Source: Shigella phage JK32. Taken from it: DNA of 64,000 nt. Below the pieces are notes generated by a model, which made no database searches, was not told where the DNA came from, and saw nothing but the letters and a program-made list of their open reading frames with translations. Where the stretch lies: sequence record MK962753.1; one strand, given 5' to 3'. Positions 1 through 64,000 of this stretch are shown one piece after another. Numbering within the stretch: position 1 is the first letter of the stretch; the number at the start of each line of letters is the position of its first letter. Position numbers and translations under genes: made by a program.

Positions 1-1733
1 TTTGGAACAACCGTTACATCGTCGGAGATCAACACCCTAACCGCTTCTGACATTTTAGAAACTCGATGTTCACCGAATCCAGCCGATACACGGCATGTAT
101 AAACGCCAGTAGATGTTAATTGTGCATGATCTTCGCCATATACATTTCGTTGTTCAATTCCTGCTGGGAAAAGATCCTCACCATCTTTAAACCAACGGTA
201 ACGAACTGGCAAAGCATCATTAGACGTTGCCTTGATGGTAAGCGCCCATTGTCCACCGGAGCGAACTTTAACTGCTTTCGGTTGTACAGTGATCTCTAAC
301 GTTGCCTTTGAGTTATCAACTGTCACCTGAACTGCATTAGACTCAGCCGAAATTCTGTGATTCTGGATACCCATAGAAACTTTACATTTATATTGACCTT
401 CGTCTGCTTTAGTGATTGAGGAAAAATGCAAAGTTTTAGATGTTTTTCCAGGAATCAACTCATCATTTTTATACCACTGATAATCAAGTTTATAATGTTC
501 GTAGTCTGTCTCTGCTTCACAAATAAGAGTTTGTGAGGAACTAACTCGAACATTGGTTAACTGCTGTGGTTGTTGAGTGATTCGAATTGTTGGCGCAGCA
601 CCGACAAGAAGATCCGCTTCTTGTGATTCTGAAACCATATTATCACCGTAAGTCACTTTTGCTTTATATTTCGCCTGATTTAATTCCGCAGTTGCTGGTG
701 CAATGTGGAGATCTTTATTAGTTGCGCCAACAATTGGTTTAAATTCATCTTCACCATTTTTCTTGATGTACCATTGAACTTTTACTGGTTCATAGTTTGT
801 TGCATAATCAACACTGAACAAACCTAAAGCACCAGCACCCACATTTATTGTGAGTGGTTGTTTAGTGAATCGAAAGAACGATCGACCTTCGACTGTAACG
901 TGACAATCTTTTGAATAGATCGTTGTTTCTGCTTGACGAACTTCAAGACGCCATACACCCTCGTCTTTTTTCGTGACGTGGGTTATAGTTAATGCAGTGC
1001 CGTCTTGATCCAACACCATCCTATCGTTGTGAATCCACACATATGATAAAGGACGAGTTTTGTCATCGGTTGTCACCTGTGCTTGTAGTTCAAGTCTTCC
1101 ATCTTCTGGAACTGTAACCGCTGATGGGTAATGTTCCTGAATATGAACTTTAGGAGCATCTTTATTTTGTTCCACTACTACAGGACTGATCCAATAGTGA
1201 GAACGTGCATCATCGGTAACAAATACCTTACAAGTATAGTTGCCAAAATCCTCATAACCAACTCGATCTACATGCACGTTTTTTTGACGGATTTTATCTG
1301 GATTTAACTGAATGTGGTTTTTATACCAAATAGTATCAAATTGCTTGTTATCTTCGATGAACGGAGTAACAAAAATATCCAATTCTTCGCCTAAACGCTT
1401 ATAAATGTAGGTCGGAGATTGATCCTGTGGTGCAAGGAAGGTGCGACGTTCAACAAGAATAGGCTTAATATCAACCGATTCAAGCGGATTATCTTTCAGC
1501 TTAACTTTCGCTGTATACGTGCCGAATTGATCTTGAGTCATTTCAGCAATATACAGAGATTGATCTGGTTCTGCAACCTGATCTGATGGTACGCTTTGAC
1601 CGTTTAGCTTCCATTCTACGATATAGTCTTTAAAATCTGCGGTACTTACTACGAGCTTAAGAACAAGTTCATGTCCTACAGACGCGTAGACCGGACCCAT
1701 AGTTTGATGTAAAATATTGATTTTATCAGACAT
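1..1733 (-). CDS. hoc: Hoc-like capsid decoration protein with tandem Ig-like domains (partial; C-terminus runs off window start)
   Basis: Open frame from ATG at 1733 to the window edge, SD AGAGGA upstream; repeated ~90-aa units with W-Y/F-K-N ... Y-x-C-x-V pattern; absent from ORF track because no stop in window; sits beside uvsW as in T4. Confidence 0.5.
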   Translation of the reverse strand, partial: MSDKINILHQTMGPVYASVGHELVLKLVVSTADFKDYIVEWKLNGQSVPSDQVAEPDQSLYIAEMTQDQFGTYTAKVKLKDNPLESVDIKPILVERRTFLAPQDQSPTYIYKRLGEELDIFVTPFIEDNKQFDTIWYKNHIQLNPDKIRQKNVHVDRVGYEDFGNYTCKVFVTDDARSHYWISPVVVEQNKDAPKVHIQEHYPSAVTVPEDGRLELQAQVTTDDKTRPLSYVWIHNDRMVLDQDGTALTITHVTKKDEGVWRLEVRQAETTIYSKDCHVTVEGRSFFRFTKQPLTINVGAGALGLFSVDYATNYEPVKVQWYIKKNGEDEFKPIVGATNKDLHIAPATAELNQAKYKAKVTYGDNMVSESQEADLLVGAAPTIRITQQPQQLTNVRVSSSQTLICEAETDYEHYKLDYQWYKNDELIPGKTSKTLHFSSITKADEGQYKCKVSMGIQNHRISAESNAVQVTVDNSKATLEITVQPKAVKVRSGGQWALTIKATSNDALPVRYRWFKDGEDLFPAGIEQRNVYGEDHAQLTSTGVYTCRVSAGFGEHRVSKMSEAVRVLISDDVTVVP

Positions 1734-1811
1734 GTAATATCCTCTTTTTTAATTGCATAACGGAACTACAATTAAAAACATAACAAATATTTCACAACTT
1801 TTACACTCTTA

Positions 1812-2537
1812 TTATTTAAGCGTGTGGAATTGGCTGTGTTTAGTCTCTCGCACCTTGACAGACCCATCGCGTTTGATATAATAGATCAGTGACTTGAGGG
1901 TGTCGTGTACATACGCGTGCGGGAAACGTTCTGGATACTTCTTCCAATCTGGAGTATTAACGATCCAGTCGAAAATCCACCACGGGCAGGAGTAGTAACC
2001 ACGACCGCCACCGATCAAGCAAATGGTCGGACGGAAACCAGTAAGATCGCAAAATGAGTCAGTGTCATGTGCTGGGGAACGATGCTCTGCTTCGTCAGAG
2101 AAAATGTTTGCTACCGGAGATTCCGCTTTAACTTCCGATGCTTCTTCAAAATCTAACTTAACTTCTTCGACCACTGGTTCAACTGCTGGAGATTCTTCTT
2201 TTGTTTCTTCAATGACGATCTCAGGTTCTTTCATTGCTTCAACCAGAGACGGATCAACTTCGTCGAATACCACTTTATCATCTGCGGTGTCTGCTGCCAG
2301 AATAAGATCGTTAATACTGGTTCCCTCTTCTGGGGTTTCTTCTTCCATTTCGGACGCCAGTTTAGTTAATTCGGTTTCTACGAACTCGATCATATTCTCT
2401 AGCGAGAGCGTCTTTTTGACCTTGATATCAAATTGTTTTGCGTAGTCCGCTAATTCTGTTTTAGCGGTTTTCTGTGCTTCTTTGTCGTCGGACGCCGCAA
2501 TAGCGCGGAGTTCTTCGAAATATTCTTTATCAAACAT
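1812..2537 (-). CDS. hypothetical protein, acidic central region and Cys/Trp-rich C-terminus (positional counterpart of T4 inh, unverified)
   Basis: 241-aa ORF, SD AGGAGAA 6 nt upstream of ATG. Confidence 0.5.
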   Translation of the reverse strand: MFDKEYFEELRAIAASDDKEAQKTAKTELADYAKQFDIKVKKTLSLENMIEFVETELTKLASEMEEETPEEGTSINDLILAADTADDKVVFDEVDPSLVEAMKEPEIVIEETKEESPAVEPVVEEVKLDFEEASEVKAESPVANIFSDEAEHRSPAHDTDSFCDLTGFRPTICLIGGGRGYYSCPWWIFDWIVNTPDWKKYPERFPHAYVHDTLKSLIYYIKRDGSVKVRETKHSQFHTLK

Positions 2538-2563
2538 GTTATTCTCCTGATTGGGGGTGTTTG

Positions 2564-2571
2564 TATAAATA
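2564..2571 (+). promoter_or_regulatory. T4-type late promoter box TATAAATA upstream of uvsW
   Basis: Exact TATAAATA ~37 nt upstream of uvsW ATG. Confidence 0.5.
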
Positions 2572-2607
2572 TTTGTATACTGTATTTATTGAGTGAGGCT
2601 ATTCGCT

Positions 2608-4110
2608 ATGCAAGATATTAAAATTCACTTTCTGAACTACTCTCATGTTCAAATTGAATGTAGCGATTCAATTTTATTAGAAATGCGAGATTATTTTAGT
2701 TTTGAAGTCGAGGGAGCGCGGTTTCAAAAAAGATTTAAGTATGGTGGATGGGATGGGCGTATTCGTCTTTTAGATTACAATGGAAAGCTGCCAATCGGCC
2801 TAACTAAAACCGTGGGAATCTTCGCTAAAAATATGGGCTATAGCGTATGGGTAGACCCTCGCTTATTCGAAAAAGAACAAGTTACAGAAGAAGAAATTAC
2901 AAAATGGTGTAATGATCTGGAATTATATTCCGGTGCTAACAGGATCACCCCGCATTGGTATCAATCAAAGGCTGTCTTTGAAGGTATTCATCATAAACGC
3001 CGTATGTTAGTTTTGCCTACGTCCGCTGGTAAATCTGCGATTGCTTGTATGTTGTCTCGCTGGTACTTAGAGAACTACGAAGGGAAAGTGCTGATCATCG
3101 TTCCTACCACGTCGCTAGTGCTGCAAATGCGTGATGATTTTGTTGATTATCGCCAGTTTCCTTATGAAGCAATTCATACTATCATGAGCGGTACTAGTAA
3201 ACACGTAGGTGATCGCCTGATCGTTGTTAGTACATGGCAATCTGCATGTAAACAGCCTCGTGAGTGGTTCCAACAATTTGGGATGGTAATTGTTGATGAA
3301 TGTCACAAGGCCACTGCTAAAAACCTGCTAAACATCGTTACTGATATGGATCATTGCCAATTTAAGATCGGCATGACTGGTTCCCCTCGTGACGGGAAAG
3401 CTAACATGATGCAGTATGTCGGGCTTTTCGGTGATATTTCTAAGATCGTGAGTATTGACCGCCTGATGGAAGAAGGTCAAGTGACAAAACTGAAAATTAA
3501 CTGTCTTTTCCTTCGTTATACCGATGAGGAATGTAGCGCGGTTAAGGGGAGAGAATATGCGGAAGAGATCAAGTATATTACATCTAACCCACGACGAAAT
3601 AAGTTTGCTTGCAATTTGGCGCTAAAACTCGCTAAGAAGGGCGAAAACGTATTCCTTATGTTCCGCAATACTAAGCACGGAAAACTTATGTATGACGCGT
3701 TACAGAAGGTACACGACAAGGTTTATTATATTGACGGTGGAGTTAAGACAGAAGAACGTGATGAATTTAAGAAAATGGCGGAGGGTGACACCGGGATCAT
3801 TTGTGTTGCGTCTTATGGTGTGTTCTCTACTGGTGTTTCCATCAAGAACTTGCACCATGTTATTTTCGGGCATCCAGTTAAAGAATCAACCATTGTTAGA
3901 CAGAGTATCGGTCGTGCATTGCGTAAACATGGTTCTAAGGATATTGCTACCGTTTGGGATCTTATCGATCATTTGGCGGTTAAGACAAAGAGCAAGAATG
4001 CTAAGAAACAGTTTAGCCACCTTAATTATGCTCTTAAACATGCGCTTTTGAGGATACAGCTTTACAATACCGATAAATTTGAGTATGCTACCAAGACTAT
4101 AGAAATCTAA
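2608..4110 (+). CDS. uvsW: UvsW DNA/RNA helicase (SF2)
   Basis: Strong similarity to remembered T4 UvsW along whole length (LPTSAGKS Walker A, DECH box); first ATG at 2608, track start 2593 is GTG. Confidence 0.9.
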   Translation: MQDIKIHFLNYSHVQIECSDSILLEMRDYFSFEVEGARFQKRFKYGGWDGRIRLLDYNGKLPIGLTKTVGIFAKNMGYSVWVDPRLFEKEQVTEEEITKWCNDLELYSGANRITPHWYQSKAVFEGIHHKRRMLVLPTSAGKSAIACMLSRWYLENYEGKVLIIVPTTSLVLQMRDDFVDYRQFPYEAIHTIMSGTSKHVGDRLIVVSTWQSACKQPREWFQQFGMVIVDECHKATAKNLLNIVTDMDHCQFKIGMTGSPRDGKANMMQYVGLFGDISKIVSIDRLMEEGQVTKLKINCLFLRYTDEECSAVKGREYAEEIKYITSNPRRNKFACNLALKLAKKGENVFLMFRNTKHGKLMYDALQKVHDKVYYIDGGVKTEERDEFKKMAEGDTGIICVASYGVFSTGVSIKNLHHVIFGHPVKESTIVRQSIGRALRKHGSKDIATVWDLIDHLAVKTKSKNAKKQFSHLNYALKHALLRIQLYNTDKFEYATKTIEI

Positions 4111-4158
4111 TGATACAAAAATACCCCGCGCTATGCGGGGTATGGAGGAAAGAAAATC

Positions 4159-5244
4159 ATGGAACTTGTATTTGCTAAAGATATAGAATTTGTAAAGAAA
4201 ACAAACAATAAGTCCCCTCAATATTATGAAGACCTTATTATCAAACGCTGTGCTGATCTGAAACTTAACTTTGATGGATTTATTCTTCCGTGGACTGGTG
4301 CTAAGACTAAATTAATTATATCAAATCCAGAAAACGGTTTGACACAGACAATAAATGTTAACAGAATGATAACTTCTACAAATCCAGGTGACAAACTAAA
4401 ACGAGCAAATGAATTGCACTACAAGTCAGAAGCAACAAAATATCTGTTAAACGCTGGTCTTGAATTTATTGGTTGGAATGGGGAATATAATAAAAGTAAT
4501 TCTCTGTCTACATGGTGCGACGCTAAATGTTTGATTCATGGAACTACTCATCGATATTTATTGCGAACTATAGTTCAGCATAAAGATATGGTAAAGACAA
4601 AATGTGTTGAATGTTATCGGATCAATGAATTGACGGAAAAATACGGTAGTGTTGATGCAGCAATAGAAGACCAAGAAAAGCGAGTTTTCGATATTGTTTC
4701 TAAGTTGGGGTATGAAATAAAACATTTCACTGGAGACCGATTGAGAGACAGCGAAACTGATGTAGTTCTATATTGCCCTAAACATGATGTTGAGTTTAGT
4801 CGAAATGTTTGCGACCTGGTTTATAAGAAATTTGTATACTGTCCTACATGCATTTCTGTTAATAAAGGAATGAGAAGTGGAATAATCCATTCCTCCAATA
4901 TAGGGGCATCTAAACCGACTTCAATCTATTTGCAAAATTTGAGCGATAAGTTTTGTAAGTTTGGCGTTAGCGTTCGCCCAAAAGTTAGGATGTATGAGCA
5001 ACAAAAAGTTTCTCAATATAACCACTCTCTTGTGTATGTTCACACTTTCGAAAAAGGCTGGATGGCTGCCGATGTGGAATATGGGATAAAACTTAACTTT
5101 AAAGGGCGTGGTGCTAGCCCTACAGCCGTTCCTGATGGGTATACGGAAACGAGAGATATTAGTATGCTCGATAGTATAAAACAGTTTATAGAAAACTATA
5201 TAAGAGAGAATCCAGAAAATCCTCTATACCTAACAGAAATTTAA
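4159..5244 (+). CDS. zinc-ribbon repeat protein with GIY-YIG/T5orf172-like C-terminus (putative homing-endonuclease-like accessory gene)
   Basis: 361-aa ORF, SD GGAGGAAAG; several CxxC...CxxC pairs; C-terminal PDGYTET motif shared with ORF 39536..40774. Confidence 0.7.
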   Translation: MELVFAKDIEFVKKTNNKSPQYYEDLIIKRCADLKLNFDGFILPWTGAKTKLIISNPENGLTQTINVNRMITSTNPGDKLKRANELHYKSEATKYLLNAGLEFIGWNGEYNKSNSLSTWCDAKCLIHGTTHRYLLRTIVQHKDMVKTKCVECYRINELTEKYGSVDAAIEDQEKRVFDIVSKLGYEIKHFTGDRLRDSETDVVLYCPKHDVEFSRNVCDLVYKKFVYCPTCISVNKGMRSGIIHSSNIGASKPTSIYLQNLSDKFCKFGVSVRPKVRMYEQQKVSQYNHSLVYVHTFEKGWMAADVEYGIKLNFKGRGASPTAVPDGYTETRDISMLDSIKQFIENYIRENPENPLYLTEI

Positions 5245-5249
5245 TAAAT

Positions 5250-5275
5250 AGGGGCATATAGCCCCTATATTTTTA
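5250..5275 (+). terminator. rho-independent terminator
   Basis: Hairpin AGGGGCATATAGCCCCT followed by T-rich run. Confidence 0.6.
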
Positions 5276-5289
5276 CGGAGATTAAAATA

Positions 5290-5529
5290 ATGAGTATTAG
5301 CTTTAAAAGATTCCTTGTAGAAGCGGTTATTGATGGTTTCATGAATAAAATCTATTCTTGTAATACTATGGAAGGTTTGGACGAGCTTGAAAAATATTAT
5401 GAAAAGCGCAAGAAAGAGACCGATCTCAAACCGTCAGATGATATCTCTATTCGTGATGCAATAGCAGGTCGGAGAAAACAGTTAGAGAGTGAAAACGAGC
5501 CGGAGGAGGAGCCGGAAGAGGATTTTTAA
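5290..5529 (+). CDS. small acidic protein (uvsW.1-like by position)
   Basis: 79-aa ORF with SD GGAG; acidic C-terminal tail. Confidence 0.55.
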   Translation: MSISFKRFLVEAVIDGFMNKIYSCNTMEGLDELEKYYEKRKKETDLKPSDDISIRDAIAGRRKQLESENEPEEEPEEDF

Positions 5530-5544
5530 TAAATCATCGGATAC

Positions 5545-5571
5545 AAAAAAAAGCCCCATCAATGATGGGGC
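5545..5571 (-). terminator. rho-independent terminator (bidirectional hairpin)
   Basis: Hairpin GCCCCATCAATGATGGGGC flanked by A8 on plus, giving a U-run on minus. Confidence 0.6.
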
Positions 5572-5609
5572 AAACAAAACCAATTAAAATCGGTTATCAA
5601 CAAATTCCT

Positions 5610-5783
5610 TTAGAGAATCAAAGTAGTTTCTACCAGTTGTTCTTGTTCTTCTGCACTTGATTCGCTCAAATGATTCCGGTTTGCAAATTCTTCGCAATAT
5701 CCCGGATGAACAACATGATTTTCGATTTTAACAGCCAACGCCATTTCGACTGGCTGTTTACATACAGCACAAATACAAGTCAT
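5610..5783 (-). CDS. small Cys-containing protein (uvsY.-2-like by position)
   Basis: ORF with strong SD AGGAGGAAGG before the second ATG (5783); track ORF extends to 5801. Confidence 0.5.
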   Translation of the reverse strand: MTCICAVCKQPVEMALAVKIENHVVHPGYCEEFANRNHLSESSAEEQEQLVETTLIL

Positions 5784-5813
5784 AAATCCTTCCTCCTGCA
5801 TATATTTAGTGTC

Positions 5814-6221
5814 TTACTTTCCAGACTCAAGCATACGCAACTCTATAGCATTCTTGATCGCGAATCCTCGCGATTTGATTATATCAAGAGCCTTGCCAGC
5901 AAAATCCATAACCATTTGATAATAAGCAATTTTTGTGTCCAATGGTAGGATATCATCATCTGCCGCCATCACAACTTTCAATTCTGATGTGGCGTACTCA
6001 ACTCTACACCATTCATCACTACGATTAGTGTAAAAGTCAAGTTTATTTTTTGTGGCTTTCTTTTTCTTTGCTTCCAGCGCAATGATCTCGCGCTTTGCTT
6101 CACTATACACACGAAGCCATTTAGAGTAAACTACAGGGTTATTAAGTGCTTCCCATTGTAGCTTTGTTGCGTCGATCTTGACGTCAGCGTCAAGCTGGTC
6201 TTTGAGTTCATTCAGGTCCAT
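5814..6221 (-). CDS. uvsY: UvsY recombination mediator
   Basis: Matches remembered T4 UvsY (KSRGFAIK C-terminus); first ATG at 6221 with SD GAGGTG, track start is TTG. Confidence 0.9.
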   Translation of the reverse strand: MDLNELKDQLDADVKIDATKLQWEALNNPVVYSKWLRVYSEAKREIIALEAKKKKATKNKLDFYTNRSDEWCRVEYATSELKVVMAADDDILPLDTKIAYYQMVMDFAGKALDIIKSRGFAIKNAIELRMLESGK

Positions 6222-6236
6222 AGTAAAACACCTCAA

Positions 6237-6623
6237 TCATTTAGACAATCTAACTCTAAGTTGTTCTAACTCATCTGGATTGTCTATAACAGAAAAATAA
6301 ACCGTTACGATAATCGAGTTCTCATCATACTGCGGAGTTACGTCTACGTCAAGCCTTTTTACTCGTGGTTCGTAGTTTCTTATCGATTCTGTGATATTCT
6401 TAGACAAGGTATCCACAGTCAATGGGTTGATGTTTTCGAATAGTGCGCGGTTTAGATCACATCCAAAGTTAGGATCAAACGGGCGAGATCCCTTAGCCGT
6501 GGTTATGATCAGCAATATGGAATCTTTAACCGCTTTAATCCCTGTGTTCTTTTTAATATCGTTGTTCCATGCTCGCTTAAACTCTAGATTTAAGTCAGTG
6601 TACATCTGGTTAACTGTTGTCAT
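6237..6623 (-). CDS. 25: baseplate wedge subunit gp25
   Basis: Matches remembered T4 gp25 (KGSRPFDP-FGCDL motif); 128 aa. Confidence 0.9.
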   Translation of the reverse strand: MTTVNQMYTDLNLEFKRAWNNDIKKNTGIKAVKDSILLIITTAKGSRPFDPNFGCDLNRALFENINPLTVDTLSKNITESIRNYEPRVKRLDVDVTPQYDENSIIVTVYFSVIDNPDELEQLRVRLSK

Positions 6624-6630
6624 AACTACC

Positions 6631-7260
6631 TCAAAGGATCGTCAGAAATTCATTAAGACCCCTGATCGAATGAATACCGGACTCCCCGCACTCACACTTG
6701 ATCGGCACTGCCAGTGTGATTTGTGGTCCTGTCAACTCATCGATGATAGTCTCTACATGTTCTGTTGTCAACATGCTTAGTATGGTGTCGAAGTCTTGCT
6801 CGTTTAGGTCATTAATATCAAATTCCTGATTATCTATGACAATATAATCAATACAAGCAATTACCATCTGCATGATATCGTCATCTTCTGTAAAACGCGG
6901 AGGACGGAATTTAATTTTAACCCCTCCTAAATCTAACAGATATGGTTCTGTGTCTGGGATCTGTGTCCGTTCAACGTTAAGATTGTATTCTTTCTCTTTG
7001 TTACATACTCCACACACCCACGTAGATTTGAAATTTTCTTTTGCTAGGCTATGACACCATAGCATAAGGAATAGATATTCAGCCTCGCACTTCTCTAGCT
7101 CTAATGCGTTAATTCCTGTACATTCATTGATAATGTCTAATACCGCTTCCTTAAGACGTCCAGTGCTCTTATATTCTACTAATTTTTGAAATTCTTCATA
7201 GGTGAATGCTCTAGCGGTGATCGTCTTATCACCTAACTTGATCTTGAAAATATGTTGCAT
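6631..7260 (-). CDS. 26: baseplate hub subunit gp26
   Basis: Size and position equal to T4 gene 26; ATG at 7260 with SD AAGAGGTG. Confidence 0.7.
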   Translation of the reverse strand: MQHIFKIKLGDKTITARAFTYEEFQKLVEYKSTGRLKEAVLDIINECTGINALELEKCEAEYLFLMLWCHSLAKENFKSTWVCGVCNKEKEYNLNVERTQIPDTEPYLLDLGGVKIKFRPPRFTEDDDIMQMVIACIDYIVIDNQEFDINDLNEQDFDTILSMLTTEHVETIIDELTGPQITLAVPIKCECGESGIHSIRGLNEFLTIL

Positions 7261-7301
7261 AGTATACACCTCTTATGATACATAGAAATTATTTAGTATT
7301 T

Positions 7302-7309
7302 TATAAATA
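7302..7309 (+). promoter_or_regulatory. late promoter box TATAAATA upstream of gene 51
   Basis: Exact TATAAATA ~21 nt upstream of ATG 7330. Confidence 0.5.
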
Positions 7310-7329
7310 CCCGAAAGGGGGATTGTATT

Positions 7330-8103
7330 ATGAATGTTATACGAATTAAAATGCCAGATGGCGGGGCTAAACGTTTTAAGCCATTCACTGTAAAAGATTA
7401 TCGTGATTTTCTTTTAGTTTCGGCTGATATGAAAGGCAATCCATCGGAGGAACAACTGATTCTGGATGAATTGCTGGAGGAATTATACCCTGATGTGGAC
7501 CCGATATTCCGAGAATATATTTTCCTGAACGTTTTTACTAGCTCAATAGGCAAAACAAAATTACCACTTTCTTTTAAGTGTCCAACCTGTGGTAAGGAAA
7601 AACGAATACTGTTAAACCTTGCTGTTCCGGCACTGCAACCAATCGTCCTAGAAACGGCTGGGCTTAAAATTAAGTTTAAGTATGTGAAACCATCAAGCGA
7701 CTACGCAAAAACGTTTCTAGAAGCTATTGAGAGCGTTTCTGACGGTGATCATGAGTATGTATGGACCGAATTGCCGGAGGAAGTGCGCGATCAGGTTATA
7801 GATTCGATATCCTTCGCAGAATTTGAAACCATAGTAAAGAAAATGCACACCATTTTGATTGAGCAGAAGATCAAATGTTGTGATACACACGAATTAAGAT
7901 ATACTGATTTGTTGGGGTTATATAAACTAATCCTTAATCCAGATGAGCTTTTTACTTTTTATAGGATTAATCATTTGCTTGTAAAAAGTAGTTATACGTT
8001 TGGTGATCTAATGGATATGTTGCCAGTAGAAAGAAATATCGCCCTAACATTAGTAGAAAAAGACGTTAAAGAGGCAAATAATGCAAAGACCCGGATTTCC
8101 TAA
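7330..8103 (+). CDS. 51: baseplate hub assembly protein gp51
   Basis: 257 aa, divergent from 26 as in T4; synteny and size. Confidence 0.7.
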   Translation: MNVIRIKMPDGGAKRFKPFTVKDYRDFLLVSADMKGNPSEEQLILDELLEELYPDVDPIFREYIFLNVFTSSIGKTKLPLSFKCPTCGKEKRILLNLAVPALQPIVLETAGLKIKFKYVKPSSDYAKTFLEAIESVSDGDHEYVWTELPEEVRDQVIDSISFAEFETIVKKMHTILIEQKIKCCDTHELRYTDLLGLYKLILNPDELFTFYRINHLLVKSSYTFGDLMDMLPVERNIALTLVEKDVKEANNAKTRIS

Positions 8104-9190
8104 CGTCTCTATAAAGCTATATCAGGACTATGAAGCATTTTTGGAAAATAGATTTGTTGAATTGGGAGCAACCTTCATTACAATGACATTACGAGATTCT
8201 CTTCGTGGTGTCAATGAAGGTCTACTACAGATCTATGATTCTAAGGCGCTTCATACGAAATTAGCAGGAACAGAGATTATACAAATTTCATTATCAACGG
8301 CTAATACTGAACAAGTATTCAACCGGATATATGGTATCGCGCATAGTAATGTGACCGTTGACTCTAAGGCCGATAATATAATAACCTTCCAGTTAAAGAG
8401 CTACCATGAAACGCTGAATCTAAAGTTTTCTCGCGCTACCGACACTAACGCGATGAATAACATCACCAGTATGATAGACGCGATCTATAAGAATGTTCCC
8501 TTGTGGAAACCTACCATTACAGGAGTAAACGTATTCATTCCTAAGTGTCCGTGGGTTAGTACCGTCAATGACTATTTTGAATATGTGAGAACACATGGTC
8601 AGAGTGTAGACAACGAATCGTTCGTTTACTGTTGGGAAGACTTTGACGGGATCAAGATCACCGATCATAAACTACTAATGCAGGGTGATCCAATTCCTGC
8701 TATCGTCACCGAGCCTACCCTAACAGGACAATTCATGGATATGAGCGAATATTTGATGGTGTTTAACTTTGAGTGGGATACTAAGAGTAATGCGGTAACA
8801 AAAAACTCATTCGCTAATGTCACTTACACAACAATTGATTTCATCACGAAGCAGTATAACAAGATTGTAGTGGGTAATGGTGATAACATAGCTCATTTTG
8901 CACATGGTGGTGCCTATGGTAATTTGACATATAAAAACGCGTATCTTGAAGGTTCTAAACTGGCAACTTTTGGACAATTTGATTCCTATGCCAGCGCGGT
9001 GTGTCATGGTAATTTCTCTCTACGTCCGGCACAAAAGCTAAGATTCTTTGATGCTAAACAGCAAATTCGCACCGACTTTATTGTCGATGAAGTTGTTCAT
9101 GAAATTTGTCGAGAACAATCATTAACACATATTCACATGTTTAGTCATAGTGAGATTTTGAAAGATGTACAATTTGAAGGTAAAATGTGA
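8081..9190 (+). CDS. 27: baseplate hub subunit gp27
   Basis: 369 aa; synteny and size (T4 gp27 391 aa). Confidence 0.7.
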   Translation: MQRPGFPNVSIKLYQDYEAFLENRFVELGATFITMTLRDSLRGVNEGLLQIYDSKALHTKLAGTEIIQISLSTANTEQVFNRIYGIAHSNVTVDSKADNIITFQLKSYHETLNLKFSRATDTNAMNNITSMIDAIYKNVPLWKPTITGVNVFIPKCPWVSTVNDYFEYVRTHGQSVDNESFVYCWEDFDGIKITDHKLLMQGDPIPAIVTEPTLTGQFMDMSEYLMVFNFEWDTKSNAVTKNSFANVTYTTIDFITKQYNKIVVGNGDNIAHFAHGGAYGNLTYKNAYLEGSKLATFGQFDSYASAVCHGNFSLRPAQKLRFFDAKQQIRTDFIVDEVVHEICREQSLTHIHMFSHSEILKDVQFEGKM

Positions 9191-9708
9191 TGACTGATAC
9201 TAAACCATCTCTAAAATTTGTTGTTCCTGTTAAAAATATTACCGTTAACGGGAAACATATCAAGATCCCTAAAATGGGGATCAAACAGCACAGATTATTA
9301 AAAGATGTTCGTAGCTGTGAAGAGACTTTAAAAATTCTACTTGATTCCATTCACCCAGGACTAAATGCAGCCGAAGCAGAATATGTTATGCTTCACTTAT
9401 GCTCTTTTAATGGCAAATGCCTAGAAGAAAAAGATGGTTTGCGATTGGATGATGTTTATATCTGTACAGAATCGGAGTTTGAATTTAATGGCGAGAAATT
9501 CAAGTTCACGCCTCCTATGCTCTCTTCTGAATATACACATGATGATGCAAATTTCCTAAGCAATCACTATCACGATCCTAGTGTAGACTTTCATAAATTC
9601 CCAGCGTTTATTATGAATTGGGCTACAGGATTAAGAAAAACCGTTGCCTTAGATACTCCAGAAGGTACTATCTATGGTGGCATTAACATATTGGATCGCC
9701 TATCATGA
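9190..9708 (+). CDS. 28: baseplate hub distal subunit gp28
   Basis: ~172 aa; ATG overlaps gp27 stop (TGATG). Confidence 0.65.
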   Translation: MTDTKPSLKFVVPVKNITVNGKHIKIPKMGIKQHRLLKDVRSCEETLKILLDSIHPGLNAAEAEYVMLHLCSFNGKCLEEKDGLRLDDVYICTESEFEFNGEKFKFTPPMLSSEYTHDDANFLSNHYHDPSVDFHKFPAFIMNWATGLRKTVALDTPEGTIYGGINILDRLS

Positions 9709-11384
9709 ATGACACATTAACATCATTTCGCGGAATGCGTAAAGACGCAGAAAATGATCCGCTTGATAAATTAGAAAAATTGGACAAACTAGATTCTATT
9801 GATAATCTTCAAGCTGCAAGCGAATTGGTAGCAGAGACAGTAGAACAAAAATCTAATGAAGTTATTGGAGCGGTGGAGGATAACACCGCCGCCAACGAAT
9901 TAACGGCAGAAAACACACAATCAACTGCTGGTAATACTCAAAAAACCTATGAAGAATTGCAGAAGTTGAACAGCTTTTCTTCTCAGATGAATGAGAAATT
10001 ACGCGGTTTTGGTGTTATGATGGAACGTAGATTCAGCGTAGTTTCTAAGATCACCAGTGGTCTTGATGCAATTGAAAAGGCCATCAAGGATGAGAAACAG
10101 CCGGAACAAACTATGCCATCACCGCAACCAGTTTTGCCGAGTGTACCGGAACAACAAAATAACGATAACTACCCTACGTTACCTAAGAAGCCTAAAGACG
10201 ATAAGAAAAAGAAAGATAAGAACAGCGACCGTGACAATAATATGCAAATGCTAATAAAAGCGGTTCGCGGTGGATTTAAAGAGACTGTTGGTGTATCCAA
10301 CAAGATATTCTCTATGCTGTTTAAAATGACCGTAACTGCATTGCTGGAAGTTGCCAAATGGGGAGCTATTCTTCTGGGGATCGTTGTTGCTATTGATACT
10401 CTTATGATTCATTTTAGATACTGGAGCACGCAGTTTAACGAGAACTTTGGCGGGTTTATGAAGAAGGCCGGAGGATGGGGTACATCACTAACAAGTATTT
10501 TAGCTAGTGTTGACGCGATTAAAGATTTTTGGGCTAAAAAACAATATGGTGATCTAGTTTGGGAAATTGTTAAAGGCATCGGTAAATCATTAAAAGATGC
10601 ATTCTTCCAGTTAGATAAAATTGTCACTCAAGGCGTAGCGTCTGTATTGCGAACTATTCCTATGATGGGTGATGTTGCTGATACTATGGAATATAACGCG
10701 CTAAAACAAGCTAAAGAGCATGGTGGATATAAACTTACACCAGAAGAAAATAAACTTTATCTTCGTAAGAAAAAAGAAGAAGATATGGAAAAAGGTAAAC
10801 TTGCTAAAGCTAAATTAGCCGTTGAGAAATATAATCAGCCTTTGGGGATGCAAACAGAAATTTTGTTGTCGCCCGAAGAACAAAATGCTGTAGATAGATA
10901 TGAAGAATTGAAGTCTGTGAGTGAGGAAAAATATTTGCGTAGTGGTGCTATTACTAGCGATGCAGAATCTGACTTAAAAAGAAATATTTCTATGTTGGAT
11001 TCGCTTAAGCCAAACTTACATGACAAACAGATTGCCGAACTTGATGCTAATGTAAATGAATATCGATCTTTGGTTAATGATGACTCATTGCTTTCTACTG
11101 ATCGCAGAATGATTCAGGATCTGCTTAATCGTTATGACAAACTTCGTGCGGATAAAAACGCTAAGGTAACAGTAACCGCGCCTCCACCGGATGAAACCGA
11201 TACAGCAAAACAAGCAACGGCAATAGAACAGGGGCAATTACAGAATATCAGGAATGATAATTCTATTTCTAATACAGCCAACGTTGCAAACACGCAGATC
11301 TATAACAATAATAGAACGGTGCAGATAACACGGCCTCAAACTAGTACGCCTTCTCCCGGCCTATTACAGAAAGGAATAGTTTAA
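9705..11384 (+). CDS. 29: baseplate hub / tail length determinator gp29
   Basis: 559 aa; ATGA overlap with gp28; synteny and size. Confidence 0.7.
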   Translation: MNDTLTSFRGMRKDAENDPLDKLEKLDKLDSIDNLQAASELVAETVEQKSNEVIGAVEDNTAANELTAENTQSTAGNTQKTYEELQKLNSFSSQMNEKLRGFGVMMERRFSVVSKITSGLDAIEKAIKDEKQPEQTMPSPQPVLPSVPEQQNNDNYPTLPKKPKDDKKKKDKNSDRDNNMQMLIKAVRGGFKETVGVSNKIFSMLFKMTVTALLEVAKWGAILLGIVVAIDTLMIHFRYWSTQFNENFGGFMKKAGGWGTSLTSILASVDAIKDFWAKKQYGDLVWEIVKGIGKSLKDAFFQLDKIVTQGVASVLRTIPMMGDVADTMEYNALKQAKEHGGYKLTPEENKLYLRKKKEEDMEKGKLAKAKLAVEKYNQPLGMQTEILLSPEEQNAVDRYEELKSVSEEKYLRSGAITSDAESDLKRNISMLDSLKPNLHDKQIAELDANVNEYRSLVNDDSLLSTDRRMIQDLLNRYDKLRADKNAKVTVTAPPPDETDTAKQATAIEQGQLQNIRNDNSISNTANVANTQIYNNNRTVQITRPQTSTPSPGLLQKGIV

Positions 11385-11385
11385 T

Positions 11386-12432
11386 ATGAAAATTAAAATT
11401 TTGGATGATGCTAATGACGCCTTAAAAAAAGGCGTCAAAGCGTCTGCTGGGTTTACTCAAAAACAAGACAAGTCAACTTTAACCGCTCAATTTCCATCTG
11501 AACGAGCTAGCGGTAATGATTCGTCTGGTATATACATAAATGACCTTTATAGTAATGGCTTGTTGTTTACTGCCTATGATTATAGAGAACGTGTTACTAG
11601 TTCTCTTCGTGATTTTAGAAATGAGCACAGTACATTACGTGGATTTGGTGCGAATGGGAAAATAGGGTCAAAAGATTTTTATAAAACATCGTTTGACCGT
11701 GATGCTGTTGCTAATATCCTGCTTCCTCGTAGTCAATCAGATGTTGATGCGGTAAGTCACAAGTTTAATGATGTTGGTGAATCTCTCGTTACTCGTGGTG
11801 GTGGTACTATTTCTGGTGCATTATCTGCTATGGCATCGACCGCAGTATTTGGTGGTTTGGAAAGTTTGACAGGTGGTTATCTTGCGGATAAAAACGAGCA
11901 GATCTATAATACCGCTCGTAGTATGTATGCTGGGGCAGATCCTAGAACTAAAAACTACGTCTGGCACTTAACCCCACGTAGTATTGAAGACCTGCGAAAT
12001 ATCCTGATTATCTATGAAACGTTTGTAGAATTGTCTTATGGATCTAGTGGTATTTCCAGTACCGCAAAACAATTAAAAGCGGAAGTTGATGCATGGTATA
12101 AAAAGACAATTCTTTCTAAAACGGTTCCAGAAGGTGCTGATACAACGGGTACTGTATTTGAGGGAATAACTGACTTTTTGACAAACGTAACCACTGTGTC
12201 GAATCCTACTATATGGATGGTCTCAAATTTCGGTAAGAGATCTGCTTATGAGGGACGTAATGACTCTTTCGGACCAGCGCAGATCACTAACGTAAGACTT
12301 GATAAATCACCAGATGGTAAATTTGGTGGCCTGGCAATATCTCCTAACTTACCGAGTACCTTTGTTTTGGAAGTATCGTTTAGGGAGATTCTTACTCTTT
12401 CCCGTGGTACTGTATTTGGGAGTCAATTATAA
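11386..12432 (+). CDS. 48: baseplate-tail tube junction protein gp48
   Basis: 348 aa; synteny and size. Confidence 0.7.
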   Translation: MKIKILDDANDALKKGVKASAGFTQKQDKSTLTAQFPSERASGNDSSGIYINDLYSNGLLFTAYDYRERVTSSLRDFRNEHSTLRGFGANGKIGSKDFYKTSFDRDAVANILLPRSQSDVDAVSHKFNDVGESLVTRGGGTISGALSAMASTAVFGGLESLTGGYLADKNEQIYNTARSMYAGADPRTKNYVWHLTPRSIEDLRNILIIYETFVELSYGSSGISSTAKQLKAEVDAWYKKTILSKTVPEGADTTGTVFEGITDFLTNVTTVSNPTIWMVSNFGKRSAYEGRNDSFGPAQITNVRLDKSPDGKFGGLAISPNLPSTFVLEVSFREILTLSRGTVFGSQL

Positions 12433-13361
12433 TGTTTGATTTAAATGATTTCAACGAACAAGCCGCTAATCTAGACTTTCAGCGATCTAATCTATTTTCG
12501 GTGGCGTTTGCCACCGTTCCTAGTAGCAAGACACAGCAAATTCTAGAAAATTTTGGTGGTGCTATTCATGATATTATACCTGGTAAATTAAATGATTATT
12601 TTGGTATTACAGAGGGTGATTATACCGATGCCGTAACAAATTTGGCTATACATGGAGTGCGTAGAGCCGTTACATCGTCCGGTGTCAAAAAGTATCTTTT
12701 AGGTGCAATGTCATCCCGCGTAGTTCAATCTCTTCTGGGGCAATTTGAAGTTGGTACATATGTCATGGATTGGTTCAATATGGCATATAAGACAAGCGGT
12801 TTGATGGTATATGCTGTTAAAGTTCCAGAAAACCGATTGAGTTATGAAATGGACAGAAACCACAATGCGCCTAACATTAGAATTACTGGACGTGATTATG
12901 ACCCGTTGATTCTTAGCTTTAGAATGGACGCTAGCGCGTCTAATTACAGGGCGATGCAGGATTGGGTTAACTCAGTAGAAGACCCCGTTACAGGGCTTCG
13001 TGCGCTTCCTGTTGACGTTGAAGCAGATATTCAGGTCAACTTACATAACCGAATGGGAGTTCCTCACACGATCATGATGTTTAATGGTTGTGTTCCTGTT
13101 GGTGTGAGTTCCCCTGAATTAAGCTATGAAAATAACAACGAAATCACAACATTCGATGTTACTTTTGCGTATAGGACTATGCAAACTGGTGCTGTAGGAG
13201 AGCAAGCCGCGCGAGAATGGATTGAGGATAAGGCAATAAACCTGATTCAAAATACTATTGGTGATGGTACATCTGGATCGTTGACCGCTGCTGGTAGTGC
13301 GTTATCTCGCCTACAGGGTGTTGGTGGTAGGATAGTTAATTCTATTACTAGGTTGTTTTAA
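12432..13361 (+). CDS. 54: baseplate tail tube initiator gp54
   Basis: 309 aa; TAATG coupling to gp48; synteny and size. Confidence 0.7.
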   Translation: MFDLNDFNEQAANLDFQRSNLFSVAFATVPSSKTQQILENFGGAIHDIIPGKLNDYFGITEGDYTDAVTNLAIHGVRRAVTSSGVKKYLLGAMSSRVVQSLLGQFEVGTYVMDWFNMAYKTSGLMVYAVKVPENRLSYEMDRNHNAPNIRITGRDYDPLILSFRMDASASNYRAMQDWVNSVEDPVTGLRALPVDVEADIQVNLHNRMGVPHTIMMFNGCVPVGVSSPELSYENNNEITTFDVTFAYRTMQTGAVGEQAAREWIEDKAINLIQNTIGDGTSGSLTAAGSALSRLQGVGGRIVNSITRLF

Positions 13362-13365
13362 TGTT

Positions 13366-13388
13366 AAAAGGGGCATTGCGCCCCTTTT
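13366..13388. terminator. bidirectional rho-independent terminator between convergent genes
   Basis: AAAAGGGGCATTGCGCCCCTTTT hairpin with A/T runs on both sides. Confidence 0.65.
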
Positions 13389-13390
13389 AA

Positions 13391-13903
13391 TTAATTTAGT
13401 ATATCTTCACACTGTTTACGCAGTTTATACCGGTATTCTTTAGAACTCAGCAATTGAACTTTTTCATAATCTCCAGACTCATATGCACTTGACAGGTCGT
13501 CTTGATATGCTGCCTCTACCCCGATTCGACAAATGTCATATTTTCGTGCTTTCTTCAAGTCCAATTGTTCTCGCTCAAACTCTTTTCTTCTTTTCTCTAA
13601 ATCTTCCTGATAGCTCTTATTTCTGCGATCTATCTTATCTTGAATCTCTGCGATTCTTTGTTGTGCTTCTTGTGGTAGTCCTATACGCGCTGCTGCCTCA
13701 TCTTTTTTCTGTAGCATATCAATCACGCAATGTTCAGGGTCTTGATATACAAATTGCTTGACTTGCGAATGATTGTACCATTGAACACAATATTCTTCAA
13801 CTTGCTGTATTGATGCTGTTGCGACTCGATAATCTTTTAACCCAGCGCACCCATTAAGCATAGCCACTAAAGCCGCAAGACCAATCAGTTTAATAATTTT
13901 CAT
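13391..13903 (-). CDS. predicted lipoprotein with coiled-coil region
   Basis: 170 aa; signal peptide with lipobox LNGC; ATGA overlap with upstream ART paralog; SD GGTGAGGTGA. Confidence 0.7.
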   Translation of the reverse strand: MKIIKLIGLAALVAMLNGCAGLKDYRVATASIQQVEEYCVQWYNHSQVKQFVYQDPEHCVIDMLQKKDEAAARIGLPQEAQQRIAEIQDKIDRRNKSYQEDLEKRRKEFEREQLDLKKARKYDICRIGVEAAYQDDLSSAYESGDYEKVQLLSSKEYRYKLRKQCEDILN

Positions 13904-14733
13904 TTAGTCACCTCACCGAAAATTGTAAATTGTCTACGATTCTCATCGCCGAAGGATTCTACTACGTCGTTTACCTTTATGCAAGTCCCGCGCGGTAAAA
14001 TTACTTCACATTCGCAAGGATTCCACGCAATCGACCCAACAACAAAACCTTTATGATCTTTTACATCAATTACCCATGATACATTACAAGAATGTTGCAT
14101 CTTTCCGGTCATCGATTCATATCGATTCTCACAATAAAGGCTAGTGCTGTTTGAAAGCCATCCTCCAAAAATGATCGGTGTCATGCTGGTCGACACAAAG
14201 TTTTTAAAGGTAAATTCCTTATCTTCAATAATACGCTCTATTGTTTGAATGTCAAGATGTTGACCACGATAAAGAGTACCGTTTAACTTTTCGGTTTTAT
14301 CCATGACACAATCCATCAAATCGACAATCTCTGATATCTCGTCGGTCATGTCTTCCTCGCCTAAGAGAGCACCATTTACCCATTCGTATTGTTCAGACAC
14401 ATAATCACAGATTGCATTATATTCTGCTGGGGTTATGTTGTTATGTTTGTAATATTTGAATACATTATCTCCAAAATCTTCGGAGTGTACTTCATACATC
14501 ACATTAATGATTTTCTTGACAAATCCATAATCTTGTGTCTCTCGCTCAAGGAAGCGGATAATCTTCACATAATCATCAAAGTTAATCTGATCGCTGATCA
14601 TCTCAGTGATCATGTAACCATTAATCCCCTCAATGCCATATGTTTCGATGTAATTATCCATACGTTCCATCATTGATTCGCGTGAATCTTCTGAAAGACG
14701 AAAATCCTGTAATTGTTTGAACATTTTGAACAT
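13900..14733 (-). CDS. ADP-ribosyltransferase paralog (Alt/Mod-like ART domain)
   Basis: 277 aa; C-terminal region parallels Alt (FKNFVSTSM..IFGGW..ECEVILPRG) with R / S-T-S / E-x-E triad; SD GGGAGG. Confidence 0.7.
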   Translation of the reverse strand: MFKMFKQLQDFRLSEDSRESMMERMDNYIETYGIEGINGYMITEMISDQINFDDYVKIIRFLERETQDYGFVKKIINVMYEVHSEDFGDNVFKYYKHNNITPAEYNAICDYVSEQYEWVNGALLGEEDMTDEISEIVDLMDCVMDKTEKLNGTLYRGQHLDIQTIERIIEDKEFTFKNFVSTSMTPIIFGGWLSNSTSLYCENRYESMTGKMQHSCNVSWVIDVKDHKGFVVGSIAWNPCECEVILPRGTCIKVNDVVESFGDENRRQFTIFGEVTK

Positions 14734-14746
14734 TTTAAACCTCCCA

Positions 14747-14778
14747 TATAACAGAAAACGGGGCTAGTATAAAACTAG
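14747..14778 (-). terminator. rho-independent terminator after alt
   Basis: AAACGGGGCTAGTATAAAACTAGTCCCCGTTT hairpin with U-run on minus. Confidence 0.55.
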
Positions 14779-14811
14779 TCCCCGTTTGAGTCAACCATTA
14801 TTTCTTAAAAA

Positions 14812-16863
14812 TTACATTTTAAATTTATCTGGCATTGCGTCTACAGATACCAGATCAGCGATAAGCTGACGTAGAGTTGCCTTATCTGCTTTCTTACGTT
14901 CGGTTTTAGCTTCGGTAATAAAGCTGGAGAAAGACAGGTCAGAAGCAGGTTTAACAACACCTTCACGGATGAATGCATCACCGTCCGCGATCATCTCGCC
15001 AGATTCTTGTAATGCTGCCAGTTCATTTTTGTTCATAATATGTGCCTCAATGTAATAAGTTTCTTGTGAATCCGTCGATGCCGTAGCACGAGTTACCGTA
15101 TCAAAGGATAACACAACACCGCGAGGAAGTAAAATCTCGCATTCTTTGTAAGCAAATGCTTTGTTACCTACTGGCAATACGGGGATGTTTTCCGCGCCAG
15201 CAATGGAGAAAGCAACATTAGCGCCACCTTCACCGCGAGATCCAGCCATAGAATCTACACCAGCAACGGCACTAGCCACGTTTGCATTCCAGCCGCCAAA
15301 AATGTTAGGTGCAAGGGAAGTGCTCACATAGTTTTTAAAGTAAAACGCTTTTTGCTTACGTGCAGTTTCCCACATTTGCGACCGGAAGTCCATACCACGA
15401 TACAGAATAGTACCAGGATCAAGTTTAACGCCATAGTTGGAGAAGGCATTATCCAGTGCATCGCACATCTTGACCAATTCTTCTGGATCTGCGATGCCTT
15501 CAAACTCTTCCAGCTTACGGTCGGTTAGGAAGTTGTTCATATTGATGTATGCTGCATCGGCATATTCGCTCAACACAAAACCTTCCGCGCCCGGCAGATC
15601 AAGATCAATATCTGCCATCATTTCACCCATGTTGCTAGCAATTGCTTCAAACATACCGGAAGCAACATTACGTAGGGCATCGGTTTTAATCTGTGTGATG
15701 TGACTACGCAGCATTTCAGCTTTTACATCTGCTGGCATAGACTGGTCTACTCGATCCATTGCCAGGGCGGTGATCTTGTTTTCGAATACTTCCTCGCTCA
15801 TGATTTCTTTTAAGCGTTTGATTGATGCTGCGATAACTTCCGCAGACAACGGATCATATTGATCCTGAACTTTTACCAGTTCGCTTACTGCATATTTTGC
15901 ATCGGCTTCGCTTTCAAAAATAGTACGCATGAAACCATAGCGAGTGATAATATCACTTGTCCAGTCATTCAGAGAACGAGCGGTTGAACGTTCTAAGGCT
16001 TGACGATCAATCAGAGTATTAAACTGTTTCTTAGGTTCGGCTTCGGTGATATCTTCTTCTGGTTTAAGATTAATTTTTTCTGGATGATTCACGTAGTCGC
16101 TGTTATATGTCGCTTGAGTTTTCAGCATTTCTTCTTTAGTCAAACGAGATTTAGCCGCTACGCGTTGTTCCGCTTCCGCGTTTCGTTCTTCTTCTGACAC
16201 AAGACTAGCCGCATACGCCTCATCTTTAGTCAGAGATTCACCAGTAGCCTTAGATACCCAGCGATCACCTAAATCACTTTCTACTTTAGTGAACAAGGAT
16301 TCATCAAGTTTAATCCCTTTAATCTTATCAATCGCCATCCCGCGACGCTTGACAACAACTAAAGCGATCTTTTTGCTGGTCATTACTTCCTGCTGGAATA
16401 CTTCAAACTTCGGTGTACGACGCACCAAACGCTCTATAACGCGCTTAACCAGTTCGGTCTTACCTTTCATGCGGGATACGTTAAAACGGAACATAACAGC
16501 GTCTAATTGCGCTTTACGGGCTGTTTCCATAACCACATCAAAAGCACTTGCCATAACTGCAATCGGGTTATCGCCTAGACCATTTTTAAGCTGTACAATA
16601 CGACCGCTTTTGTTCATTTCGCACAGTACAACATGTGCGGTCTTGTCACCCATACGAATGATTTTAGGTGTTTTGTTGGTGAAGTTACAAAGACGGACAA
16701 TCACATCTTTATCGCGTGTCTGTACTGCAAAAAGCTGTTTAGGATTCTGCTTAGGCTTTAAGCACTGTACCGGAGCAATACTGCCAAAGTTTTCTTCCTC
16801 TTCCGTCAACAGCCATTTCTCGAAAGATTCAATCATTAGATCGTCGATTTCTAAGTTAAACAT
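14812..16863 (-). CDS. alt: Alt ADP-ribosyltransferase (injected RNA polymerase-modifying enzyme)
   Basis: 683 aa (T4 Alt 682 aa); ART motifs LYRG / STS / ECEILLPRG near C-terminus; position after gene 54. Confidence 0.8.
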   Translation of the reverse strand: MFNLEIDDLMIESFEKWLLTEEEENFGSIAPVQCLKPKQNPKQLFAVQTRDKDVIVRLCNFTNKTPKIIRMGDKTAHVVLCEMNKSGRIVQLKNGLGDNPIAVMASAFDVVMETARKAQLDAVMFRFNVSRMKGKTELVKRVIERLVRRTPKFEVFQQEVMTSKKIALVVVKRRGMAIDKIKGIKLDESLFTKVESDLGDRWVSKATGESLTKDEAYAASLVSEEERNAEAEQRVAAKSRLTKEEMLKTQATYNSDYVNHPEKINLKPEEDITEAEPKKQFNTLIDRQALERSTARSLNDWTSDIITRYGFMRTIFESEADAKYAVSELVKVQDQYDPLSAEVIAASIKRLKEIMSEEVFENKITALAMDRVDQSMPADVKAEMLRSHITQIKTDALRNVASGMFEAIASNMGEMMADIDLDLPGAEGFVLSEYADAAYINMNNFLTDRKLEEFEGIADPEELVKMCDALDNAFSNYGVKLDPGTILYRGMDFRSQMWETARKQKAFYFKNYVSTSLAPNIFGGWNANVASAVAGVDSMAGSRGEGGANVAFSIAGAENIPVLPVGNKAFAYKECEILLPRGVVLSFDTVTRATASTDSQETYYIEAHIMNKNELAALQESGEMIADGDAFIREGVVKPASDLSFSSFITEAKTERKKADKATLRQLIADLVSVDAMPDKFKM

Positions 16864-16904
16864 TTTATATCCTCTAGTTGATAACCTATAAACCTATATT
16901 TATG

Positions 16905-16930
16905 AAAAAGGGGCTTAACGCCCCCTTTTT
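16905..16930. terminator. bidirectional hairpin terminator
   Basis: AAAAAGGGGCTTAACGCCCCCTTTTT. Confidence 0.6.
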
Positions 16931-16931
16931 A

Positions 16932-17144
16932 TTATAATGCACCATCAAGCAATTGCTCTAAGGTGTATCCTGAATAGTCTTTTTCAATCAGGATATATTT
17001 TCCTACTCGTTTAATCCAACCGCGCATTTCAACGTATTCTGCGTAGTTGATGGTACGAGTTGTTCCATCTTCCAGTAATGCAGTACCGATTTCGTTGATG
17101 CGGTCATAAGTTACGTCGGTAATGATGATTTCGATGTTAGCCAT
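16932..17144 (-). CDS. hypothetical small protein (70 aa)
   Basis: ORF with SD AAGGAG; own early promoter upstream. Confidence 0.6.
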   Translation of the reverse strand: MANIEIIITDVTYDRINEIGTALLEDGTTRTINYAEYVEMRGWIKRVGKYILIEKDYSGYTLEQLLDGAL

Positions 17145-17180
17145 TTGATACTCCTTAGTAGTTCGTTTCGGTATGTGTGC

Positions 17181-17209
17181 ATTATAGGGGATCGATGATC
17201 CCCTGTCAA
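17181..17209 (-). promoter_or_regulatory. early promoter with palindromic spacer
   Basis: TTGACA, spacer GGGGATCATCGATCCCC (17 nt, perfect palindrome), TATAAT. Confidence 0.7.
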
Positions 17210-17216
17210 CAACTTT

Positions 17217-17735
17217 TTAGTTATTTTTTAATTGCTCATCTTGCAATAAAGCAATCACATGCTGGCGATGTTCTTCCGATTGAGGCACACCGAAAAAGTT
17301 TGTTTTGTAGAAATACTCTAATCGGTCTTCTCGTGTGCTCTCTTCCATCATGATCGCGGGTAGTCCGAGATTTCGGAAACGTCGCTTTTCTGCTGGCGTA
17401 AAATCGCTGTAATACAGCATAGAATCATCATTACCAGCAATGCTAAACTCATCCTTCATGAAGGAGAATATTGCGTTTAAACGCTGTTTACCGTCCACTA
17501 TTTCGATTTCATAGCGAGAGCCATCATCAATCTTAGCCATTGCGATAGCACCAACCGGAAAATCATTAATCAGGTTTTCGATAAACATACGTTTGTTTTC
17601 TGTGTCCCATACTAAAGGACGCTGATAATCTGGGTTCATGTTGATATAGCCATCTTCTAACCATGCATCATAAACAGAGATGACAAAGTTTTTAGTATTG
17701 GTATAGTAACGGCGTTTAGGCGTTAAACGGTTCAT
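17217..17735 (-). CDS. DUF262 / ParB-like nuclease-NTPase domain protein
   Basis: NPDYQRPLVWD ... IVDGKQRL motifs (DGQQR-type); ATG at 17735 with SD AGGAGA; last gene of a four-gene operon. Confidence 0.7.
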   Translation of the reverse strand: MNRLTPKRRYYTNTKNFVISVYDAWLEDGYINMNPDYQRPLVWDTENKRMFIENLINDFPVGAIAMAKIDDGSRYEIEIVDGKQRLNAIFSFMKDEFSIAGNDDSMLYYSDFTPAEKRRFRNLGLPAIMMEESTREDRLEYFYKTNFFGVPQSEEHRQHVIALLQDEQLKNN

Positions 17736-17736
17736 G

Positions 17737-18069
17737 TTATAGTCTCCTGAATGGATCATCACGTAAATCAATATCTTTTAAGAACTCATCCCATGAATGG
17801 CGGATATTGTTCTTAATTCTCCAGATAAGCGCAGGGATTGAACGCTCTCCCATCTGGAAGTAAGGATCATATGATCCGTATGCCCAATATGCTACTACAA
17901 TTCCACAATCAGCGCAATAGTATTCTATTTCACTTGCTGGCGACCAAAGTCCATCAATATGATCGGTGATCTTGCTTTCGATGTTATGGCTATGGCAATC
18001 AGGGCAACGGATGCAATGACCTTGTTTATCGTAATTTGACGTTAGCGAATACTTAAACAATCTCATCAT
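17737..18069 (-). CDS. small Cys/His-rich putative zinc-binding protein
   Basis: 110 aa with CxxC-x2-H and CxxC motifs; start overlaps stop of upstream gene. Confidence 0.6.
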   Translation of the reverse strand: MMRLFKYSLTSNYDKQGHCIRCPDCHSHNIESKITDHIDGLWSPASEIEYYCADCGIVVAYWAYGSYDPYFQMGERSIPALIWRIKNNIRHSWDEFLKDIDLRDDPFRRL

Positions 18070-18782
18070 AGATCCTTATTGGCTTCAAATACTGCCTTTG
18101 CGAATCCTCGCGGGGTAAGTGACCTGATAGTCTTTGTTCTGGTTCCTTTTCCGCCTAGCTTAGAATGCTGTTTGCTGTACCCTTTATTAATCGGCAACGG
18201 TTTCTTTTCTGGCATTATAAAGCCTTGTCCGGTCCATAAGCAAGTCTTTTTCGGGTACATATCACGGGAGGCAATATACTCAGGAAACGTAGGATGTATA
18301 TCATCTTCCGGCAAATAACCGCCATATTCCCACGGATGGAACATGTAATCAGGCTTACGCCACATACTAGAGATAACGCTTACAGGATTCTCTATCATGT
18401 AGGGAACTCCTAGCCATTCACCCAAATAAGCGGTTATTTTAGCTGCCCGTACATCATGAACTTGAATCAATGGTCCTTGCTCTCGTTTCTTTCGTTCAAA
18501 GTGTGCAGCGCCACTAACAGCTAAATTGGTGCACGGTGGGAATGCAAATATAATATCCGGTTTCCCCCATTCAAGGTCCATTGCTCTTTCCAGCCAGTTC
18601 AAATCAATCCATGTGTTTACATAGGTAATGTTTGGATGTTCAAATCGGGTATTATACTTTTTGTATGTGCCGTGGTCGCCATCGTCAGCATTAAAGCAGA
18701 TCACCTTATGACCTGCTTTAGCCCATTCTAGCCCCATTATCCCCGATCCGTCAAAGTTGCAGAATATTAATTTTTGTTTCAC
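18066..18782 (-). CDS. truncated C5-cytosine methyltransferase-like protein (SAM-dependent MTase core, no obvious target-recognition domain)
   Basis: 238 aa; motif I-like FDGSG, motif IV-like FPPCTNLAVSG, motif VI-like ENP in canonical order; GTG start overlapping upstream stop (GTGA). Confidence 0.55.
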   Translation of the reverse strand: MKQKLIFCNFDGSGIMGLEWAKAGHKVICFNADDGDHGTYKKYNTRFEHPNITYVNTWIDLNWLERAMDLEWGKPDIIFAFPPCTNLAVSGAAHFERKKREQGPLIQVHDVRAAKITAYLGEWLGVPYMIENPVSVISSMWRKPDYMFHPWEYGGYLPEDDIHPTFPEYIASRDMYPKKTCLWTGQGFIMPEKKPLPINKGYSKQHSKLGGKGTRTKTIRSLTPRGFAKAVFEANKDL

Positions 18783-19030
18783 GCTGCCCCCATTGGTTTG
18801 ATAGTAACAGAATCTAAAAGACCTTTGTTAGCCAGTTCGCGGCAAGTTTTCAGATCCGTAACTTCCCAGCCAGCCGCAATCAGGTTATCGATGAGGATGT
18901 TAGCAACTTCCTCGCTCATGAAAGAGCACTGTTTGCCGATGGTGTAGCGTACACGCTGTAATTTCAGTTTACGGAAGCCTTTAACGTTCAGGTCTTTAGC
19001 GATTTTCTTTGCGGTTTCGATGTTAGCCAT
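18779..19030 (-). CDS. hypothetical small protein (83 aa), first gene of operon
   Basis: SD GGAGAA; early promoter directly upstream. Confidence 0.6.
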   Translation of the reverse strand: MANIETAKKIAKDLNVKGFRKLKLQRVRYTIGKQCSFMSEEVANILIDNLIAAGWEVTDLKTCRELANKGLLDSVTIKPMGAA

Positions 19031-19070
19031 TGTTTGATTCTCCTAAGTAGTATCTCGTCTTGATGTGTGT

Positions 19071-19098
19071 AGTATAGGGGATCTCCCGATCCCCGTCA
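19071..19098 (-). promoter_or_regulatory. early promoter with palindromic spacer
   Basis: TTGACG, spacer GGGGATCGGGAGATCCCC-type palindrome, TATACT. Confidence 0.65.
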
Positions 19099-19114
19099 AC
19101 AACTTTTTTTAAAA

Positions 19115-19396
19115 TTATTCGTGATTAGTTTCGATGTTGTACATTTTGCACCAGTTCAGCCAATCGCCCAGATCTTGATAGTTGATGCTTTTATCTGCTG
19201 CCATCGTTTTTGTCTTGATACCCATATGTGCGTTATGAGTAAGCATTTTTACAGTGAACTCAATTTTATCGCCTTTAGCTTTAACATCAACCAGTTTGGT
19301 CCACTGGCTACCAGCGCCGCGAATGTTCATACCAACGATGTTTCCGATGTATGCTTCTTTGTTTTTCAGGATTTCGGTTGCTTTGATGAATTTCAT
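19115..19396 (-). CDS. hypothetical small protein (93 aa)
   Basis: ORF with SD GGAGAG; early promoter upstream. Confidence 0.6.
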   Translation of the reverse strand: MKFIKATEILKNKEAYIGNIVGMNIRGAGSQWTKLVDVKAKGDKIEFTVKMLTHNAHMGIKTKTMAADKSINYQDLGDWLNWCKMYNIETNHE

Positions 19397-19429
19397 TTTT
19401 GACTCTCCAGTTCGTTTCGGTATGGGTGT

Positions 19430-19458
19430 ATTATGCTATGTTCTTACTTTGGTGTCAA
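19430..19458 (-). promoter_or_regulatory. early promoter
   Basis: TTGACA, 17 nt, CATAAT; inverted repeat flanks -10; conserved ACACCCATCGAAACGA downstream. Confidence 0.65.
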
Positions 19459-19466
19459 CAACTTTT

Positions 19467-19736
19467 TTAGATATTTTCAGAAATAAATTTTAAAACTTGA
19501 CGTAAATGCTTCTCATCTTTGATAGTCGCCGGAAGTTCTTCTTTTACTTCCTGTGCAAGATAGATATTGCCGTTCCAAGTGAAAGATCCGTCTTCGTTTA
19601 CGCGATAGCTGAACATCCATTCGCAATCATTTTCGATTTCATATACACACAGAAGGGTGTAATCTTCAAAGCTATTGATTTCAAGGTCGAGGCCGTGACG
19701 TTTTGCAAAGTTGGTAGTGGTTTTAGTCAATGCCAT
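19467..19736 (-). CDS. hypothetical small protein (89 aa)
   Basis: ORF with SD AGGAGAA. Confidence 0.6.
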   Translation of the reverse strand: MALTKTTTNFAKRHGLDLEINSFEDYTLLCVYEIENDCEWMFSYRVNEDGSFTWNGNIYLAQEVKEELPATIKDEKHLRQVLKFISENI

Positions 19737-19776
19737 TGTTTGATTCTCCTAAGTAGTATCTCGTTTCGATGGGTGT

Positions 19777-19805
19777 ATTATGATATAGGCGTGATCTGGT
19801 GTCAA
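19777..19805 (-). promoter_or_regulatory. early promoter
   Basis: TTGACA, 17 nt, CATAAT. Confidence 0.65.
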
Positions 19806-19828
19806 CAACTTTTTTAAAATTTAGGCAA

Positions 19829-19852
19829 TAAAAAGCCGACACTAAGGTCGGC
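19829..19852 (-). terminator. rho-independent terminator
   Basis: GCCGACCTTAGTGTCGGC hairpin plus U-run on minus strand. Confidence 0.65.
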
Positions 19853-19857
19853 ACATT

Positions 19858-20112
19858 TTAAAAATTCTTGCTATATATGCAAGCCTCATAATCTAGAGGA
19901 TGACCGCCAATCCTACCAGGCTTAATATTCCAACCGCATCGATATTTGCTGACCATGCTAACCGTTTCGGTTCTTAGAGCATTTCTTTGCAAATCATACC
20001 CCCTAAATTCTTGTCTATAAGGACAGTCCGCTTTGCAAGTTGGCGGTTCTACGTCATTTAGCGGGTCAGAAGCAGTTGGCTTTATTATCAATTCTTTGTT
20101 TGCAATAATCAT
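19858..20112 (-). CDS. hypothetical Cys-rich ORF overlapping 3' end of upstream gene
   Basis: Open frame between 59-aa gene and terminator; start uncertain (ATG at 20112 or 20142); no clear SD. Confidence 0.35.
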   Translation of the reverse strand: MIIANKELIIKPTASDPLNDVEPPTCKADCPYRQEFRGYDLQRNALRTETVSMVSKYRCGWNIKPGRIGGHPLDYEACIYSKNF

Positions 20113-20245
20113 AAGCACATCCCATTGAAGGCAATTTAACATCTTCGCAATAAGTGTTGAATCCGTCAAATACAATCACTTCGTATTTGACTCCATCGGC
20201 GATAGCTTTTACTTTATACCATCCATGCTTGTATAAAATCTTCAT
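20066..20245 (-). CDS. hypothetical small Cys-rich protein (59 aa)
   Basis: ATG at 20245 with SD GAGGGAAAT; track start is TTG. Confidence 0.5.
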   Translation of the reverse strand: MKILYKHGWYKVKAIADGVKYEVIVFDGFNTYCEDVKLPSMGCAYDYCKQRIDNKANCF

Positions 20246-20276
20246 CTTTATTTCCCTCAATCTCGTTTCGATGGGT

Positions 20277-20305
20277 GTATTATGCTATACACAGGATCTA
20301 GTGTC
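20277..20305 (-). promoter_or_regulatory. early promoter
   Basis: TTGACA, 17 nt, CATAAT. Confidence 0.65.
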
Positions 20306-20329
20306 AACAACTTTTTAAAATTTTATGCA

Positions 20330-20353
20330 ATAAAAAAGCCGACACTAAGGTCG
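20330..20353 (-). terminator. rho-independent terminator
   Basis: Same hairpin as 19829..19852 followed by U6 on minus. Confidence 0.65.
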
Positions 20354-20363
20354 GCTAATAAAA

Positions 20364-20669
20364 TCATTTAGACAAATAATCATTCTGTGCAATCCGGTCG
20401 GCATGTTCCGGCGTTACGTCAATTGCAATCACTTTAACGCGCGCTTTCTTGACTGAATTTTCTCGTAGCCAGTGCGTGTGACCGTGCACATTTTTATATT
20501 TTGATGCGGTTTCGAAGGTACGGATCGGACCTGGGTAATCAGCGTAAAGGATCTCTAGGTCATCGGTGATGTAAAAATATACGTTGTAATTACTGTTCTC
20601 TAGCTTAAGCAGAGACTTTCGGAACATTGGGAGATTTTCGCGGGTAAATTCAAAGATATTATCTTTCAT
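20364..20669 (-). CDS. HxHW-family small protein, paralog A
   Basis: 101 aa; motifs YFYITDDL ... HGHTHW ... VIAIDV..ADR shared with five neighbouring ORFs. Confidence 0.65.
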   Translation of the reverse strand: MKDNIFEFTRENLPMFRKSLLKLENSNYNVYFYITDDLEILYADYPGPIRTFETASKYKNVHGHTHWLRENSVKKARVKVIAIDVTPEHADRIAQNDYLSK

Positions 20670-20692
20670 AGTATTATCCTCAATAGTTGGAT

Positions 20693-20713
20693 GAAAAGGG
20701 GGCTTAACGCCCC
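20693..20713 (-). terminator. hairpin terminator (likely partial)
   Basis: GGGGGCGTTAAGCCCCC followed by TTTTC on minus. Confidence 0.45.
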
Positions 20714-20719
20714 CATATA

Positions 20720-21007
20720 TTAAAACAGTCCTTCCTGTACACCGTAGTAGAGTTCGTCGCTGATAATTTCATTAATGCGACGGTGTGCATATTCCTGATT
20801 TGCGAAGTTGTCAGCAAGTTCTACTTTAGTTTCGCCGTCATGAGTCCATTTAGTGATAACTTTACCGTCTGCAAATTTGAAGTTGAACTCTTTAGCTACT
20901 GCATCGCGTACCAGACGTGCAAACTTATTGTTGCGGATTGCATTATCGGTTTCGTGTGCAGCGTGAGCAAATTTGTTAACTTTCAGCGTGATAGTGATGT
21001 ATGCCAT
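20720..21007 (-). CDS. hypothetical small protein (95 aa)
   Basis: SD GGAGAA; early promoter upstream. Confidence 0.6.
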   Translation of the reverse strand: MAYITITLKVNKFAHAAHETDNAIRNNKFARLVRDAVAKEFNFKFADGKVITKWTHDGETKVELADNFANQEYAHRRINEIISDELYYGVQEGLF

Positions 21008-21053
21008 AATTTGATTCTCCTAGTTAGAAAGTGTATCTCGTTTCGATGGGTGT

Positions 21054-21082
21054 ATTATGCAATACACCCGATCTTATGTCAA
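21054..21082 (-). promoter_or_regulatory. early promoter
   Basis: TTGACA, 17 nt, CATAAT; upstream gene stop abuts the -35. Confidence 0.65.
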
Positions 21083-21088
21083 CACTTT

Positions 21089-21367
21089 TTATAAAATAAT
21101 TTTTTGATATTTTTCTATGATGTTCGTGTAATCCACATCAACCGCTATCACCGTTGCTTCGAATCCACCGTTTAGCCAATGGCTATGGTCATGATCGTGA
21201 AAGAAACCAAGACCAGTACGAAGACCTTCTTTATATTCGGCGCGTACATTTAGATCATCATCGATAAACAGATAAAACCATGAATTTTTACTAGGATTGA
21301 TGATACAACCTTTCAGATTAGGGAGAATATCACGACTAAGAATAAACTTATCACCTACTTTGAACAT
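21089..21367 (-). CDS. HxHW-family small protein, paralog B
   Basis: ATG at 21367 with SD GTGAGGA; motifs WFYLFIDDDL ... HDHSHW ... VIAVDV. Confidence 0.65.
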   Translation of the reverse strand: MFKVGDKFILSRDILPNLKGCIINPSKNSWFYLFIDDDLNVRAEYKEGLRTGLGFFHDHDHSHWLNGGFEATVIAVDVDYTNIIEKYQKIIL

Positions 21368-21371
21368 AATA

Positions 21372-21692
21372 TTAGTCCTCACTTATAAGGTCAAACCAAT
21401 TGTTTTTCGCATAATGCTTAATGCGTGCTTGATCTGCTTCCGCTGGTGATAGATTCCATGCAACCACTACAACTTCTGACGCATCGTCATCCGTTTCTGA
21501 TACCCAATGATTATGATTCATACAATTGTTTGCTATCGCGTGAGCAAATGATTTCATCACTGGAGACGTATAATCATAGTAACGGATTTTCAGATTTTCA
21601 TCAACGTACAAATAGATCGTATAAGGTTTATATTCAGTAACCAGTAACAGACAGTTACGCAATTCTGGGAAAATATTTTTAGTTAATTTCAT
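21372..21692 (-). CDS. HxHW-family small protein, paralog C
   Basis: 106 aa; YLYVDENL ... HNHW ... VVVAWNL..AEADQ; SD GGAGAA. Confidence 0.65.
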   Translation of the reverse strand: MKLTKNIFPELRNCLLLVTEYKPYTIYLYVDENLKIRYYDYTSPVMKSFAHAIANNCMNHNHWVSETDDDASEVVVVAWNLSPAEADQARIKHYAKNNWFDLISED

Positions 21693-21894
21693 ATTCTAGT
21701 TCTCCGTAATACACGGTAATCCATTTTTCTTCATACTTTGTATCTTTCCAACACACAATCCCGTTTACTGTGCAATCTTTGGAATTGACGAATGATTCAT
21801 ATTGTTCTGCATCTTCCATCATTGCATGAGCGGTCTTTTCATCGAATATATCGCAGATCGCTTTATATGCTCGATAATCTTTAAATTTGCTCAT
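21679..21894 (-). CDS. hypothetical small protein (71 aa), tandem duplicate 1 (MSKFKDY family)
   Basis: N-terminus MSKFKDYRAY, paralogous to adjacent 21897..22106; ATG at 21894. Confidence 0.55.
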   Translation of the reverse strand: MSKFKDYRAYKAICDIFDEKTAHAMMEDAEQYESFVNSKDCTVNGIVCWKDTKYEEKWITVYYGELEYEIN

Positions 21895-21896
21895 AA

Positions 21897-22106
21897 TTAA
21901 GACCACTCAAGAGTTTTTGAAAACACATCTATCCATTGTTGAGTATATGCGGTTTCTTTCCATGATACAATACCAGTCGAATAATGGTTTTTGTTTCCAG
22001 AAAAGGACGGGCATTTTGAGGCATCTTCCATCATCTTTTCGGCGAACTCTGGTTCGTATACTCGCAAGATCTGTTGATATGCTTTATAATCTTTAAATTT
22101 GCTCAT
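21897..22106 (-). CDS. hypothetical small protein (69 aa), tandem duplicate 2 (MSKFKDY family)
   Basis: N-terminus MSKFKDYKAY; SD AAGGTAG. Confidence 0.55.
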   Translation of the reverse strand: MSKFKDYKAYQQILRVYEPEFAEKMMEDASKCPSFSGNKNHYSTGIVSWKETAYTQQWIDVFSKTLEWS

Positions 22107-22371
22107 AATTGTTAACTACCTTATCAGCTTCTTTTATTGTTTTTACATCAACTGCGATAATCCGTAAAGGTTCGTCGAAGGTCCACCAATGATCGTGAAT
22201 ATCGGCTTGTGATTTATCACCAAAGGAATCACGAATATCATTTTTACATTTATAGCTAATGTGACCTTCATAGTCAACATAAAGGTAATTATCGAAAATC
22301 GGCGTTTTTAAGATCATACCGAAAAATCTTTCTTTGTGTGTCTTATCCAGTGTTGCAGTAATTCTCATCAT
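22093..22371 (-). CDS. HxHW-family small protein, paralog D
   Basis: 92 aa; YLYVDYEG ... HDHWW ... IIAVDV..EADK; SD AAGAGGAA. Confidence 0.65.
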   Translation of the reverse strand: MMRITATLDKTHKERFFGMILKTPIFDNYLYVDYEGHISYKCKNDIRDSFGDKSQADIHDHWWTFDEPLRIIAVDVKTIKEADKVVNNYEQI

Positions 22372-22383
22372 AATATATTCCTC

Positions 22384-22563
22384 TTAGAAAGGGATGGTCA
22401 TTTCTTGAGCTTGTACATTCTCGTTAGGATTAAACTTCATCCAACCGATATTGTCTACCAGCATATGCACATTTTTATCATATCCTACGTGAGTAGTCAA
22501 TACTGTATGTGCTTTACCTTCAACGATGATTTCCATGTACTTCTGAACTTCGATAGCTTTCAT
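22384..22563 (-). CDS. hypothetical small protein (59 aa, below track cutoff)
   Basis: Hand-translated ORF starting MKAIEVQKYMEI; SD GGAGAATC; early promoter upstream. Confidence 0.45.
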   Translation of the reverse strand: MKAIEVQKYMEIIVEGKAHTVLTTHVGYDKNVHMLVDNIGWMKFNPNENVQAQEMTIPF

Positions 22564-22595
22564 TTTGATTCTCCGTTTGTTGTCTTGATGGGAGT

Positions 22596-22624
22596 ATCTT
22601 ACTACTCCCTTTAATCATTGTCAA
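22596..22624 (-). promoter_or_regulatory. early promoter with inverted repeat around -10
   Basis: TTGACA, 17 nt, TAAGAT; GGGAGTA ... TACTCCC inverted repeat flanks the -10. Confidence 0.6.
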
Positions 22625-22627
22625 CGA

Positions 22628-22795
22628 TTATTTGTTAATTTCCGGTGCGTTGCTTGGATAGTAACCTTCTTTAACACCCAGATATTTTGCAACCATTCCG
22701 GTGATCTTCTGTGCTACTACGATATCGAATTTCAGGTAGTCTTCACCGTGGTTTGCTACAATGTATGCTTCGCATTCTGCTTTAGTCTGGAACAT
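22628..22795 (-). CDS. hypothetical small protein (55 aa)
   Basis: ATG at 22795 with SD AGGAGAATC; track ORF starts further upstream. Confidence 0.5.
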   Translation of the reverse strand: MFQTKAECEAYIVANHGEDYLKFDIVVAQKITGMVAKYLGVKEGYYPSNAPEINK

Positions 22796-22829
22796 TTTTG
22801 ATTCTCCTATATCTCGTTGGTATGTGTGC

Positions 22830-22859
22830 ATTATAGGGGATCGGTGACCCCCCTGTCAA
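22830..22859 (-). promoter_or_regulatory. early promoter with palindromic spacer
   Basis: TTGACA, spacer GGGGGGTCACCGATCCCC, TATAAT. Confidence 0.65.
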
Positions 22860-22866
22860 CAACTTT

Positions 22867-23169
22867 TTATTCTTCGTCTTTATCTTTATATGCGTATTTC
22901 ATAAATTTGTCTGCCACTTCGTCCGCGTTTTCAGGTTCTACGTCTGACGCTAGGACAACAGCTAGTTCGGTTTTGTCGTTTCCATCATACCAATGATTAT
23001 GAGTGTCGTTTTCTTCGATATAAAACGAATCATTTGGAGATGGGCGACAATATACGTCTAAATTCCCATCGATATAAAAGATCCAATCCGAATACAAAAT
23101 GATTGTTTTAGCCAGATTTTTATTGTCTCTTACAAAAGGTTCCGCGACAAATAGCTTAGTTTGTTCCAT
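22867..23169 (-). CDS. HxHW-family small protein, paralog E
   Basis: ATG at 23169 with SD GAGGAGA; IFYIDGNL ... HNHW ... AVVLASDV..ENADE. Confidence 0.6.
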   Translation of the reverse strand: MEQTKLFVAEPFVRDNKNLAKTIILYSDWIFYIDGNLDVYCRPSPNDSFYIEENDTHNHWYDGNDKTELAVVLASDVEPENADEVADKFMKYAYKDKDEE

Positions 23170-23185
23170 AGTAATCTCCTCAAAA

Positions 23186-23377
23186 TTATACAACTTCGTA
23201 AACTTCCCAATGTCCAACACCGGAACGCTTAACGAAAAGGTTTTCTTTGATGTTATTCATAAACGTCTGGATGGATTTAATGCGGTTGGAAGGTTTCCAG
23301 TCTTCGTTGGCATTGCGGCGATACATAATAACATTACCAGTTCTCTTATATTCAGCAACCATTTTAAGACCACACAT
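23186..23377 (-). CDS. hypothetical small protein (63 aa)
   Basis: SD GAGGA. Confidence 0.5.
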   Translation of the reverse strand: MCGLKMVAEYKRTGNVIMYRRNANEDWKPSNRIKSIQTFMNNIKENLFVKRSGVGHWEVYEVV

Positions 23378-23434
23378 AATATTATCCTCAATTTATGGGA
23401 GAGTATTACCCCTCCCAATGATTGTTATATTACA

Positions 23435-23755
23435 TCACATAAAATGGCGTTTCAATGCTTCTTTTGCGGTTCCGCTAAGACTTTCGATCTCGCCTGGCAT
23501 AACATCAACTGCCAGAACTTCTACAACATCCTCTGACCCCAACCAGTGAGTATGACCTTTGTAGAACTTGATAACCAGACTACCTTCCTCATCCCATTTA
23601 ACGCTATCGCTAGCCCACCACACATCACCGTCGATAAAGTTGATGTAAAGCACACTACGCCACATTGAATTAATTACTTTCAATACTGCGCCTTTCATAT
23701 CTTCCACGGTGTGGTCTTCCATTTTGAAGACCTCGCCTACCTGAACTTTTGCCAT
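23435..23755 (-). CDS. HxHW-family small protein, paralog F
   Basis: 106 aa; YINFIDGDV ... HTHW ... VLAVDV; SD GAGAGGTGA. Confidence 0.65.
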   Translation of the reverse strand: MAKVQVGEVFKMEDHTVEDMKGAVLKVINSMWRSVLYINFIDGDVWWASDSVKWDEEGSLVIKFYKGHTHWLGSEDVVEVLAVDVMPGEIESLSGTAKEALKRHFM

Positions 23756-23772
23756 TTAGTCACCTCTCTTTA

Positions 23773-23952
23773 TTACATAACAATCACGCCAGCCGTTGAA
23801 AGTTGATGTTTCAACTGAGCATTTTCTGCTACTGTCAAATCAATGATTTCTTGTGACGCTGCAATCATATAACCATTGGTGATATTGTTTTGCATCAGTT
23901 CAATGGTTTCTTCGTTGTAGCGGATTTTAGCGATGATTTCGTTGAAGTTCAT
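23773..23952 (-). CDS. hypothetical small protein (59 aa, below track cutoff)
   Basis: Hand-translated ORF starting MNFNEIIAKIRY; SD AGGAGAATC; promoter upstream. Confidence 0.45.
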   Translation of the reverse strand: MNFNEIIAKIRYNEETIELMQNNITNGYMIAASQEIIDLTVAENAQLKHQLSTAGVIVM

Positions 23953-23986
23953 GTTTGATTCTCCTAGTTCGTTTCGGTATGTGTGT

Positions 23987-24015
23987 AGTATAGGGGATCA
24001 CCGATCCCCTGTCAA
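23987..24015 (-). promoter_or_regulatory. early promoter with palindromic spacer
   Basis: TTGACA, spacer GGGGATCGGTGATCCCC, TATACT. Confidence 0.65.
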
Positions 24016-24028
24016 CAACTTTTTTGAA

Positions 24029-24505
24029 TTATTTTTCTTGATGCTCGCGCTCGTACTTTTCGAAATAAAATTCTACTGGCTGGTCGTGGATTGACAGTAA
24101 GCCAAAGCGTTTAGCCGCTCGCAACCCCATATTGCGCTGAATGTACTTCTGGAAGTTCTCGCGTATACACTTACGCCAGTATTCTAAGCCCATACAGCTT
24201 TTATAAAGATTGCATTGCACACACGCCGGATTCATGTTATCAAGTATATCATGCTCCGGTTTATGCATTCCTACAACCTTATACTTCCACGATCCATCAT
24301 CATTACGGGCAATTCGTCCATTTTCATCATAGACTACTTTTGAGCGTCGTAATACTGGTTTGATGTGGTCTGCGTGCCAGCGATCCCCTAGTTCCTCGCC
24401 ACAATAGGCACAACGTCCACCATATTTCATTTTCAGGATCTGGCGTTGCTCTTTCTTTGACAATTTTTTAGGTTTAGGGGCTTTCGCCCCTTCATTATCA
24501 CACAT
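24029..24505 (-). CDS. HNH endonuclease
   Basis: 158 aa; CxxC ... HADH ... N ... CxxC HNH-type motifs; start overlaps ligase stop (ATGTGTGA). Confidence 0.75.
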   Translation of the reverse strand: MCDNEGAKAPKPKKLSKKEQRQILKMKYGGRCAYCGEELGDRWHADHIKPVLRRSKVVYDENGRIARNDDGSWKYKVVGMHKPEHDILDNMNPACVQCNLYKSCMGLEYWRKCIRENFQKYIQRNMGLRAAKRFGLLSIHDQPVEFYFEKYEREHQEK

Positions 24506-26000
24506 CGAATACCTCTTTTACTGTATTTGCAGTGGTCTTGTCGTAGCGAATACGTTTGATGATCGGGAGAAATAAAGAGAACTCCGGTTCATCTTCTTTA
24601 CGTGATTTGCTGCGGATATACCCGTTGCATGTCATCTCAATGACTTTTCCAATCAGGTTATGACGGTCAGCCCATAACATTTCTCGGTCAAGTTCATTTC
24701 GACGATCGAACGGAATTACACGTTCGATACCATCATCACCTTTTTCGGTTGTAGTGTCGGTTAATCCCGATCCGGTGTTAGTCATCATTCGTCCACACGC
24801 ACTACGGACAGTAAAACCGCCTACCTTATTGGGGTCTTTACTATGCGGATATACATCAACAATTTCCGCGTCGAAGTCAATCACTTCTTTAAATTTAACC
24901 TGATCTTTACTACGGCGATCTTCAAATACACCATGCAGATTTTTAAGGATAATACCTTCTAAGCCCATGTTTACATAGCGATGATATACTTCGCGAGCTT
25001 CATCGATATTGTTAACTACAGTATTTTCGATTATCTGAACACGAGGATCGTTAAGTTCTTCAACAATCTGTTTTAGTTCTTCGAATCGATCTTTATATTG
25101 CTTCGTTGCTTTCTCGTTTCCGTAATACACATCACGGTCGATAACATCCCAGACAGTGTAAACAATACATTGGGCTTCTTCTTTTGGAATAGTTCCTTTC
25201 AGTGATTTGTTGAGGATACCATTTCCGGTCTGACGATCTGCAACAACGGATTCTTTCACTGCTTCCGCTACTGGCGTTAATGGCATTTCCTCTTCTTCAA
25301 ATATCCATGACAGAGTACCATCATAAACGCTCTCAACGAAGTTCTGCGCTGGTGTTTGCGAAAGGGTAGGCATATATACCAATTCGCCATCTAGAACAAT
25401 TCCACGGCCTCGTAGACGCTCTAAAACCGCAAACAAATCATCAAGCCCCTGATAGGTATTACCTGAACGGGTATAGATTGCTAATGTTTCCCCGTCAATA
25501 TCAGCCATACCACGAGCGCCATCGCTTTTAAGTTGTGCATATGCAGGATATTTGATATTAGCAATGGCCTTATCAGAATATGACGATGCAAGGTGGCACG
25601 GCTGCTGGGGGATCAGTTTCTTCCATACCTTGTTTGCAGTGGTAGCGGAACAACCGCATTCCAGATCACGATTCAGGACCATCATTGCAACTTTAGCATC
25701 ATCTTCTGACAAGCAAGTCAGAGTATCGGTAACTAGCTGTAATGCTGCATTACCAGTTACTTGACGCGTGGCAAGTTTATTTTTAAAGACCTGTAATGCA
25801 CCGGATAAAGACAATACAGACGAATAACGCGATGGTTTATCGTATTTCTTTACGCCAAACGTAACCTGTTTGCAATATGCCAGATAAAAGCATTCTTTCA
25901 GCGTTTCATTGCTTGCAGATTCTTTCAGAATCTTTTCTTTCAGCGATGTTTTGTCTGTTGCTGCAAGCTGATTAATGATATTAAGAATTGACATTTTCAC
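24498..26000 (-). CDS. 30: ATP-dependent DNA ligase gp30
   Basis: 500 aa (T4 487 aa); adenylation motif KSDGAR; position after alt region as in T4. Confidence 0.9.
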   Translation of the reverse strand: MKMSILNIINQLAATDKTSLKEKILKESASNETLKECFYLAYCKQVTFGVKKYDKPSRYSSVLSLSGALQVFKNKLATRQVTGNAALQLVTDTLTCLSEDDAKVAMMVLNRDLECGCSATTANKVWKKLIPQQPCHLASSYSDKAIANIKYPAYAQLKSDGARGMADIDGETLAIYTRSGNTYQGLDDLFAVLERLRGRGIVLDGELVYMPTLSQTPAQNFVESVYDGTLSWIFEEEEMPLTPVAEAVKESVVADRQTGNGILNKSLKGTIPKEEAQCIVYTVWDVIDRDVYYGNEKATKQYKDRFEELKQIVEELNDPRVQIIENTVVNNIDEAREVYHRYVNMGLEGIILKNLHGVFEDRRSKDQVKFKEVIDFDAEIVDVYPHSKDPNKVGGFTVRSACGRMMTNTGSGLTDTTTEKGDDGIERVIPFDRRNELDREMLWADRHNLIGKVIEMTCNGYIRSKSRKEDEPEFSLFLPIIKRIRYDKTTANTVKEVFDV

Positions 26001-26460
26001 CTCGTTTTGTTAAACGTTCACGAATATCATTGAGGATACTACAAAATTCCGATTCGGTCAATATGGTCTTTAACGGATCTGATCCACCTATGCTATGACG
26101 TAATTTCTTATTTCCGGTAGCGAGTAATGCTTTACAAAATTCTGGGTTATTCCGTGCCATCGTAACAAATGCCAGATGTACCAGTCTGTAATAATGCTCA
26201 CTCATTCGATGAATCTGGCGACCCTGAAAATATAACATGTGATTCTCAACCTTTTCAGTCCTTCCGGTTCTTTTTGCTTTGCCACCGTGCATCAAAAAGA
26301 TTTCTCTTTGTCTCTGAGGGTTCTTAAATCTTAGACCCTGTAAAAATCCTTCTGTGCTGTTAATATCGCAACCAAATAGACGGAATGGTCTTTTATTGAA
26401 GTTGCTCAATTCACCCGATGGATAAGGTCCACCCGCATAGATATCAATTTCAGAAGTCAT
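25981..26460 (-). CDS. NADAR-domain (YbiA/DUF1768-like) protein, putative ADP-ribose-processing enzyme
   Basis: 159 aa; N-terminal GGPYPSGELSNF ... FRLFG ... STEGFLQGLRF resembles NADAR signature; 3' end overlaps ligase start by 20 nt. Confidence 0.65.
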   Translation of the reverse strand: MTSEIDIYAGGPYPSGELSNFNKRPFRLFGCDINSTEGFLQGLRFKNPQRQREIFLMHGGKAKRTGRTEKVENHMLYFQGRQIHRMSEHYYRLVHLAFVTMARNNPEFCKALLATGNKKLRHSIGGSDPLKTILTESEFCSILNDIRERLTKRGENVNS

Positions 26461-26614
26461 TGAAACTAATCTCGCTAATCAGAGAGAACGGATCATAATC
26501 GTCATTAGGAATATCGATAGTAATCGAGTGAGGATTTACCCATACACCAAACTGGTCTTCTTCGGTGAATACTTCGGTATGGATTTCGTGGATGTTTACA
26601 TTCATAGTTTTCAT
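26450..26614 (-). CDS. hypothetical small protein (54 aa, below track cutoff)
   Basis: Hand-translated ORF starting MKTMNVNIHEIH; SD AAGGAA; 3' end overlaps NADAR start. Confidence 0.35.
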   Translation of the reverse strand: MKTMNVNIHEIHTEVFTEEDQFGVWVNPHSITIDIPNDDYDPFSLISEISFNDF

Positions 26615-26656
26615 AATAAAATTCCTTAATAATCAATAACTTACAAAATCATATAG

Positions 26657-26685
26657 CCAAAATATAGGCGGGATTATTTCCCGCC
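26657..26685 (-). terminator. rho-independent terminator after gene 31
   Basis: GGCGGGAAATAATCCCGCC hairpin then T-rich run on minus. Confidence 0.55.
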
Positions 26686-26695
26686 GTTTAAATCA

Positions 26696-27019
26696 TTAAC
26701 CGTAAACTACCACAATATTCTGTTTGTGTGTTACAGTCCATTTCAGGTCGATCTCTTCTTCCTTCTTAACGCCGTTAATAACGTCTGGATGAGGAACTTT
26801 ATTAAGTTTCCCATGAGGAAGCAATACAGTCTTGCCCAGCAATTCTTTATCTACAGTTTCACCAATATCAATAATCTTACCTACCAGCGGAATCTCGCCC
26901 ATAGTGCGCTTTTGCTCAATAATGATCCCCATAGAGCTTTTTACTTCGGTCCCTGCGCTTTCTGCTTTAGCTTCGATAATTACATAATCACCAAGTGCTT
27001 TAGGAGTTTTAACGGTCAT
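26696..27019 (-). CDS. 31: co-chaperonin gp31 (GroES analogue)
   Basis: 107 aa; resembles remembered T4 gp31 including NKVPHP motif. Confidence 0.8.
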   Translation of the reverse strand: MTVKTPKALGDYVIIEAKAESAGTEVKSSMGIIIEQKRTMGEIPLVGKIIDIGETVDKELLGKTVLLPHGKLNKVPHPDVINGVKKEEEIDLKWTVTHKQNIVVVYG

Positions 27020-27060
27020 AATTTTATTACCTCTTCAAATCAATACAGTTTAATGATGAA

Positions 27061-27381
27061 TTATTTATAAATTTCGACGATCTGCGCTGGAGTCAGCCCG
27101 TCTACATTAATCAGACTATCAAGCCCAAAACTACGGAAACCTTCAACTGCAATTTCATATACTGGCAAAGATGTTTCTGATTCTTTACGCGGTTTTTCAA
27201 CATTCGGAACTAACCACTTTTCGTATGTTTCAAACGGCATCAGTGCCGGATCTCTCGTAGCGATCATCTCGCGGACAGTACCATCTTTCTTAGTAAACTG
27301 CAAAGAGTGAGTACCGACCGAAAACATTTTCTTTAGTGCTTCACGAAGTGCGATATTATCAATTTGTTCGGTCATTATCAA
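27061..27381 (-). CDS. hypothetical protein (106 aa)
   Basis: ORF between cd and 31. Confidence 0.55.
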   Translation of the reverse strand: MIMTEQIDNIALREALKKMFSVGTHSLQFTKKDGTVREMIATRDPALMPFETYEKWLVPNVEKPRKESETSLPVYEIAVEGFRSFGLDSLINVDGLTPAQIVEIYK

Positions 27382-27874
27382 TACCCTTCAAATCAGTCAA
27401 TAATGCTTTTGGAATACGCGTGATCGTAATATCTGCATTATTAAGAATATCAGCCCAATCACGCCCACCATTTCGATCATATGTGTCGCAATAGTATAGA
27501 TGTTTAATTCCACTGTTTGCAATTGCTTTAGCGCAATCTGGACACGGTGAAGCAGTACACCACATACTAGCACCTTCAATCGATACACCGCTACGGGCAG
27601 CAAACAAAATAGCATTTAATTCAGCATGGATCTCGTTTTTCTGTGACCATGCACTATGTTCTGGTCGTTTTTCTGGGATCATTTTGCCGTCATCATCCAG
27701 CCAACCGCTTTTATGTGCATGACAGCTACAATTTACTTGCCCTGCTGGAGTGCCGTTAAATCCAGTAGAAATGATTCGCCCGTCTTTTTCAATTAGTGCG
27801 CCTACCTTCCACGAAACGCATTTAGAGTTCTTTGCGATTAGATAGGCGATCTGCATGTAAGTTTGTGACAACAT
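27359..27874 (-). CDS. cd: dCMP deaminase
   Basis: 171 aa; zinc-binding deaminase motifs HAELNAI and PCPDCAK. Confidence 0.9.
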   Translation of the reverse strand: MLSQTYMQIAYLIAKNSKCVSWKVGALIEKDGRIISTGFNGTPAGQVNCSCHAHKSGWLDDDGKMIPEKRPEHSAWSQKNEIHAELNAILFAARSGVSIEGASMWCTASPCPDCAKAIANSGIKHLYYCDTYDRNGGRDWADILNNADITITRIPKALLTDLKGIDNDRTN

Positions 27875-27895
27875 AATATAATCCTCACATATTAA

Positions 27896-28099
27896 TTAAC
27901 CGTATACGCGAAAGTATTCTACTGATCCGTCGCTATACTGTTTTACATTGAATGTATTCACACCATGATCATTGCTCATAATGACATATACACTACGACG
28001 CTCATCACCAAACGGGTTAACTGGTGCGGGTTCAATTTCAACATTAAAACCACGTTTAGCAAGTGCTTCGCCTAATTGCTTGAGTTTATCGGTAAACAT
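27896..28099 (-). CDS. hypothetical small protein (67 aa)
   Basis: ORF abutting pseT stop. Confidence 0.5.
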   Translation of the reverse strand: MFTDKLKQLGEALAKRGFNVEIEPAPVNPFGDERRSVYVIMSNDHGVNTFNVKQYSDGSVEYFRVYG

Positions 28100-28998
28100 T
28101 AAAAGTCTCCGTAGTTAACCTGAAAACATTCTACACCAATTGATCGGTACATGTCAACCACTTGATCACGGTCATCTACTGCCAACACAACATGATAACG
28201 CGGTGCAATTTCAGAGAAGAAAATCTCTTTCTTCACTTCATGATCAGGACGACGATCATTAGTTTCACGTTGAAAGTGATCACTAGGTTCGATACCTTGT
28301 TCACGCAACCATTGCAGCGTATCTTCCTCGCAAACATCCTCACGTCCTGAGCACGTAATGATACGATAGCCATTATCACGATACAGTTTAAGCATTTCGA
28401 TCACTTGCGGACGCGGTTTATCTTCTTTGACCTTTGTCCAGTCAAACGGATGACGACCGCCCTTATCCGCTAATGTTCCATCAATATCAAAGATCACTGC
28501 CTTCGGCAGCATGGTATTCGGTTTGTATACTTCTTGACCCATATATTCCTGCATCAGATAAAATTGGTTACGCAAATGAGAAAGTGGAATTGCTTTCTCG
28601 CCGCGATAGAAATTACGTTTCTTTAGTGTCTCAAATGATTCATTGAACACCTGTTCAGTATACACCGCGTTAAATTCTTTTGCAAGTTCTTTGTAGAATA
28701 CACGATGTTTTTCTTTCAGGTTAGTATCAGAGACAATGATACTCAATCCGCGTGATAGAGTCTCACGAGCAATCATTCTCTGAATAGACTCTACCAGCTT
28801 TTCTTTTTCCTTAGTATACTTGTATTTCAAAAGTGAGTCAACACCAAACAACATAAGACGAAGATCATCGCGATTCACATTACGATAATTACTAAACCGT
28901 TTACATGTTTCCATAGCCCATGTAGTTTTACCAGACCCAGAACAACCAACGGTTAAAATCACTTCACATTTCGGCATTATTTCTCCTTCGGTTTGCAC
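28099..28998 (-). CDS. pseT: polynucleotide 5'-kinase / 3'-phosphatase
   Basis: 299 aa; P-loop GCSGSGKT at N-terminus and HAD-type DIDGT phosphatase motif; matches T4 PseT architecture. Confidence 0.9.
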   Translation of the reverse strand: MQTEGEIMPKCEVILTVGCSGSGKTTWAMETCKRFSNYRNVNRDDLRLMLFGVDSLLKYKYTKEKEKLVESIQRMIARETLSRGLSIIVSDTNLKEKHRVFYKELAKEFNAVYTEQVFNESFETLKKRNFYRGEKAIPLSHLRNQFYLMQEYMGQEVYKPNTMLPKAVIFDIDGTLADKGGRHPFDWTKVKEDKPRPQVIEMLKLYRDNGYRIITCSGREDVCEEDTLQWLREQGIEPSDHFQRETNDRRPDHEVKKEIFFSEIAPRYHVVLAVDDRDQVVDMYRSIGVECFQVNYGDF

Positions 28999-29429
28999 CG
29001 TTCCTCATTAAGTTCTTTGCGATAATAACACATGATCAACTTACTTTCAAGTGTATATCTCTTGATATCCGCAAGCCAGACTCTGAATTTTTGGGAGTCC
29101 TCCCACGACATAGAAACTCTAGGTTTACCGTCTATTGTATCCACTTTCAGGTCAATGTCAACTTTTTCTATTGGTGCTGGTAGTGGAGGATGTAATTTCG
29201 GTTCCTGTGAATAATGGTCCATTGTACACGAAGAAAGAGCAAATACAATAGGTACAGCGAAGACATGGATTATGGCGGTCTGAAAATTCTTATGTGCTTT
29301 CTTAAACATCCAGTGTATCACGAAAATTGAAAACACCATCAGGATAATAATGCTTGCACCTATCCCCAGATAATCAACCAGATTAAAATTGCTTATCTGC
29401 TCTTGCGTAGGCAATATTTCTATGCTCAT
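28977..29429 (-). CDS. hypothetical membrane protein (two predicted TM segments)
   Basis: 150 aa with hydrophobic stretches; ATGA coupling to upstream gene. Confidence 0.55.
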   Translation of the reverse strand: MSIEILPTQEQISNFNLVDYLGIGASIIILMVFSIFVIHWMFKKAHKNFQTAIIHVFAVPIVFALSSCTMDHYSQEPKLHPPLPAPIEKVDIDLKVDTIDGKPRVSMSWEDSQKFRVWLADIKRYTLESKLIMCYYRKELNEERCKPKEK

Positions 29430-29749
29430 TTAGTAGCCTCCTTTAATTCTTCGGTAAACTCCTTAAATGAATCATTAAGCTGTTTCTCTACCAACTTGGG
29501 TTTTTGTGCTACTACATAGCCTCGTGTAGCGTCTTTCATTGCTTTGTTTTGTTCTTCGGCAAACTTAGTTCTTATTCCGTACATCTCCTTTTGTAGCGAG
29601 TCTACAATCTTCATCTTCTCATCTGTCTTTTTCTTATACTCTGTAAATTCCTGATTCAGTCGATCTACCTCCTTTTTATTTTCCCACCACATATTGCCAC
29701 CTATCCCCAACAACACAGATATGATAACAATGTATATCAGCTTTGACAT
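29426..29749 (-). CDS. hypothetical membrane-anchored coiled-coil protein
   Basis: ATG at 29749 (MSKLIYIVIISVLLGIGG, N-terminal TM) followed by Lys/Glu-rich helix. Confidence 0.55.
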   Translation of the reverse strand: MSKLIYIVIISVLLGIGGNMWWENKKEVDRLNQEFTEYKKKTDEKMKIVDSLQKEMYGIRTKFAEEQNKAMKDATRGYVVAQKPKLVEKQLNDSFKEFTEELKEATK

Positions 29750-29764
29750 ATTACCCCCAACGAC

Positions 29765-29789
29765 AAAAGGCGGGGAACTAGCCCCGCTT
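29765..29789 (-). terminator. rho-independent terminator
   Basis: GCGGGGCTAGTTCCCCGCC hairpin then TTTTG on minus. Confidence 0.55.
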
Positions 29790-29793
29790 ATTA

Positions 29794-30963
29794 TTACCAA
29801 TCAATCTTATCAGCCGGAATTAGTTTCTTATAATTCCGTAGATAGTAAGTTTTCATTGAAGCCAGAATACGGTCATAATCAAGACCATCAAATGCAATCA
29901 TCAGACACATGAAAATATATGCTTGTGCATCACCATGTTTACGTGATTCGATAGTCGCATTGGATGCATATGTCTTTCTGTCTTCTCCCGCGTGTGCGTT
30001 ATAAAATTCTGTTGCTGTCGTGAAGGCATTGCGAAGAATAGACCTGAATGCTTCCTCGAATAGCTCGATTCGTTCCAGTGCTTCCGGTTCGCCTTCATAT
30101 GCAGCACGCAAATCATCGGTTTCACTTTCTACGACATAGTAGATCAGGTTATTAGGAAACATCGATGTGTTTTTAATGTTATGCACACCAATATACCATT
30201 CACTCTTCACCTTGAACATTTGACCGTCTTTAGTGCGTGCAACAATTCCTTCGATACCTTCTGCGGTCCGAACTTCATCAAGAATATTGCTAAAACGCGC
30301 TGAATCAACCTGTAACGCATTTACCAGATGAGGACGTAGGATTGCATCAGCAAATAGCATTTGATGCGGTACATACTCTCCTGTGACGTTATGGCGTACA
30401 TTCAGAAGTGTTAGCGACGGTTCAGAATATTCTACAACAATTCGGTTGCTGGGTGCTGTATATTCAAAGTTGAAAGTATAATCAGACCCGATATCGGCGA
30501 TCTTAGCGCGTAGATCCGCATACTTCTCTGAATACAGAAGACCGTTTGCTCTCTCCGCTTGGCTTGAGTACAAGGCCGCTTTAGACTTCAACTGAACATA
30601 GCCGTTATCAATGTATGTGCTTACTAGACTACCGTCCATTTTGTCCATGACCATTTCCACATCTTCCGGCTTAAAGCGAGAGCGTTCATTCTCACCTAAA
30701 TTAAAAAACTTCTCCATAGGACGAGATGCAATGCGGACAGGTCGGTCTTTATCATCGATTTCAAACATGATCCCGCGACACTCTAACGCATCTGGTTTAT
30801 TCCACATTTCCGGTTTGCTCAAGTACAAATAACTAAAAATGCGCATACGGGTTTGCATCGCCGTAATTTCATCTTTGTAATAGAACGTATCAGATCCGTC
30901 ACATAGTGTCATCAGATTTTTGAACAATGCTAAAACTTTTTTGTTGTTTTCTTTTGTTGACAT
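29794..30963 (-). CDS. rnlA: RNA ligase 1
   Basis: 389 aa; ligase motif KMDGSL and LECRGIMFE block as in T4 RnlA. Confidence 0.85.
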   Translation of the reverse strand: MSTKENNKKVLALFKNLMTLCDGSDTFYYKDEITAMQTRMRIFSYLYLSKPEMWNKPDALECRGIMFEIDDKDRPVRIASRPMEKFFNLGENERSRFKPEDVEMVMDKMDGSLVSTYIDNGYVQLKSKAALYSSQAERANGLLYSEKYADLRAKIADIGSDYTFNFEYTAPSNRIVVEYSEPSLTLLNVRHNVTGEYVPHQMLFADAILRPHLVNALQVDSARFSNILDEVRTAEGIEGIVARTKDGQMFKVKSEWYIGVHNIKNTSMFPNNLIYYVVESETDDLRAAYEGEPEALERIELFEEAFRSILRNAFTTATEFYNAHAGEDRKTYASNATIESRKHGDAQAYIFMCLMIAFDGLDYDRILASMKTYYLRNYKKLIPADKIDW

Positions 30964-31360
30964 AATTTGTGTTCCATTCTGGTTTAAATTTGGTGATCAA
31001 AACAGGTTCTTCGATATCGGCAGTGCTTATAATATCTTTACCCGTTGGATTCTCTATGTACAACTCAAAGCACTGGCGGTAATAGAATGTTACTGTCTTC
31101 CCTTCCTCTAGCGCCTTATGAATATTCTTACTCTTGCGAGTATCCGCCGTTGGTGTCTGTCTGTTAATGCTAGTCCGGTAATAGTTGATCCGCTTTCTGA
31201 GATTAACAGTCTGACCAATGTATACCAGTTCATCATCAACCGCAATAGCGTAAAGAACATTTAAACGGTTCTTCTGAGGCGGTAGAATCACATCACCATC
31301 TTTACACTCTAAACATGAATATTTAACGAATCCATAGTTTTCTATTAGCTCATTAATCAT
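30899..31360 (-). CDS. denA: endonuclease II (GIY-YIG family)
   Basis: Strong match to remembered T4 DenA (NVLYAIAVDDELVYIGQTVNLRKRINYYRT); SD GAGGAAAGGA. Confidence 0.85.
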   Translation of the reverse strand: MINELIENYGFVKYSCLECKDGDVILPPQKNRLNVLYAIAVDDELVYIGQTVNLRKRINYYRTSINRQTPTADTRKSKNIHKALEEGKTVTFYYRQCFELYIENPTGKDIISTADIEEPVLITKFKPEWNTNYVNKRKQQKSFSIVQKSDDTM

Positions 31361-31380
31361 TATCCTTTCCTCACGTCACA

Positions 31381-31403
31381 ACAAAGGCGGGATTTCTCCC
31401 GCC
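31381..31403 (-). terminator. rho-independent terminator
   Basis: GGCGGGAGAAATCCCGCC hairpin then TTTGTTG on minus. Confidence 0.55.
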
Positions 31404-31410
31404 CACCTTA

Positions 31411-31809
31411 TTAACTTTCCAGAATATCGCGAGCTTCGTTACGCTCCTTGATGATTTTCAGGACAAATTCCAGTTTTTCTTTGTTCAGTGTTCCGTTTTC
31501 CATTGCTTCTTTGACGGTAAGCACTCCGCCACCTTGCCCGTATACAGTGACAGTGATTTCACCTAACATCGTGGTATGAAAACCGCCAATTTTCGGTGAT
31601 TCGAAAGAAACAATCACCTCACGGATAGTATTGCCATCGTTGATTTCTTCCAGCGTAATATCGCTTTTGTAAGCGGTTGCTTTAACCATACGGATCAGCA
31701 TAGTCTGATCTGGGGAGATGGTCATTTTGTCCATTGCATGTTGCAATGCAGCGTAACCGAAAACTTTAACGAAGTCCAGAACGTCTTTGCGAGTTTGAAA
31801 TTTAATCAT
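31411..31809 (-). CDS. hypothetical protein (132 aa)
   Basis: SD AAGGAG; early promoter upstream. Confidence 0.6.
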   Translation of the reverse strand: MIKFQTRKDVLDFVKVFGYAALQHAMDKMTISPDQTMLIRMVKATAYKSDITLEEINDGNTIREVIVSFESPKIGGFHTTMLGEITVTVYGQGGGVLTVKEAMENGTLNKEKLEFVLKIIKERNEARDILES

Positions 31810-31850
31810 CTTGATACTCCTTAGTAAGTTAGTTTCGTTTCGATGGGGGT

Positions 31851-31879
31851 ATATTACTACCCCCGTTTCAGGCTGTCAA
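31851..31879 (-). promoter_or_regulatory. early promoter with inverted repeat around -10
   Basis: TTGACA, 17 nt, TAATAT; GGGGGTA ... TACCCCC inverted repeat. Confidence 0.6.
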
Positions 31880-32101
31880 CTACTTTTTAATGACAAGTTC
31901 GAATTTTGCTACCTTACGTCCTCGTTTATTGAAAGCAACCCACGGACGGTTTTCAATGTAGAACAATTCTTCACCAATAATGAATACTGGCTGATTGTAA
32001 AGGCGACCCATCAGGTCACGCTGGCGAATGGTAGTAGATTCGTATACTTCGCCTACTACAAAGTGTTTGCTGATAGAGTCGGTGCAGATAAATTTCATTT
32101 T
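31880..32101 (-). CDS. hypothetical small protein (73 aa), MK-x2-C family
   Basis: ATG at 32101 with SD GGAGAATC; paralogous to 34471..34638 and 59493..59699. Confidence 0.55.
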   Translation of the reverse strand, partial: KMKFICTDSISKHFVVGEVYESTTIRQRDLMGRLYNQPVFIIGEELFYIENRPWVAFNKRGRKVAKFELVIKK

Positions 32102-32126
32102 GATTCTCCTTTGTTTCGATGGGGGT

Positions 32127-32155
32127 ATATTACTACCCCCGCTATTCAGTGTCAA
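32127..32155 (-). promoter_or_regulatory. early promoter with inverted repeat around -10
   Basis: TTGACA, 17 nt, TAATAT; near-duplicate of promoter at 31851..31879. Confidence 0.6.
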
Positions 32156-32162
32156 CTACTTT

Positions 32163-32381
32163 TTACTTGTTGTATTCATTCCACCATTGGGTTAGCTTAT
32201 CAATTATTTTTGTGTTTCTATCCAACTTCTCCCACCGTTTTCGAGGGTTTATCAACCGGAATAGGTAAGGTGTACTTGTTAAGTGAACTCGGTCAATGTA
32301 GTGATTGATGTACTGCTTTTCAATTCTAAGTTTCATCTTTTTACGATGAAAATATGCAATGACTTGTTCTTCTGTTTCCAT
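32163..32381 (-). CDS. hypothetical small basic protein (72 aa)
   Basis: SD GGAGGA. Confidence 0.55.
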   Translation of the reverse strand: METEEQVIAYFHRKKMKLRIEKQYINHYIDRVHLTSTPYLFRLINPRKRWEKLDRNTKIIDKLTQWWNEYNK

Positions 32382-32405
32382 ATGTTCCTCCGTTTCGATG
32401 TGCGT

Positions 32406-32434
32406 ATTATGCTATGGTAAGATCCGATTGTCAA
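32406..32434 (-). promoter_or_regulatory. early promoter
   Basis: TTGACA, 17 nt, CATAAT. Confidence 0.65.
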
Positions 32435-32444
32435 CACCCAATAA

Positions 32445-32470
32445 CAAAAAAGTCGCCACTATGGGCGACT
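32445..32470 (-). terminator. rho-independent terminator
   Basis: AGTCGCCCATAGTGGCGACT hairpin then U6 on minus. Confidence 0.65.
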
Positions 32471-32481
32471 TTGAACAAACA

Positions 32482-32958
32482 TTAATCATGACCGTGATTT
32501 GCAATATCCGCTCGCGTCTTGTCTTTGTGATTTCCTACGTCAAAGACACGATAGCCGTTTTCTCTAAGAACTTTAATCACTTCTGGGTTATCCTCAAAGA
32601 CTCCGACAACTTCATCTTTATCAAAGGATTTAATTACCTCTAATTTGATGTGATAGTCTTTACGGGAATCGGTACGGCCTCTCATAAAGATTTTATCAAA
32701 ACACACTCCGTTAGAAATTAACCAATCAATTGTTTCCATGTAAGCATGTGAACTTCGTCCGGTGAGGATGTAAATCAAATGACCGTTGTCAGAAAGAGCA
32801 TTGATAACACGAATTACATCGTAAATGGGGGAATCTCCCCCACATGCCTTGTTATATTCGATCCATGACTCGACTTTATCAAGATTTTCGGTTGGCATCT
32901 TTGCTAGTCGATGCGTTGGATCTGTGATCGTAAAATCTAAATCGACAAAATATATCAT
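32482..32958 (-). CDS. HAD-superfamily phosphatase-like protein
   Basis: 158 aa; DLDFT motif I, LTGR motif II, Lys and FEDNPE motifs; ATGA coupling to nrdB. Confidence 0.55.
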   Translation of the reverse strand: MIYFVDLDFTITDPTHRLAKMPTENLDKVESWIEYNKACGGDSPIYDVIRVINALSDNGHLIYILTGRSSHAYMETIDWLISNGVCFDKIFMRGRTDSRKDYHIKLEVIKSFDKDEVVGVFEDNPEVIKVLRENGYRVFDVGNHKDKTRADIANHGHD

Positions 32959-34115
32959 AGATATTTCCCGAATCGGTTGTAGTCGTCGTCTGTTAAATCG
33001 GTATTAACCTGAGATACCAGATACATAATCTCTACTTCTTGCGCCGCGTTTTGAACTTCGTCAGAGTTCAACCATTTACGCATCCACGGTAAAGGATGAC
33101 GACGAACACTAAACGGGCTTTTCAGTCCGGCAGCACGCATACGGGAATCTGCCAGGTATTCTACATAGGTTTTCAGAATTTCCGGTGACAGGTTAGGAAT
33201 TGCCCCCATTGCGAATAGGTGGTCTACCCATTCTTTTTCTTGCTCGACAACATCCAGAAAGATTTTCGTTGCTTCGTCTTCAAGTTCTTCCGCAATCTGT
33301 TTCCACTCATCACCGTCAGCCCCCGTTTGCCATTGACGAATAATGTATTGTGTGCCTTTTAAGTGAAGTTGTTCATCACGCGCAATAAATTTCATGATCT
33401 TCGCGTTACCTTCCAGTAAACCACGTTCGGCAAAGCTGAAAGTACATGCAAAGGACACATAAAAACGGATTGCTTCCAAAGCATTAACGCAGTGTGCACA
33501 CAGATAAATCGACGCCATCAGATCTCGTTTTGTATCTTCAAAAAATCTTCTTGCATCATCTAATGCTGTCTGGTCTTCTCGGTCTTCCCAATAGCGGAGA
33601 TCTTCTTTTGCATTCTCATACTTACGAATCCAATAAAGAACATCATCATAATATTGCCCGATAGATTCCGCTCGCTTCATGATAGCAGGGTTATCGATGA
33701 TCTGGTCAAACTCACTAGCCGGATCAATGAAACAGTTACGCATAATGTGAGTATAACTGCGGCTATGAATTGTCTCGCTGAATGTCCATGTTTGCAACCA
33801 TGTATCGAGAGTCGGATCAGATACAATTGGACCAAATGCTGCGGACGGTGCGCGACCTTGAATAGAATCAAGTAATGTCTGATACTTCAAGTTTTCTGTA
33901 AAGAAACGTTTTTCAACATCGCCCATATTAAGATATTGAATACGGTCGGTTGCAAGTGAAATCTCTTCTGGACGCCAGAAAAATGACAGAGATTTTTCAA
34001 TTAATTCTTCAAATACTTGATGACGCTGAATATCATAGCGAGCGATACCCAACCCACTACCCAGAAACATTGGTTCGTTCATAATATCAACATGTTCGCG
34101 GTTAAATACGCTCAT
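32955..34115 (-). CDS. nrdB: ribonucleotide reductase small subunit
   Basis: 386 aa; diiron/tyrosyl-radical R2 fold features; SD GAGGTGA. Confidence 0.9.
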   Translation of the reverse strand: MSVFNREHVDIMNEPMFLGSGLGIARYDIQRHQVFEELIEKSLSFFWRPEEISLATDRIQYLNMGDVEKRFFTENLKYQTLLDSIQGRAPSAAFGPIVSDPTLDTWLQTWTFSETIHSRSYTHIMRNCFIDPASEFDQIIDNPAIMKRAESIGQYYDDVLYWIRKYENAKEDLRYWEDREDQTALDDARRFFEDTKRDLMASIYLCAHCVNALEAIRFYVSFACTFSFAERGLLEGNAKIMKFIARDEQLHLKGTQYIIRQWQTGADGDEWKQIAEELEDEATKIFLDVVEQEKEWVDHLFAMGAIPNLSPEILKTYVEYLADSRMRAAGLKSPFSVRRHPLPWMRKWLNSDEVQNAAQEVEIMYLVSQVNTDLTDDDYNRFGKYL

Positions 34116-34130
34116 TAATTCACCTCACTA

Positions 34131-34298
34131 TCACTTTTTAACACAAAAGAACTTAGTATTTCTGTTTATTTCTCTATCCTGTTGCAATTCCTGCATGGCT
34201 TCAAAACAACTTTGATGTGATGAAAACTCTACGCTGGTAACAGTTCCTTTATTATATACCCCGACACTAACGGAAAGCAATAACCATAATGTAGCCAT
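34131..34298 (-). CDS. hypothetical small protein (55 aa, below track cutoff), tandem paralog 1
   Basis: Hand-translated, starts MATLWLLLSVSVGVYNKG; start overlaps stop of upstream paralog (TAATGGCTAC junction). Confidence 0.4.
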   Translation of the reverse strand: MATLWLLLSVSVGVYNKGTVTSVEFSSHQSCFEAMQELQQDREINRNTKFFCVKK

Positions 34299-34471
34299 TA
34301 GTTCACCTTCTGCTTTTCAATGCAATACAGATTCATAAAGCGTTTATTGTCTTCGCGGATAATCTCGCGAGCTTTAACGCAATCCTGCTTTGTTGCAAAT
34401 TCAATGCTTGACATGTTTCCGTAATTATACATTGAATTGCTTATTGCAATCAATAACCATACAGTAGCCAT
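34298..34471 (-). CDS. hypothetical small protein (57 aa, below track cutoff), tandem paralog 2
   Basis: Hand-translated, starts MATVWLLIAISNSMYNYG; same TAATGGCTAC junction. Confidence 0.4.
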   Translation of the reverse strand: MATVWLLIAISNSMYNYGNMSSIEFATKQDCVKAREIIREDNKRFMNLYCIEKQKVN

Positions 34472-34638
34472 TATCCGACAACCTCAAAACATTTATCATC
34501 AGGAAGAATAGCCCATTCTACGCCGTATTCATCCTCAACGTAGTAGCAAGTCCCATCATGTCGAGCATCATATACATCACCGACAACAAAGCTATCAGCT
34601 AGCTCAAAATCTACAGCAACACATTTTAATTTTGCCAT
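34471..34638 (-). CDS. hypothetical small protein (55 aa), MK-x2-C family
   Basis: ATG at 34638 with SD GAGGA. Confidence 0.5.
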   Translation of the reverse strand: MAKLKCVAVDFELADSFVVGDVYDARHDGTCYYVEDEYGVEWAILPDDKCFEVVG

Positions 34639-34669
34639 AATAAAATCCTCATTTGTTTTTGATGGTTGT

Positions 34670-34698
34670 ATTATAGCGGGGATTTCTCCCCGCGTCAA
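34670..34698 (-). promoter_or_regulatory. early promoter with palindromic spacer
   Basis: TTGACG, spacer CGGGGAGAAATCCCCGC, TATAAT. Confidence 0.65.
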
Positions 34699-34706
34699 CA
34701 CTTATT

Positions 34707-36950
34707 TTACAGTTTGCAAGATGAACATTCGCTAGCGTCTTCCGTACCATCAGCACCATCACGCACGTTAGCGTAATACAGTGTCTTGAGACCGTAATAT
34801 TGAGCAAACAACATATCATCTAATACATCAGCAATATCGACTTTACCAGTCTTATAAGTGCTTGGATCGTAGGATGTATTGGAACTAATCGCCTGATCTA
34901 CAAACTTCTGCATGATCGCTGCCAGTGTCAGATAAGGCTTGTTACCTTTCTTGATCAGTGTCCAAAGCAGGTCAATAACATCAGCATTATTCTCTACGTT
35001 CGGAATAACCTGATTAAATTGCCCTTCTTTCGATCCTTTAACCGATACAATCCCGCGAGGCGGTTCAATACCGTTTGTGCTGTTAGACACCTGAGAAGAC
35101 GACTCACAAGGCATCAGAGCCGAAAGCGTACTGTTACGAATGCCATATTTTTTCAGGTCTTCGCGCAGTTCTTCCCAATCCATCTCATACACCGGATCAA
35201 CCAGTTCATCTACTGTCTTTTTGTACCAGTCGATAGGCAGTTCACCGCGACCATAACGTGTTTCGTGCATCAGTTCGCAAGCACCCTTCTCTTTAGCCAG
35301 TTGCACACTAGCCTTAATCAGAGCATATTGCAAGCGTTCAAACGTTTTATGCGTAAACTCGTTAGCGTCTTCATATGTGAAGAAATTATCCGCCAGATAC
35401 GATGCAAAGTTAGTCACGCCAACACCCAGAGAGCGACGTTTTTTGGCTGTCAGAGCTTGTTCTACAGGATAATCCTGATAATCTAACAGGTTGTCAAGTG
35501 CACGCACCATAACCATAGCAATGCGTTCTACTTCTTCCATGTTTTCGATATCGAAATTACCTAAAACATATGCTGCCAAAGTACATAGGCTGATCTCTGA
35601 ATCATCACGCCCCATTGGTTTAGTAGGCAGTGCAATTTCGCAACACAGGTTAGATTGTTTAATCGGTGCTACATTGCGAATAAACGCCCCGTGATTGTTC
35701 ATGTTGTCTGTGAATGCTGGATAGATTCGACCAGTGTTAAAACGTTCAATCGCCACCGCTAAAAATAGGTCTTCGGCTTTAACACGAGTTTTACGAACAC
35801 TCGGATCTTTTTCCAGTTTTTCGTAAAGCTGGCGGAAACCTTCCTCATCTCGGAAGTACAGATCCCACAACAAGCCACCCGCAACATCTGGACTAAACAG
35901 AGTAATGTAATCCCGTTTAAGGAATCGCTCTACCATCAGGTTATTAATCTGTACGCCGTAATCAAGATGACGAATGCGGTTATCTTCTACCCCTTTGTTA
36001 TTCTTCAACACAATAAGACTTTCAAATTCTAAATGCCACATTGGGTAATAGAGAGTCGCTGCCCCGCCACGAATACCGCCTTGTGAGCATGACTTAACGG
36101 CAGTCTGAAAATGTTTCCAGAATGGGATAACGCCAGTATGACGAACTTCACCATGCCCGATCTTAGATCCTTCCGCGCGAATCATGCCAGCGTTGATACC
36201 GATACCAGCACGCTTGCTAATATACTTGATGATTGCATTTGCGGTTTCATTAATACCCTGCAATGAATCATCAGATTCGATCACCACACACGAACTAAAT
36301 TGTCGTGTTGGAGTACGCACACCCGCCATAATCGGAGTAGGCAGAGAGATTTGCTTATTCGCAACAGCATTATAAAAATCAATCACATGTTCAAGTCGAT
36401 TTTCTGTCTCTTCTTGATGTAAGCACATACCGATCAACATATACGCAAATTGCGGTGTTTCAATGATTTTCTTAGTGCTGCGATCCTGAACAAGATATTT
36501 CTCTTTTAACTGCATCGCACCCGCATAGGTCATTTTAAAATCAAGTTTATGGTCGATAAATTTCTCCAAATATTCCACTTCTTCACGGGAATACTTTTGC
36601 AGAATTTCACGATCATATTTTCCGGTTGCAATATTACGCTCAATATGGCTGTAAAAATCACTCGGTTGGAATTGACCGTATACTGATTTACGAAGCGCGA
36701 ACATTGCAAGGTTACTTGCTACATATTGATAATCAGGAGTTTCTACAGTGATGTTATCTGCGGCGACCTTAATCAATACTTTCTGGATATCATTGGTAGA
36801 CATACCTTCTGTCAGAAGTGGTTCAACCATATCAAACAATTCATATGGATCAACGTTATGACCTTCGGCTGCCGCTTCCAAAATTTTCATTACTTTTTCT
36901 TTTTCAAACGGAACAGTCAGACCGGAAGACTTAACAACATTTTTAATCAT
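34707..36950 (-). CDS. nrdA: ribonucleotide reductase large subunit
   Basis: 747 aa; N-terminal ATP-cone and catalytic Cys-containing blocks (NLCCEI, PCESS) typical of class Ia R1. Confidence 0.9.
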   Translation of the reverse strand: MIKNVVKSSGLTVPFEKEKVMKILEAAAEGHNVDPYELFDMVEPLLTEGMSTNDIQKVLIKVAADNITVETPDYQYVASNLAMFALRKSVYGQFQPSDFYSHIERNIATGKYDREILQKYSREEVEYLEKFIDHKLDFKMTYAGAMQLKEKYLVQDRSTKKIIETPQFAYMLIGMCLHQEETENRLEHVIDFYNAVANKQISLPTPIMAGVRTPTRQFSSCVVIESDDSLQGINETANAIIKYISKRAGIGINAGMIRAEGSKIGHGEVRHTGVIPFWKHFQTAVKSCSQGGIRGGAATLYYPMWHLEFESLIVLKNNKGVEDNRIRHLDYGVQINNLMVERFLKRDYITLFSPDVAGGLLWDLYFRDEEGFRQLYEKLEKDPSVRKTRVKAEDLFLAVAIERFNTGRIYPAFTDNMNNHGAFIRNVAPIKQSNLCCEIALPTKPMGRDDSEISLCTLAAYVLGNFDIENMEEVERIAMVMVRALDNLLDYQDYPVEQALTAKKRRSLGVGVTNFASYLADNFFTYEDANEFTHKTFERLQYALIKASVQLAKEKGACELMHETRYGRGELPIDWYKKTVDELVDPVYEMDWEELREDLKKYGIRNSTLSALMPCESSSQVSNSTNGIEPPRGIVSVKGSKEGQFNQVIPNVENNADVIDLLWTLIKKGNKPYLTLAAIMQKFVDQAISSNTSYDPSTYKTGKVDIADVLDDMLFAQYYGLKTLYYANVRDGADGTEDASECSSCKL

Positions 36951-37018
36951 ATTACCTCACTTCATATTTTAGCAGGAACAAGTTTATCCTCCATATTGGG
37001 GGCTTTCGCCCCCTTTGT

Positions 37019-38239
37019 TTATACTGCCATTTGAGCGGTGATCGCTGGATGGCTTTGATAGTTGTGAATTTTAAAGTCTTTCGGAGTCTTTGTCAATACC
37101 TCATCTAAAGACTTAAATTCCGGCAACTCAATTGTTGGTTTATCAAACGGAACACGGTTTAATTGTTCCATAACTTGATCAAAGTGGTTTTTGTAAATGT
37201 GAGTATCTCCACCAGAGAAAATCAGTTCTCCTACCTCAAGATCACACATTTTCGCTATGATGTGGGTTAAAAGTGCATAGCTGGCAACATTAAAGGGCAA
37301 GCCCAAAAAGCTGTCTACGCTTCTCTGAAACCACATACAAGACAGTTTACCTTCATTGACGTAGAATTGCACGAAAGGATGACATACACCTAACACAGCA
37401 TTATGTGTTCCTTGTACGTTCCATGAGTCAATAATGATCCGGCGATCCGTTGGATTGTTTTTAATTTGTTCAATCACGTTTTGTAACTGGTCTTCCCAAA
37501 TCTTCGGTCGATAGATATATTCTTCATCGTCTTTAGGGCTTGATGTGTCTACGTCCATATTAACAAAGATCGTGGTATCCGGTGCGAACATATCCCCACC
37601 CAGATAATCACTATCAAGCAGATAACCGAAATAACCATCATCTACCCATTCCTGGAATCCCCACAAGCAATATGCATCATTAACAAAATTAGATTGAGTC
37701 TTCCAGTGGTCTGCTACCAGAATATAATCAAACTCTTCATAACGCATACCACGCCAGATAGCACATAAACGGTCTTCTGTGTCATTGGTTGGCGTAAAGT
37801 CTTCTACCCACGGGTGCTTAAATGTATGTGTATATTTGCTCTTAACGCGCTTAATTTTGATTTCACCGTGTGGATGAATCGGTTTGCGTCGCCAAGCCAT
37901 ACCATACATATTGCCGACATTATAACCATTGAATCGCAAAGGATTCTTTTCTTTCATATCAAGACAGTTGCCGCGCCAAATGTCGAAGGCTTCTTCGTCA
38001 AACTTACCGCGTGTAATTTCCTGTAAGCGACGGCGGTCAAGTGATCCCTCCATAAACCATAGCAACTCGCCAATTACAGAGGCTGTAGCCATCTTTTTAG
38101 TGGTCAGTAAGGGGAAACCCTTGCTTAAATCGATTCGCATCTCTGCGCCGAATTTAGAGAGCGTACCTACCCCCGTGCGGTCTTCACGAGGCCAGCCATT
38201 ATCAAGAACATCACGCAACAGTTTCAAATATTCTTTCAT
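37019..38239 (-). CDS. td: thymidylate synthase with ~120-aa internal insertion
   Basis: N-terminal RTGTGT and C-terminal catalytic blocks conserved; 406 aa versus 286 aa in T4; insertion after the YG-x-WR block. Confidence 0.85.
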   Translation of the reverse strand: MKEYLKLLRDVLDNGWPREDRTGVGTLSKFGAEMRIDLSKGFPLLTTKKMATASVIGELLWFMEGSLDRRRLQEITRGKFDEEAFDIWRGNCLDMKEKNPLRFNGYNVGNMYGMAWRRKPIHPHGEIKIKRVKSKYTHTFKHPWVEDFTPTNDTEDRLCAIWRGMRYEEFDYILVADHWKTQSNFVNDAYCLWGFQEWVDDGYFGYLLDSDYLGGDMFAPDTTIFVNMDVDTSSPKDDEEYIYRPKIWEDQLQNVIEQIKNNPTDRRIIIDSWNVQGTHNAVLGVCHPFVQFYVNEGKLSCMWFQRSVDSFLGLPFNVASYALLTHIIAKMCDLEVGELIFSGGDTHIYKNHFDQVMEQLNRVPFDKPTIELPEFKSLDEVLTKTPKDFKIHNYQSHPAITAQMAV

Positions 38240-38480
38240 CCCACTTCACCTTTTTCTTATTGATTGCTTTCTTACGCAGTTTTGCTACTGTCTCGTCAAT
38301 ATCGATAAAGACAACGCCCGGATCGAATACAGTAACAGGTCTTGAAATGTCGCTATTTTCCTGTACTGGAAGCCATGACGCTTTAGCTTCATCATAGAGA
38401 TATTGTAAACCGTAATAATCTACGGCTACTGCGTAGTTTTCACTGGTAGCTGACCATAATTGAATAATGGTTATTTTCAT
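38211..38480 (-). CDS. hypothetical small protein (89 aa)
   Basis: First ATG at 38480 (track start is GTG); overlaps td start. Confidence 0.45.
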   Translation of the reverse strand: MKITIIQLWSATSENYAVAVDYYGLQYLYDEAKASWLPVQENSDISRPVTVFDPGVVFIDIDETVAKLRKKAINKKKVKWDERIFETVA

Positions 38481-38572
38481 TATTGTTCCCGTCCGCAATG
38501 TAAACACCGACTACCAGCAAACATCAAAGATTCACCACAATGTTTGCACTCATAATCTGTCAGAATTTTCAT
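38480..38572 (-). CDS. putative 30-aa zinc-ribbon micro-protein
   Basis: Hand-translated MKILTDYECKHCGESLMFAGSRCLHCGREQ; SD AAGGTG 5 nt upstream; TAATG coupling to next gene. Confidence 0.3.
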   Translation of the reverse strand: MKILTDYECKHCGESLMFAGSRCLHCGREQ

Positions 38573-38573
38573 G

Positions 38574-39143
38574 TTACACCTTCTTACGTTCTAAAATTTG
38601 TTCGCTGATCAGGTAATCATCAAGGAAGTAATTATGTTCTTCTTTTGTTGCAAAGTCAAAATATAATTCCTGAATCATTTCCTTAGAGATACCAACATCA
38701 TATTCAAATGGATCGTTGATTCCTGAACGTTGAACATACGTTAACACAATACGATCCGCAAAGTCAACCGCTTTTTCAATCAGGGAAGGTCCACCGATAA
38801 CACTTACCAAACCTTGCGTTTTCTCTAGGGCTTTTAACAGATCCTTCAATTCAATTCCAGTGTACACATCAGGTTGGTCGCCGTTTTTGGCTTTAGGTGT
38901 CGGTTTGCTGGCATCGGTACTAATAACCACATTAAGACGACCTTCCAGTGCTTTAGGCAGACTTTCAAAGGTATTACGTCCCATTACTACCGCCGCAAGA
39001 TCAACATCTCCCATAGTGCGCATTTTAAAGTTTTCCATGTCCTTTTTGATTGGACGACCCCACGGTAAACCGCCTTTAAAACCAAAAGCCCAGTTTTCAT
39101 CTGACATTTTAGTGTCACCAATCGCAAATACACATTGAATCAT
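38574..39143 (-). CDS. frd: dihydrofolate reductase
   Basis: 189 aa; DHFR-like GLPWGRP motif; adjacent to td as in T4. Confidence 0.85.
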   Translation of the reverse strand: MIQCVFAIGDTKMSDENWAFGFKGGLPWGRPIKKDMENFKMRTMGDVDLAAVVMGRNTFESLPKALEGRLNVVISTDASKPTPKAKNGDQPDVYTGIELKDLLKALEKTQGLVSVIGGPSLIEKAVDFADRIVLTYVQRSGINDPFEYDVGISKEMIQELYFDFATKEEHNYFLDDYLISEQILERKKV

Positions 39144-39158
39144 AATATAAATCTCCCA

Positions 39159-39488
39159 TCAAATCAGTTTGAAATAGTTTTCGTTTACATTTTCTTCTGT
39201 GATTGCTGTCTTAAATTCTTGACCGTTATCCGGTGTGATGAAATAACGGTCAGAATAATCACGAAAACGTTTTAAGTGAGATACCCCAACATTAACACCA
39301 TTTTCCCAGAAACGAAAGGTAATCATTTTTGGTTCATATCGATAGTCGCTGGTTAACACAGTACCATCCCCGCGACGGGCTTCATAAACCGTAATACATT
39401 CACGATTGGCGGCTTTTAGGCATTCTTCAATAGTGCCACATGAGATAATACTTACTTTTTCATCTACGATTTGTTCTACAGTCCACAT
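39159..39488 (-). CDS. hypothetical protein (109 aa)
   Basis: ATG at 39488 with SD AGAGAGGA. Confidence 0.55.
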   Translation of the reverse strand: MWTVEQIVDEKVSIISCGTIEECLKAANRECITVYEARRGDGTVLTSDYRYEPKMITFRFWENGVNVGVSHLKRFRDYSDRYFITPDNGQEFKTAITEENVNENYFKLI

Positions 39489-39519
39489 AATATAATCCTC
39501 TCTTTGTTTCGATATGTAC

Positions 39520-39548
39520 ATTATACACTATTGCGTTACGCTGTCAAC
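39520..39548 (-). promoter_or_regulatory. early promoter
   Basis: TTGACA, 17 nt, TATAAT. Confidence 0.6.
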
Positions 39549-40774
39549 TCTTTTTCAAAAGTTTTTACGATATACATGATAGTGCTCAATTCTGACGGCG
39601 CTACTGTTTCTGTGTAGCCATCCGGCATATCTTCTTTTGAGATATAGGAAGTTTTACCTTTCATCGCTTCCTTGATCTTGTTCTCTAATTCTAAGATCTT
39701 TTGACCATCTTGTAAAGTCAATTCATAAAAGATCTCGTGATCGAATTTAGATTTTGCTGATTGGTTTCTCATACGTTCTCTTGTTGTCAAATTGGTTATT
39801 CCAAATTTAACACCTTCAAAAACGTCTCGTCTTAACAATTTTTGAATATATAATGTTCCTTGTTTTAAACGTTTGTAACCAGATTTCGTACACGAAGGAC
39901 ATCTCTTATGCGTTCTTGTTATGCTATGTATAGTTGGTGTCCAGACGCTACCACATCCACATAACATTGATATTCTTGTTGATGACCCGTTATACTCATC
40001 GATAATTCCATTATATTTGATGTTTTCGGATTTACATATAGAGTATATTATTTTTTCATAGTGCTCTAATGGTTTAATTCTAAGACTTGAATTATTTTTA
40101 TATGCACATATTCTGCAATTATAACCTCTAAGAAAACTAGTTACATCAGTTGTATATGCGTGACCTCCGGTGCATTGTATAGTAAGTTTGGTATCATGTG
40201 TGATATCGTTATCAAGTAAAGTTATTATTTTGTAATTAATTGCTGAACATCTTTTCAAGATTTCTGATTTGTAATACGTTGATTTTTTATTCGTCTCTTG
40301 TATATTTTTTGTGTGACATTGTGGACATCTAGTTCCTTTCTTGGTGAAATGTGTTACTGTTGGTGTATATATGTGTCCATCTAAACATTCAATCATTATT
40401 TTTGTTTTTAATTTATTCGAAGTCCATTCACCAACAACGCCACGATATTTCAACTTTTCGGATTTACATATTTCTATAATTTGTTTCTCTTGTTGTTCTT
40501 TTGTTATATATTCTCGCTTCTTGCTTTTTTGTTTTGCACATTTTGGGCATCTACTGCCTTGTTTTATACTAGATACGATAGGTTCCCAATAATGACCGCA
40601 CTTACAAAGTAAGGCCGTGCGAGTTCTATTCCCGATACATTCACCAATAAACCCCAAAAAGTTTATATCATCGGAAGAACACACATCGTGCATAAATTTT
40701 TCATGTTCTAACATCTTTTTAATTTTGCTGGTGGATAGCATATTGACTATATCTTTAACGAAATATGTTTTCAT
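39536..40774 (-). CDS. zinc-ribbon repeat protein with GIY-YIG/T5orf172-like C-terminus (putative homing-endonuclease-like accessory gene)
   Basis: ATG at 40774 with SD GGAGGA; four ~60-aa repeats C-x-C-G-H ... CPxC; C-terminal KFGITN ... R ... PDGYTET; paralog of 4159..5244. Confidence 0.7.
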   Translation of the reverse strand: MKTYFVKDIVNMLSTSKIKKMLEHEKFMHDVCSSDDINFLGFIGECIGNRTRTALLCKCGHYWEPIVSSIKQGSRCPKCAKQKSKKREYITKEQQEKQIIEICKSEKLKYRGVVGEWTSNKLKTKIMIECLDGHIYTPTVTHFTKKGTRCPQCHTKNIQETNKKSTYYKSEILKRCSAINYKIITLLDNDITHDTKLTIQCTGGHAYTTDVTSFLRGYNCRICAYKNNSSLRIKPLEHYEKIIYSICKSENIKYNGIIDEYNGSSTRISMLCGCGSVWTPTIHSITRTHKRCPSCTKSGYKRLKQGTLYIQKLLRRDVFEGVKFGITNLTTRERMRNQSAKSKFDHEIFYELTLQDGQKILELENKIKEAMKGKTSYISKEDMPDGYTETVAPSELSTIMYIVKTFEKELTA

Positions 40775-40802
40775 TTTTATCCTCCGTTGTTTCGATGAGT
40801 GC

Positions 40803-40830
40803 ATTATACATTATCTCGGATCGGTGTCAA
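40803..40830 (-). promoter_or_regulatory. early promoter
   Basis: TTGACA, 16 nt, TATAAT. Confidence 0.6.
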
Positions 40831-40855
40831 TACCTTTTCATAAAATTTTAGGCAA

Positions 40856-40881
40856 TAAAAAGCCTTCCCGAAGGAAGGCTT
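40856..40881 (-). terminator. rho-independent terminator after gene 32
   Basis: AAGCCTTCCTTCGGGAAGGCTT hairpin then T-run on minus. Confidence 0.65.
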
Positions 40882-40900
40882 AAAATTACTTATAAATCAA

Positions 40901-41848
40901 TCACATAGCCAACAAGCTATCAAGGTCATCCAGATCAGAAGCGGAGGAACTACCGCCACCCAGATCCAGAGATGTCATCAGATCATCAGCGGAAGAACTC
41001 GACGCGGTGCTCATTGCGCTAGTTCCTGCATCGAATGCATTCATCTGAGCATCAAAATCATCAAGCTGGCTGTTAATCGCTGCCGCAGCACCAGAAGCCG
41101 AAGCACCAGCTACCAGACTTACACCTTTAACTTTCTTAAATTTAGCATCCAGTTCCTCGAAAGATTTAAACTGGTCTTTTGCTACGATAACATCAATATC
41201 TACCATGTTTTCGAACAGATATTTCTGGAATGCTTCATCTTCGATGTTCGGAATCGCTGATTGCTGCATGAAACGTGAATCATCGTAGTTCAGGAATTTA
41301 TCTACTTTCTTAGCTTTCAGAAGGAAGTTAGCGCCTTCGAACGGACATACGATGTTTACAGGTTTTTCGCCCAATTCCGTGTTTACGTTGCTCATTGCCA
41401 GAATCTTGTCATAAATTTTCTTACCGAAGCGGAATTTAAATACTTTACCTTCGTTTTCCGGCGCTTTCGGATCTTTCATGACCAGAATGTTTGCGAAGTA
41501 AGAAGATTTACGCTTAACATCTTGATATTCTTTATTGTTGGTGTTGTACAGGTCATTTTCGCTAATGTATTTGCACACAGGGCAAGAATCAAAATCACCG
41601 TGGGTGCTAGGGCAGTTTTCCCAATAATACTTACCATTTACTTTGAAAGAATGGTTTACAAGGTTGATGATCGGTAAACCGTCTTCGGTGCGTGCTGGAA
41701 GAAAACGAATCACCGCTTCACCGTTACCCGCCGCGTCAGTTTTAATCTTCCACTCTTTCGGATCTTCTTTGGAGAAACCGTTGCTACCTTTCAGTGCTGC
41801 CAGTTGAGCTTGCAGTTTGGAAGAATCTTGACGACGAAAAATGTTCAT
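40901..41848 (-). CDS. 32: single-stranded DNA-binding protein gp32
   Basis: Matches remembered T4 gp32 (GNG-AVIRFLP, acidic Ser/Asp-rich C-terminus); ATG at 41848 with SD AAGAGGT. Confidence 0.9.
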
Positions 41849-41890
41849 AATTATACCTCTTTTATACATTAACTATTAATTTGCTAGACT

Positions 41891-41918
41891 ATTATACAGA
41901 TTTAAATTTACTTGTCAA
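41891..41918 (-). promoter_or_regulatory. sigma70-type promoter upstream of gene 32
   Basis: TTGACA, 16 nt, TATAAT. Confidence 0.55.
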
Positions 41919-42595
41919 CTATTTGTTTCGGCTTTTAATTGAGATATTTCTTTACACTCTTTAACTACTTTAACAAATAATGCTCTTGCTTTTGCGGCGT
42001 CAATAACAAGTAGTTTCTTGTACGCCTTCATTTTAACACTATAAGTTTGCCAAATCAAGTCTTTGGCTACCTTGTCGTGTTCGTCGATTATATTTAGAAA
42101 GCTATCTAACAACATAAACGACTCAAACGATATAATCCGATTTTGCAGTAGTTTAAAGATACCGCTAGTTTCGGTTGCGGGATTGTATGTAATTAGCTCT
42201 TTAAGAGTAACCCCGCGTTTCTCGGAGAAGTATACCAGACTTTTAATGTCATCGTCAAATCTTGTTGCTGCATCGGTTATCTTTCCTATGTATTCCATAT
42301 AAAAGCCGTATGCGTCAACATCAGTGATTTCACCTACCCATGCATCGGTATTGGCTACCAGATTGCTTAGGAATAGAAAGTATAATTCTCTTAGATTGTA
42401 CTTTTCCGCTAATTTTGCGAAATAATACTTATCTCTGCGTTTATTGAATGCGGCATCAGACAACCGCATCCTCCAATTGTATTTTACGCAATCATAACGC
42501 CCGTTCATATGAGCTTTCATCATGCAATATAACATATACACAGATTTAGCATTAATTCGCATATCTGGATCTGGAGGAAGACGGTTTCTGATCAT
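41915..42595 (-). CDS. 59: helicase loader gp59
   Basis: Strong match to remembered T4 gp59 (KSVYMLY..HMNG..KYNW..RRDKYYF). Confidence 0.9.
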   Translation of the reverse strand: MIRNRLPPDPDMRINAKSVYMLYCMMKAHMNGRYDCVKYNWRMRLSDAAFNKRRDKYYFAKLAEKYNLRELYFLFLSNLVANTDAWVGEITDVDAYGFYMEYIGKITDAATRFDDDIKSLVYFSEKRGVTLKELITYNPATETSGIFKLLQNRIISFESFMLLDSFLNIIDEHDKVAKDLIWQTYSVKMKAYKKLLVIDAAKARALFVKVVKECKEISQLKAETNS

Positions 42596-42604
42596 ACATA
42601 CCCC

Positions 42605-42874
42605 TTAAATATCGAGAGTGTTGGTCGGTTCGTCGATCACTCCCTTCCTGAGCGTTCTATTTACTATACATTCTTGTGTGATCTTGTCAATAATGGACAC
42701 CGGAATATACTTCTGATAGTGACCATATTCGATAGAGTTTTCCTCTACAAACTGAGTTGTCGCTTCAAGATAAGTCAATCCCTCTTCAACAACCAGTTTT
42801 TCGATTGCAAGACCGTTTGCTGTTTTGTTCGCGGCTTTTACCGCATGTTCATTAAGCATTGAACACCCGATCAT
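42605..42874 (-). CDS. 33: late transcription accessory protein gp33
   Basis: Resembles T4 gp33 core (LEATTQFVEENSI, C-terminal TNTLD); start ambiguous (42874 or 42859). Confidence 0.65.
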   Translation of the reverse strand: MIGCSMLNEHAVKAANKTANGLAIEKLVVEEGLTYLEATTQFVEENSIEYGHYQKYIPVSIIDKITQECIVNRTLRKGVIDEPTNTLDI

Positions 42875-43127
42875 AGAGTTCTACTGCTTCGTCGCGTTCT
42901 GCTTCGAAGGTTTCGCGCTGTTGTTGGTGATACAGTTTAAACAGAATGCCCCACATTTTACCGTCTACGCCTAATTCTTCTTTAGCACGCTGCTTGATCT
43001 CTTTGATCTTATCGCCGTATGCTTCTTGAATGGTTTTCTGATCGCTGGCTTCTTTAATCAGTTGTGCCAGGGTATTTCCGTGCACTGCTTCATCAAATAC
43101 TACTTTTTCTTTTTTCTGTTCAGTCAT
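42852..43127 (-). CDS. dsbA: double-stranded DNA-binding protein DsbA
   Basis: 91 aa, size and position as T4 dsbA; SD AAGAGGG. Confidence 0.75.
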   Translation of the reverse strand: MTEQKKEKVVFDEAVHGNTLAQLIKEASDQKTIQEAYGDKIKEIKQRAKEELGVDGKMWGILFKLYHQQQRETFEAERDEAVELYDRVFNA

Positions 43128-43131
43128 AATA

Positions 43132-43728
43132 TTAACCCTCTTTAATCATTAATTGAAAACCACGTTCAGCTTTTGAGATTTCGCTAGGACTTAAATCATC
43201 GCTGACATATTCTAGCATCATTTCTCTGATAATGTCAAGTGCTTTTTCATCACCTGATTTTAACTCGAACTCAAGTTCATAGTGGGCATCGCCCATTCCT
43301 TCGTCTAAACGTCGATAATAGAAAGTGTCTTTGCACATTTCCACTATACCACAACCCATATCTAGAGTCAATGACTTGCGATGTGTCATTATCTGCATTA
43401 GAGGAATGACATGTTCTGAGTTCACCCCTAGACTATCAACAAAATGGGCGAACTCATCCCATTTTGAAAACGTCACTTCCTCACGGTTGAACAGTCCAGA
43501 TTCACTATCTCCAATTTTGACCATGACTAATGTTCTGTAAACGTCAAGTCGTGCATAAATTCCTTTTCGACGTAGTGCATGGTCTTCGGTGTCATAATAA
43601 AACTCGTGTTTTAATATGTTATCTCTGTCTACGAGATTGTACCCGTCATACATTGCTACCCACACATCATGGATTGTTTCTACACCTTCCTGTGAGTGTG
43701 CATAGTATTTTAATTCAAGTTCTTTCAT
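43132..43728 (-). CDS. CYTH-like (triphosphate tunnel metalloenzyme-like) protein
   Basis: 198 aa; N-terminal ELELKYY (ExExK-type) and further acidic beta-strand motifs (YELEFEL). Confidence 0.5.
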   Translation of the reverse strand: MKELELKYYAHSQEGVETIHDVWVAMYDGYNLVDRDNILKHEFYYDTEDHALRRKGIYARLDVYRTLVMVKIGDSESGLFNREEVTFSKWDEFAHFVDSLGVNSEHVIPLMQIMTHRKSLTLDMGCGIVEMCKDTFYYRRLDEGMGDAHYELEFELKSGDEKALDIIREMMLEYVSDDLSPSEISKAERGFQLMIKEG

Positions 43729-43738
43729 GTGTCAACCC

Positions 43739-44686
43739 TTAGAACTCACCAATTTTCTGCAACATTTTAACTAACGCATTTGTTACAAAATAGTTATAAA
43801 TCTTACCGCGTGGTGCTGGTTTAGATTTTTCCCATTCTAACAAAATTTCATATTCGATGTTATCGGGAATAAATTCAAAATCAATAAGTTCGCGGTTTTC
43901 GTCAAAACGTCGTGCTTCTTCCTCTGTCATCAAAGACTTTGGATCTTCGGCATTGAAAATTTGCTCTAACCATTTGGTTGCAATTGGTTTAGCTCGTTCC
44001 CCTTCCAGTCGTGAGATAATGAAATCACTACGGCACTTGATAGAAGCTACACCGTCTTTTGCGTCACCCTTAACACATTTTACCATAAGGTCTTTGTAAG
44101 GGCTACCATATTTGCATTTCTTCCATGCTTTCTGTACTGGCGCCCACTGTTTCACGTTTTTGTATTTGTGCAACTGTGTGTAGTCACCATCGCCGGAGTT
44201 GATTAGCACCTGGCGACCTTCTACAGAAAACTTTTTAGTTAACACAGCGATTATATCATCCGCTTCAACTTTGTCAACCTTAATAACGTGATAAGGCATG
44301 TTCTCTTTAAACTCTTCGGTGATCTTATTGATCGCAGCAAAGATCATCTCCCAATCACGCGGATCTGCGTCTCGTTTTTCCTTACGGTTACGCTTGTAAT
44401 AAGGTGCGATATCACGTCGCCAGTAACCTTTGCTTGAATCAAAAGCAAGTACCGTGATTGGGTATTGCTCTTTGAATTTTGTCATATTATAACGCATGGT
44501 GTCAAGAATAAGATGACGGATCATGCCTTCACTAATAGGATCTTCCGGTTTAAAGGTATGCGAGATAGTAGCAATCATAAGCTGCGACATATCAATCAAA
44601 TGCACACCTTCCGGTAGTTTATCTTCTGGATCATCGAAGAAATCATTAAGTGTAGCGGTAGTTTTTGTAAACGGGTTATACGTCAT
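43739..44686 (-). CDS. rnh: RNase H / FEN-family 5'-3' exonuclease
   Basis: 315 aa; matches T4 RNase H blocks (SGYWRRD..YYKKNR, KYEADD). Confidence 0.85.
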   Translation of the reverse strand: MTYNPFTKTTATLNDFFDDPEDKLPEGVHLIDMSQLMIATISHTFKPEDPISEGMIRHLILDTMRYNMTKFKEQYPITVLAFDSSKGYWRRDIAPYYKRNRKEKRDADPRDWEMIFAAINKITEEFKENMPYHVIKVDKVEADDIIAVLTKKFSVEGRQVLINSGDGDYTQLHKYKNVKQWAPVQKAWKKCKYGSPYKDLMVKCVKGDAKDGVASIKCRSDFIISRLEGERAKPIATKWLEQIFNAEDPKSLMTEEEARRFDENRELIDFEFIPDNIEYEILLEWEKSKPAPRGKIYNYFVTNALVKMLQKIGEF

Positions 44687-44688
44687 AA

Positions 44689-44874
44689 TTAAGTTCTCTC
44701 CACTCTCACAACAACATATTCGCCAAACGAGTTAGATACTTCACGATCATACCCGTATTTCTCCATAACTCGCAGAATTGCATTGTTTAATTCGGCACGG
44801 AAATAATTGTAATCCTTATCAGGGATTCTGTCAACTATCCATTTTGCACCGTCTGACAAATCAACTTTAACCAT
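44689..44874 (-). CDS. hypothetical small protein (61 aa)
   Basis: SD AAGAGGA. Confidence 0.5.
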   Translation of the reverse strand: MVKVDLSDGAKWIVDRIPDKDYNYFRAELNNAILRVMEKYGYDREVSNSFGEYVVVRVERT

Positions 44875-44912
44875 AATATATCATCCTCTTTTGTTTCTAT
44901 CAAGCCTCATTT

Positions 44913-44920
44913 TATAAATA
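44913..44920 (+). promoter_or_regulatory. late promoter box TATAAATA upstream of gene 34
   Basis: Exact TATAAATA ~29 nt upstream of ATG 44949. Confidence 0.55.
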
Positions 44921-44948
44921 TGAACATACTATAAAAGGAGACCCAATA

Positions 44949-47900
44949 ATGGCAGATTTTTCTCAACATTTCAAGGCCACATTTGGCTTTGACGCTGGTA
45001 ATGAAAAGGTCGTCAATGTAGCATTGGCTGATAAGAATGTCAACACCGATGCGGTCAACGTTGAATTTTTCAATTACCATAATGGTATTACTCAGTATGA
45101 CACAACTCGCGGTTATGATCAATACGGAACTACAATCTATCAAAACCGTCCGTATTATGCAAAAGAAGATATCACAAAGCCAGCAGGTGATTTTGACCCG
45201 ACTAAATGGCAAGCACTGCGCACGGACCCACGTTGGGATTATATTGCAGCAACTTCCGGTGATACTCCTTTAAAGTCTGGTGATTATATCGCAGCAGATG
45301 GTCAATTTGCAAACTTGACTTTCTCTATGCCAAATAAACCAGCCGAGGGAGACACTATAACAGTAAAAGATATCGGTGGCAAGTGTGGTGTTAACGAATT
45401 ATCGTTCTTGAGTTCAGGACATGAGTTTTACCATAACGGTAATGTGTATAACCGAAAATGGTATTGCACTACCCCGTATGCAATGAACTATTTCATCTTT
45501 GTTCGTAATCGTTGGCATGTTTATCAGACAGGAACAGAGCCACGCGGTGTGTACGCACAACCAGCGATTGATGCTATTCAAATGCAGAATGGTGATCAGG
45601 TATTTCGTCGTAGTTCATTGGGTAATATTACCTTAGTGCTTCCTAAGTTTGCCAACAATGGCGACATGATCCAGACTACAGATCTTGACGGGTTAACCGC
45701 AACCAACCACGTTACGGTTAAAGTTCATGAGCACGCAGAAGAACAATCAATTGGCACGTTCGGTCTAAAAGAGATTATCGGTAAGCGTAGCGGTCATGGT
45801 GTATTCATCTTTGATAAGCCTGAAAACTTATGGCGTGTGTGGGATGGTGATCAGTCTGTTCGTCTTAAACCGATCATCGATGACACTCGCTTGCAACCTA
45901 ATAGTTATGTTGCTGTATTTGGTGATCATGATGTTACTCTGACGCTACCGACCAATGTCGAGCCGGGTGATCGTATTCAAGTTTCTATGCAGTATATGCA
46001 CGGAAACCAGAATTGCCGTATTATCACCGCCGCAGAGGATACAAAAATCCTTATGCAGAAAAACATGGTTCAGTTTCCTAAGCGTAGCGAGTACCCATTC
46101 AACGGGACCGAGACGTGGAAGGAAGTGTCTGAATTGTCGTTCAATGCAGCTAGTGATTATGTTCCTTATCTGGAGTTCTCTTATTCAGAAGGTGATGATG
46201 GTAAGAAACATTGGTTGGTAGCACATGCTCACCCAATCGTAGAACGGGTAGATCCGACTCGTAAAGCGCGTGTTGGTGTAATTGCACTGGCTACCCAGAA
46301 TGAAACGAATAAAAACCATGAAGAGAATCCTAGCGACGAAGTTGCAGTAACGCCAAAAATGCTGGCTAATAAAACAGCCAACGAAACTCGACGCGGTATT
46401 GCTCGTATTGCTACTCAGGCGGAAACGCATCAAGATACTGGTTCCAGCTTCCTGGATGATGTTATCGTTACACCTAAAAAGTTAAATGACTGTGTTGCTA
46501 CCGAAGCCCGTCGTGGTGTGATGGAAATTGCAACCCAGCACGAAACCAATGAAGGTTTAGATGATACCCGCGCTATTACTCCTAAGAAATTAGAAGAACG
46601 TCGCGCATCCGAGGATCTCGCTGGTATTGCTGAAATTGTTCAGGCTGGCGGTAGTGCTGCCGATCGACGTGGCGAAGCTGGTACAGGAATCTATAACATC
46701 AATGACCATGCTAAAATTGTTACGCCACAAAACATCAACGAAGTCAAGGCGACCGAAACTTCCCGTGGTGTTGGCTATCTGGCAACTGACGCGGAAGTGC
46801 AAGGTGCTACAGAATCAACCCCGCAAGATGCTTTACTAATCACGACTCGCACGCTAACGAAACGTACTGCTACCGAATCGCGTACTGGTATCGCTGAAAT
46901 TGCAACTCAGGAAGAAACAAACTTAGGTCAAAGTGATAACCATATCATCACGCCTAAAAAGCTGCATACTCGCCGCGCAACGGAAACTTTACACGGTTTA
47001 GCAGAAATTGCAACTCAGCCGGAATTTGACGCAGGTCGTGACGACGCTCGCATTTCTACCCCGTTGAAGATTAAAACCTTCTTTGAGAATGCACAGCGTT
47101 TGAAAGTAGATCCGACTCAGGGGCTTAACCTTACTGGTGATTTGTGGCAAGGTATCATGATCAGCGGTCTGGATGCAACCGAAGACACAAAAGGTGTCGC
47201 GAAAGTTGCAACTACTCAGCTTACGGACGCTGGTCAAGATGATACTACAATCATTACTCCTAAAAAGCTGCAAGGCAAAAAGGCCACCGAAGGTAAAGAA
47301 GGTATTATCCGAGTTGGTACTCAAGCCGAAACCGTGGCTGGTGCACTGGCTAATGTAGCAATTTCTCCGAAGAACTTCAAATATGTTGTTCAGACAGAGG
47401 ATACATGGAAAGCAACCGAAGCGCGTCGTGGTTTCTTGAAAGTTGCTACTCAGGAAAACTGTTTTGTTGGTGATAATCTACAAGGTTCTACTCAAGAGCT
47501 AGGAAACTACCAGCATGACGGAATTGCTGTTACCCCGAAAGGATTAAACTACGCACTTGCTAATTTCTTGCCTAAGATGGCAACCGCTCAGAATAGTTTG
47601 AAATTGGGTAACGTAGAGGCCGCTAAATGGGCGCGTAGAGACATTGACCAGACCATTGAGAGCAATTACACGTTTAATAAAAACGTTAACGTGAAGGGCG
47701 ATTTAGAGTGCTTAAAATCTGGTTCCTTTGAAACGCTGTTTGTGACTAAGAACTCAACCGACGATCCGAGTAATGGTCATCTGGTGTTGGGTGAGCGTGG
47801 AGTTGATGGTCACACCGGAATTACTCTGCATGGCACAACCGCATCGGAAGGCATGGAAAACTCATGGTCTATTATCGTTGGTGGTACTGGAACAGCGCAA

Positions 47901-48689
47901 GTTGTTGATAGTGATGCTATCGCTTTCGGTAAGATTAACGATTCTGGATTCGTCGAGCATTACGCCTTTGCTATGGAACACAATGGCGACGCGGCAGCAT
48001 ATAGAGACTTTATTGCAGGTCGTAACCTGTATGCGAAACAAGGCGGTTTATACATTGTTGACCAGTCTAATCCGGCAATGACTCGTTCCCCAGATGGTAT
48101 GCTGAATATCGGTCACGGTGGAAGTGTTAACATCAAGGCAGGTTATCAAACGTTAACTACAGAGATCGCCGGACAGAAATATCAGATCGTACACGCAGGA
48201 AACGCTGACGAAGTTCTTAACCGTCAGTTTGTTAAAAATGCTGGCGATACAATGGTTGGTAAGCTGATTATGGATAATGCGCCTATTGTTTCTGTTAAGC
48301 ATGAAGCTAGCGCGGCAACCGCTCCGGCAATCGGTAATATCGGCTTCTGGAACATGCGCGTTACTACCCAGAACATCAAAGAAACTTATCCAGAGAAGAA
48401 AAACGGTACTCTGATGCAATGGGGTACTGACGAGGACGGGCTTACCCAGCTTTGGTCCCCTGATGGTACTCATAAACATTATATCCGTTCCGGTACTGGT
48501 GGTCAATGGACCGCATGGGGTGAAATTTACACCAAACAGAATAAGCCTACCGCTCAGGAAATCGGGGCAGTAGTTGCAGAAGGTGGTTTAATGAACTCTA
48601 TGACGGTTCGTGATTGGATCAAAGTTGGTAATGTTAAAATCATCGCCAATAATCTGACTCGTACCGTAGACTTTATCTGGGAAGACTAA
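44949..48689 (+). CDS. 34: long tail fibre proximal subunit gp34
   Basis: 1246 aa; N-terminus and repeated ...ATE.RRG.AEIATQ.E.. units match remembered T4 gp34. Confidence 0.9.
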   Translation: MADFSQHFKATFGFDAGNEKVVNVALADKNVNTDAVNVEFFNYHNGITQYDTTRGYDQYGTTIYQNRPYYAKEDITKPAGDFDPTKWQALRTDPRWDYIAATSGDTPLKSGDYIAADGQFANLTFSMPNKPAEGDTITVKDIGGKCGVNELSFLSSGHEFYHNGNVYNRKWYCTTPYAMNYFIFVRNRWHVYQTGTEPRGVYAQPAIDAIQMQNGDQVFRRSSLGNITLVLPKFANNGDMIQTTDLDGLTATNHVTVKVHEHAEEQSIGTFGLKEIIGKRSGHGVFIFDKPENLWRVWDGDQSVRLKPIIDDTRLQPNSYVAVFGDHDVTLTLPTNVEPGDRIQVSMQYMHGNQNCRIITAAEDTKILMQKNMVQFPKRSEYPFNGTETWKEVSELSFNAASDYVPYLEFSYSEGDDGKKHWLVAHAHPIVERVDPTRKARVGVIALATQNETNKNHEENPSDEVAVTPKMLANKTANETRRGIARIATQAETHQDTGSSFLDDVIVTPKKLNDCVATEARRGVMEIATQHETNEGLDDTRAITPKKLEERRASEDLAGIAEIVQAGGSAADRRGEAGTGIYNINDHAKIVTPQNINEVKATETSRGVGYLATDAEVQGATESTPQDALLITTRTLTKRTATESRTGIAEIATQEETNLGQSDNHIITPKKLHTRRATETLHGLAEIATQPEFDAGRDDARISTPLKIKTFFENAQRLKVDPTQGLNLTGDLWQGIMISGLDATEDTKGVAKVATTQLTDAGQDDTTIITPKKLQGKKATEGKEGIIRVGTQAETVAGALANVAISPKNFKYVVQTEDTWKATEARRGFLKVATQENCFVGDNLQGSTQELGNYQHDGIAVTPKGLNYALANFLPKMATAQNSLKLGNVEAAKWARRDIDQTIESNYTFNKNVNVKGDLECLKSGSFETLFVTKNSTDDPSNGHLVLGERGVDGHTGITLHGTTASEGMENSWSIIVGGTGTAQVVDSDAIAFGKINDSGFVEHYAFAMEHNGDAAAYRDFIAGRNLYAKQGGLYIVDQSNPAMTRSPDGMLNIGHGGSVNIKAGYQTLTTEIAGQKYQIVHAGNADEVLNRQFVKNAGDTMVGKLIMDNAPIVSVKHEASAATAPAIGNIGFWNMRVTTQNIKETYPEKKNGTLMQWGTDEDGLTQLWSPDGTHKHYIRSGTGGQWTAWGEIYTKQNKPTAQEIGAVVAEGGLMNSMTVRDWIKVGNVKIIANNLTRTVDFIWED

Positions 48690-48722
48690 TTAAAGGGGGC
48701 GAAAGCCCCCTATGGGGTTATT

Positions 48723-49862
48723 ATGACACAAGAGATAGAATTACGCAACACTGGAATTAAGTTTGCGCATTTCGACGAAGACTCCGCGACATTTACCAGC
48801 ATTTCAGAAAACAACTCTGTGATGTATAAACTTGAGGTTAGAGGATCTAATGCGGATTCTACCAAACCAGCAAGAATTAGATTTAATGGAGTGGAGATCG
48901 TTGGCACTGGCTATGAAAATGGCCTAAATTTTAAAGTTCTTACTCCAACTGGACGACTACACGAAGAAAAGGTATTCTATGGTCGCGGTGCTGTTTTGGC
49001 AATGCGTGATTATCTTTCTTTACTGAAAGGTGATTATATCATTGCGATGGCAACGCATGGAGAATTGTTTGCAGATCCGGTAAGTGATGATGTATTCTCT
49101 AAGCTGGGATCTGTATCATTCCCGAATCACATTTTGTTACAGCAAATGCCTCGTGTATCCTATGCAGCGATTTATTCTACTAAAATGGGTAAAATTGTGT
49201 GCGAAGGGATGCAAGCAACTCACGGGGAAGGACAAGATTCATCTATACAAATTGAGAAAGTCTATGATACTATAGATGATCTTGCTATAACAGGAACACC
49301 ACAACGATTTTTAGATTATCCGGTTGAGTATGTTAGCGAAGATGCCGAACATTTCGAGCTAATACAATGGCCTCATGATGAGATCAGCGCACCACTTGAA
49401 GATTTTAACATAAAGGCAGGTGACAAACTATCAATATCTTTTGAATTGTTCCGTGATAGTGCCGCAGCCGCAGCCAACGTAACAGCGCGTTTCTATCACA
49501 ACTATTTTACTGACGGACAATATAAAACTGGTGTTCGATACAATGCCAGCAAAAAAGATCAATGGGAAAAGTTTGAAGCAGTCTATACCGTACCGGAAGG
49601 AGTTGATAGTGTGGTAACTGGTTGCGTTAGATATCCAACCAACTCCAATGAAGGTATTGTTAAAGTTAGAAACATATTAATAACACCGATCAGTGGAGTT
49701 GTCAAAACGACTGGTCCTACTTCCTTTGGTGTTAACGGTGTTAGAACAACTCATATTCAAGATAACGGTGATTTTACTAACCCTGTAATGAGTCTTCTTA
49801 AGCTGCCTAGAGACAATAAACATATCACATCCAACAACTTTAAAGAGTTCGATGTTGATTAA
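48723..49862 (+). CDS. 35: long tail fibre hinge protein gp35
   Basis: 379 aa (T4 372 aa), between 34 and 36. Confidence 0.7.
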   Translation: MTQEIELRNTGIKFAHFDEDSATFTSISENNSVMYKLEVRGSNADSTKPARIRFNGVEIVGTGYENGLNFKVLTPTGRLHEEKVFYGRGAVLAMRDYLSLLKGDYIIAMATHGELFADPVSDDVFSKLGSVSFPNHILLQQMPRVSYAAIYSTKMGKIVCEGMQATHGEGQDSSIQIEKVYDTIDDLAITGTPQRFLDYPVEYVSEDAEHFELIQWPHDEISAPLEDFNIKAGDKLSISFELFRDSAAAAANVTARFYHNYFTDGQYKTGVRYNASKKDQWEKFEAVYTVPEGVDSVVTGCVRYPTNSNEGIVKVRNILITPISGVVKTTGPTSFGVNGVRTTHIQDNGDFTNPVMSLLKLPRDNKHITSNNFKEFDVD

Positions 49863-49873
49863 CATTTTTAACA

Positions 49874-49903
49874 AGCCGATCCATGTGGTCGGCTTTATTT
49901 TTA
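49874..49903 (+). terminator. rho-independent terminator after gene 35
   Basis: AGCCGATCCATGTGGTCGGCT hairpin followed by TTTATTTTTAT. Confidence 0.65.
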
Positions 49904-50023
49904 TACAGTTGGTTAAAATGTAACCAAAACGAAGAAAGATCTTTAGAATATAGAAAAGTTTGTTTCGGTTAAAAATTAGTCAGTGCCTACGGCACGTCGC
50001 GAAGCGATATTTTGTTAACATTC

Positions 50024-50031
50024 TATAAATA
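50024..50031 (+). promoter_or_regulatory. late promoter box TATAAATA upstream of gene 36
   Basis: Exact TATAAATA ~34 nt upstream of ATG 50065. Confidence 0.55.
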
Positions 50032-50064
50032 CTCGGAACTATAACTAATTTTTGAGGTTACTTT

Positions 50065-51555
50065 ATGGCAGATTTGAAACATGGATCTACTGTAGGCGGA
50101 TCTCCCATTTGGACGCAAGGAAACTTGACGATCCAGCCAGCGGGGGACCAGCTTTTCTACAAAGGTCATAAAATCTATACCGCTTTTGATAGACCTTCGG
50201 CTACCGATTTTGATGCTGTTAGTGCATCCGAAGGTGGCACATTTCAAAAGCAAGTTCATTTCGAGGAAGGTTTAAGCGTAGGTAGCGCATCGGCTGGAGA
50301 AACCAAAAAGAATGGTATCTTTAAAGGTCAGAGTGACGCTGCTAATTTTGACGGTGTAAGCTGGGGTTTGCATTCATGGAAATCAATCGGCTTTGTTAAT
50401 GCCCGTGATGGCGTTATCATGGCGTATATTGACACCACAACGGGCGAATTTAAGTCTAAAGGGACTATCGAAGGGACAACCATTAAAGACACAGGTCAAC
50501 GCGTCTATAGCCCTGTTAATAAACCAACGAATAATGATTTAGATTTGGTGTCTCGTCGCGGTGATACTCTCACAGGAACATATAATTTAAACACTGTCAC
50601 TGTTAAACTATCGGTTGATTCGAAATTAATTGCAAGGGAACGTGATTTAATTAATTTTGATGCGACTAAGATCTATTATGGTAACGTTCTTGACACGTTG
50701 GTCTTCCGAAGTAAAGATGAGCCTACCATTTTTGTTAATGGCAAAGAAGGTCGTTTTTATCACACCAACAATAAACCAACTAAAGCCGATGTTGGACTAG
50801 GCAATGTCACCAATGATGCACAGGTTAAACGTGCTGGTGATATTATGGAAGGTAACTTACAAGCGCCTAGAATGTTGGCGACAAACGATCCTGCTGGTCC
50901 TAATGAATTGGTTCGTTTGAGCTACTTTGAGAAAAAATCAATGGTAGCAAATCCAACCATCATTGGAAATGTTGATTGGAACACTCTTATTAATCGCGGT
51001 ATCTATCGTGTGGAAAATGCTGGATCAGGTACTAATAAACCGTCTGATAGCTATTATAACGGCGTTTTGATGGTATATCGCCCAGAAGATGCGGTCGGTA
51101 CTCGTCGAATTGTTCAGGTGTATTATCCTGAATCTATTGACCATCCGATGTGCTGGCGTTCGTGTTCTAATGAATCATGGACTGCATGGAACTATGTAGA
51201 TCACCGTAAATTGGCTGATATTCGCTATGTTAACGTCACTGGCGATACCATGACAGGACCGTTAACTGTTCCGGCTGCAAACGGTGTTAGAACAGCTAAA
51301 ACTAACTATAACGGGGATAACTGTTATGCGGCGTTAAGCGGTGCTGATGGCACTGCTATGATTCACCGCATTAGTGATATTAAAGGGACCGAAAAGCTGG
51401 GGATCACCCACGACTCAAAGGTCGTGTTTTTCCGTTCTAGAAACAATACTCAAACCGTGGACCGCTATCAGCTTTATCATGAAGGTAATAAACCTACTCC
51501 GGCTGATGTTGGCGCGGTTCCACTTAATGCGGTGATTGATTTCGGTACTTTCTAA
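50065..51555 (+). CDS. 36: long tail fibre distal connector gp36 (expanded, 496 aa)
   Basis: N-terminus MADLKHGSTVGGSPIWTQGN parallels T4 gp36 MADLKVGSTTGGSVIWHQGN. Confidence 0.75.
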   Translation: MADLKHGSTVGGSPIWTQGNLTIQPAGDQLFYKGHKIYTAFDRPSATDFDAVSASEGGTFQKQVHFEEGLSVGSASAGETKKNGIFKGQSDAANFDGVSWGLHSWKSIGFVNARDGVIMAYIDTTTGEFKSKGTIEGTTIKDTGQRVYSPVNKPTNNDLDLVSRRGDTLTGTYNLNTVTVKLSVDSKLIARERDLINFDATKIYYGNVLDTLVFRSKDEPTIFVNGKEGRFYHTNNKPTKADVGLGNVTNDAQVKRAGDIMEGNLQAPRMLATNDPAGPNELVRLSYFEKKSMVANPTIIGNVDWNTLINRGIYRVENAGSGTNKPSDSYYNGVLMVYRPEDAVGTRRIVQVYYPESIDHPMCWRSCSNESWTAWNYVDHRKLADIRYVNVTGDTMTGPLTVPAANGVRTAKTNYNGDNCYAALSGADGTAMIHRISDIKGTEKLGITHDSKVVFFRSRNNTQTVDRYQLYHEGNKPTPADVGAVPLNAVIDFGTF

Positions 51556-51559
51556 TTTT

Positions 51560-51585
51560 AGCGGGGATTATCTCCCCGCTTTTCT
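51560..51585 (+). terminator. rho-independent terminator (probably partial) after gene 36
   Basis: AGCGGGGATTATCTCCCCGCT hairpin then TTTTCT. Confidence 0.5.
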
Positions 51586-51625
51586 AAATAATATTATTCT
51601 AATAACCGTTTAAGGATTTTATAAA

Positions 51626-54394
51626 ATGGCAGATTTAAACAGAATCCAATTTAAACGCACTAGCACTAAAGGTCGTCGACCTGATGCTAGTACGATGAAT
51701 CCGGGGGAATTGGCAATCAACCTTGCGGATCAATACATGCTCACTAAAAATGATTCCGGTGCTATTATCAATTTAAGTTGTCCTCCGGTTTATGACCGCG
51801 ATGTTACAATGGCTGGTAAAGTTAAAGGTAATAATTATATCTTAAGTAAAACCGCTAACTATCTGGAAGATCAGACAGCGCGAGATCTTAACTACTTTGG
51901 TGCTTTCCGTACCAATGGTCTTGATGGTTTTCTTGAACTCACGCTAAACGTTCCTCATTCTTCTGGTGTTCAGCATGGTCGAGGATTTACTTTCCAGTAT
52001 GGACACACTGGATCGCGTGTAGAAACTTATGGATATAATAGAGAAGGTCAAAAAGCATTTAGCTATAAAATGTATCACGAAGGTGATAAACCAACTCCAG
52101 GAGAATTGAACGTTTATAGCAAACAAGAAATTGACCGTATGTTTGTTAAAAACGTTAAACTTGCTACAGTTCCTGGTGATACAGTTGAAGGCTATTTTAA
52201 ATTAGCAACTGCAATGATTCCACAAAACGGTCGTAGTGTATTTTTCCGTATTCATGGTGGTAACGGATATAACGTTACTGCATACGATCAAGTTGATATT
52301 GTAGAAATTGTTATTCGCAGTGGAAATAATCGCCCTAAAGGTGTTAACGTTATTGCATATCGCCGAAATACAAACAAATCATTTGATGTTTTGGCTGTTA
52401 ATACTTCTGGTGATAACTATGATATCTATGTTAAATATCAGCGTTACACTGATAACGTTATTGTTGAATTTGGTAAAAGTGTTGATGTTAATCTGGTAGT
52501 TCATGACGTTCCAGATTTTGTTGCTGAACGTCCTGCTGGCGATAATGTTATTGGCGGTCGTGCTGTAACTCTTTTTAACACAGAAAATAAGCGTGGTGTG
52601 TTGAGTTTTGACGATAACACACAAAACAGCTATGATATTGTTCATATGAGTAATGATAAAGGTACTGGTCGGAAATATATTCGTAAATTCCGTAGTAACT
52701 ATAATGAAATGATCTGGCATGAGACGGTTCAAGGTTCCAGTTATCGTCTGGCTACTGGTAGCACTGATGCTCAGGAAATTATAACTATTGAATCTAGTAG
52801 CTCAATTGCTGGAACTCATAAAGGTAATATTATTTCTGGTCGTATGCTGTTAAATGGCGGATCTAATGCCATTACACTACGCCGACCTGCTGGTCAGTCT
52901 AATCATATTGCGTTTCAAGATAATCGTACTGGAGATATTACCCGTCAAGGATGGATCGGTTATGCAAACGCCGATACTGACGTTTTTGAATGGTATAGTG
53001 ATGTAGGTGGCAGTTCTATTCGTCAACATATCGACGGACAGATCGAATTTCAGACAGGTAACATGAAGCGAGTCTATACCAACGGTCAATTCATTTCTTT
53101 ATATGCTGATGGCTTCCGTACTGTATATGGTAACTATGGTTCATGGTGGCGAAATGACGGTAGTAACGTTTATCTGATGAGCACAAAATCAGGCGACACT
53201 ATGGGTCCGTGGAATACCTTTAGGCCGTTCATCTATAGCCTAGCCAATGGTAACGTTACATTGGGGGGTAGTGATGCTGGCAACCATTTAATGCGTCTCA
53301 ATAATGAAAATCGTCAAGTAGAAATAAATGCAACAACACATTTAGGGTCTCGATTATATTGGGAACGTAGCGAAGGATCGGCATCTAGATTTTTTATTAA
53401 GAATTGGGGTAATGGAACTTCTCGCGCTCAAGTGTGGGAACTTGCTGACGAGACAGGTTATCATGTATATTCTCAGCGAAACGACGCGGGTGTTCTTCAA
53501 TTCCGTACTGCTGGTAATTTTGAGACTGGTGGTGATGCTCAAGTAAACGGGACTTTACTTGTCACCAATGTTCTTCGTACAAATAACCAAATACAGATTT
53601 ATCGCGATAACAACAAAGAACTCTGGTTTAAGGATGCTAATGGTACTAACCGTGGTGTTATCTGGGGTGATAGCACAGGTCAAATGCGCATTCGAAACTA
53701 TAACAGCGGAGAATTTGACCATGTTTTCCAGACTGGTATGATTCGCTTAGAACGTGGGTCTGCAAACGGTAGCGACCGTGGTTTGATTCGCGGAGAAGTA
53801 CAAGGTGGTGCATGGTCAGACTGGAAAATTCGTGCGGCTGGATTGTTGGTTGATTGTCCTAATGCTCAAACTTCCGCATATAACGTATGGAAAGCGACCA
53901 AATGGGGTTTAGACCACATCGCGGCAATGGGCGTTCATGTTCCTAGTGGTGTTATTACTAATGCTATGGCACGTCTTCATATTCATACCACAAACTTTGA
54001 CTTTAACGCCTCCGGTGATTTCCAAGCAGGTCGTAATGGTAATTTTAACGATGTGTACATTCGTTCTGATGCTCGCCTTAAAATCAATAAGGAAGAGTAT
54101 AAAGAGAATGCCACTGATAAAGTTAATCGCTTGACGGTATACACCTATGACAAGGTTAAATCTTTAACCGACCGTACTGTCATTGCTCATGAAGTTGGTA
54201 TTATTGCACAGGATCTTGAGAAAGAATTGCCGGAAGCCGTAACAACTTCTAAGATCGGCGATCCAGATAAACCAGAAGAGATCTTAACAATTTCTAACTC
54301 TGCTGTCAACGCTCTTTTAATTAAGGCGTTTCAGGAAATGAGCGAAGAATTGAAAGCCGTTAAAGCTGAACTAGCGGAACTTAAAAAGAATTAA
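51626..54394 (+). CDS. 37: long tail fibre distal subunit gp37 with C-terminal intramolecular chaperone-like domain
   Basis: N-terminus MADLNRIQFKRT..RRPDAS..GELAINL matches T4 gp37 start; C-terminal ~120 aa carries IRSDARLKINKEEY and a terminal coiled coil. Confidence 0.85.
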   Translation: MADLNRIQFKRTSTKGRRPDASTMNPGELAINLADQYMLTKNDSGAIINLSCPPVYDRDVTMAGKVKGNNYILSKTANYLEDQTARDLNYFGAFRTNGLDGFLELTLNVPHSSGVQHGRGFTFQYGHTGSRVETYGYNREGQKAFSYKMYHEGDKPTPGELNVYSKQEIDRMFVKNVKLATVPGDTVEGYFKLATAMIPQNGRSVFFRIHGGNGYNVTAYDQVDIVEIVIRSGNNRPKGVNVIAYRRNTNKSFDVLAVNTSGDNYDIYVKYQRYTDNVIVEFGKSVDVNLVVHDVPDFVAERPAGDNVIGGRAVTLFNTENKRGVLSFDDNTQNSYDIVHMSNDKGTGRKYIRKFRSNYNEMIWHETVQGSSYRLATGSTDAQEIITIESSSSIAGTHKGNIISGRMLLNGGSNAITLRRPAGQSNHIAFQDNRTGDITRQGWIGYANADTDVFEWYSDVGGSSIRQHIDGQIEFQTGNMKRVYTNGQFISLYADGFRTVYGNYGSWWRNDGSNVYLMSTKSGDTMGPWNTFRPFIYSLANGNVTLGGSDAGNHLMRLNNENRQVEINATTHLGSRLYWERSEGSASRFFIKNWGNGTSRAQVWELADETGYHVYSQRNDAGVLQFRTAGNFETGGDAQVNGTLLVTNVLRTNNQIQIYRDNNKELWFKDANGTNRGVIWGDSTGQMRIRNYNSGEFDHVFQTGMIRLERGSANGSDRGLIRGEVQGGAWSDWKIRAAGLLVDCPNAQTSAYNVWKATKWGLDHIAAMGVHVPSGVITNAMARLHIHTTNFDFNASGDFQAGRNGNFNDVYIRSDARLKINKEEYKENATDKVNRLTVYTYDKVKSLTDRTVIAHEVGIIAQDLEKELPEAVTTSKIGDPDKPEEILTISNSAVNALLIKAFQEMSEELKAVKAELAELKKN

Positions 54395-54435
54395 GGAAAA
54401 ATCCCAGGGAAGGGAACTACTAAGGAGAAACGGCT

Positions 54436-54675
54436 ATGGTCTATAATATCGTCATTGGTGCTTTGTCTAGTTTCGGAATGAAATTATTGTCAAAGTTAAT
54501 TAGTGAAAAGATGCTCACTAAAATTTTCTTCTACTGCGCTCGTCGTCTTGCGGCGTATACCAATACGCCAATTGATGATCGTTTTGTGGAAGAACTTTAT
54601 AAGGAGTTTAATAAAGATCAATCAGAAGATAGCAACGAGCAAGATAAACCTAGTGATAGTCAACTACCTAAATAA
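54436..54675 (+). CDS. hypothetical small protein (79 aa) in the position of gene 38
   Basis: SD AAGGAGA; hydrophobic N-terminal segment, acidic C-terminus. Confidence 0.5.
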   Translation: MVYNIVIGALSSFGMKLLSKLISEKMLTKIFFYCARRLAAYTNTPIDDRFVEELYKEFNKDQSEDSNEQDKPSDSQLPK

Positions 54676-54708
54676 GAGTACACTGTCATAGTTATCTTAG
54701 GGCATTAT

Positions 54709-55365
54709 ATGCAAGTTTCTGAAAAAGAGAAAGACTTTGCTATCTCAAATGTCCTGCGCGCTATTTTCACAACTAAAAGCACGGAGTTGCTCGTACTTCG
54801 TGTTTTTGCTGCCGTCGTGTTGTCCATATTAGCATTTGTCGTTTATAGCAAAAACGAGTTATTTGCCTTGTATAAAGAGACTCGTTATGAGACTTATGCT
54901 CACGTTCTCCAGGTAGAGAAAGACCGCAATTTTGATAATGCAGCACAGGAGCAGTTACAGATAGTTCATGTGTCGGCTGATGCCGATTTTTCTGCTGTTT
55001 TTAGTTTTCGTCCGAAAAACCTAAACTATTTTGTTGATTTGGTGGCATATGAAGGAAAGCTGCCGCATACAATCGATGAAAAGAATTTAGGCGGATTCCC
55101 TATCAATAAAACGAGTGAAGAATATCGTAGGCATCTTTTAGGTAAATCATATTTTACCGATAAAGATTTCCAGTATATTCCATCGAGGGAGAAAAAATTA
55201 GAGACTATCGATATAGGGTTTATGTATTCTTGTCCTATATTCAATCTCGATAATGTCTATTCTGGTAGTATCGCCATTGCATGGAAGAATAAACCGGATA
55301 TTGACATTGAGAATTTAGATACTCTTTGCAATCAATCTGCCAGAATCCTCGGAAGGATTAGATAA
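54709..55365 (+). CDS. t: holin
   Basis: 218 aa; strong match to remembered T4 holin T (LQIVH.S.ADFSAV.SFRPKNLNYFVD..AYEGKLP, C-terminal ARILGR). Confidence 0.85.
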   Translation: MQVSEKEKDFAISNVLRAIFTTKSTELLVLRVFAAVVLSILAFVVYSKNELFALYKETRYETYAHVLQVEKDRNFDNAAQEQLQIVHVSADADFSAVFSFRPKNLNYFVDLVAYEGKLPHTIDEKNLGGFPINKTSEEYRRHLLGKSYFTDKDFQYIPSREKKLETIDIGFMYSCPIFNLDNVYSGSIAIAWKNKPDIDIENLDTLCNQSARILGRIR

Positions 55366-55370
55366 CTTAA

Positions 55371-55404
55371 AGGGGAAGCCTTTCGGCCTCCCCTTCTTTT
55401 TTAT
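55371..55404 (+). terminator. rho-independent terminator after t
   Basis: AGGGGAAGCCTTTCGGCCTCCCCT hairpin then TTCTTTTTTATT. Confidence 0.7.
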
Positions 55405-55649
55405 TGGCGCATAGAAGCCCCTGAATCACATTTTGACGCTGTATGATGAAAACAGGTAGCGTACCAGTCATCTGCTTGTTTGTCTTCGTCAGAAAACGCG
55501 TAATTTCGTTGTACGCCGTTTTCTACTTTGACCAGCGCAATAGCTGTTTCTGGAAGATCAATCAATCGGACAAAATCGCCATCTTCCCACTCTACACGAG
55601 CAATATCATAGCCCATCTCAAAGTATACAATCGCTTGTTCTAATTTCAT
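55401..55649 (-). CDS. hypothetical small protein (82 aa)
   Basis: ATGA coupling to upstream gene. Confidence 0.5.
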   Translation of the reverse strand: MKLEQAIVYFEMGYDIARVEWEDGDFVRLIDLPETAIALVKVENGVQRNYAFSDEDKQADDWYATCFHHTASKCDSGASMRQ

Positions 55650-55969
55650 TCTGGAAACTTCCCGTAAACATTCTCTGCCAGCTTACGTGCATCTTTTACA
55701 ATATCTTTCATGTAATGACTATAATTTTTAGCTAGATCAATGATGCAATCAACAAAGAAGTAATAGCGTCGCAGTGCTACCAGCTCAACATCTTCGAGAT
55801 GACCATTTTCTCCAATCGCTGAAATATGTTTAAATTCCTTTCGGATCGCGTCCATCGCTACATTAACTTCTTTTATAATATCTTTCGTATTATATGCACC
55901 TCGACTAATCAAAATTTTGGTTAGGTCTTCTGCTTTTTCGTGAAAGTTGTCAATTTCAAACTCGATCAT
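55646..55969 (-). CDS. hypothetical protein (107 aa), tandem paralog pair member 1
   Basis: ATG at 55969; C-terminus ARKLAENVYGKF parallels ARIMTENIFGRF of 56084..56416. Confidence 0.55.
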   Translation of the reverse strand: MIEFEIDNFHEKAEDLTKILISRGAYNTKDIIKEVNVAMDAIRKEFKHISAIGENGHLEDVELVALRRYYFFVDCIIDLAKNYSHYMKDIVKDARKLAENVYGKFPE

Positions 55970-56081
55970 AATCACCTCTCATAATTTCACGCTGTTGTGT
56001 CAACATTTTTTCGTGGTTTGCTAATTCTATACATTGTAATAGCATAACCAGTGCAATTTTCAATGATTCATCATCTTTCAT
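55956..56081 (-). CDS. possible 41-aa micro-ORF
   Basis: Hand-translated MKDDESLKIALVMLLQCIELANHEK...; starts 2 nt after stop of upstream gene; weak SD. Confidence 0.25.
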   Translation of the reverse strand: MKDDESLKIALVMLLQCIELANHEKMLTQQREIMRGDYDRV

Positions 56082-56083
56082 AA

Positions 56084-56416
56084 TCAAAATCTACCGAAAA
56101 TATTCTCTGTCATAATTCTTGCTTCGTCGATTATTTTCGTCATGTTCATGGTGTAGTTATGATCATTTAGTGCCTTAATGACAACGAGCAAGGAATCTAA
56201 AAACACTCGATAACGGGTATATTCTACGCTATTTGTGAATACCGATGTTTTCTCTACTTTATCGATCAGATAGCCTAAAACCGATAGCGCCTCGTTTACT
56301 TCCCTTGTTACTTTATCGGCGCTAAACAGCACCGGATAAAGACGCGGTGTGATTAACCGCGCTGCCTCTTTCAATTCGGTCGCTTTCCATGATTCATATT
56401 TGTCATAGTTAAACAT
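56084..56416 (-). CDS. hypothetical protein (110 aa), tandem paralog pair member 2
   Basis: SD AAGGA; see pair member 1. Confidence 0.55.
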   Translation of the reverse strand: MFNYDKYESWKATELKEAARLITPRLYPVLFSADKVTREVNEALSVLGYLIDKVEKTSVFTNSVEYTRYRVFLDSLLVVIKALNDHNYTMNMTKIIDEARIMTENIFGRF

Positions 56417-56428
56417 TGTATAATGTCC

Positions 56429-56761
56429 TTACAGATGAAAACCTGTTACAATTACCGCATCGATTGTACCGCTAGGAATAAACGGTTCGCCCTCTTTTAT
56501 TTCAACTTTGAATTGATGCCATTTTGCTAATACTTCTTCCGGTACACCCAGCGATTCGGCGTCTGCTTTAGTTTCATCCATAATCCAACTAGGCTGCATG
56601 AGAGCATAGTTTACATAGTCCATTTCTGGGGTCATGTCATCAATGTTAATATATTTGCAGTTGACTCGTTTCAGAATTTCAAATTCTTTATTGTCAACCT
56701 GTACCATGTATAATTCAGTAGTTTCTGGAATCAGTTCCCACACAATCAGTACATTTTTCAT
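56429..56761 (-). CDS. hypothetical protein (110 aa)
   Basis: SD GAGGTGA. Confidence 0.55.
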   Translation of the reverse strand: MKNVLIVWELIPETTELYMVQVDNKEFEILKRVNCKYINIDDMTPEMDYVNYALMQPSWIMDETKADAESLGVPEEVLAKWHQFKVEIKEGEPFIPSGTIDAVIVTGFHL

Positions 56762-56769
56762 AGTTCACC

Positions 56770-57138
56770 TCACTTAACAAAGATTTTCTTTAATGCTTTC
56801 AGGATCGTTGCCTCCGGCGCTTCTTCCGGTGGAGGAAGCAATTCTACCACTTCATCCTCCAACTCGATATAGTCTACCAGATATTCTACATAGAATGCAA
56901 GTGCTTCCATGAAATTAAATGCTACATCCGATTCACCACAAGCGCCTACATGCATTGTATAAACATCACTGCGATCAAGTTTGTGGATACTTCCTAGATA
57001 GTTTCTGTTATACCAGACTTCCCACACTTTCAGCTTTCCGGTTTTGGTTGCTGTTTTATAATCGGTTTCGTAGTTGTGCAATTGACGTTGCAGATCATTG
57101 ATAATAACACATTTTTCGTAATTGTTTTGAATTTCCAT
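56770..57138 (-). CDS. hypothetical protein (122 aa)
   Basis: SD GAGGA. Confidence 0.55.
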   Translation of the reverse strand: MEIQNNYEKCVIINDLQRQLHNYETDYKTATKTGKLKVWEVWYNRNYLGSIHKLDRSDVYTMHVGACGESDVAFNFMEALAFYVEYLVDYIELEDEVVELLPPPEEAPEATILKALKKIFVK

Positions 57139-57148
57139 GATGTAATCC

Positions 57149-57340
57149 TCACTTATCGTTAAGAAGTTCTAAAACTTTCTGTCGTACTTTGTCAATATTA
57201 GTTGATTCAAAAACTGTACGGTATCCCCAGCTTTGACCGTATGATCGCGAGCAATCCCCATATCCCCATTGTTCAACCTGATAGTATTCAAGGAATGGGT
57301 GTTGCCGAACTATGATACCATCACGATTAAAAATTACCAT
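57149..57340 (-). CDS. hypothetical small protein (63 aa)
   Basis: SD GAGGA. Confidence 0.5.
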   Translation of the reverse strand: MVIFNRDGIIVRQHPFLEYYQVEQWGYGDCSRSYGQSWGYRTVFESTNIDKVRQKVLELLNDK

Positions 57341-57363
57341 AATATAATCCTCAAGTCAACAAC

Positions 57364-57645
57364 TTATTTTCGGTTGTACTTCTGCCACTTTCGGTAATAC
57401 TGCTTGTAAACCTGTTTTGCGTTTTCACCATCTTTACTATACATGTTATCTACCATCAAGTCAATAAGACCTTCCGGTGTCTGGTAGTTCCCCGCTCGAA
57501 TAAGTTCTTTAATTAAAGTGTCCTGATGATCTTTGTATACTACGTTAATGATGGTCTTTTCTGCTTTCTTCGTCCCGATCATCCGGTGATTAGCTTTCAT
57601 CGCATCCCACCAATCTTTTGTGATCTTCATGTTATTGAATTGCAT
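57364..57645 (-). CDS. hypothetical basic protein (93 aa)
   Basis: SD AAGAGG. Confidence 0.55.
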   Translation of the reverse strand: MQFNNMKITKDWWDAMKANHRMIGTKKAEKTIINVVYKDHQDTLIKELIRAGNYQTPEGLIDLMVDNMYSKDGENAKQVYKQYYRKWQKYNRK

Positions 57646-57656
57646 AATTTAACCTC

Positions 57657-58415
57657 TTACTTGCACACGTATTGATCTACATCAATTGCGCCACCGAATG
57701 TAGGATGACGTTTTTCAAATCGAATAGTTCCGTCGTTTGGTTCGAAAACGGAGTATTCATATAGATCTTTCTTGCCAACATTCTTATAAAACCCGCCTTT
57801 AGTCATAACGGTTTCTTGTACGTTTGCTTTGTGTACGTTGTATTCGTCAATGTATACAAAATCAACCATCTTCCCATTTTTAATGGTTACTTTAAGATCT
57901 CCTGGTTGGTTTCCATATTTTGCATACAGTGGAGCTTCTTTAATTTTGGTGGAAATTCCATCTTTCATACTCCACTCATAACGAACGGTGCATTGATAGG
58001 TAAAAGTTTCGACCTTCGGTTCTTCCACCACTTTTTCTTCCTGTTTCGGTTGTTCTTCGTCAACCTTCACGGAAGTCTCTGAATCGCTTTCTGACGCGGT
58101 TTCTTCTTTAGGTAATACATTCATCAAGTTTTGGATTTGAGCGTTGTATACAGCCTCCAGTGGCTGAATCTGCCCGATATTGATCATTGTATCACGAACA
58201 GTTTTATTCCAGTTGCGTTGCTCTTGTTTCAGAGACGGATCAATCTTAACAGCCTTAACATATACTTCATGAAGTTTCGAATCCAGTGCGGAGATTGACT
58301 CATTAGCACAAATAAACTTCTCTGATTTGGTAGTGGCTTTAGCGCAATCAAAGGACGCAGCATTAGCACCGAAAGCAGTAGCGGAAAGAACGATAGCAGC
58401 GATAATGTTTTTCAT
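57657..58415 (-). CDS. secreted DUF1311-like (LprI/YecT N-terminal domain-like) protein
   Basis: 252 aa; signal peptide with AxA site; SFDCAKA ... FICANESISALD ... QRNW matches DUF1311 signature; SD GAGGAA. Confidence 0.65.
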   Translation of the reverse strand: MKNIIAAIVLSATAFGANAASFDCAKATTKSEKFICANESISALDSKLHEVYVKAVKIDPSLKQEQRNWNKTVRDTMINIGQIQPLEAVYNAQIQNLMNVLPKEETASESDSETSVKVDEEQPKQEEKVVEEPKVETFTYQCTVRYEWSMKDGISTKIKEAPLYAKYGNQPGDLKVTIKNGKMVDFVYIDEYNVHKANVQETVMTKGGFYKNVGKKDLYEYSVFEPNDGTIRFEKRHPTFGGAIDVDQYVCK

Positions 58416-58449
58416 AATATATTCCTCAGTGTTTTGTCTTGATTGGAGT

Positions 58450-58478
58450 ATCTTACTACTCCATTAATCTGGTGTCAA
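58450..58478 (-). promoter_or_regulatory. early promoter with inverted repeat around -10
   Basis: TTGACA, 17 nt, TAAGAT; GGAGTA ... TACTCC inverted repeat. Confidence 0.6.
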
Positions 58479-58485
58479 CTATTTT

Positions 58486-58641
58486 TTAAATTTCTTCTAC
58501 ACTAAAGTCTTCAATGTTGTTGTGCTCGGAGAACGTTGCCAGACCAGCATTCCATGCATCATCCTCAGAGAAGAATACACCGTAACGTTCATATCCTTTA
58601 GCGCCTTCAAATTTAATCATTAATTTGTGAGTATGTTTCAT
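58486..58641 (-). CDS. hypothetical small protein (51 aa)
   Basis: ATG at 58641 with SD GGAGAATC; track ORF extends upstream into the promoter. Confidence 0.45.
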   Translation of the reverse strand: MKHTHKLMIKFEGAKGYERYGVFFSEDDAWNAGLATFSEHNNIEDFSVEEI

Positions 58642-58672
58642 TTTGATTCTCCTTCGTTGTCTTGATGGGTTT

Positions 58673-58701
58673 AGTATAGGGGATCGCCGATCCCCTGTCA
58701 A
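58673..58701 (-). promoter_or_regulatory. early promoter with palindromic spacer
   Basis: TTGACA, spacer GGGGATCGGCGATCCCC, TATACT. Confidence 0.65.
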
Positions 58702-58712
58702 CAACTATTTTT

Positions 58713-58925
58713 TTAATTTTTACCCGCTCGTGCATTAATACGCATTTTCTGCATAGCCATGATCTGGCTTACTGCTTCTTCTTTACGTTCTTGCGTGATA
58801 ACGTGACCAGATTCCGCAAACTCTCCCGCAACTTCTTCTACGATCTCGCGAACTTGAGAACGTCCAAAGATGCGGTTTCCTTCGTAGCTCATAAACTCGG
58901 TTACTACTTGCTCGATAGATTTCAT
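58713..58925 (-). CDS. hypothetical small protein (70 aa)
   Basis: SD GGAGAATC. Confidence 0.55.
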   Translation of the reverse strand: MKSIEQVVTEFMSYEGNRIFGRSQVREIVEEVAGEFAESGHVITQERKEEAVSQIMAMQKMRINARAGKN

Positions 58926-58955
58926 GTGATTCTCCTTTCGTTTCGGTGTGGGAGT

Positions 58956-58984
58956 ATGTTAATACTCCCATTTCTTTACGTCAA
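58956..58984 (-). promoter_or_regulatory. early promoter with inverted repeat around -10
   Basis: TTGACG, 17 nt, TAACAT; GGGAGTAT ... ATACTCCC inverted repeat. Confidence 0.55.
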
Positions 58985-58987
58985 CAA

Positions 58988-59149
58988 CTATTTTAAATTA
59001 TTTTCGACCTTCATCCATTCCGCGTATTCTTGCGCGGCTACTTTCGGATTTAGTCCGTCTTCGTACATTGCTTCAAGTAATTCTTCGTCGGTGGGCTTAT
59101 ACCCTAGATAAGCCTCCACCTGATTTTTCCAAATTTTATACCAGTTCAT
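58988..59149 (-). CDS. hypothetical small protein (53 aa)
   Basis: ATG at 59149; SD GGTGA; coupled to upstream gene stop. Confidence 0.45.
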   Translation of the reverse strand: MNWYKIWKNQVEAYLGYKPTDEELLEAMYEDGLNPKVAAQEYAEWMKVENNLK

Positions 59150-59153
59150 ATTA

Positions 59154-59426
59154 TCACCAGTCAAGAGCGCGTGTCTCTGCGTCTTCCCATGCTTGGTCCA
59201 TAACAGCCTTGAAAACATATTCTAAAGTATCATCTTTAGAGAATCCGAAGACCTTAGACGGAATATCTTCAATTGCTACTCCAGCAACTTCTGCATTACG
59301 CGCTTGGCAATAATGCAACTCTAAGTTATCGAGATAGCGACCGCCTAATTTCTCCATATCATCCCAGCATTTCCAGTAACCTACTTTATCTGCAATTGCC
59401 AACACTTTGCTGTTTTTGTTGCTCAT
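59154..59426 (-). CDS. hypothetical protein (90 aa)
   Basis: ATG at ~59426 with SD GGAGAATC; track start is TTG. Confidence 0.55.
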   Translation of the reverse strand: MSNKNSKVLAIADKVGYWKCWDDMEKLGGRYLDNLELHYCQARNAEVAGVAIEDIPSKVFGFSKDDTLEYVFKAVMDQAWEDAETRALDW

Positions 59427-59455
59427 CTTTGATTCTCCTTTTGTTTGATATGGGA

Positions 59456-59484
59456 GTATATTACTACTCCCATTATTCACTGTC
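59456..59484 (-). promoter_or_regulatory. early promoter with inverted repeat around -10 (approximate coordinates)
   Basis: TTGACA, ~17 nt, TAATAT; GGGAGTA ... TACTCCC inverted repeat. Confidence 0.55.
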
Positions 59485-59492
59485 AATAGATT

Positions 59493-59699
59493 TTATTCGA
59501 TTATTTCAAATTTTGCTACCGGATCACCGTTTCGTTTGGTTGCAGTAAGTTTCTGTTTGTCAAAGTAAAACCAAATATAGTCACCATGAACTACATCAAA
59601 TGTGTTTCCGCTATTGTCCGTGAATACATCAACATCATAATCACACCCAACACTAAAGCTATAATTGATGTGATCGGTTTCAATGCAACGTACTTTCAT
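59493..59699 (-). CDS. hypothetical small protein (68 aa), MK-x2-C family
   Basis: ATG at 59699 with SD AGGAGATTC; resembles 31880..32101 (MKVRCIETD... versus MKFICTDS..., C-terminal VAKFE). Confidence 0.5.
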   Translation of the reverse strand: MKVRCIETDHINYSFSVGCDYDVDVFTDNSGNTFDVVHGDYIWFYFDKQKLTATKRNGDPVAKFEIIE

Positions 59700-59730
59700 T
59701 TTTGAATCTCCTTTTTGTTTCACTGTGTGT

Positions 59731-59759
59731 ATTATGCAATGCTGGATTATGGAAGTCAA
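59731..59759 (-). promoter_or_regulatory. early promoter
   Basis: TTGACT, 17 nt, CATAAT. Confidence 0.6.
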
Positions 59760-59772
59760 ACAACTTTTCAAA

Positions 59773-59799
59773 TAAAAAAGCCGACCACAAGGATCGGCT
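59773..59799 (-). terminator. rho-independent terminator
   Basis: AGCCGATCCTTGTGGTCGGCT hairpin then U6 on minus. Confidence 0.65.
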
Positions 59800-59809
59800 T
59801 AATAGTCAG

Positions 59810-60205
59810 TTACTTACTAAATTTCTTTTTGGCTTCGTCTACTGCATGAGATGCCAGCACCGCTGCCGCATGTGCACTTTTATCTGTGTTGCATAGAACA
59901 CCCAGATAAACATCACGCCAAAGTTTAATCATCTCGTAGATCATATCAATATCATTTTCTTGTTTGTTGGCGATGCTATTCGTCGTTATCTGGTAAGGCA
60001 ACGGCTTGATCTGTACTGGTTCCGCCATCGGGCTAATCGGTTTCGGATCGGTCATAATAGGTGCTGTTGTTGGTGATGTTTTCCATACGTCATTATTCCA
60101 CGGTTTAACGGTTGTACCGTATATTTTATAAGGATTTTTGTCTGGATTAACCATCCAGGCATGATGAGTACCCAAACCATTTGAAGTAATGCGTCGTTCA
60201 GTCAT
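59810..60205 (-). CDS. hypothetical protein (131 aa), Pro-rich
   Basis: SD GGAGGG; overlaps stop of upstream gene. Confidence 0.55.
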   Translation of the reverse strand: MTERRITSNGLGTHHAWMVNPDKNPYKIYGTTVKPWNNDVWKTSPTTAPIMTDPKPISPMAEPVQIKPLPYQITTNSIANKQENDIDMIYEMIKLWRDVYLGVLCNTDKSAHAAAVLASHAVDEAKKKFSK

Positions 60206-60401
60206 ACTTTCCCTCCAAAAATTCTTTCATCAAATAATCTATCGTTGCTCTGTGTTCTGGTGTGTTTGTTATCTCTGCTAACTTGTTCAGAGATTCAATA
60301 GTGATCCGGTTGGCTTCTTCCATAGTCTCAACGACCATTGGTACAATCTTTTCATTGTTGTACACGAAAGCCATATAACCACCTACGGGATATTCTTTCA
60401 T
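60198..60401 (-). CDS. hypothetical small protein (67 aa)
   Basis: ATG at 60401, 2 nt after gp52 stop. Confidence 0.5.
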   Translation of the reverse strand: MKEYPVGGYMAFVYNNEKIVPMVVETMEEANRITIESLNKLAEITNTPEHRATIDYLMKEFLEGKYD

Positions 60402-60403
60402 AA

Positions 60404-61750
60404 TCAACCCTTCTTAAGTTCTTTAAGATCTTTCTTATATTCCTTCATTGCGGTCGTCTTTGTCCAATACTCATATTCACTATGATGTTTATCGGCATCT
60501 TTGACCAGTCGATCATACTCTTCTTGGGTAACGCTGTACAATGGCATAGAAACGAGCTTATCGGCGTATGGACGCAGTTTTTCATGTCCATTGATGGATT
60601 GCATTACCTCGACCTTTTTCTTGCCCTGTAGCTCGATTTCGCCCTTAATTACGCGATCGATAAATTCAGCTTTAGCCATTGCATAATTGTATGCTTCCAG
60701 TGTTTCCGCTTGCATCAATTCAATGCGTTTATCGACATACCCTAATCGGATTTCGACGAATCGACGGATCAGATCGCTCGCTTTCTCGAATACTTCTACT
60801 AAACCACGTTCATTAACCACTACGATATTCTGGGCTACTAACTGCGTTAGTTTAAAATCCTTCATGATTTGCTCATGTCGAGCGGATTCATCTTCGCTTT
60901 TGAAATAATCGCGTTTCAGTGTTACTTCAAATCTGAATCCGTCCTTAGAGCAACGGTCATTATATGAGACAATCAGATCTTTTTCTTCCAGTGCATCCAG
61001 TACCGCTACATATTCTTCACGGTCGAACTTATAAGGAACTTCTGATATTGTCAGTTTAGTCTTGCCGTTTAGTTCATATGTACCCTCAAGAATCACACCA
61101 TCGCGATCATCTCGCGGGATAACTTTACCAGTGAATTTCGGGAATTGAACATTAGGTTCTTTATCCAGTTTTCCGGCAAGTGCTAGCTCTGTGCATTCAA
61201 TGAGGCTTTCCAGTGAATGCGGTAAAATGTCAGTTTTATACCCTGTAGCAATACCACTAATACCATTAGCCAATACCATTGGCACAACTGGCAAGTAGAA
61301 CGCTGGCGGGATGTGTTCCAGGTCTTCGTGCTTAGGTGCGCAATTCATATCTTTATAGATTTTAAAGAAGTTTTCATGCACACGAGCAAAGATATAACGT
61401 GCCGCACCTGCTTTCTGGACTAAACGCGATCCGAAGTTACCTTGACCGTCAAGCAGTGGAGTATTATTGCTCCATGTATTCGCCATGAGTGATCCAGCTT
61501 CTACGGCATTGGTTTCCCCGTGGTGATACCCCAACTCAGCAACACCAGATCCAATATCTGCCATCTTACGGAATTTCTTACGGTCGCCTTTACTCTTTTG
61601 AAGTGCGCACTCCATAACAAAGCGTTGTACTGGTTTAAGACCATCGACTAATTGAGGAATCCCGCGTTCCTCGGCAGAATAGATCGCATATTCCTTAGCT
61701 TCATTATGTACAATGCTTTCAAGGCTGCGGTAAGTAACTGATTTATTCAT
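60404..61750 (-). CDS. 52: DNA topoisomerase II medium subunit gp52
   Basis: Strong match to remembered T4 gp52 (KPVQRFV, LLDGQGNFGSR, AARYIFARV, EHIPPAFYLP); ATG at 61750 with SD GAGGTGA. Confidence 0.9.
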   Translation of the reverse strand: MNKSVTYRSLESIVHNEAKEYAIYSAEERGIPQLVDGLKPVQRFVMECALQKSKGDRKKFRKMADIGSGVAELGYHHGETNAVEAGSLMANTWSNNTPLLDGQGNFGSRLVQKAGAARYIFARVHENFFKIYKDMNCAPKHEDLEHIPPAFYLPVVPMVLANGISGIATGYKTDILPHSLESLIECTELALAGKLDKEPNVQFPKFTGKVIPRDDRDGVILEGTYELNGKTKLTISEVPYKFDREEYVAVLDALEEKDLIVSYNDRCSKDGFRFEVTLKRDYFKSEDESARHEQIMKDFKLTQLVAQNIVVVNERGLVEVFEKASDLIRRFVEIRLGYVDKRIELMQAETLEAYNYAMAKAEFIDRVIKGEIELQGKKKVEVMQSINGHEKLRPYADKLVSMPLYSVTQEEYDRLVKDADKHHSEYEYWTKTTAMKEYKKDLKELKKG

Positions 61751-61757
61751 CTTCACC

Positions 61758-62120
61758 TCATACACGCTTACAAATCACATTCTTTACTTTATCAGATTTA
61801 TCAGCCCAATCCAATAGCCATTTTAACGGAAGGATTGAAACAATAAACGGGGCAGCAATCAAAGCAAACATCATACACCGGATAATCAAGAAAACGCAAG
61901 TAACAAAGCTAGCGATAGTGATCCCGACAAAACAAAATACCATAGAAAACAGAGTAATGATATAGAAAGGCCAGAATACCCACTCCCGCATCTTAACACC
62001 TTTGTATTCCCTGAATTGCTTAAAATCTACAAACAACTCTCGGATAGACGCATACAGGACCGAAAAATCATCTTTCATTGCTCGAAATGAGCAATCTTCT
62101 ATTTTAGAATGACCTAGCAT
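61758..62120 (-). CDS. hypothetical membrane protein (120 aa)
   Basis: Two long hydrophobic segments. Confidence 0.55.
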   Translation of the reverse strand: MLGHSKIEDCSFRAMKDDFSVLYASIRELFVDFKQFREYKGVKMREWVFWPFYIITLFSMVFCFVGITIASFVTCVFLIIRCMMFALIAAPFIVSILPLKWLLDWADKSDKVKNVICKRV

Positions 62121-62122
62121 TA

Positions 62123-62416
62123 TTAACCGCCTTTAACCATTGATACCGGAATTGTTTTCTGATTTGTGTATAAGTGGCCTACTTCAAATTTTTCCTGAAT
62201 CACCACAACGTTACAATATCCACTGTCTTTAAGTTTTCTGATAATGTCTCGCTTTTGTTCGTCGGTGATAGGATTGACGGTTCTCACCAATTCACCGCAA
62301 ATAATAGCACCATCTTTACAATTACCAGTAACTTTCATGCTACGACCGTGAACAACAACCACATCACCGTAAATCACATTTTCGTCGTCGTATTTGGTAA
62401 TAATCGTGACCGTCAT
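62123..62416 (-). CDS. hypothetical protein (97 aa)
   Basis: SD AGAGGGAA. Confidence 0.55.
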   Translation of the reverse strand: MTVTIITKYDDENVIYGDVVVVHGRSMKVTGNCKDGAIICGELVRTVNPITDEQKRDIIRKLKDSGYCNVVVIQEKFEVGHLYTNQKTIPVSMVKGG

Positions 62417-62430
62417 AATGTATTCCCTCT

Positions 62431-62454
62431 AAGAAAGGCCGCGCAAAGCGGCCT
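62431..62454 (-). terminator. possible weak terminator hairpin
   Basis: AGGCCGCTTTGCGCGGCCT hairpin, poor U-run. Confidence 0.3.
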
Positions 62455-62461
62455 ATGTTTA

Positions 62462-62788
62462 TTATTGTTCTACAGTATAGCCGTTGTTTTCAAGCCATGC
62501 AATAACAATCTTTTCACCAATTTCATCGAGCATTTCATCAGCGCCATATTCTTTAATGAAAGTCGATGGATCATTATTGCTTACTACGTGCTGGATCACA
62601 ACATGTTCAGGGATTGCATCTAACAGTTCGCTATGATCATACTCATTAACGATATCTTCAACACTAACATTATTAACCAAATCAACATCATCCATAGTCA
62701 CAGTAACGCGACCGGACGGACGAAGTGAATATTGGCTACTTTCAACTTCAACATGTGCACTTTCGCAAGTAACTTTCATATCAACCAT
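62462..62788 (-). CDS. hypothetical acidic protein (108 aa)
   Basis: SD GAGGAA. Confidence 0.55.
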   Translation of the reverse strand: MVDMKVTCESAHVEVESSQYSLRPSGRVTVTMDDVDLVNNVSVEDIVNEYDHSELLDAIPEHVVIQHVVSNNDPSTFIKEYGADEMLDEIGEKIVIAWLENNGYTVEQ

Positions 62789-62802
62789 AATTAATTCCTC
62801 TG

Positions 62803-63795
62803 TTAGTAATGGCTAAACCCTTCGGTTACATCTTCAACCACATAGTAACGATGACAGCGCATTTTGGCATTCGCATAATCTTTCGGGATACTTACAACGT
62901 GACGCGGATCAACTTTGCATTTAATGATTCGTCCTCGTCCACCGCCATAGTGCGGAATATAGTGTTTCGCTGCAACATGGAGGCCATTAGAGCAAGTGCG
63001 ATCATCATCTGGGTCCACGTCTTTACGCTTCATTTTAACCGTGCGCCCTGGGCTATTATCAAACGTATGCGTAAAGAAATCTTTATAATCAACATCAACA
63101 CGTTTCCATGCATAGAAACAACCATCTTCCCCGATCTCAATGTCGTTGTGCTCTAAGAAGTCAAACAGACGATCTACCGCCTTACGGCTAGGGTTTTTCT
63201 TGCACTTCTCAAAGAAGTTCAGATAGTGCGTATATGGCTTATTCTCTTTAATCGACTCCACAACTCGACGAGTCAGATTATTATCAAGAACAATATTATG
63301 ATAATACACAATACCATTTTCGATACGGAAAGCACCGTGATAATATACTTCAACCGCTTTCTTAATGTCAATCAGCGTAATTGCTTTAATGAAATCATTC
63401 TGCTTAACCGCTTCCAGTGCTTCATTAAAGTTAACATGTGATGGATCAGCAGTATAAACAATGTCACCGCATGTAATAGTAATAAATTTAGATGAGGCTA
63501 TTGCTACGATTTTTGAGGAAGTAGTCACGGGCTTTTTTGCGCGTTCACCGCCTTTTCCTTTACTGGTTTTACGGCGTGCTTTACGTTTTTCTAGTGCCTT
63601 GCGGCCTTCCGCTACTGCGTCTTTCTGAATCAGTAATACACGGGAAGCAGTACGACGAGATACACCAAATGCTGCCGCAAGTGCTTCGCGGGTAGTAAAC
63701 TTACCTTCGCCCCACTGTTTAGCCAGTTTGATTTGTTTCGCAGAATCCAGGCATTGAACGTTACGGTCAGAGATGGTGATTTTTGCTTTAGTCAT
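62803..63795 (-). CDS. rIIB: rIIB lysis-inhibition / membrane integrity protein
   Basis: C-terminal two-thirds matches remembered T4 rIIB (SRKAVDRLFDFL, FYAWK, FDNSPG, CSNGLHV, VVEDVTE); N-terminal HTH; ATG at 63795 preferred (SD AGAGGAA), track start 63804. Confidence 0.8.
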   Translation of the reverse strand: MTKAKITISDRNVQCLDSAKQIKLAKQWGEGKFTTREALAAAFGVSRRTASRVLLIQKDAVAEGRKALEKRKARRKTSKGKGGERAKKPVTTSSKIVAIASSKFITITCGDIVYTADPSHVNFNEALEAVKQNDFIKAITLIDIKKAVEVYYHGAFRIENGIVYYHNIVLDNNLTRRVVESIKENKPYTHYLNFFEKCKKNPSRKAVDRLFDFLEHNDIEIGEDGCFYAWKRVDVDYKDFFTHTFDNSPGRTVKMKRKDVDPDDDRTCSNGLHVAAKHYIPHYGGGRGRIIKCKVDPRHVVSIPKDYANAKMRCHRYYVVEDVTEGFSHY

Positions 63796-63845
63796 AGTAT
63801 TCATTCCTCTATTAGTTGGGCGACTATCGCCGCCCGATTCACATC

Positions 63846-63874
63846 ATTATACCAGAATTATTTTTCTTCGACAA
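63846..63874 (-). promoter_or_regulatory. candidate sigma70 promoter with extended -10 upstream of rIIB
   Basis: TGGTATAAT extended -10 with TTGTCG 17 nt upstream; hairpin GGGCGGCGATAGTCGCCC in the leader. Confidence 0.4.
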
Positions 63875-63989
63875 CCTTGCGGATTGTGCGGTCTGATACA
63901 TTATAGATTCGTGCCAGTTCGCCTTTAGTCAAGCCGCGAGCGTATTGTTTACGGATGGTTTCTTTCTGGATAGCGGTCAGTTTAGTCAT
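63858..63989 (-). CDS. 43-aa helix-turn-helix mini-protein upstream of rIIB
   Basis: Hand-translated MTKLTAIQKETIRKQYARGLTKGELARIYNVSDRTIRKVVEEK; strong SD GAGGTGA; frame is open upstream so could be part of a longer ORF beyond the window. Confidence 0.4.
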   Translation of the reverse strand: MTKLTAIQKETIRKQYARGLTKGELARIYNVSDRTIRKVVEEK

Positions 63990-64000
63990 AATATCACCTC

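Follow-up and report, generated by a model that had tools for sequence, protein, structure and literature searches.

Shigella phage JK32 carries, on the minus strand of the 64,000-nucleotide stretch of its DNA analysed here (the window; sequence record MK962753.1), four closely packed genes for an 83-aa protein, a cytosine methyltransferase-like protein, a zinc-ribbon protein and a stand-alone DUF262 protein. Do these genes form a dedicated DNA-modification or anti-restriction module, as the original prediction suggested, or are they accessory genes that came together under one promoter? The source is a Krischvirus (an RB49-like T4-type phage), and 56 deposited genomes carry the whole operon region, annotated, at 97–100% identity. 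We consider it probable that the locus is an early unit, bounded by promoter-plus-stem-loop (PeSL) elements, that strings together four independently acquired, translationally coupled accessory genes.

Structure and boundaries of the operon

The four open reading frames, the promoter and the protein motifs described previously are all present on the minus strand, and this gene structure can be regarded as established. As placed by the list of open reading frames, the gene for the 83-aa protein (19030..18779) overlaps the methyltransferase gene (238 aa, GTG start; 18782..18066) by GTGA, the methyltransferase gene overlaps the zinc-ribbon gene (110 aa; 18069..17737) by ATGA, and the zinc-ribbon gene is joined to the DUF262 gene by TAA-C-ATG. 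For this last gene the mechanical list reaches back to a TTG at 17771, whereas relatives annotate a 519-bp coding sequence; we adopted the latter, which starts with the ATG at 17735 and encodes 172 aa (17735..17217).

A consensus scan places a PeSL-type early promoter, TTGACG-17-TATACT, at 19099..19071 on the minus strand, with the -35 box TTGACG at 19099..19094 and the -10 box TATACT at 19076..19071. Folding of its spacer reveals the hairpin GGGGATC-GGGA-GATCCCC (19094..19077; -14.5 kcal/mol, z = -2.7), an A-rich tract lies upstream, and the GEC-3S record has a promoter annotated at the equivalent place. The element shows every part of the PeSL definition (sigma70-like boxes, an A/T-rich upstream tract, a GGGG..CCCC stem-loop, a Shine-Dalgarno sequence and a start codon), a class that has been described and tested for RB49 and phi1 (PMC2839356), and the operon is probably expressed early. 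A near-identical PeSL, TTGACA-17-TATAAT with a GGGGATC..GATCCCC hairpin (17209..17181, minus strand; consensus scan and folding; 12/12 consensus, hairpin z = -3.4), forms the downstream (3') boundary of the operon and doubles as promoter for the 70-aa gene that comes next, and most relatives carry an extra PeSL-plus-ORF cassette at this point. The operon is thus a PeSL-bounded unit in the hyperplastic (variable) Krischvirus region, adjoining an alt-like gene; because of this location it is missing from T4-proper, as had been supposed.

The operon had also been described as free of internal promoters and terminators. Within it, the consensus scan detects promoter-like sites, the best at 18754..18725 (10/12) and three more at 9/12, and there is one weak terminator-like match at 18345..18323. 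Because the 14 promoter-like matches across the whole region are no more than chance would give (12.5 +/- 3.3 expected), the absence of such internal signals is a reasonable reading, although scanning cannot prove it.

The GTG start of the methyltransferase gene does overlap the upstream stop, as noted before, but it is not a special feature. It is the scar of a 246-bp microhomology deletion, which removed a fifth ORF (81 aa) between the 83-aa and methyltransferase genes and thereby joined two starts. Overlapping BLAST pieces against GEC-3S establish that the junction fuses the start of the lost 81-aa ORF to that of the methyltransferase gene, and comparison with GEC-3S places the ~16-bp microhomology, GTGAAA.AAAAATTAAT, at 18766..18781 (minus strand). 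The identical junction occurs in JSE, UPWr_E1, G2248, E26 and pEJ01; Brandy, Whisky and the remaining listed records give two matching pieces ~240 bp apart. Most relatives retain the 81-aa ORF, which is annotated as a 246-bp ORF in GEC-3S, SAP and TB34.

In its sigma70-like promoter, its A/T-rich upstream tract and its gain and loss between close relatives, the operon resembles the PeSL-plus-ORFan cassettes of RB49 and phi1 (PMC2839356). It differs from them in holding four genes, whereas those cassettes have one ORFan per PeSL, and its internal indel arose via coding-sequence microhomology rather than PeSL recombination.

The methyltransferase and its relatives

The 238-aa protein had been described as a truncated C5-methyltransferase-like protein. 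Its fold and catalytic motifs agree with the enzyme class, but not with truncation: it is, by family-wide comparison, a full-length, compact Dcm-like DNA (cytosine-5) methyltransferase. The phrog_757 profile covers it end to end (E 1.2e-90; residues 1-237 align to positions 12-220 of its 247), and nearly all of its 7328 homologues (1173 clusters at 50% identity) are 200-260 aa long. Among 32 homologues the segments FDGSG, FPPCT..SG and ENP are invariant or near-invariant: F10, G12, S13 and G14 of motif I (F10-D-G12-S13-G14), which aligns with motif I of M.HaeIII and M.HhaI, never vary, and the same is true of P82-P83-C84-T85 in motif IV and E131-N132-P133 in motif VI. C84 corresponds to C82 of K42 Dcm and E131 is aligned to E128 of KarlJaspers Dcm; motif IV also aligns with GFPCQ of M.HhaI. 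A K178-K179 pair is present, and in the C-terminal segment RSLTPRGFA the RSLTPRG columns are invariant in these homologues. Because the family is alike in length and its catalytic residues are invariant, we rejected the reading of the gene as a truncated or pseudogene form.

With PF00145 the protein scores 13.5 bits, below the gathering cutoff of 22; 18 of the 32 family members reach PF00145 at E <= 0.1 (best 1.3e-6), and the family is a divergent subfamily of PF00145-type methyltransferases, for which NCBIfam holds no entry. Single-sequence searches of the PDB returned no relative, and with the family profile the sole match was motif I of M.HaeIII (E=1); therefore, a fold comparison was needed. 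Alignment of the family with M.HhaI by hhalign covered motifs I-IV only, at E 0.01, which is weak and serves for motif mapping only. Structure prediction, which had been suggested as a check on the original prediction, gave a C5-methyltransferase fold: the AF2 model (pLDDT 89) retrieved DNMT3B/3A in Foldseek at E 1e-8, and the predicted fold is that of a C5-methyltransferase catalytic domain. The protein shares a Rossmann-type fold with M.HhaI, M.HaeIII and DNMT3A/3B (PF00145), and with canonical C5-methyltransferases the motif order I (FxGxG), IV (PC), VI (EN.) and an R.LTPRE-like C-terminal segment. Unlike these enzymes, it has only ~35 residues (~187-218, lower pLDDT), between YPKKTCLWTG and RSLTPRG, at the position of the target-recognition domain (TRD), too few for a sizeable domain of this kind, and it is ~90 residues shorter than M.HhaI. 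The short recognition region is common to the whole family.

KarlJaspers Dcm from a Hanrivervirus (236 versus 238 aa) is 55% identical to this protein over the full length (E 1e-90), and its C82/E128/K175/K176 align with C84/E131/K178/K179. A close relative of the KarlJaspers enzyme, K42 Dcm, triggers retron Ec86; expressed alone in E. coli it methylates DNA, and it raises 5mC on msDNA as measured by LC-MS, an effect lost in the quadruple C82/E128/K175/K176 mutant (bioRxiv 10.1101/2023.08.16.553469). For the K42 enzyme, specificity for CCWGG is an assumption that draws on host Dcm and on msDNA mutagenesis. K42/KarlJaspers Dcm and the 238-aa protein are both predicted to be similar to the DNMT3A catalytic domain. 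In contrast to the Krischvirus operon, the KarlJaspers and K42 phages are Drexlerviridae siphoviruses in which the gene has helicase-gene neighbours, without zinc-ribbon or DUF262 genes. The JK32 enzyme is therefore a member of an already characterised, very large family of compact phage cytosine methylases.

By homology, this methyltransferase would act autonomously with S-adenosylmethionine (SAM): Cys84 would attack C6 of a flipped-out cytosine, Glu131 would protonate N3, and the ~35-residue recognition region may stand in for the usual TRD. Its methylation activity and target in a JK32-type phage are predicted on the same grounds. The likely benefit would be the shielding of phage DNA from methylation-sensitive restriction, and the cost that sensors such as retron Ec86 could detect the deposited 5mC.

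Base analyses are available for two Krischvirus phages: SAP contains glucosyl-hydroxymethyl-cytosine, its cytosines being fully modified without known pathway genes, and no modified base was detected in TB34 DNA by HPLC/MS (PMC13390438). A few hundred site-specific 5mC residues in TB34 would probably escape notice or equal host Dcm marks. The SAP base could be explained if the methyltransferase-like protein started DNA-level cytosine hypermodification, for instance by transferring a non-methyl group. We consider this extremely improbable, as SAP, with modified DNA, and TB34, without, have identical coding sequences in the operon, the product of the K42 homologue is 5mC, and members of the family are common among T1-like, Dhillonvirus, rV5-like and Webervirus phages, none of which, to our knowledge, has been reported to be hypermodified. 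SAP and TB34 differ by a PeSL duplication and by single-base indels outside the five genes of the operon, three of them in T runs; the operon cannot account for the difference in modification.

The DUF262, zinc-ribbon and 83-aa proteins

The 172-aa protein had been assigned to the DUF262/ParB-like proteins without a DUF1524 nuclease, with a Pfam search proposed as the check. That search places it inside DUF262 (PF03235, GmrSD_N; 72.9 bits, cutoff 33.2) and finds no DUF1524 in the protein, which ends at residue 172 and lacks the nuclease half of GmrSD. Judged by its residues, it is a complete minimal ParB-DUF262 domain, stand-alone and nuclease-free. Motif I (Q38-R39-x3-W43), motif II (D81-G82-K83-Q84-R85) and motif III (F142-x3-N146), named after the definitions QRxxxW, DGxQR and FxxxN (PMC12065111), are invariant among its relatives, as are YQRPLVW, DGKQRL and a GVPQSEEH segment after motif III. 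A ParB/Srx fold is predicted by AF2, with one of five models confident from 8 sequences. A DNA-binding middle domain is absent from the protein, no nuclease ORF lies 3' of its gene (the next features are the PeSL and the 70-aa ORF), and NCBIfam has no family for it.

For the DUF262 protein the word-indexed homologue search yielded only 7 relatives, and for the zinc-ribbon protein 1; both families were instead traced with tblastn against phage genomes and with pattern scans of IMG/VR. Stand-alone DUF262 proteins of 165-195 aa occur in Krischvirus, Slopekvirus, Pseudotevenvirus and P22-like phages, and this family is confined to phage accessory regions of varied context.

With GmrSD/BrxU and SspE, which are type IV or PT-sensing restriction enzymes, the protein shares the ParB/Srx fold and all three motifs; however, those proteins also have a middle DNA-binding domain and a DUF1524/HNH nuclease and measure ~560-600 aa, whereas the present protein is phage-encoded and predicted to be early. 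The best-scoring defence-system profiles are Menshen NsnA (71.5 bits, E 1.9e-20) and PD-T4-2 subunit A (PD-T4-2_A; 43.6 bits, E 4.9e-12), but the match is limited to the DUF262 part (positions 48-188 of 385), and NsnB/NsnC-like neighbours are missing beside the gene. GmrS1, from the ECOR17 GmrS1/GmrSD2 doublet, is likewise a nuclease-free DUF262 protein that partners another DUF262 protein, GmrSD2, physically and functionally (PMC12373910); therefore, DUF262 modules can pair in trans. Unlike the phage protein, GmrS1 belongs to a defence system of the host, and the gene for its nuclease partner lies beside its own.

The DUF262 protein amounts to a minimal NTP-binding domain, the effector-free equivalent of the sensor module of GmrSD/BrxU, SspE, Menshen NsnA and PD-T4-2, and we propose that it works by itself or with host partners; its preferred, unproven role would be to interfere with those defence proteins of the host that contain this domain too. 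In a rival reading, the protein would be an anti-defence decoy that blocks activation of host DUF262-sensor proteins independently of the methyltransferase. The route would be to heteromerise with, or compete for the ligand of, GmrSD/BrxU, SspE, Menshen NsnA or PD-T4-2. Such a decoy is possible but rather doubtful: the predicted early expression from a strong PeSL, the complete but effector-free NTP-binding domain, the confinement of the family to accessory regions, the GmrS1-GmrSD2 partnership and the NsnA and PD-T4-2_A matches argue for it, whereas the strict NTP-binding motifs and the GVPQSEEH segment suggest enzymatic or clamp activity rather than passive mimicry, and there is no experimental or genomic sign of a target. 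Moreover, the DNA of carriers (RB49/TB34, RB43-like and P22-like phages) is presumably ordinary or lightly modified, so that a specific anti-type-IV role is not obviously needed. It is unlikely, in our estimation, that the 165-195-aa stand-alone ParB-DUF262 proteins as a whole are a widespread phage counter-defence class against DUF262-sensor immunity. Subunit poisoning, or competition for a nucleotide or DNA signal, would be the routes of such a class.

The 110-aa protein is a CxxC...CxxC zinc-ribbon protein (phrog_2993), 44% identical to gp22 of phage 9g and with relatives in other siphoviruses. The ~107-109-aa ORFs upstream of the DUF262 gene in the T4-like phages KP27 and Margaery were considered as hidden zinc-ribbons and rejected, being unrelated and without a Cys motif. 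The 83-aa protein is a lineage-restricted ORFan (phrog_14908) with no family in Pfam or NCBIfam and one weak PADLOC match only.

Independent accessory genes or a dedicated module

The three recognisable genes differ in distribution, with 1519, 305 and 92 phage records. Each of the three gene searches gave exactly 56 records at >=90% identity (>=95% for the 56 DUF262 and the 56 zinc-ribbon records), and these are the 56 whole-region genomes. Outside Krischvirus, tblastn and profile HMMs detected another gene of the operon within +/-10 kb at 0/53 DUF262 loci and 0/78 methyltransferase loci, in a sample with phylogenetic redundancy (T1-like and Dhillonvirus contigs being numerous) and a reach of +/-10 kb. 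The methyltransferase gene has helicase or nuclease genes as neighbours elsewhere; neither it nor the DUF262 gene has a universal conserved neighbour, and neighbour clusters reflect genus-level synteny only. Because neither set of loci carries the partners, and the phyletic distributions are separate, the dedicated modification or anti-restriction module of the original prediction is unsupported. All four have the look of accessory genes that were acquired independently, not of a dedicated machine.

A co-evolved module could nevertheless be envisaged, in which the TRD-poor methyltransferase needs the zinc-ribbon and ParB-DUF262 proteins for loading or targeting, or in which the DUF262 protein shields 5mC DNA. 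In favour of such a module, the genes share one promoter and overlap or abut one another, the 56 Krischvirus genomes keep all of them together, and ParB-like domains are often fused to DNA methyltransferases. In addition, the DUF262 domains of GmrSD/BrxU/SspE sense modified DNA (PMC12065111). Nevertheless, we judge it highly unlikely, given the lack of partners within 10 kb at the 53 DUF262 and 78 methyltransferase loci outside Krischvirus, the occurrence of the zinc-ribbon in Queuovirinae without the methyltransferase or DUF262 gene, and the gain or loss of the 81-aa ORF inside the operon, as is typical for accreted cassettes. Furthermore, K42 Dcm is functional alone in E. coli (bioRxiv 10.1101/2023.08.16.553469), and by analogy the JK32 methyltransferase would need no partner. 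The model systems for a module of this kind are ParB-methyltransferase fusions and DpdA-DpdB; in its shielding version, DUF262 would keep type IV enzymes off DNA that has just received 5mC. That the genes are tightly coupled in translation and, within Krischvirus, conserved together without exception would fit a cooperation that arose in this lineage alone.

The reading of the locus as a string of independently acquired accessory genes corrects a mistaken view of its methyltransferase, in that the short protein is neither degenerate nor neighbour-dependent. Its family is among the commonest of phage methylases and now has experimental backing. Krischvirus phages in therapy or in defence-system screens are predicted to direct 5mC formation themselves and to be sensitive to retron Ec86-like sensors. 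The minimal DUF262 family, which is conserved, predicted to be early and effector-less, is a reasonable candidate for anti-defence screening.

Organization of the operon in its PeSL region

The original prediction of four tightly packed open reading frames behind one upstream promoter was correct by ORF listing and promoter scan. By ORF listing and sequence reading, the minus-strand genes encode proteins of 83 aa (gene 1, 19030..18779), 238 aa (gene 2, with a GTG start, 18782..18066), 110 aa (gene 3, 18069..17737) and 172 aa (gene 4, 17735..17217), and their junctions are, in order, GTGA, ATGA and TAA-C-ATG. A consensus scan placed the promoter TTGACG-17-TATACT, with a GGGGATC/GATCCCC hairpin in its spacer, at 19099..19071 on the same strand; a near-identical element follows the last gene (17209..17181, minus strand; consensus scan and hairpin folding). 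Inside the operon the scan gave only weak promoter- or terminator-like matches, and promoter-like matches occur region-wide at chance frequency. The promoter-plus-hairpin elements flanking the operon are promoter early stem-loops (PeSLs), which in RB49 and phi1 are strong early promoters of the sigma70 type that carry an attenuating stem-loop and border mobile ORFan cassettes in hyperplastic regions (PMC2839356). Host RNA polymerase would thus transcribe the four genes from the PeSL early after infection, as the work on RB49 and phi1 suggests (PMC2839356), and translation is probably coupled through the gene overlaps.

Just upstream of the operon lie several further PeSLs spaced 350-500 bp apart. 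PeSL-type promoters TTGACA-17-CATAAT occur at 19458, 19805 and 20307 (window 19400-20340, minus strand), where they form a 77-nt repeat family; each is followed by a small ORF, and two have a terminator hairpin, GCCGAC...GTCGGC, at 19852 and 20356.

The 2.5-kb operon stretch, which adjoins an alt-like ADP-ribosyltransferase gene, is matched at 96-98% identity by 56 Krischvirus genomes (RB49, phi1, JSE, GEC-3S, Brandy and others). An 81-aa ORF between genes 1 and 2 and one additional PeSL-plus-ORF cassette on either side of the operon are present in GEC-3S, SAP, TB34 and most of the other listed relatives but missing from the window. In these five-gene relatives two starts overlap the stop before them: the ATG of gene 2 overlaps that of the 81-aa ORF, and the GTG of the 81-aa ORF overlaps that of the 83-aa gene. 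The window has this GTG and this ATG fused across approximately 16 bp of microhomology, with the loss of exactly 246 bp, and shares the junction with JSE, UPWr_E1, G2248, E26 and pEJ01. Therefore, the predicted GTG start overlapping the upstream stop is present (GTGA), but it is a deletion scar relative to the five-gene relatives and not a regulatory feature.

A compact C5-methyltransferase of a characterized kind

The 238-aa protein had been described as a truncated C5-cytosine methyltransferase, and the domain identity holds whereas the truncation is contradicted. Although Pfam PF00145 scored only 13.5 bits, PHROG phrog_757 ('DNA methyltransferase') matched end to end (E 1e-90), and the homologues (7328 at 90% clustering; 1173 clusters at 50% identity) are nearly all of 200-260 aa, so that this is the usual size. 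Among 32 homologues, F10, G12-S13-G14, P82-P83-C84, E131-N132-P133, K178 and R220-S-L222/R225-G226 are invariant, and conservation of T223 and P224 reaches at least 90%. AlphaFold gives a confident model (pLDDT 89), with the catalytic domains of DNMT3B/3A as top Foldseek matches (E 1e-8).

The protein belongs to a kind that has already been functionally characterized. It is 55% identical over its whole length to the Dcm-like protein of phage KarlJaspers (E 1e-90). A preprint on phage K42, a close relative of KarlJaspers, places the mutations that let the phage escape retron Ec86 in the 711-bp Dcm-like gene; expression of this gene raises 5-methylcytosine on msDNA as measured by LC-MS, and a C82A/E128A/K175A/K176A mutant is inactive (10.1101/2023.08.16.553469); these residues align with C84, E131, K178 and K179 of the window protein. 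The CCWGG specificity of K42 Dcm was assumed and never mapped in that preprint (10.1101/2023.08.16.553469). By homology to this experimentally active member, the enzyme most likely methylates phage DNA, and host DNA incidentally, at C5 of cytosine within a short motif, by the canonical Cys/Glu mechanism. Such methylation would shield phage DNA from methylation-sensitive restriction and could also make it visible to sensors of methylation such as retron Ec86.

Linkage of the four genes

The operon had been proposed to form a DNA-modification or anti-restriction module. Each gene was used as an anchor in IMG/VR, and +/-10 kb was searched by tblastn and profile HMMs. In this phylogenetically redundant sample of non-Krischvirus loci, a methyltransferase or zinc-ribbon relative lay beside DUF262 in 0 of 53, and a DUF262 or zinc-ribbon relative beside the methyltransferase in 0 of 78. 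These counts, together with the activity of the K42 enzyme when expressed by itself (10.1101/2023.08.16.553469), argue against a dedicated module. Outside Krischvirus, the methyltransferase recurrently neighbours genes for helicases and nucleases, or small ORFans. GenBank phage records with relatives number 1519 for the methyltransferase (including T1-like phages, Dhillonvirus, rV5-like phages, Phapecoctavirus and Webervirus), 305 for DUF262 and 92 for the zinc ribbon, and at >=90% identity each search finds exactly 56, the number of genomes with the whole region. On these sequence comparisons, the linkage appears to be a lineage-specific accretion, a known behaviour of PeSL regions.

Krischvirus SAP is reported to carry glucosyl-hydroxymethyl-cytosine with no known pathway, whereas the 99.96%-identical TB34 is unmodified (PMC13390438). 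The coding sequences of their five operon genes are identical, and therefore the operon does not explain this difference. What separates the two loci is a tandem duplication of 80 bp, which repeats the PeSL downstream of the DUF262 gene, together with four indels of one base each; these indels all lie outside the operon genes, and three fall in T runs. The duplication occupies approximately 1497-1576 of the SAP locus (L007, OZ034687), against position 1497 of the TB34 locus (L008, OX001802), and corresponds to the PeSL at 17181-17209 of the window.

The 110-aa protein, a CxxC...CxxC zinc ribbon, is 40-44% identical to proteins of phage 9g and other siphoviruses that are encoded among replication and repair genes. 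The closest beyond Krischvirus are in Queuovirinae (9g gp22) and in Proteus and Klebsiella siphoviruses; the gene for 9g gp22 (L006, 3950-4270) neighbours those for primase, RusA, dUTPase and ligase, and its product carries the annotation ZPR1 zinc finger. For the 83-aa protein, a Krischvirus ORFan, PADLOC gave a weak match to the C-terminal part of a UG35 defence reverse transcriptase (profile positions 722-785 of 938, E 3.8e-5, 20 bits), which may reflect a shared small domain or else chance. Just downstream of the operon, a 70-aa protein (16932-17144, minus strand) has 42-50% identical homologues approximately 3 kb downstream of the dcm-like gene in six T1-like IMG/VR loci (L117, L120, L123, L124, L139 and L143), and looks like another accessory gene common to Krischvirus and T1-like phages.

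The stand-alone DUF262 protein

The predicted DUF262/ParB-like identity of the 172-aa protein, without a nuclease half, is borne out. It passes PF03235 comfortably (72.9 bits), and the literature-defined motifs QRxxxW, DGxQR and FxxxN (PMC12065111) are present and invariant in it and its relatives, as is a further segment, GVPQSEEH. From a shallow alignment, with only one of five models confident, a ParB/Srx fold is predicted, with pNOB8 ParB-N, BrxU, PadC and SspE as nearest structural neighbours; the protein has neither a DNA-binding middle domain nor a nuclease. Slopekvirus, Pseudotevenvirus and P22-like phages encode counterparts of 165-195 aa (35-39% identity) beside unrelated neighbours. 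Approximately 12 of the more distant relatives (IMG/VR loci L042-L054) are 250-311 aa long, and a sequenced example, P0127 (282 aa), has an extra N-terminal domain ahead of the DUF262 core.

The protein, which most likely binds an NTP, scores best among defence-system profiles against Menshen NsnA and PD-T4-2 subunit A, ahead of the other models that gave a score. Our preferred guess, itself rather doubtful, is that it interferes with host DUF262-based immunity; that GmrS1, a DUF262-only protein, can work in trans with GmrSD2 (PMC12373910) lends this some plausibility.

What the first reader, a model, noticed from the sequence alone, without database searches (positions are those of the whole stretch)
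19758..20353. Near-identical ~95-bp leader/promoter/terminator module duplicated 500 bp apart
Segments 19758..19852 and 20258..20353 are about 85% identical by eye and each contains the conserved leader, a TTGACA-N17-CATAAT promoter and the same terminator hairpin GCCGACACTAAGGTCGGC. Such direct repeats flanking a ~400-bp gene cassette are ideal substrates for homologous recombination and suggest recent modular insertion or duplication.
Basis: seen in the sequence. Interest (0 to 1): 0.45.

Follow-up and report, generated by a model that had tools for sequence, protein, structure and literature searches.

The report
Known phage promoter-terminator recombination cassettes (PeSLs)
The two repeats are a real pair of terminator-promoter-leader modules (PeSLs) already described in RB49-type T4-like coliphages. 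They bracket a small two-gene cassette that most related phages lack through recombination inside the repeat, so the finding is correct but already known.

Summary

Read on the minus strand, each copy has:
- an identical hairpin, GCCGACCTTAGTGTCGGC, followed by a U-run;
- an AT-rich tract;
- TTGACA-N17-CATAAT;
- the leader ACACCCATCGAAACGAGAT.

The window is a Krischvirus (RB49-like T4-type coliphage). The two copies are the orthologues of the RB49 intergenic regions 194/195 and 196/197. They belong to a family of about 20 such modules in the window.

These modules are the "promoter-early stem-loops" (PeSLs) of Arbiol et al. 2010. That paper already lists ORFs 195, 196 and 196.1 as RB49-specific relative to phi1, and it showed mini-circle formation using the 194/195 PeSL.

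Across 58 related records:
- 16 carry the 407-bp cassette;
- 40 carry one chimeric PeSL instead, 502 bp shorter;
- sequence blocks inside the repeat are reassorted between the two positions.

"Recent duplication" is not supported. Nothing here is new in kind.

One side observation may deserve follow-up. The +1 leader ATCGAAACGAG recurs at sigma-70-type promoters of unrelated phage families.

The parts
20260..20355 (-). Upstream PeSL (orthologue of the RB49 196/197 intergenic module). It terminates p197 transcription and re-initiates transcription for p196/p195.
   Evidence: orthology.
20338..20355 (-). Terminator hairpin GCCGACCUUAGUGUCGGC of the upstream PeSL, followed by a U6 run at 20332-20337.
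   Evidence: terminator scan; -11.2 kcal/mol, z = -3.4.
20279..20331 (-). Promoter of the upstream PeSL. AT-rich/UP-like tract 20308-20331, -35 TTGACA 20302-20307, 17-nt spacer, -10 CATAAT 20279-20284.
   Evidence: 11/12 match.
20260..20278 (-). Discriminator plus conserved leader ACACCC-ATCGAAACGAGAT of the upstream PeSL. The predicted +1 is the A of ATCG (inferred, not mapped).
19853..20259 (-). Variable cassette. It holds the p196 SD and ATG, p196 (20066-20245, 59 aa) and p195 (19858-20112, 84 aa, overlapping p196 by 47 nt in another frame). Both are ORFans.
   Evidence: Present in 16 of 58 related records at 97-100% identity.
19758..19852 (-). Downstream PeSL (orthologue of the RB49 194/195 intergenic module). 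It terminates cassette transcription and re-initiates transcription for p194.
   Evidence: The RB49 orthologue was a crossover partner in a sequenced mini-circle.
19835..19852 (-). Terminator hairpin of the downstream PeSL, identical in sequence to the upstream one, followed by a U5 run at 19830-19834.
   Evidence: (-10.4 kcal/mol, z = -3.0).
19777..19829 (-). Promoter of the downstream PeSL. AT-rich tract 19806-19829, -35 TTGACA 19800-19805, 17-nt spacer, -10 CATAAT 19777-19782.
19758..19776 (-). Discriminator plus conserved leader ACACCC-ATCGAAACGAGAT of the downstream PeSL.
19467..19736 (-). p194 (89 aa, phrog_6147, function unknown), the gene driven by the downstream PeSL.
20364..20669 (-). 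p197 (101 aa, phrog_9345, function unknown), the gene terminated by the upstream PeSL hairpin. It is unusually variable between phages (85-94% identity).
19045..19125 (-). Neighbouring PeSL between p193 and p190, with its stem-loop between -35 and -10. It is a three-way chimera of RB49 PeSLs 193/192, 192/191 and 191/190.
19405..19487 (-). Neighbouring PeSL-type promoter module between p194 and p193.
21028..21108 (-). Neighbouring PeSL between p199 and p198, with its stem-loop overlapping the -10 and the same leader.

Best explanation
The two segments are PeSLs (promoter-early stem-loops): composite intergenic cassettes of RB49-type T4-like coliphages.

How each copy works on the minus strand (inferred from sequence, not measured here):
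1. A 6-7-bp GC-rich hairpin plus U-run terminates transcription of the gene upstream.
2. An AT-rich tract and a near-consensus sigma-70 promoter (TTGACA-N17-CATAAT) restart early transcription.
3. The transcript starts in the conserved leader AUCGAAACGAGAU. A gene-specific Shine-Dalgarno sequence follows.

How the pair acts as a recombination substrate:
- The two copies are about 96 nt long, about 90% identical, in direct orientation and 502 bp apart.
- That makes them targets for the phage's general homologous recombination.
- A crossover anywhere inside them removes the p196/p195 cassette and leaves a single chimeric PeSL. The published model predicts the excised piece is a 502-bp mini-circle. 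The reverse exchange inserts the cassette.
- Exchanges between the copies also reassort their internal blocks.

Shown here: the anatomy, orthology to the RB49 modules, presence/absence polymorphism with breakpoints inside the repeat, and block reassortment. Inferred: promoter and terminator activity of these two copies, the start site, the recombination machinery, and mini-circle formation for this cassette.
For: Anatomy.

Identity of the locus: the window matches 58 Krischvirus records. The gene order maps onto RB49 ORFs 189-200, so the two copies are the 194/195 and 196/197 intergenic modules.

Family: nhmmer finds 20 modules in 64 kb, all on the minus strand. The two copies are reciprocal best partners at 80% over 110 nt; the next best pairing is 72%.

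Polymorphism:
- The cassette is present in 16 records at 97-100% identity, once per record.
- 40 records cover only 56-66% of p194..p197, and 2 lack the region.
- In Makalu_003 one 97-nt module aligns to both window copies. It is chimeric: the hairpin side has the upstream context and the leader/SD side has the downstream context.
- All 8 cassette-free genomes examined show that same context pattern.

Crossover positions differ between isolates:
- G37-3's single copy equals Sf20's downstream copy except for its 5' context. This places the exchange in the hairpin block.
- The single copies of Makalu, Whisky and PHB13 equal the upstream copies of MIZ4 and GoldenSnicker except for their 3' context. 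This places the exchange in the -10/leader block.
- Spacer variant CTGTGTATAG sits in the upstream copy in the window and Brandy, but in the downstream copy in MIZ4 and MIZ6.

Cassette presence does not follow flank relatedness. RB49 and TB34 (cassette present) and PHB13 (absent) share one p197 allele type. MIZ4/6 (present) are closest to GEC-3S and kaaroe (absent).

Literature (PMC2839356):
- It defines PeSLs and shows promoter and terminator activity for other PeSLs.
- It proposes the excision/insertion model.
- It sequenced mini-circles whose junction used the RB49 194/195 PeSL.
- It lists ORFs 192, 195, 196 and 196.1 as an RB49-specific cluster.
Against: - No experiment exists on this phage or on this particular cassette. 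Mini-circles were shown for ORF192 and ORF210, not for ORF195/196.
- Promoter, terminator and start site of these two copies are predicted only.
- The direction of the event (gain or loss) is not resolved.
- PeSLs are less conserved between genomes (88-92%) than the neighbouring genes (97-99%). This fits exchange among paralogous copies, but it also fits weaker constraint on non-coding spacers.
- The 58 records include duplicate deposits of the same phage (RB49 three times; phi1, GEC-3S, JSE, ECD7 and KFS-EC twice each). The 16/40 split therefore overcounts independent isolates.
Confidence: 0.9

Rival explanations
1. The similarity is only functional convergence. Two strong early promoters and two terminators look alike because they match the same consensus, and the repeats play no part in recombination.
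For: All roughly 20 modules share TTGAC and a -10 because they are promoters. The leader also recurs at promoters of unrelated phages, so some shared blocks are selected for function.
Against: - Identity extends through unconstrained positions: the hairpin loop, the post-terminator ATTGC block and the AT-tract. It reaches 89.6% over 96 nt, against 72% or less for any other module pair.
- This exact hairpin occurs only at these two sites.
- Cassette-free relatives have breakpoints inside the module and chimeric single copies.
Confidence: 0.04
2. A recent tandem duplication of a roughly 500-bp segment (module plus gene) created the pair, and the gene copy then diverged or was replaced.
For: The copies are in direct orientation, 502 bp apart, and are each other's closest relatives.
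Against: - Sequence outside the 96-nt module shows no similarity (about 47% with gaps).
- p195 and p196 are unrelated to p194 and p197 (different PHROGs or none).
- The two-gene cassette exists as a unit in an unrelated siphovirus. This points to acquisition of foreign genes, not local duplication.
- No record carries two cassette copies.
Confidence: 0.03
3. The cassette moves by site-specific recombination at the hairpins, in an integron-like or dedicated-recombinase manner, rather than by general homologous recombination.
For: Both copies carry an identical hairpin. Arbiol et al. speculated that a stem-loop-binding protein might be involved.
Against: - Natural alleles imply crossovers at different places in the module: the hairpin block in one lineage and the -10/leader block in others.
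- Published mini-circle junctions lay between the -10 and the ATG.
- Other PeSLs carry different hairpins at different positions.
- The neighbouring ORFs match no recombinase family, and the authors found none in the genome.
Confidence: 0.03

Closest known systems
PeSLs (promoter-early stem-loops) of coliphages RB49 and phi1 (Arbiol, Comeau, Kutateladze, Adamia & Krisch 2010, PMC2839356; extended to other T4-likes in Comeau et al. 2014, PMC4122927)
   Same: The composition is the same: AT-rich tract, sigma-70-type promoter, stem-loop, SD. So are the hyperplastic-region location upstream of ORFans, the multi-copy family and the association with ORFan indels. The two copies are the orthologues of the RB49 194/195 and 196/197 modules. 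The ORF195/196 cassette is one of the published RB49-versus-phi1 differences.
   Different: Nothing in kind. This work adds a survey of 58 records, a map of where the exchanges fell in natural alleles, and evidence that blocks are reassorted between the two flanking copies. In this pair the stem-loop lies upstream of the AT-rich tract, one of the five published subclasses. It is a canonical hairpin plus U-run, not the commoner GGGG...CCCC stem.
Integron gene cassettes
   Same: Small accessory genes are inserted or excised as circles at repeated recombination sites. Arbiol et al. drew this comparison themselves.
   Different: There is no integrase and no attC/attI sites. Each cassette brings its own promoter and terminator. 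Junction positions vary, which indicates homology-driven rather than site-specific exchange.
Morons (Hendrix et al. 2000) and Botstein/Campbell linker-mediated modular exchange
   Same: Like a moron, this is a self-contained transcription unit (promoter, gene, terminator) added to a phage genome. Like Botstein's linkers, conserved flanking sequences guide the exchange. The hz69 homologue of the cassette is a textbook moron: opposite strand, inside the structural module, with its own terminator.
   Different: In the moron model the regulatory sequences are not the vehicles of mobility. Here the repeated regulatory module is itself the recombination substrate.
Major early E. coli promoters of phage T7 (A1, A3)
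   Same: These are strong sigma-70 promoters whose transcripts start AUCGAGAGGGA (A1) and AUGAAACGACAG (A3). Compare AUCGAAACGAGAU predicted here.
   Different: They are not repeated recombination modules. This is a resemblance only. It suggests the conserved leader acts as an initial transcribed sequence, which was not tested.

Membership tests
PeSL (Arbiol et al. 2010) | Sigma-70-type early promoter with -35 and -10 boxes | tested here: met
   TTGACA-17-CATAAT, 11/12 match, in both copies on the minus strand.
PeSL (Arbiol et al. 2010) | [quoted passage not shown] | tested here: met
   ATTGCCTAAATTTTAAAAAAGTTG and ATTGCATAAAATTTTAAAAAGTTG lie directly upstream of TTGACA.
PeSL (Arbiol et al. 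2010) | Stable stem-loop in one of five positions relative to the promoter, able to act as a terminator or attenuator | tested here: met
   A hairpin of 6-7 bp (5 GC pairs) plus a U5-6 run lies upstream of the AT-rich tract, at -10.4 and -11.2 kcal/mol. Its activity is predicted, not measured.
PeSL (Arbiol et al. 2010) | Intergenic position in a hyperplastic region, followed by the SD and start codon of an ORFan | tested here: met
   The copies lie between p197/p196 and between p195/p194 in the RB49 ORF189-205 ORFan cluster. No ORF reaches a Pfam threshold, and the PHROG matches are all of unknown function.
PeSL (Arbiol et al. 2010) | Repeated motif family with conservation over about 100 bp | tested here: met
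   20 nhmmer hits in 64 kb, all on the minus strand; 18 have E<0.01. All sequences are listed.
PeSL (Arbiol et al. 2010) | Association with insertion, deletion or replacement of flanked ORFans between close relatives | tested here: met
   16 records carry the cassette, 40 have a single chimeric module, and the breakpoints lie inside the module. The paper lists ORFs 195/196/196.1 as RB49-specific.
PeSL (Arbiol et al. 2010) | [quoted passage not shown] | not testable with these tools
   This needs inverse PCR or long reads from infected cells or virions. It was published for RB49 ORF192 circles, one of which used the 194/195 PeSL, but not for the ORF195/196 cassette.
PeSL (Arbiol et al. 2010) | Measured promoter and terminator activity | not testable with these tools
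   Reporter assays exist for PeSLs 193/192 and 206/205 and for the stem-loop of 211/210. None exists for these two copies.
Intrinsic (Rho-independent) terminator | GC-rich stem, short loop and an immediately following U-tract, placed downstream of a stop codon | tested here: met
   The hairpins begin 8 nt after the p197 stop codon and 5 nt after the p195 stop codon. Relatives annotate the same site as a terminator.
Integron cassette / attC site | Tyrosine-recombinase integrase, attC-type imperfect palindromes and promoterless cassettes | tested here: not met
   Each cassette has its own promoter. No recombinase family was found among the 9 neighbouring ORFs. Junction positions are variable. 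Only the local region was scanned for an integrase.
Known structured RNA (Rfam) | Match to a curated covariance model at gathering score | tested here: not met
   The only hit is RyhB at 22 bits against a gathering score of 55 (E = 0.81), lying over the hairpin. This is chance.

The most novel reading that the evidence does not exclude
The "conserved leader" may be more than a local feature of this phage's PeSLs.

The 11-mer ATCGAAACGAG sits at the predicted +1 of sigma-70-type promoters in unrelated phage lineages. These are Krischvirus, 46-kb Salmonella/E. coli siphoviruses, siphovirus hz69, Cronobacter CR9-like 150-kb myoviruses, Rheinheimera Barba phages and a 233-kb phage contig. It also resembles the transcript starts of T7 A1 and A3.

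It could be a portable, selected initial-transcribed or 5'-end element. Candidate roles are promoter escape, mRNA 5'-end protection, or recruitment of a host or phage factor. I did not find it described in the searchable literature. In PeSLs it would also serve as one of the exact-homology blocks where crossovers occur.
Probability: 0.3. Interest if true: 0.45.

Novelty: already known. Interest (0 to 1): 0.15.

Why it matters
PeSLs are one of the few documented mechanisms for how large lytic phages gain and lose small accessory genes without damaging neighbouring transcription units. This window shows the mechanism clearly in a much larger set of genomes than the two phages of the original paper. 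It does not change the picture.

In practice, such repeat pairs predict which ORFan cassettes are unstable in therapeutic Krischvirus stocks. They also mark natural, transcriptionally insulated insertion sites for engineering.

Tried and rejected
- **Alternative cassette at the same site.** Six records (FL37, ELT3, ELT4, kaaroe, PHB13, phiS) showed a 1.13-kb span in three pieces. This suggested a replacement cassette. Two of them (kaaroe and PHB13) were fetched. Both have the ordinary single-PeSL arrangement, and the third piece was the next PeSL downstream. Rejected.
- **Function of the cassette genes.** No Pfam family reaches its threshold. The only PHROG match, for p196, is of unknown function, and p195 matches none. 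No function could be assigned.
- **Cassette in another genomic context within Krischvirus.** None was found: one place per record, always between p194 and p197.
- **Known RNA family over the leader or hairpin.** None was found.
- **Direction of the event (gain or loss).** Cassette identity (98.8-100%) is only slightly higher than that of the left flank (97-99%), so this is not decisive.
- **Raw count of the leader motif in viral contigs.** It is only 1.5-2.5 times the permuted controls (69 against 27 and 46). The signal appears only when promoter context is required.
- **Supplementary PeSL list of the 2010 paper.** It is not held in the library.

Full report
**1. The observation**

Reading 19000-21300 and running the repeat finder confirm a direct repeat.
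- Window 19758-19834 and 20260-20336 are 88% identical without gaps.
- They are followed by an exact 23-mer, AAAAAGCCGACACTAAGGTCGGC, at 19830-19852 and 20333-20355.

A global alignment gives these figures.
- 89.6% (86/96) in the correct register, 19758-19852 against 20260-20355.
- Only 21/44 and 22/47 matches in the 40 nt outside either end, so the repeat is a sharply bounded module of about 96 nt.

The repeat is well above chance.
- The hairpin 18-mer occurs exactly twice in 64 kb, against 0.00 expected.
- The leader/-10 20-mer has three exact and three near copies, against 0.01 expected.

**2. Anatomy**

All genes in this region lie on the minus strand. Read on that strand, each copy has the following parts in order.
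- The hairpin GCCGACCUUAGUGUCGGC, at -10.4 and -11.2 kcal/mol (z = -3.0 and -3.4).
- A U5 or U6 run.
- An AT-rich tract.
- The -35 box TTGACA.
- A 17-nt spacer.
- The -10 box CATAAT.
- ACACCC.
- ATCGAAACGAGAT.

After that the two copies diverge into gene-specific Shine-Dalgarno sequences. These are ACTACTTAGGAGAATCAAACAATG for p194 and TGAGGGAAATAAAGATG for p196.

The module is therefore a terminator for the upstream gene fused to a strong sigma-70-type promoter and a common leader for the downstream gene. The 407 bp between the copies (19853-20259) hold two overlapping small ORFs.
- p196 is 59 aa, at 20066-20245.
- p195 is 84 aa, at 19858-20112.
- Neither reaches a Pfam threshold. p196 falls in a PHROG of unknown function, and p195 matches none.

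No Rfam family matches the region.

**3. What the window is**

Megablast places the region in 58 Krischvirus records, the RB49-like T4-type coliphages. The best match is phage Brandy at 97.3%.

Against the RB49 annotation the gene order is as follows.
- p189, a methyltransferase, at 18066-18782.
- p190, p193 and p194.
- The downstream repeat copy.
- p195 and p196.
- The upstream repeat copy.
- p197, p198, p199 and p200.

The two copies are the orthologues of the RB49 194/195 and 196/197 intergenic regions.

**4. It is a family, not just a pair**

A profile built from the five local copies finds 20 modules in the 64 kb, all on the minus strand. Their sequences show the published subclasses.
- Stem-loops between -35 and -10 (GGGGATC...GATCCCC).
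- Stem-loops overlapping the -10 (GGGAGTAGTAAGATACTCCC).
- Stem-loops upstream of the AT-tract, as in the pair studied here.

The two copies are reciprocal best partners, at 80% over 110 nt including non-homologous ends. The next best pairing is 72%.

**5. Published identity**

These modules are the PeSLs (promoter-early stem-loops) of Arbiol et al. 2010 (PMC2839356). That paper does the following.
- It defines PeSLs by the features seen here. It reports 51 in RB49 and 52 in phi1.
- It shows promoter and terminator activity for some of them.
- It proposes excision and insertion of flanked ORFans by recombination between PeSLs.
- It sequenced mini-circles from this very region. One junction joined the 190/191 and 194/195 PeSLs, and the latter is the orthologue of the downstream copy here.
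- It lists ORFs 192, 195, 196 and 196.1 as a cluster unique to RB49 relative to phi1.

The 2014 follow-up (PMC4122927) extends PeSLs to other T4-likes.

**6. Comparative test of the recombination reading**

Distribution of the cassette:
- The cassette alone is found in 16 records at 97-100% identity, once per record and always in the same context.
- With p194..p197 as the query, 16 records cover it fully, 40 cover 56-66%, and 2 lack the region.
- Some phages are deposited more than once, so these are records, not independent isolates.

Structure of the cassette-free alleles:
- In Makalu_003 a single 97-nt module aligns to both window copies.
- A three-way alignment shows it is chimeric. The 5' context and hairpin side match the upstream copy, and the leader/SD side matches the downstream copy.

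A block-by-block table of 11 cassette-bearing and 8 cassette-free genomes shows three things.
- (i) Every single copy has the 5' context of the upstream copy and the 3' context of the downstream copy.
- (ii) The implied crossover differs between lineages. G37-3's single copy equals Sf20's downstream copy except for its 5' context, which places the exchange in the hairpin block. The single copies of Makalu, Whisky and PHB13 equal the upstream copies of MIZ4 and GoldenSnicker except for their 3' context, which places the exchange in the -10/leader block.
- (iii) Internal variants are reassorted between positions. One example is the spacer CTGTGTATAG, which is upstream in the window and Brandy, downstream in MIZ4 and MIZ6, and in the single copy of JSE.

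Relation to the flanking sequence:
- Cassette presence does not follow flank relatedness.
- PeSLs are less conserved between genomes (88-92%) than the neighbouring genes (97-99%) or the cassette (99-100%).

Together these results favour general homologous recombination across the whole module. They argue against a fixed site-specific junction, a tandem duplication or mere promoter convergence.

**7. Further PeSL-associated differences in the window**

- The window lacks RB49 p191 and p192.
- Its p193/p190 module is a three-way chimera of RB49 PeSLs 193/192, 192/191 and 191/190.
- p189.1 is deleted gene-precisely, at a 13/15-nt similarity between the p189.1 and p189 start regions.

**8. Origin of the cassette**

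tblastn finds the p196-p195 pair (57% and 64% aa identity) adjacent and overlapping in an unrelated phage, the 43-kb siphovirus hz69. There it lies on the opposite strand inside the structural module, with its own terminator. This is a classic moron arrangement.

A p195 homologue (59%) in "Desulfovibrio phage 7757" lies between two direct repeats of a different promoter module, 548 bp apart. This is a PeSL-like arrangement in another lineage.

**9. The leader**

Distribution of the motif:
- ATCGAAACGAG occurs three times in the window (0.03 expected). It occurs twice in hz69 (0.02 expected), each time 6-7 nt after a -10-like hexamer.
- Nearly all 20 window modules carry a CATCGAAAC-like block at that position.

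A scan of viral contigs for TTGACA-N28-32-ATCGAAACGAG gave 69 matches. Two permuted controls gave 27 and 46. When promoter context is required, the contrast becomes strong.
- A -10 hexamer is in place in 51/69 matches, against 1/27 and 0/46 in the controls.
- An SD and start codon lie within 40 nt in 51/69 matches, against 1/27 and 0/46 in the controls.

The lineages include 46-kb Salmonella/E. coli siphoviruses, Cronobacter CR9-like myoviruses and Rheinheimera Barba phages.

T7 A1 and A3 transcripts begin ATCGAGAGGGA and ATGAAACGACAG. The motif string is absent from phage papers in the searchable library.

I infer that the leader is a selected initial-transcribed or 5'-end element. This was not tested.

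**10. Verdict**

- The recombination interpretation is supported.
- The element is a textbook PeSL pair at a locus already analysed in the literature.
- Novelty: already known. Interest is low.
- The cross-family leader motif is the only item that may deserve separate follow-up.

Noticed in passing
window 19758-19776, 20260-20278, 21035-21053 (minus strand); also L014 (hz69) 30692 and 42512; L015-L083: The 11-mer ATCGAAACGAG sits at the predicted +1 of sigma-70-type promoters in several unrelated phage lineages. In a viral-contig scan, 51 of 69 matches have a -10 hexamer and an SD plus start codon in place, against 1/27 and 0/46 for permuted controls. It resembles the T7 A1 and A3 transcript starts. 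Its function is unknown.
   Followed up: partly
L012 1871-2252 (= ON556632.1 30713-31094): Homologues of p196 and p195 (57% and 64% aa identity) occur as the same overlapping pair in the unrelated 43-kb siphovirus hz69. They lie on the opposite strand inside the structural genes and have their own terminator. This is a moron-like copy of the cassette.
   Followed up: partly
L013 about 1200-1260 and 1748-1808: In "Desulfovibrio phage 7757" (142.6 kb) a p195 homologue plus one other ORF lie between two direct repeats of a different promoter module (AAAAAGTAGTTGACA...ATGGCTATTGTCTACTCA), 548 bp apart. This is a PeSL-like layout outside the T4-likes. The record is marked UNVERIFIED.
   Followed up: no
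window 19011-19135: The window lacks RB49 ORFs 191 and 192. The remaining module between p193 and p190 is a three-way chimera of RB49 PeSLs 193/192, 192/191 and 191/190.
   Followed up: yes
window 18766-18782: ORF189.1 (present in RB49, Brandy and others) is deleted gene-precisely. The junction lies in a 13/15-nt similarity (GTGAAA.AAAATTAAT) between the start regions of p189.1 and the p189 methyltransferase, whose start codon here is GTG.
   Followed up: partly
window 20364-20669: p197 is far more variable between Krischvirus genomes (85-94% nucleotide identity, with at least two allele groups) than its neighbours p193, p194 and p198 (96-99%).
   Followed up: partly
window 20364-20669, 21089-21382, 21372-21692; 21679-22106: There are tandem paralogous ORFans. 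p197, p199 and p200 all hit phrog_9345 and share an H-x-H-W...V-I-A-hD motif. The two ORFs at 21679-21906 and 21897-22106 share a 90-nt repeat at 73% identity (MSKFKDY...).
   Followed up: no
window 19858-20245: p196 and p195 overlap by 47 nt in different frames. In UPWr_E1 and KMB43 the p195 match is split into two pieces, and in GoldenSnicker the annotated ORF is shortened. The gene may be decaying in some lineages.
   Followed up: no
window 40789-40880 and 59706-59800: Two distant PeSLs share sub-blocks with the pair studied. The module at about 40858 has a different hairpin but the same TTTTTATTGCCTAAAATTTTA block. The module at about 59772 has a hairpin, AGCCGATCCTTGTGGTCGGC, that is a variant of the one studied.
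   Followed up: no

What the first reader, a model, noticed from the sequence alone, without database searches (positions are those of the whole stretch)
19858..20245. Two overlapping Cys-rich ORFs in different frames within one transcription unit
The 59-aa ORF 20066..20245 and a downstream open frame ending at 19858 overlap by ~47 nt in a +1 frame relation; the second lacks a convincing SD, and the terminator follows only after it. This could be an independent overlapping gene, a frameshifted or pseudogenised single gene of ~145 aa, or a programmed frameshift.
Basis: seen in the sequence. Interest (0 to 1): 0.35.

Follow-up and report, generated by a model that had tools for sequence, protein, structure and literature searches.

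The report
Split two-domain phage gene, overlapping halves
The two overlapping reading frames are real, separately conserved small early genes of an RB49-like coliphage that together correspond to the two halves of a protein encoded as a single gene in other phages; this is an ordinary split, coupled gene pair, with one oddity: this phage group has lost the usual start codon of the second half.

Summary
On the minus strand, one promoter-to-terminator unit holds ORF1 (20245..20066, 59 aa) and ORF2 (20112..19858, 84 aa from the first plausible ATG). They overlap by 47 nt, with ORF2 in the +1 frame. The window is a Krischvirus (RB49-like), and the pair is RB49p196/RB49p195 inside a mobile PeSL early-gene cassette.

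Both proteins are conserved elsewhere. In seven other lineages the ORF1 homologue is followed, always in the +1 frame, by an ORF2 homologue. That homologue has its own ATG embedded in the ORF1 codons for RI(D/N)A, with an 11 or 20 nt overlap.

Family-wide, the ORF2 domain (four invariant Cys, LQRNALRxE, RCGWN, GGHPLDY) is usually the C-terminal half of a 117-188 aa protein. Two such fusions carry an ORF1-type N-terminal domain. The pair is therefore a gene split at a domain boundary, not a sequencing error.

A prfB-like frameshift is unlikely. The ORF1 stop is TGA in some copies and CGA in others, and there is no slippery site or stimulator.

In Krischvirus the ancestral ATG is ATA and its Shine-Dalgarno is gone, so the true ORF2 start is unproven. 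ATG 20112 has only a weak SD; TTG 20091 is the alternative. Function is unknown.

The parts
20337..20356 (-). Terminator hairpin of the upstream cassette, followed by a T-run; part of the upstream PeSL copy
   Evidence: AGCCGACCTTAGTGTCGGCT + TTTTTT. The same element is annotated as a terminator in phage GEC-3S.
20260..20336 (-). Upstream copy of the 77-nt PeSL-type direct repeat (AT-rich tract, promoter, leader) bounding the cassette
   Evidence: 88% identical to 19758..19834, spacing 502 nt. PeSL concept from PMC2839356.
20279..20307 (-). Sigma-70 early promoter of the unit (TTGACA, 17 nt, CATAAT)
   Evidence: 11 of 12 consensus matches
20254..20258 (-). Shine-Dalgarno GAGGG of ORF1
   Evidence: duplex energy -6.1 kcal/mol
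20066..20245 (-). ORF1, 59 aa (= RB49p196, phrog_30492). Predicted four-strand sheet plus C-terminal helix. Equivalent to the N-terminal domain of the fused family members.
20066..20112 (-). 47-nt overlap of ORF1 and ORF2 (ORF2 in the +1 frame)
20120..20123 (-). Weak SD-like GGGA, 7 nt upstream of ATG 20112; mutated to GAGA in phage GoldenSnicker
20110..20112 (-). Most likely ORF2 start codon (ATG); invariant in all Krischvirus copies
20089..20091 (-). Alternative ORF2 start (TTG) with no SD, two codons upstream of the ancestral start position
20083..20085 (-). ATA codon at the position where every non-Krischvirus ORF1-type relative has the ORF2 ATG (ancestral start lost)
19858..20112 (-). ORF2, 84 aa from ATG 20112 (= RB49p195). 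Conserved Cys4 domain with C-x3-C, LQRNALRxE, RCGWN, GGHPLDY..C. Equivalent to the C-terminal domain of the fused family members.
19835..19852 (-). Intrinsic terminator closing the unit
   Evidence: GCCGACCTTAGTGTCGGC + TTTTT
19758..19834 (-). Downstream copy of the PeSL direct repeat. It carries the promoter (19805..19777) of the next cassette, the ORF at 19736..19467.

Best explanation
This is a single early transcription unit: a PeSL-flanked accessory cassette of an RB49-like phage that carries two separate cistrons. ORF1 (59 aa) and ORF2 (about 75-84 aa) are the N- and C-terminal halves of a small two-domain protein family. Many phages encode that family as one polypeptide of about 125-140 aa, and it has been split repeatedly at the domain boundary. 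After a split, the halves stay tightly linked by overlapping stop and start signals. I infer that they reassemble as a heterodimer (Rosetta-stone logic). In this window ORF2 is most likely translated by its own initiation at ATG 20112, which has a weak GGGA Shine-Dalgarno. TTG 20091 is less likely. Ribosomes translating ORF1 would open the local mRNA structure and so help this initiation. No frameshift is needed. Shown here: the anatomy, the conservation of both proteins, the constant +1 arrangement with an internal ATG in relatives, the existence of fused homologues, and selection on the ORF2 frame inside the overlap. Inferred: the start codon actually used, the coupling, heterodimer formation, and zinc binding by the four invariant cysteines. 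The biochemical function is unknown. My best guess is a non-essential early accessory or host-interaction factor.
For: Identity and context:
- The region is 92-97% identical to Krischvirus genomes, and the pair is annotated as RB49p196 and RB49p195.
- The cassette is missing from many Krischvirus records, including Phi1 and GEC-3S, which cover only 69% of the query. It is bounded by 77-nt direct repeats. Arbiol et al. list RB49 ORFs 195/196 as unique relative to phi1 and lying in a hyperplastic region (PMC2839356).

Separate genes in relatives:
- In hz69 and L069, L008 and L066, L022, L034, L063, L064, and L067/L068, the ORF1 homologue is followed in the +1 frame by an ORF2 homologue.
- That homologue starts at an ATG inside the ORF1 codons RI(D/N)A, 15-16 codons before the first Cys. 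The overlap is 11 or 20 nt, and SD duplex energies range from -2.5 to -8.1.
- A profile search with ORF1 found 25 clusters, all 55-63 aa.

Split two-domain family:
- An exhaustive HMM search with the ORF2 profile found only 45 clusters. In about 30 of them the domain is the C-terminal part of a 117-188 aa protein.
- The N-terminal domains of those proteins match the upstream partners seen in split loci, which are joined by ATGA or GTGA overlaps.
- P0056 (on 4 contigs) and P0012 are fusions with an ORF1-type N-domain: phrog_30492 E = 2e-5 and 3e-12.

ORF2 frame is under selection:
- Five distinct substitutions at 20077-20044 among Krischvirus-like copies are all synonymous in the ORF2 frame and non-synonymous or stop-removing in the ORF1 frame.
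- The window ORF2 keeps all 20 family-invariant residues.

Against a frameshift:
- The ORF1 stop is TGA in 9 aligned copies and CGA in 4. That change is silent in ORF2.
Against: - Every non-Krischvirus relative has the ORF2 ATG at the position that is ATA in Krischvirus (20085..20083). The SD-forming K-G codons (AAGG/GAGGG) are AAACAAAG here.
- The replacement start, ATG 20112, has only a weak SD (-4.9, and -2.7 in GoldenSnicker) and lies in a comparatively structured stretch: mean unpaired probability 0.31, against 0.46 for the ORF1 start.
- The stretch between 20112 and 20083 shows no variation among copies, so selection on the proposed N-terminal extension cannot be read.
- Two of the 13 aligned copies (UPWr_E1, KMB43) carry 1-nt homopolymer insertions that break ORF2.
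- There is no expression data for this phage group.
Confidence: 0.7

Rival explanations
1. ORF2 in Krischvirus is a decaying or barely translated remnant. After the cassette was acquired, the internal ATG and SD were lost, and ORF2 now drifts while only ORF1 is made efficiently.
For: - The ancestral ATG is ATA and the ancestral SD is lost in all Krischvirus copies.
- The SD at the substitute ATG is weak.
- UPWr_E1 and KMB43 have frameshifting insertions in ORF2, and KMB43 has three further private non-synonymous changes.
- L070 shows that ORF1 homologues can persist after ORF2 is truncated.
Against: - ORF2 is intact in 11 of 13 aligned copies and in the metagenomic copy L031, and it retains all 20 family-invariant residues.
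- Five of five substitutions at 20077-20044 are silent in the ORF2 frame. From the expected synonymous fraction of 0.21, my arithmetic gives a chance of about 4e-4.
- Outside KMB43, the ratio in the ORF2-only part is 4 synonymous to 3 non-synonymous changes.
- Both frameshifts lie in homopolymer runs and may be sequencing errors.
Confidence: 0.15
2. A programmed +1 ribosomal frameshift fuses the two frames. The shift would occur at AAA-G (20083..20080) or at the ORF1 stop (TTC TGA C, 20071..20065). The product, about 128-133 aa, would recreate the ancestral two-domain protein alongside free ORF1.
For: - The frame relation is +1.
- The ancestral independent start of ORF2 is gone in Krischvirus.
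- A shift at AAA-G would give ...RIDNK|PTASDP..., which is colinear with the natural fusions P0012 (...RIDAA|APADP...) and P0056.
- tRNA-Lys can re-pair on AAG, and UGA-C is a weak termination context (both from general knowledge, not tested here).
Against: - The stop at 20068..20066 is CGA in RB49, KMB43, OZ035808 and Sf20.
- Re-pairing from UUC to UCU is poor.
- There is no SD-like stimulator upstream of either candidate site.
- The A-site codon after AAA is the common GCC.
- No sequence in the overlap is shared with the other +1 relatives, all of which have their own ATG and stops at different positions and of different identity.
- An in-frame ATG with some SD complementarity exists.
Confidence: 0.05
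3. A single gene of about 130-145 aa appears split because of a sequencing or assembly indel in this genome.
For: - Fused homologues exist.
- The fusion in L021 differs from its split relatives by one base in a C-run, which shows how small the difference between the two states is.
Against: - The same two-frame arrangement, with identical sequence across 20125..20069, occurs in 13 aligned, independently sequenced Krischvirus genomes.
- It also occurs in seven other lineages.
- The 25 ORF1-family clusters are all 55-63 aa.
Confidence: 0.02

Closest known systems
PeSL (promoter-early stem-loop) cassettes of RB49/phi1-type phages (Arbiol et al. 2010, PMC2839356; Comeau et al. 2014, PMC4122927)
   Same: A strong sigma-70 early promoter and a stem-loop terminator flank small ORFan genes. 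The flanks are direct repeats. The cassette is present in some close relatives and absent from others. RB49 ORFs 195/196 are named in that paper among the RB49-unique genes of a hyperplastic region.
   Different: This cassette holds two overlapping cistrons rather than a single ORFan gene. Its cargo also occurs outside T4-like phages, in a small E. coli phage, in prophages of Pseudomonas and Alcaligenes, in a Pusillimonas MAG contig and a Mycoplana contig, and in a phage deposited as a Desulfovibrio phage.
Translationally coupled overlapping gene pairs (ATGA/GTGA and longer overlaps)
   Same: Same strand and same transcript. The downstream start lies inside the end of the upstream gene, and both products are conserved. 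Other branches of this family use textbook ATGA or GTGA overlaps.
   Different: In the ORF1-type branch the overlap is 11 or 20 nt in the +1 frame. In Krischvirus it is 47-59 nt, with the ancestral start replaced by a distant, weakly signalled ATG.
Gene fission/fusion ('Rosetta stone') pairs
   Same: The two ORFs align, in order, with the N- and C-terminal domains of single-chain homologues (P0056, P0012). The break falls in the linker between the predicted domains.
   Different: Physical interaction of the two products has not been shown. The family has no known function or solved structure.
prfB (RF2) programmed +1 frameshift
   Same: +1 frame relation, and a UGA-C stop at the end of the upstream frame in this window.
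   Different: There is no CUU-U type slippery codon and no upstream SD-like stimulator. The stop is absent in 4 of 13 copies. Relatives have an independent ATG for the second frame.
Phage tail assembly chaperone G/GT -1 frameshift
   Same: Two overlapping frames in a phage could yield a short product and a fused product.
   Different: That system is a -1 shift on a slippery heptamer, in a late structural operon. Here the relation is +1, in an early accessory cassette, with no slippery heptamer.

Membership tests
PeSL-flanked early gene cassette (T4-type hyperplastic region) | Composite sigma-70 promoter plus stem-loop or terminator motif on both sides, as direct repeats | tested here: met
   Promoters at 20307..20279 and 19805..19777. 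Hairpins at 20356..20337 and 19852..19835. A 77-nt direct repeat at 88% identity.
PeSL-flanked early gene cassette (T4-type hyperplastic region) | Presence/absence polymorphism of the cassette among near-identical genomes, with breakpoints in the repeats | tested here: met
   16 of 58 Krischvirus-type records cover the whole query. Many others, including Phi1 and GEC-3S, cover only 69% of it. In GEC-3S the flanking genes are joined through one terminator-promoter unit. PMC2839356 lists ORFs 195/196 as RB49-unique.
Translationally coupled overlapping cistrons | Each product conserved as a separate protein in other genomes | tested here: met
   25 ORF1-type clusters of 55-63 aa. ORF2-type proteins of 72-78 aa starting with MQP or MRP.
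Translationally coupled overlapping cistrons | The downstream cistron has its own start codon and ribosome-binding site within or next to the end of the upstream cistron | tested here: inconclusive
   Met in all seven non-Krischvirus ORF1-type lineages: an ATG in RI(D/N)A, usually with an SD. In the window that ATG is ATA. The candidates are ATG 20112 (SD -4.9) and TTG 20091 (SD +0.6). Actual use cannot be tested with these tools.
Split (fission) form of a two-domain protein | Homologues exist in which both parts are one polypeptide, in the same order | tested here: met
   P0056 (128 aa, 4 contigs) and P0012 (124 aa). Residues 1-54 and 1-56 hit phrog_30492, and the C-terminal half hits the ORF2 profile.
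Split (fission) form of a two-domain protein | The two products associate physically | not testable with these tools
   The alignment used for AlphaFold2 had unpaired rows. The C-domain was modelled at low confidence, pLDDT about 60.
Programmed +1 ribosomal frameshift (prfB type) | Conserved slow or stop codon in the A site at the shift position | tested here: not met
   TGA at 20068..20066 is CGA in 4 of 13 Krischvirus copies. Stops differ in position and identity in the relatives.
Programmed +1 ribosomal frameshift (prfB type) | P-site codon that allows tRNA re-pairing in the +1 frame, plus an SD-like stimulator a few nt upstream | tested here: not met
   Before the stop, the shift would be UUC to UCU, which does not re-pair. 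AAA-G could re-pair, but it has no stimulator and is followed by a common codon. There is no SD-like sequence in 20100..20069.
phrog_30492 (ORF1) | Significant full-length match to the profile | tested here: met
   E = 7e-45 over residues 1-59 of a 63-position profile; function unknown.
Cys4 zinc-binding domain (ORF2) | Four invariant cysteines in a fixed pattern | tested here: met
   C26, C30, C59 and C78 are invariant in 25 sequences and recognisable in the remote members.
Cys4 zinc-binding domain (ORF2) | Metal binding, or similarity to a known zinc-finger fold | tested here: inconclusive

The most novel reading that the evidence does not exclude
Krischvirus has lost the internal ATG and SD that every other ORF1-type relative uses. 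It may therefore make the ORF2 domain mainly as an ORF1-ORF2 fusion through a +1 ribosomal frameshift, most plausibly tRNA-Lys slipping from AAA to AAG at 20083..20080. That would regenerate the ancestral two-domain protein at a fixed ratio to free ORF1, and would be a new kind of +1 recoding site in a T4-type phage.
Probability: 0.05. Interest if true: 0.6.

Novelty: new member of a known kind. Interest (0 to 1): 0.3.

Why it matters
The practical gain is mostly for annotation.

- **Inconsistent annotation.** RB49p195-type genes are annotated as 84 aa, as 44 aa, or not at all across Krischvirus records. The hz69 and Alcaligenes homologues of ORF2 are not called. The family-wide comparison fixes the reading frame and shows that the two ORFs belong together as halves of one functional unit.
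- **An undescribed family.** The comparison defines a rare protein family (45 clusters among 1.8 billion representatives). Its conserved Cys4 C-terminal domain is joined to, or translationally coupled with, at least five unrelated N-terminal partner types. It travels as a self-contained promoter-to-terminator cassette between very different phages.
- **Possible role.** That distribution is typical of accessory host-interaction or counter-defence genes, so the family is a reasonable candidate for functional screening.
- **An open point.** The loss of the ancestral start codon in Krischvirus is a small natural experiment on how a downstream cistron is re-initiated after its signals are lost.

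Tried and rejected
- **Family and sequence searches.** Pfam, NCBIfam, PHROGs and PDB sequence searches gave nothing for ORF2. ORF1 matched only phrog_30492, which has no known function.
- **Single-sequence search with ORF1.** It found only its own cluster. A profile of eight ORF1-type sequences taken from loci was needed to reach further.
- **AlphaFold2 of ORF2 alone.** With 16 sequences the mean pLDDT was 54, too low to use.
- **First combined alignment for the fused protein (A4).** MAFFT placed the ORF1 family on the C-domain, so it was discarded. A subset that aligns correctly was found by trial.
- **Literature search** for the RB49 locus tags and accessions found nothing.
- **Other candidate starts.** The strong SD-like AGGGGG before TTG 19992 was considered as an internal start. 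I rejected it because it comes from the conserved F-R-G-Y-D-L codons, is absent in hz69, and would remove the C-x3-C motif. The internal ATG 19956 used by some annotators (44 aa) was rejected for the same reason.
- **Transcriptional slippage** was rejected because the overlap contains no long homopolymer run.

Full report
**What is in the sequence.** On the minus strand, a near-consensus sigma-70 promoter (TTGACA-17-CATAAT, 20307..20279) is followed by a GAGGG Shine-Dalgarno and ORF1 (20245..20066, 59 aa, 4 Cys). A second frame, +1 relative to ORF1, is open from 20175 and ends at 19858. From its first well-placed ATG (20112) it encodes 84 aa with 4 Cys and overlaps ORF1 by 47 nt. The only terminator-like hairpin with a T-run lies after ORF2 (19852..19835).

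**Start signals.** The remark about the weak ribosome-binding site is also accurate. The SD:anti-SD duplex for ATG 20112 is -4.9 kcal/mol. ORF1 scores -6.1 and the neighbouring cassette genes -6.0 to -8.4. About one in ten random ATGs in the window score as well as -4.9, and 67% of reference gene starts score at least that well. TTG 20091 has no SD at all.

**Where it comes from.** The region is 92-97% identical to Krischvirus genomes (RB49-like T4-type coliphages). The two ORFs are RB49p196 and RB49p195.
- The unit is bounded by 77-nt direct repeats carrying the promoter and leader (19758..19834 and 20260..20336, 88% identical).
- It is present in only 16 of 58 matching records. Many others, including Phi1 and GEC-3S, lack it; in GEC-3S the flanking genes are joined through one terminator-promoter element.
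- This is the PeSL cassette architecture described by Arbiol et al., who list RB49 ORFs 195 and 196 among the genes absent from phi1 in a hyperplastic region (PMC2839356).
- Public annotation of ORF2 is inconsistent: 84 aa, 44 aa from an internal Met, or not annotated.

**Both ORFs are real proteins found elsewhere, in the same arrangement.** tblastn and locus retrieval found ORF1 and ORF2 homologues side by side in:
- the 43-kb E. coli phage hz69 and a relative (L004, L069);
- a lambdoid prophage of Pseudomonas cremoricolorata (L066) and the matching viral contig L008;
- Alcaligenes faecalis prophages (L067, L068);
- a Pusillimonas MAG contig (L064), a Mycoplana ramosa contig (L063), and two metagenomic contigs (L022, L034).

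In every one of these seven lineages ORF2 is in the +1 frame. It starts at an ATG embedded in the ORF1 codons for the C-terminal motif RI(D/N)A, 15-16 codons before the first cysteine, and overlaps ORF1 by 11 or 20 nt. The preceding K-G or E-G codons usually form an SD (AAGG, GAGGG), with duplex energies from -2.5 to -8.1. A profile search with ORF1 returned 25 clusters, all 55-63 aa and almost all ending in (D/N)AA.

**The two ORFs are nevertheless the two halves of one protein family.** An exhaustive HMM search of 1.84 billion representative proteins with the ORF2 profile found only 45 clusters. In about 30 of them the ORF2 domain is the C-terminal part of a 117-188 aa protein.
- The N-terminal parts fall into several unrelated types.
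- The same types turn up as separate upstream genes joined to a stand-alone ORF2 by ATGA or GTGA overlaps. Examples are the MKYAYITN... type in L010, L011, L014, L032, L037 and L046, and the METYEI...GGW type in L015, L020, L045, L050 and L057.
- For the ORF1 type, two fusions exist. P0056 (128 aa) is found on four contigs, and its residues 1-54 hit phrog_30492 at E = 2e-5. P0012 (124 aa, E = 3e-12) differs from its split relatives by one base in a C-run, so on its own it could be an assembly error.
- AlphaFold2 of P0012 gives a confident N-terminal domain (pLDDT about 95: four antiparallel strands and a helix, residues 1-55) followed by a low-confidence linker and C-domain. The split therefore falls at a domain boundary.

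The family has repeatedly been split or fused at this boundary. By Rosetta-stone reasoning the two products probably work as a complex; this is an inference.

**What is unusual in Krischvirus.** At the position of the ancestral ORF2 start, all Krischvirus copies have ATA (20085..20083), and the SD-forming codons are AAACAAAG. ORF1 is also extended by a few residues (…RIDNKANCF).
- The in-frame candidates are ATG 20112 and TTG 20091; both are invariant.
- In GoldenSnicker a G-to-A change at 20122 creates a stop in the ORF2 frame just upstream of these candidates, so starts further upstream are not required. The same change weakens the SD to -2.7.
- The ORF2 frame is clearly the one under selection through the overlap. 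Five distinct substitutions at 20077, 20068, 20062 (two different changes) and 20044 are all third-position silent changes in ORF2. In the ORF1 frame they change an amino acid or remove the stop. With an expected silent fraction of 0.21, the chance of this is about 4e-4 by my arithmetic.
- The window ORF2 retains all 20 residues that are invariant in the family.

**Frameshift hypothesis.**
- A prfB-like mechanism needs a conserved stop or slow codon, a P-site codon that can re-pair, and usually an upstream SD-like stimulator.
- The ORF1 stop (20068..20066) is CGA in RB49, KMB43, OZ035808 and Sf20, where ORF1 runs on for four more codons.
- UUC cannot re-pair on UCU, and nothing SD-like precedes the site.
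- The overlaps of the other +1 relatives share no sequence and have stops of different identity and position.
- The only re-pairing-competent site is AAA-G (20083..20080), which would give a fusion colinear with P0012 and P0056. It has no stimulator and is followed by a common codon.
- I rate recoding at about 5%. It remains the most novel reading not excluded.

**Decay hypothesis.** UPWr_E1 and KMB43 carry single-base homopolymer insertions that break ORF2, and KMB43 has three more private amino-acid changes. In L070 an ORF1 homologue survives with ORF2 truncated after ten codons, and that ORF1 has also lost both of its otherwise invariant cysteines. The cassette is therefore dispensable and can erode. 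In most Krischvirus copies, including this window, ORF2 is intact and shows the substitution pattern of a translated gene.

The unit behaves as a self-contained accessory cassette with its own promoter and terminator. It sits among structural genes in hz69, in the region next to the repressor and Cro genes in a lambdoid prophage, next to a metallo-beta-lactamase-fold gene in L071, and in PeSL cassettes in Krischvirus. I therefore guess a non-essential early host-interaction or counter-defence role, with low confidence.

**Verdict.** The feature is real and correctly described, and it is explained by ordinary biology. It is a split two-domain gene kept as an overlapping, probably coupled, bicistron in a known type of mobile early cassette. 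The loss of the ancestral internal start in Krischvirus is the one open point. The interest score is set low to moderate for that reason.

Noticed in passing
window 20364..20669, 21089..21367, 21372..21692 (minus strand): Three neighbouring early ORFs (101, about 92 and 106 aa) are distant paralogues of one another: 26-30% identity, blastp E from 5e-14 to 7e-6 in a three-sequence database. They share an H-x-H-W motif region. This looks like a small tandem family of PeSL cargo genes.
   Followed up: partly
window 18500..22000 (minus strand): Near-identical promoters (TTGACA-17-CATAAT) recur at 21082, 20307, 19805 and 19458. Several have the same GCCGACCTTAGTGTCGGC terminator just upstream. The region is a run of PeSL cassettes, and several downstream genes share the same leader and SD (CTACTTAGGAGAATCAAACAATG at both 19736 and 19030).
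   Followed up: partly
L005 (Nitratidesulfovibrio phage SRB7757, PV062637.1) 1205..1260 and 1750..1810: This 142-kb record is marked UNVERIFIED and has no annotation. Its ORF2 homologue is flanked by repeated AT-rich promoter-like elements (…AAAAAGTAGTTGACA…GGCTATTGTCTACTCA). These resemble the Krischvirus PeSL layout in a phage deposited as infecting a sulfate reducer.
   Followed up: no
L004 (phage hz69, ON556632.1) 1528..1752; L067/L068 (Alcaligenes faecalis): The ORF2 homologues are intact, with their own ATG. They are not annotated in the hz69 GenBank record and not called by the gene caller in the Alcaligenes contigs, probably because of the overlap.
   Followed up: yes
L070 4001..4180 and downstream: An ORF1 homologue has lost both otherwise invariant cysteines (YYED, EYAKD). 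It sits next to an ORF2 remnant cut off after ten codons (MRSNPSDTAK*). This hints that the ORF1 cysteines matter only when ORF2 is present.
   Followed up: partly
L006 (UPWr_E1) and L007 (KMB43), equivalent to window ~20004..20000 and ~19986: Single-base insertions in a G5 run and an A run break ORF2 in two deposited Krischvirus genomes. These may be real pseudogenes or homopolymer sequencing errors.
   Followed up: partly
L071 1502..2206: The gene after the fused ORF1-ORF2 homologue P0056 is a metallo-beta-lactamase-fold protein with a faint hit to the anti-Pycsar Apyc1 family. This is a weak hint that the family sits among counter-defence genes.
   Followed up: no
window 19992..20006 (minus strand): A very strong SD-like AGGGGG (duplex -10.6 kcal/mol) lies 6 nt before an in-frame TTG inside ORF2. 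It comes from the conserved R-G-Y-D-L codons and is probably not a start. It could pause ribosomes or permit a truncated product.
   Followed up: partly
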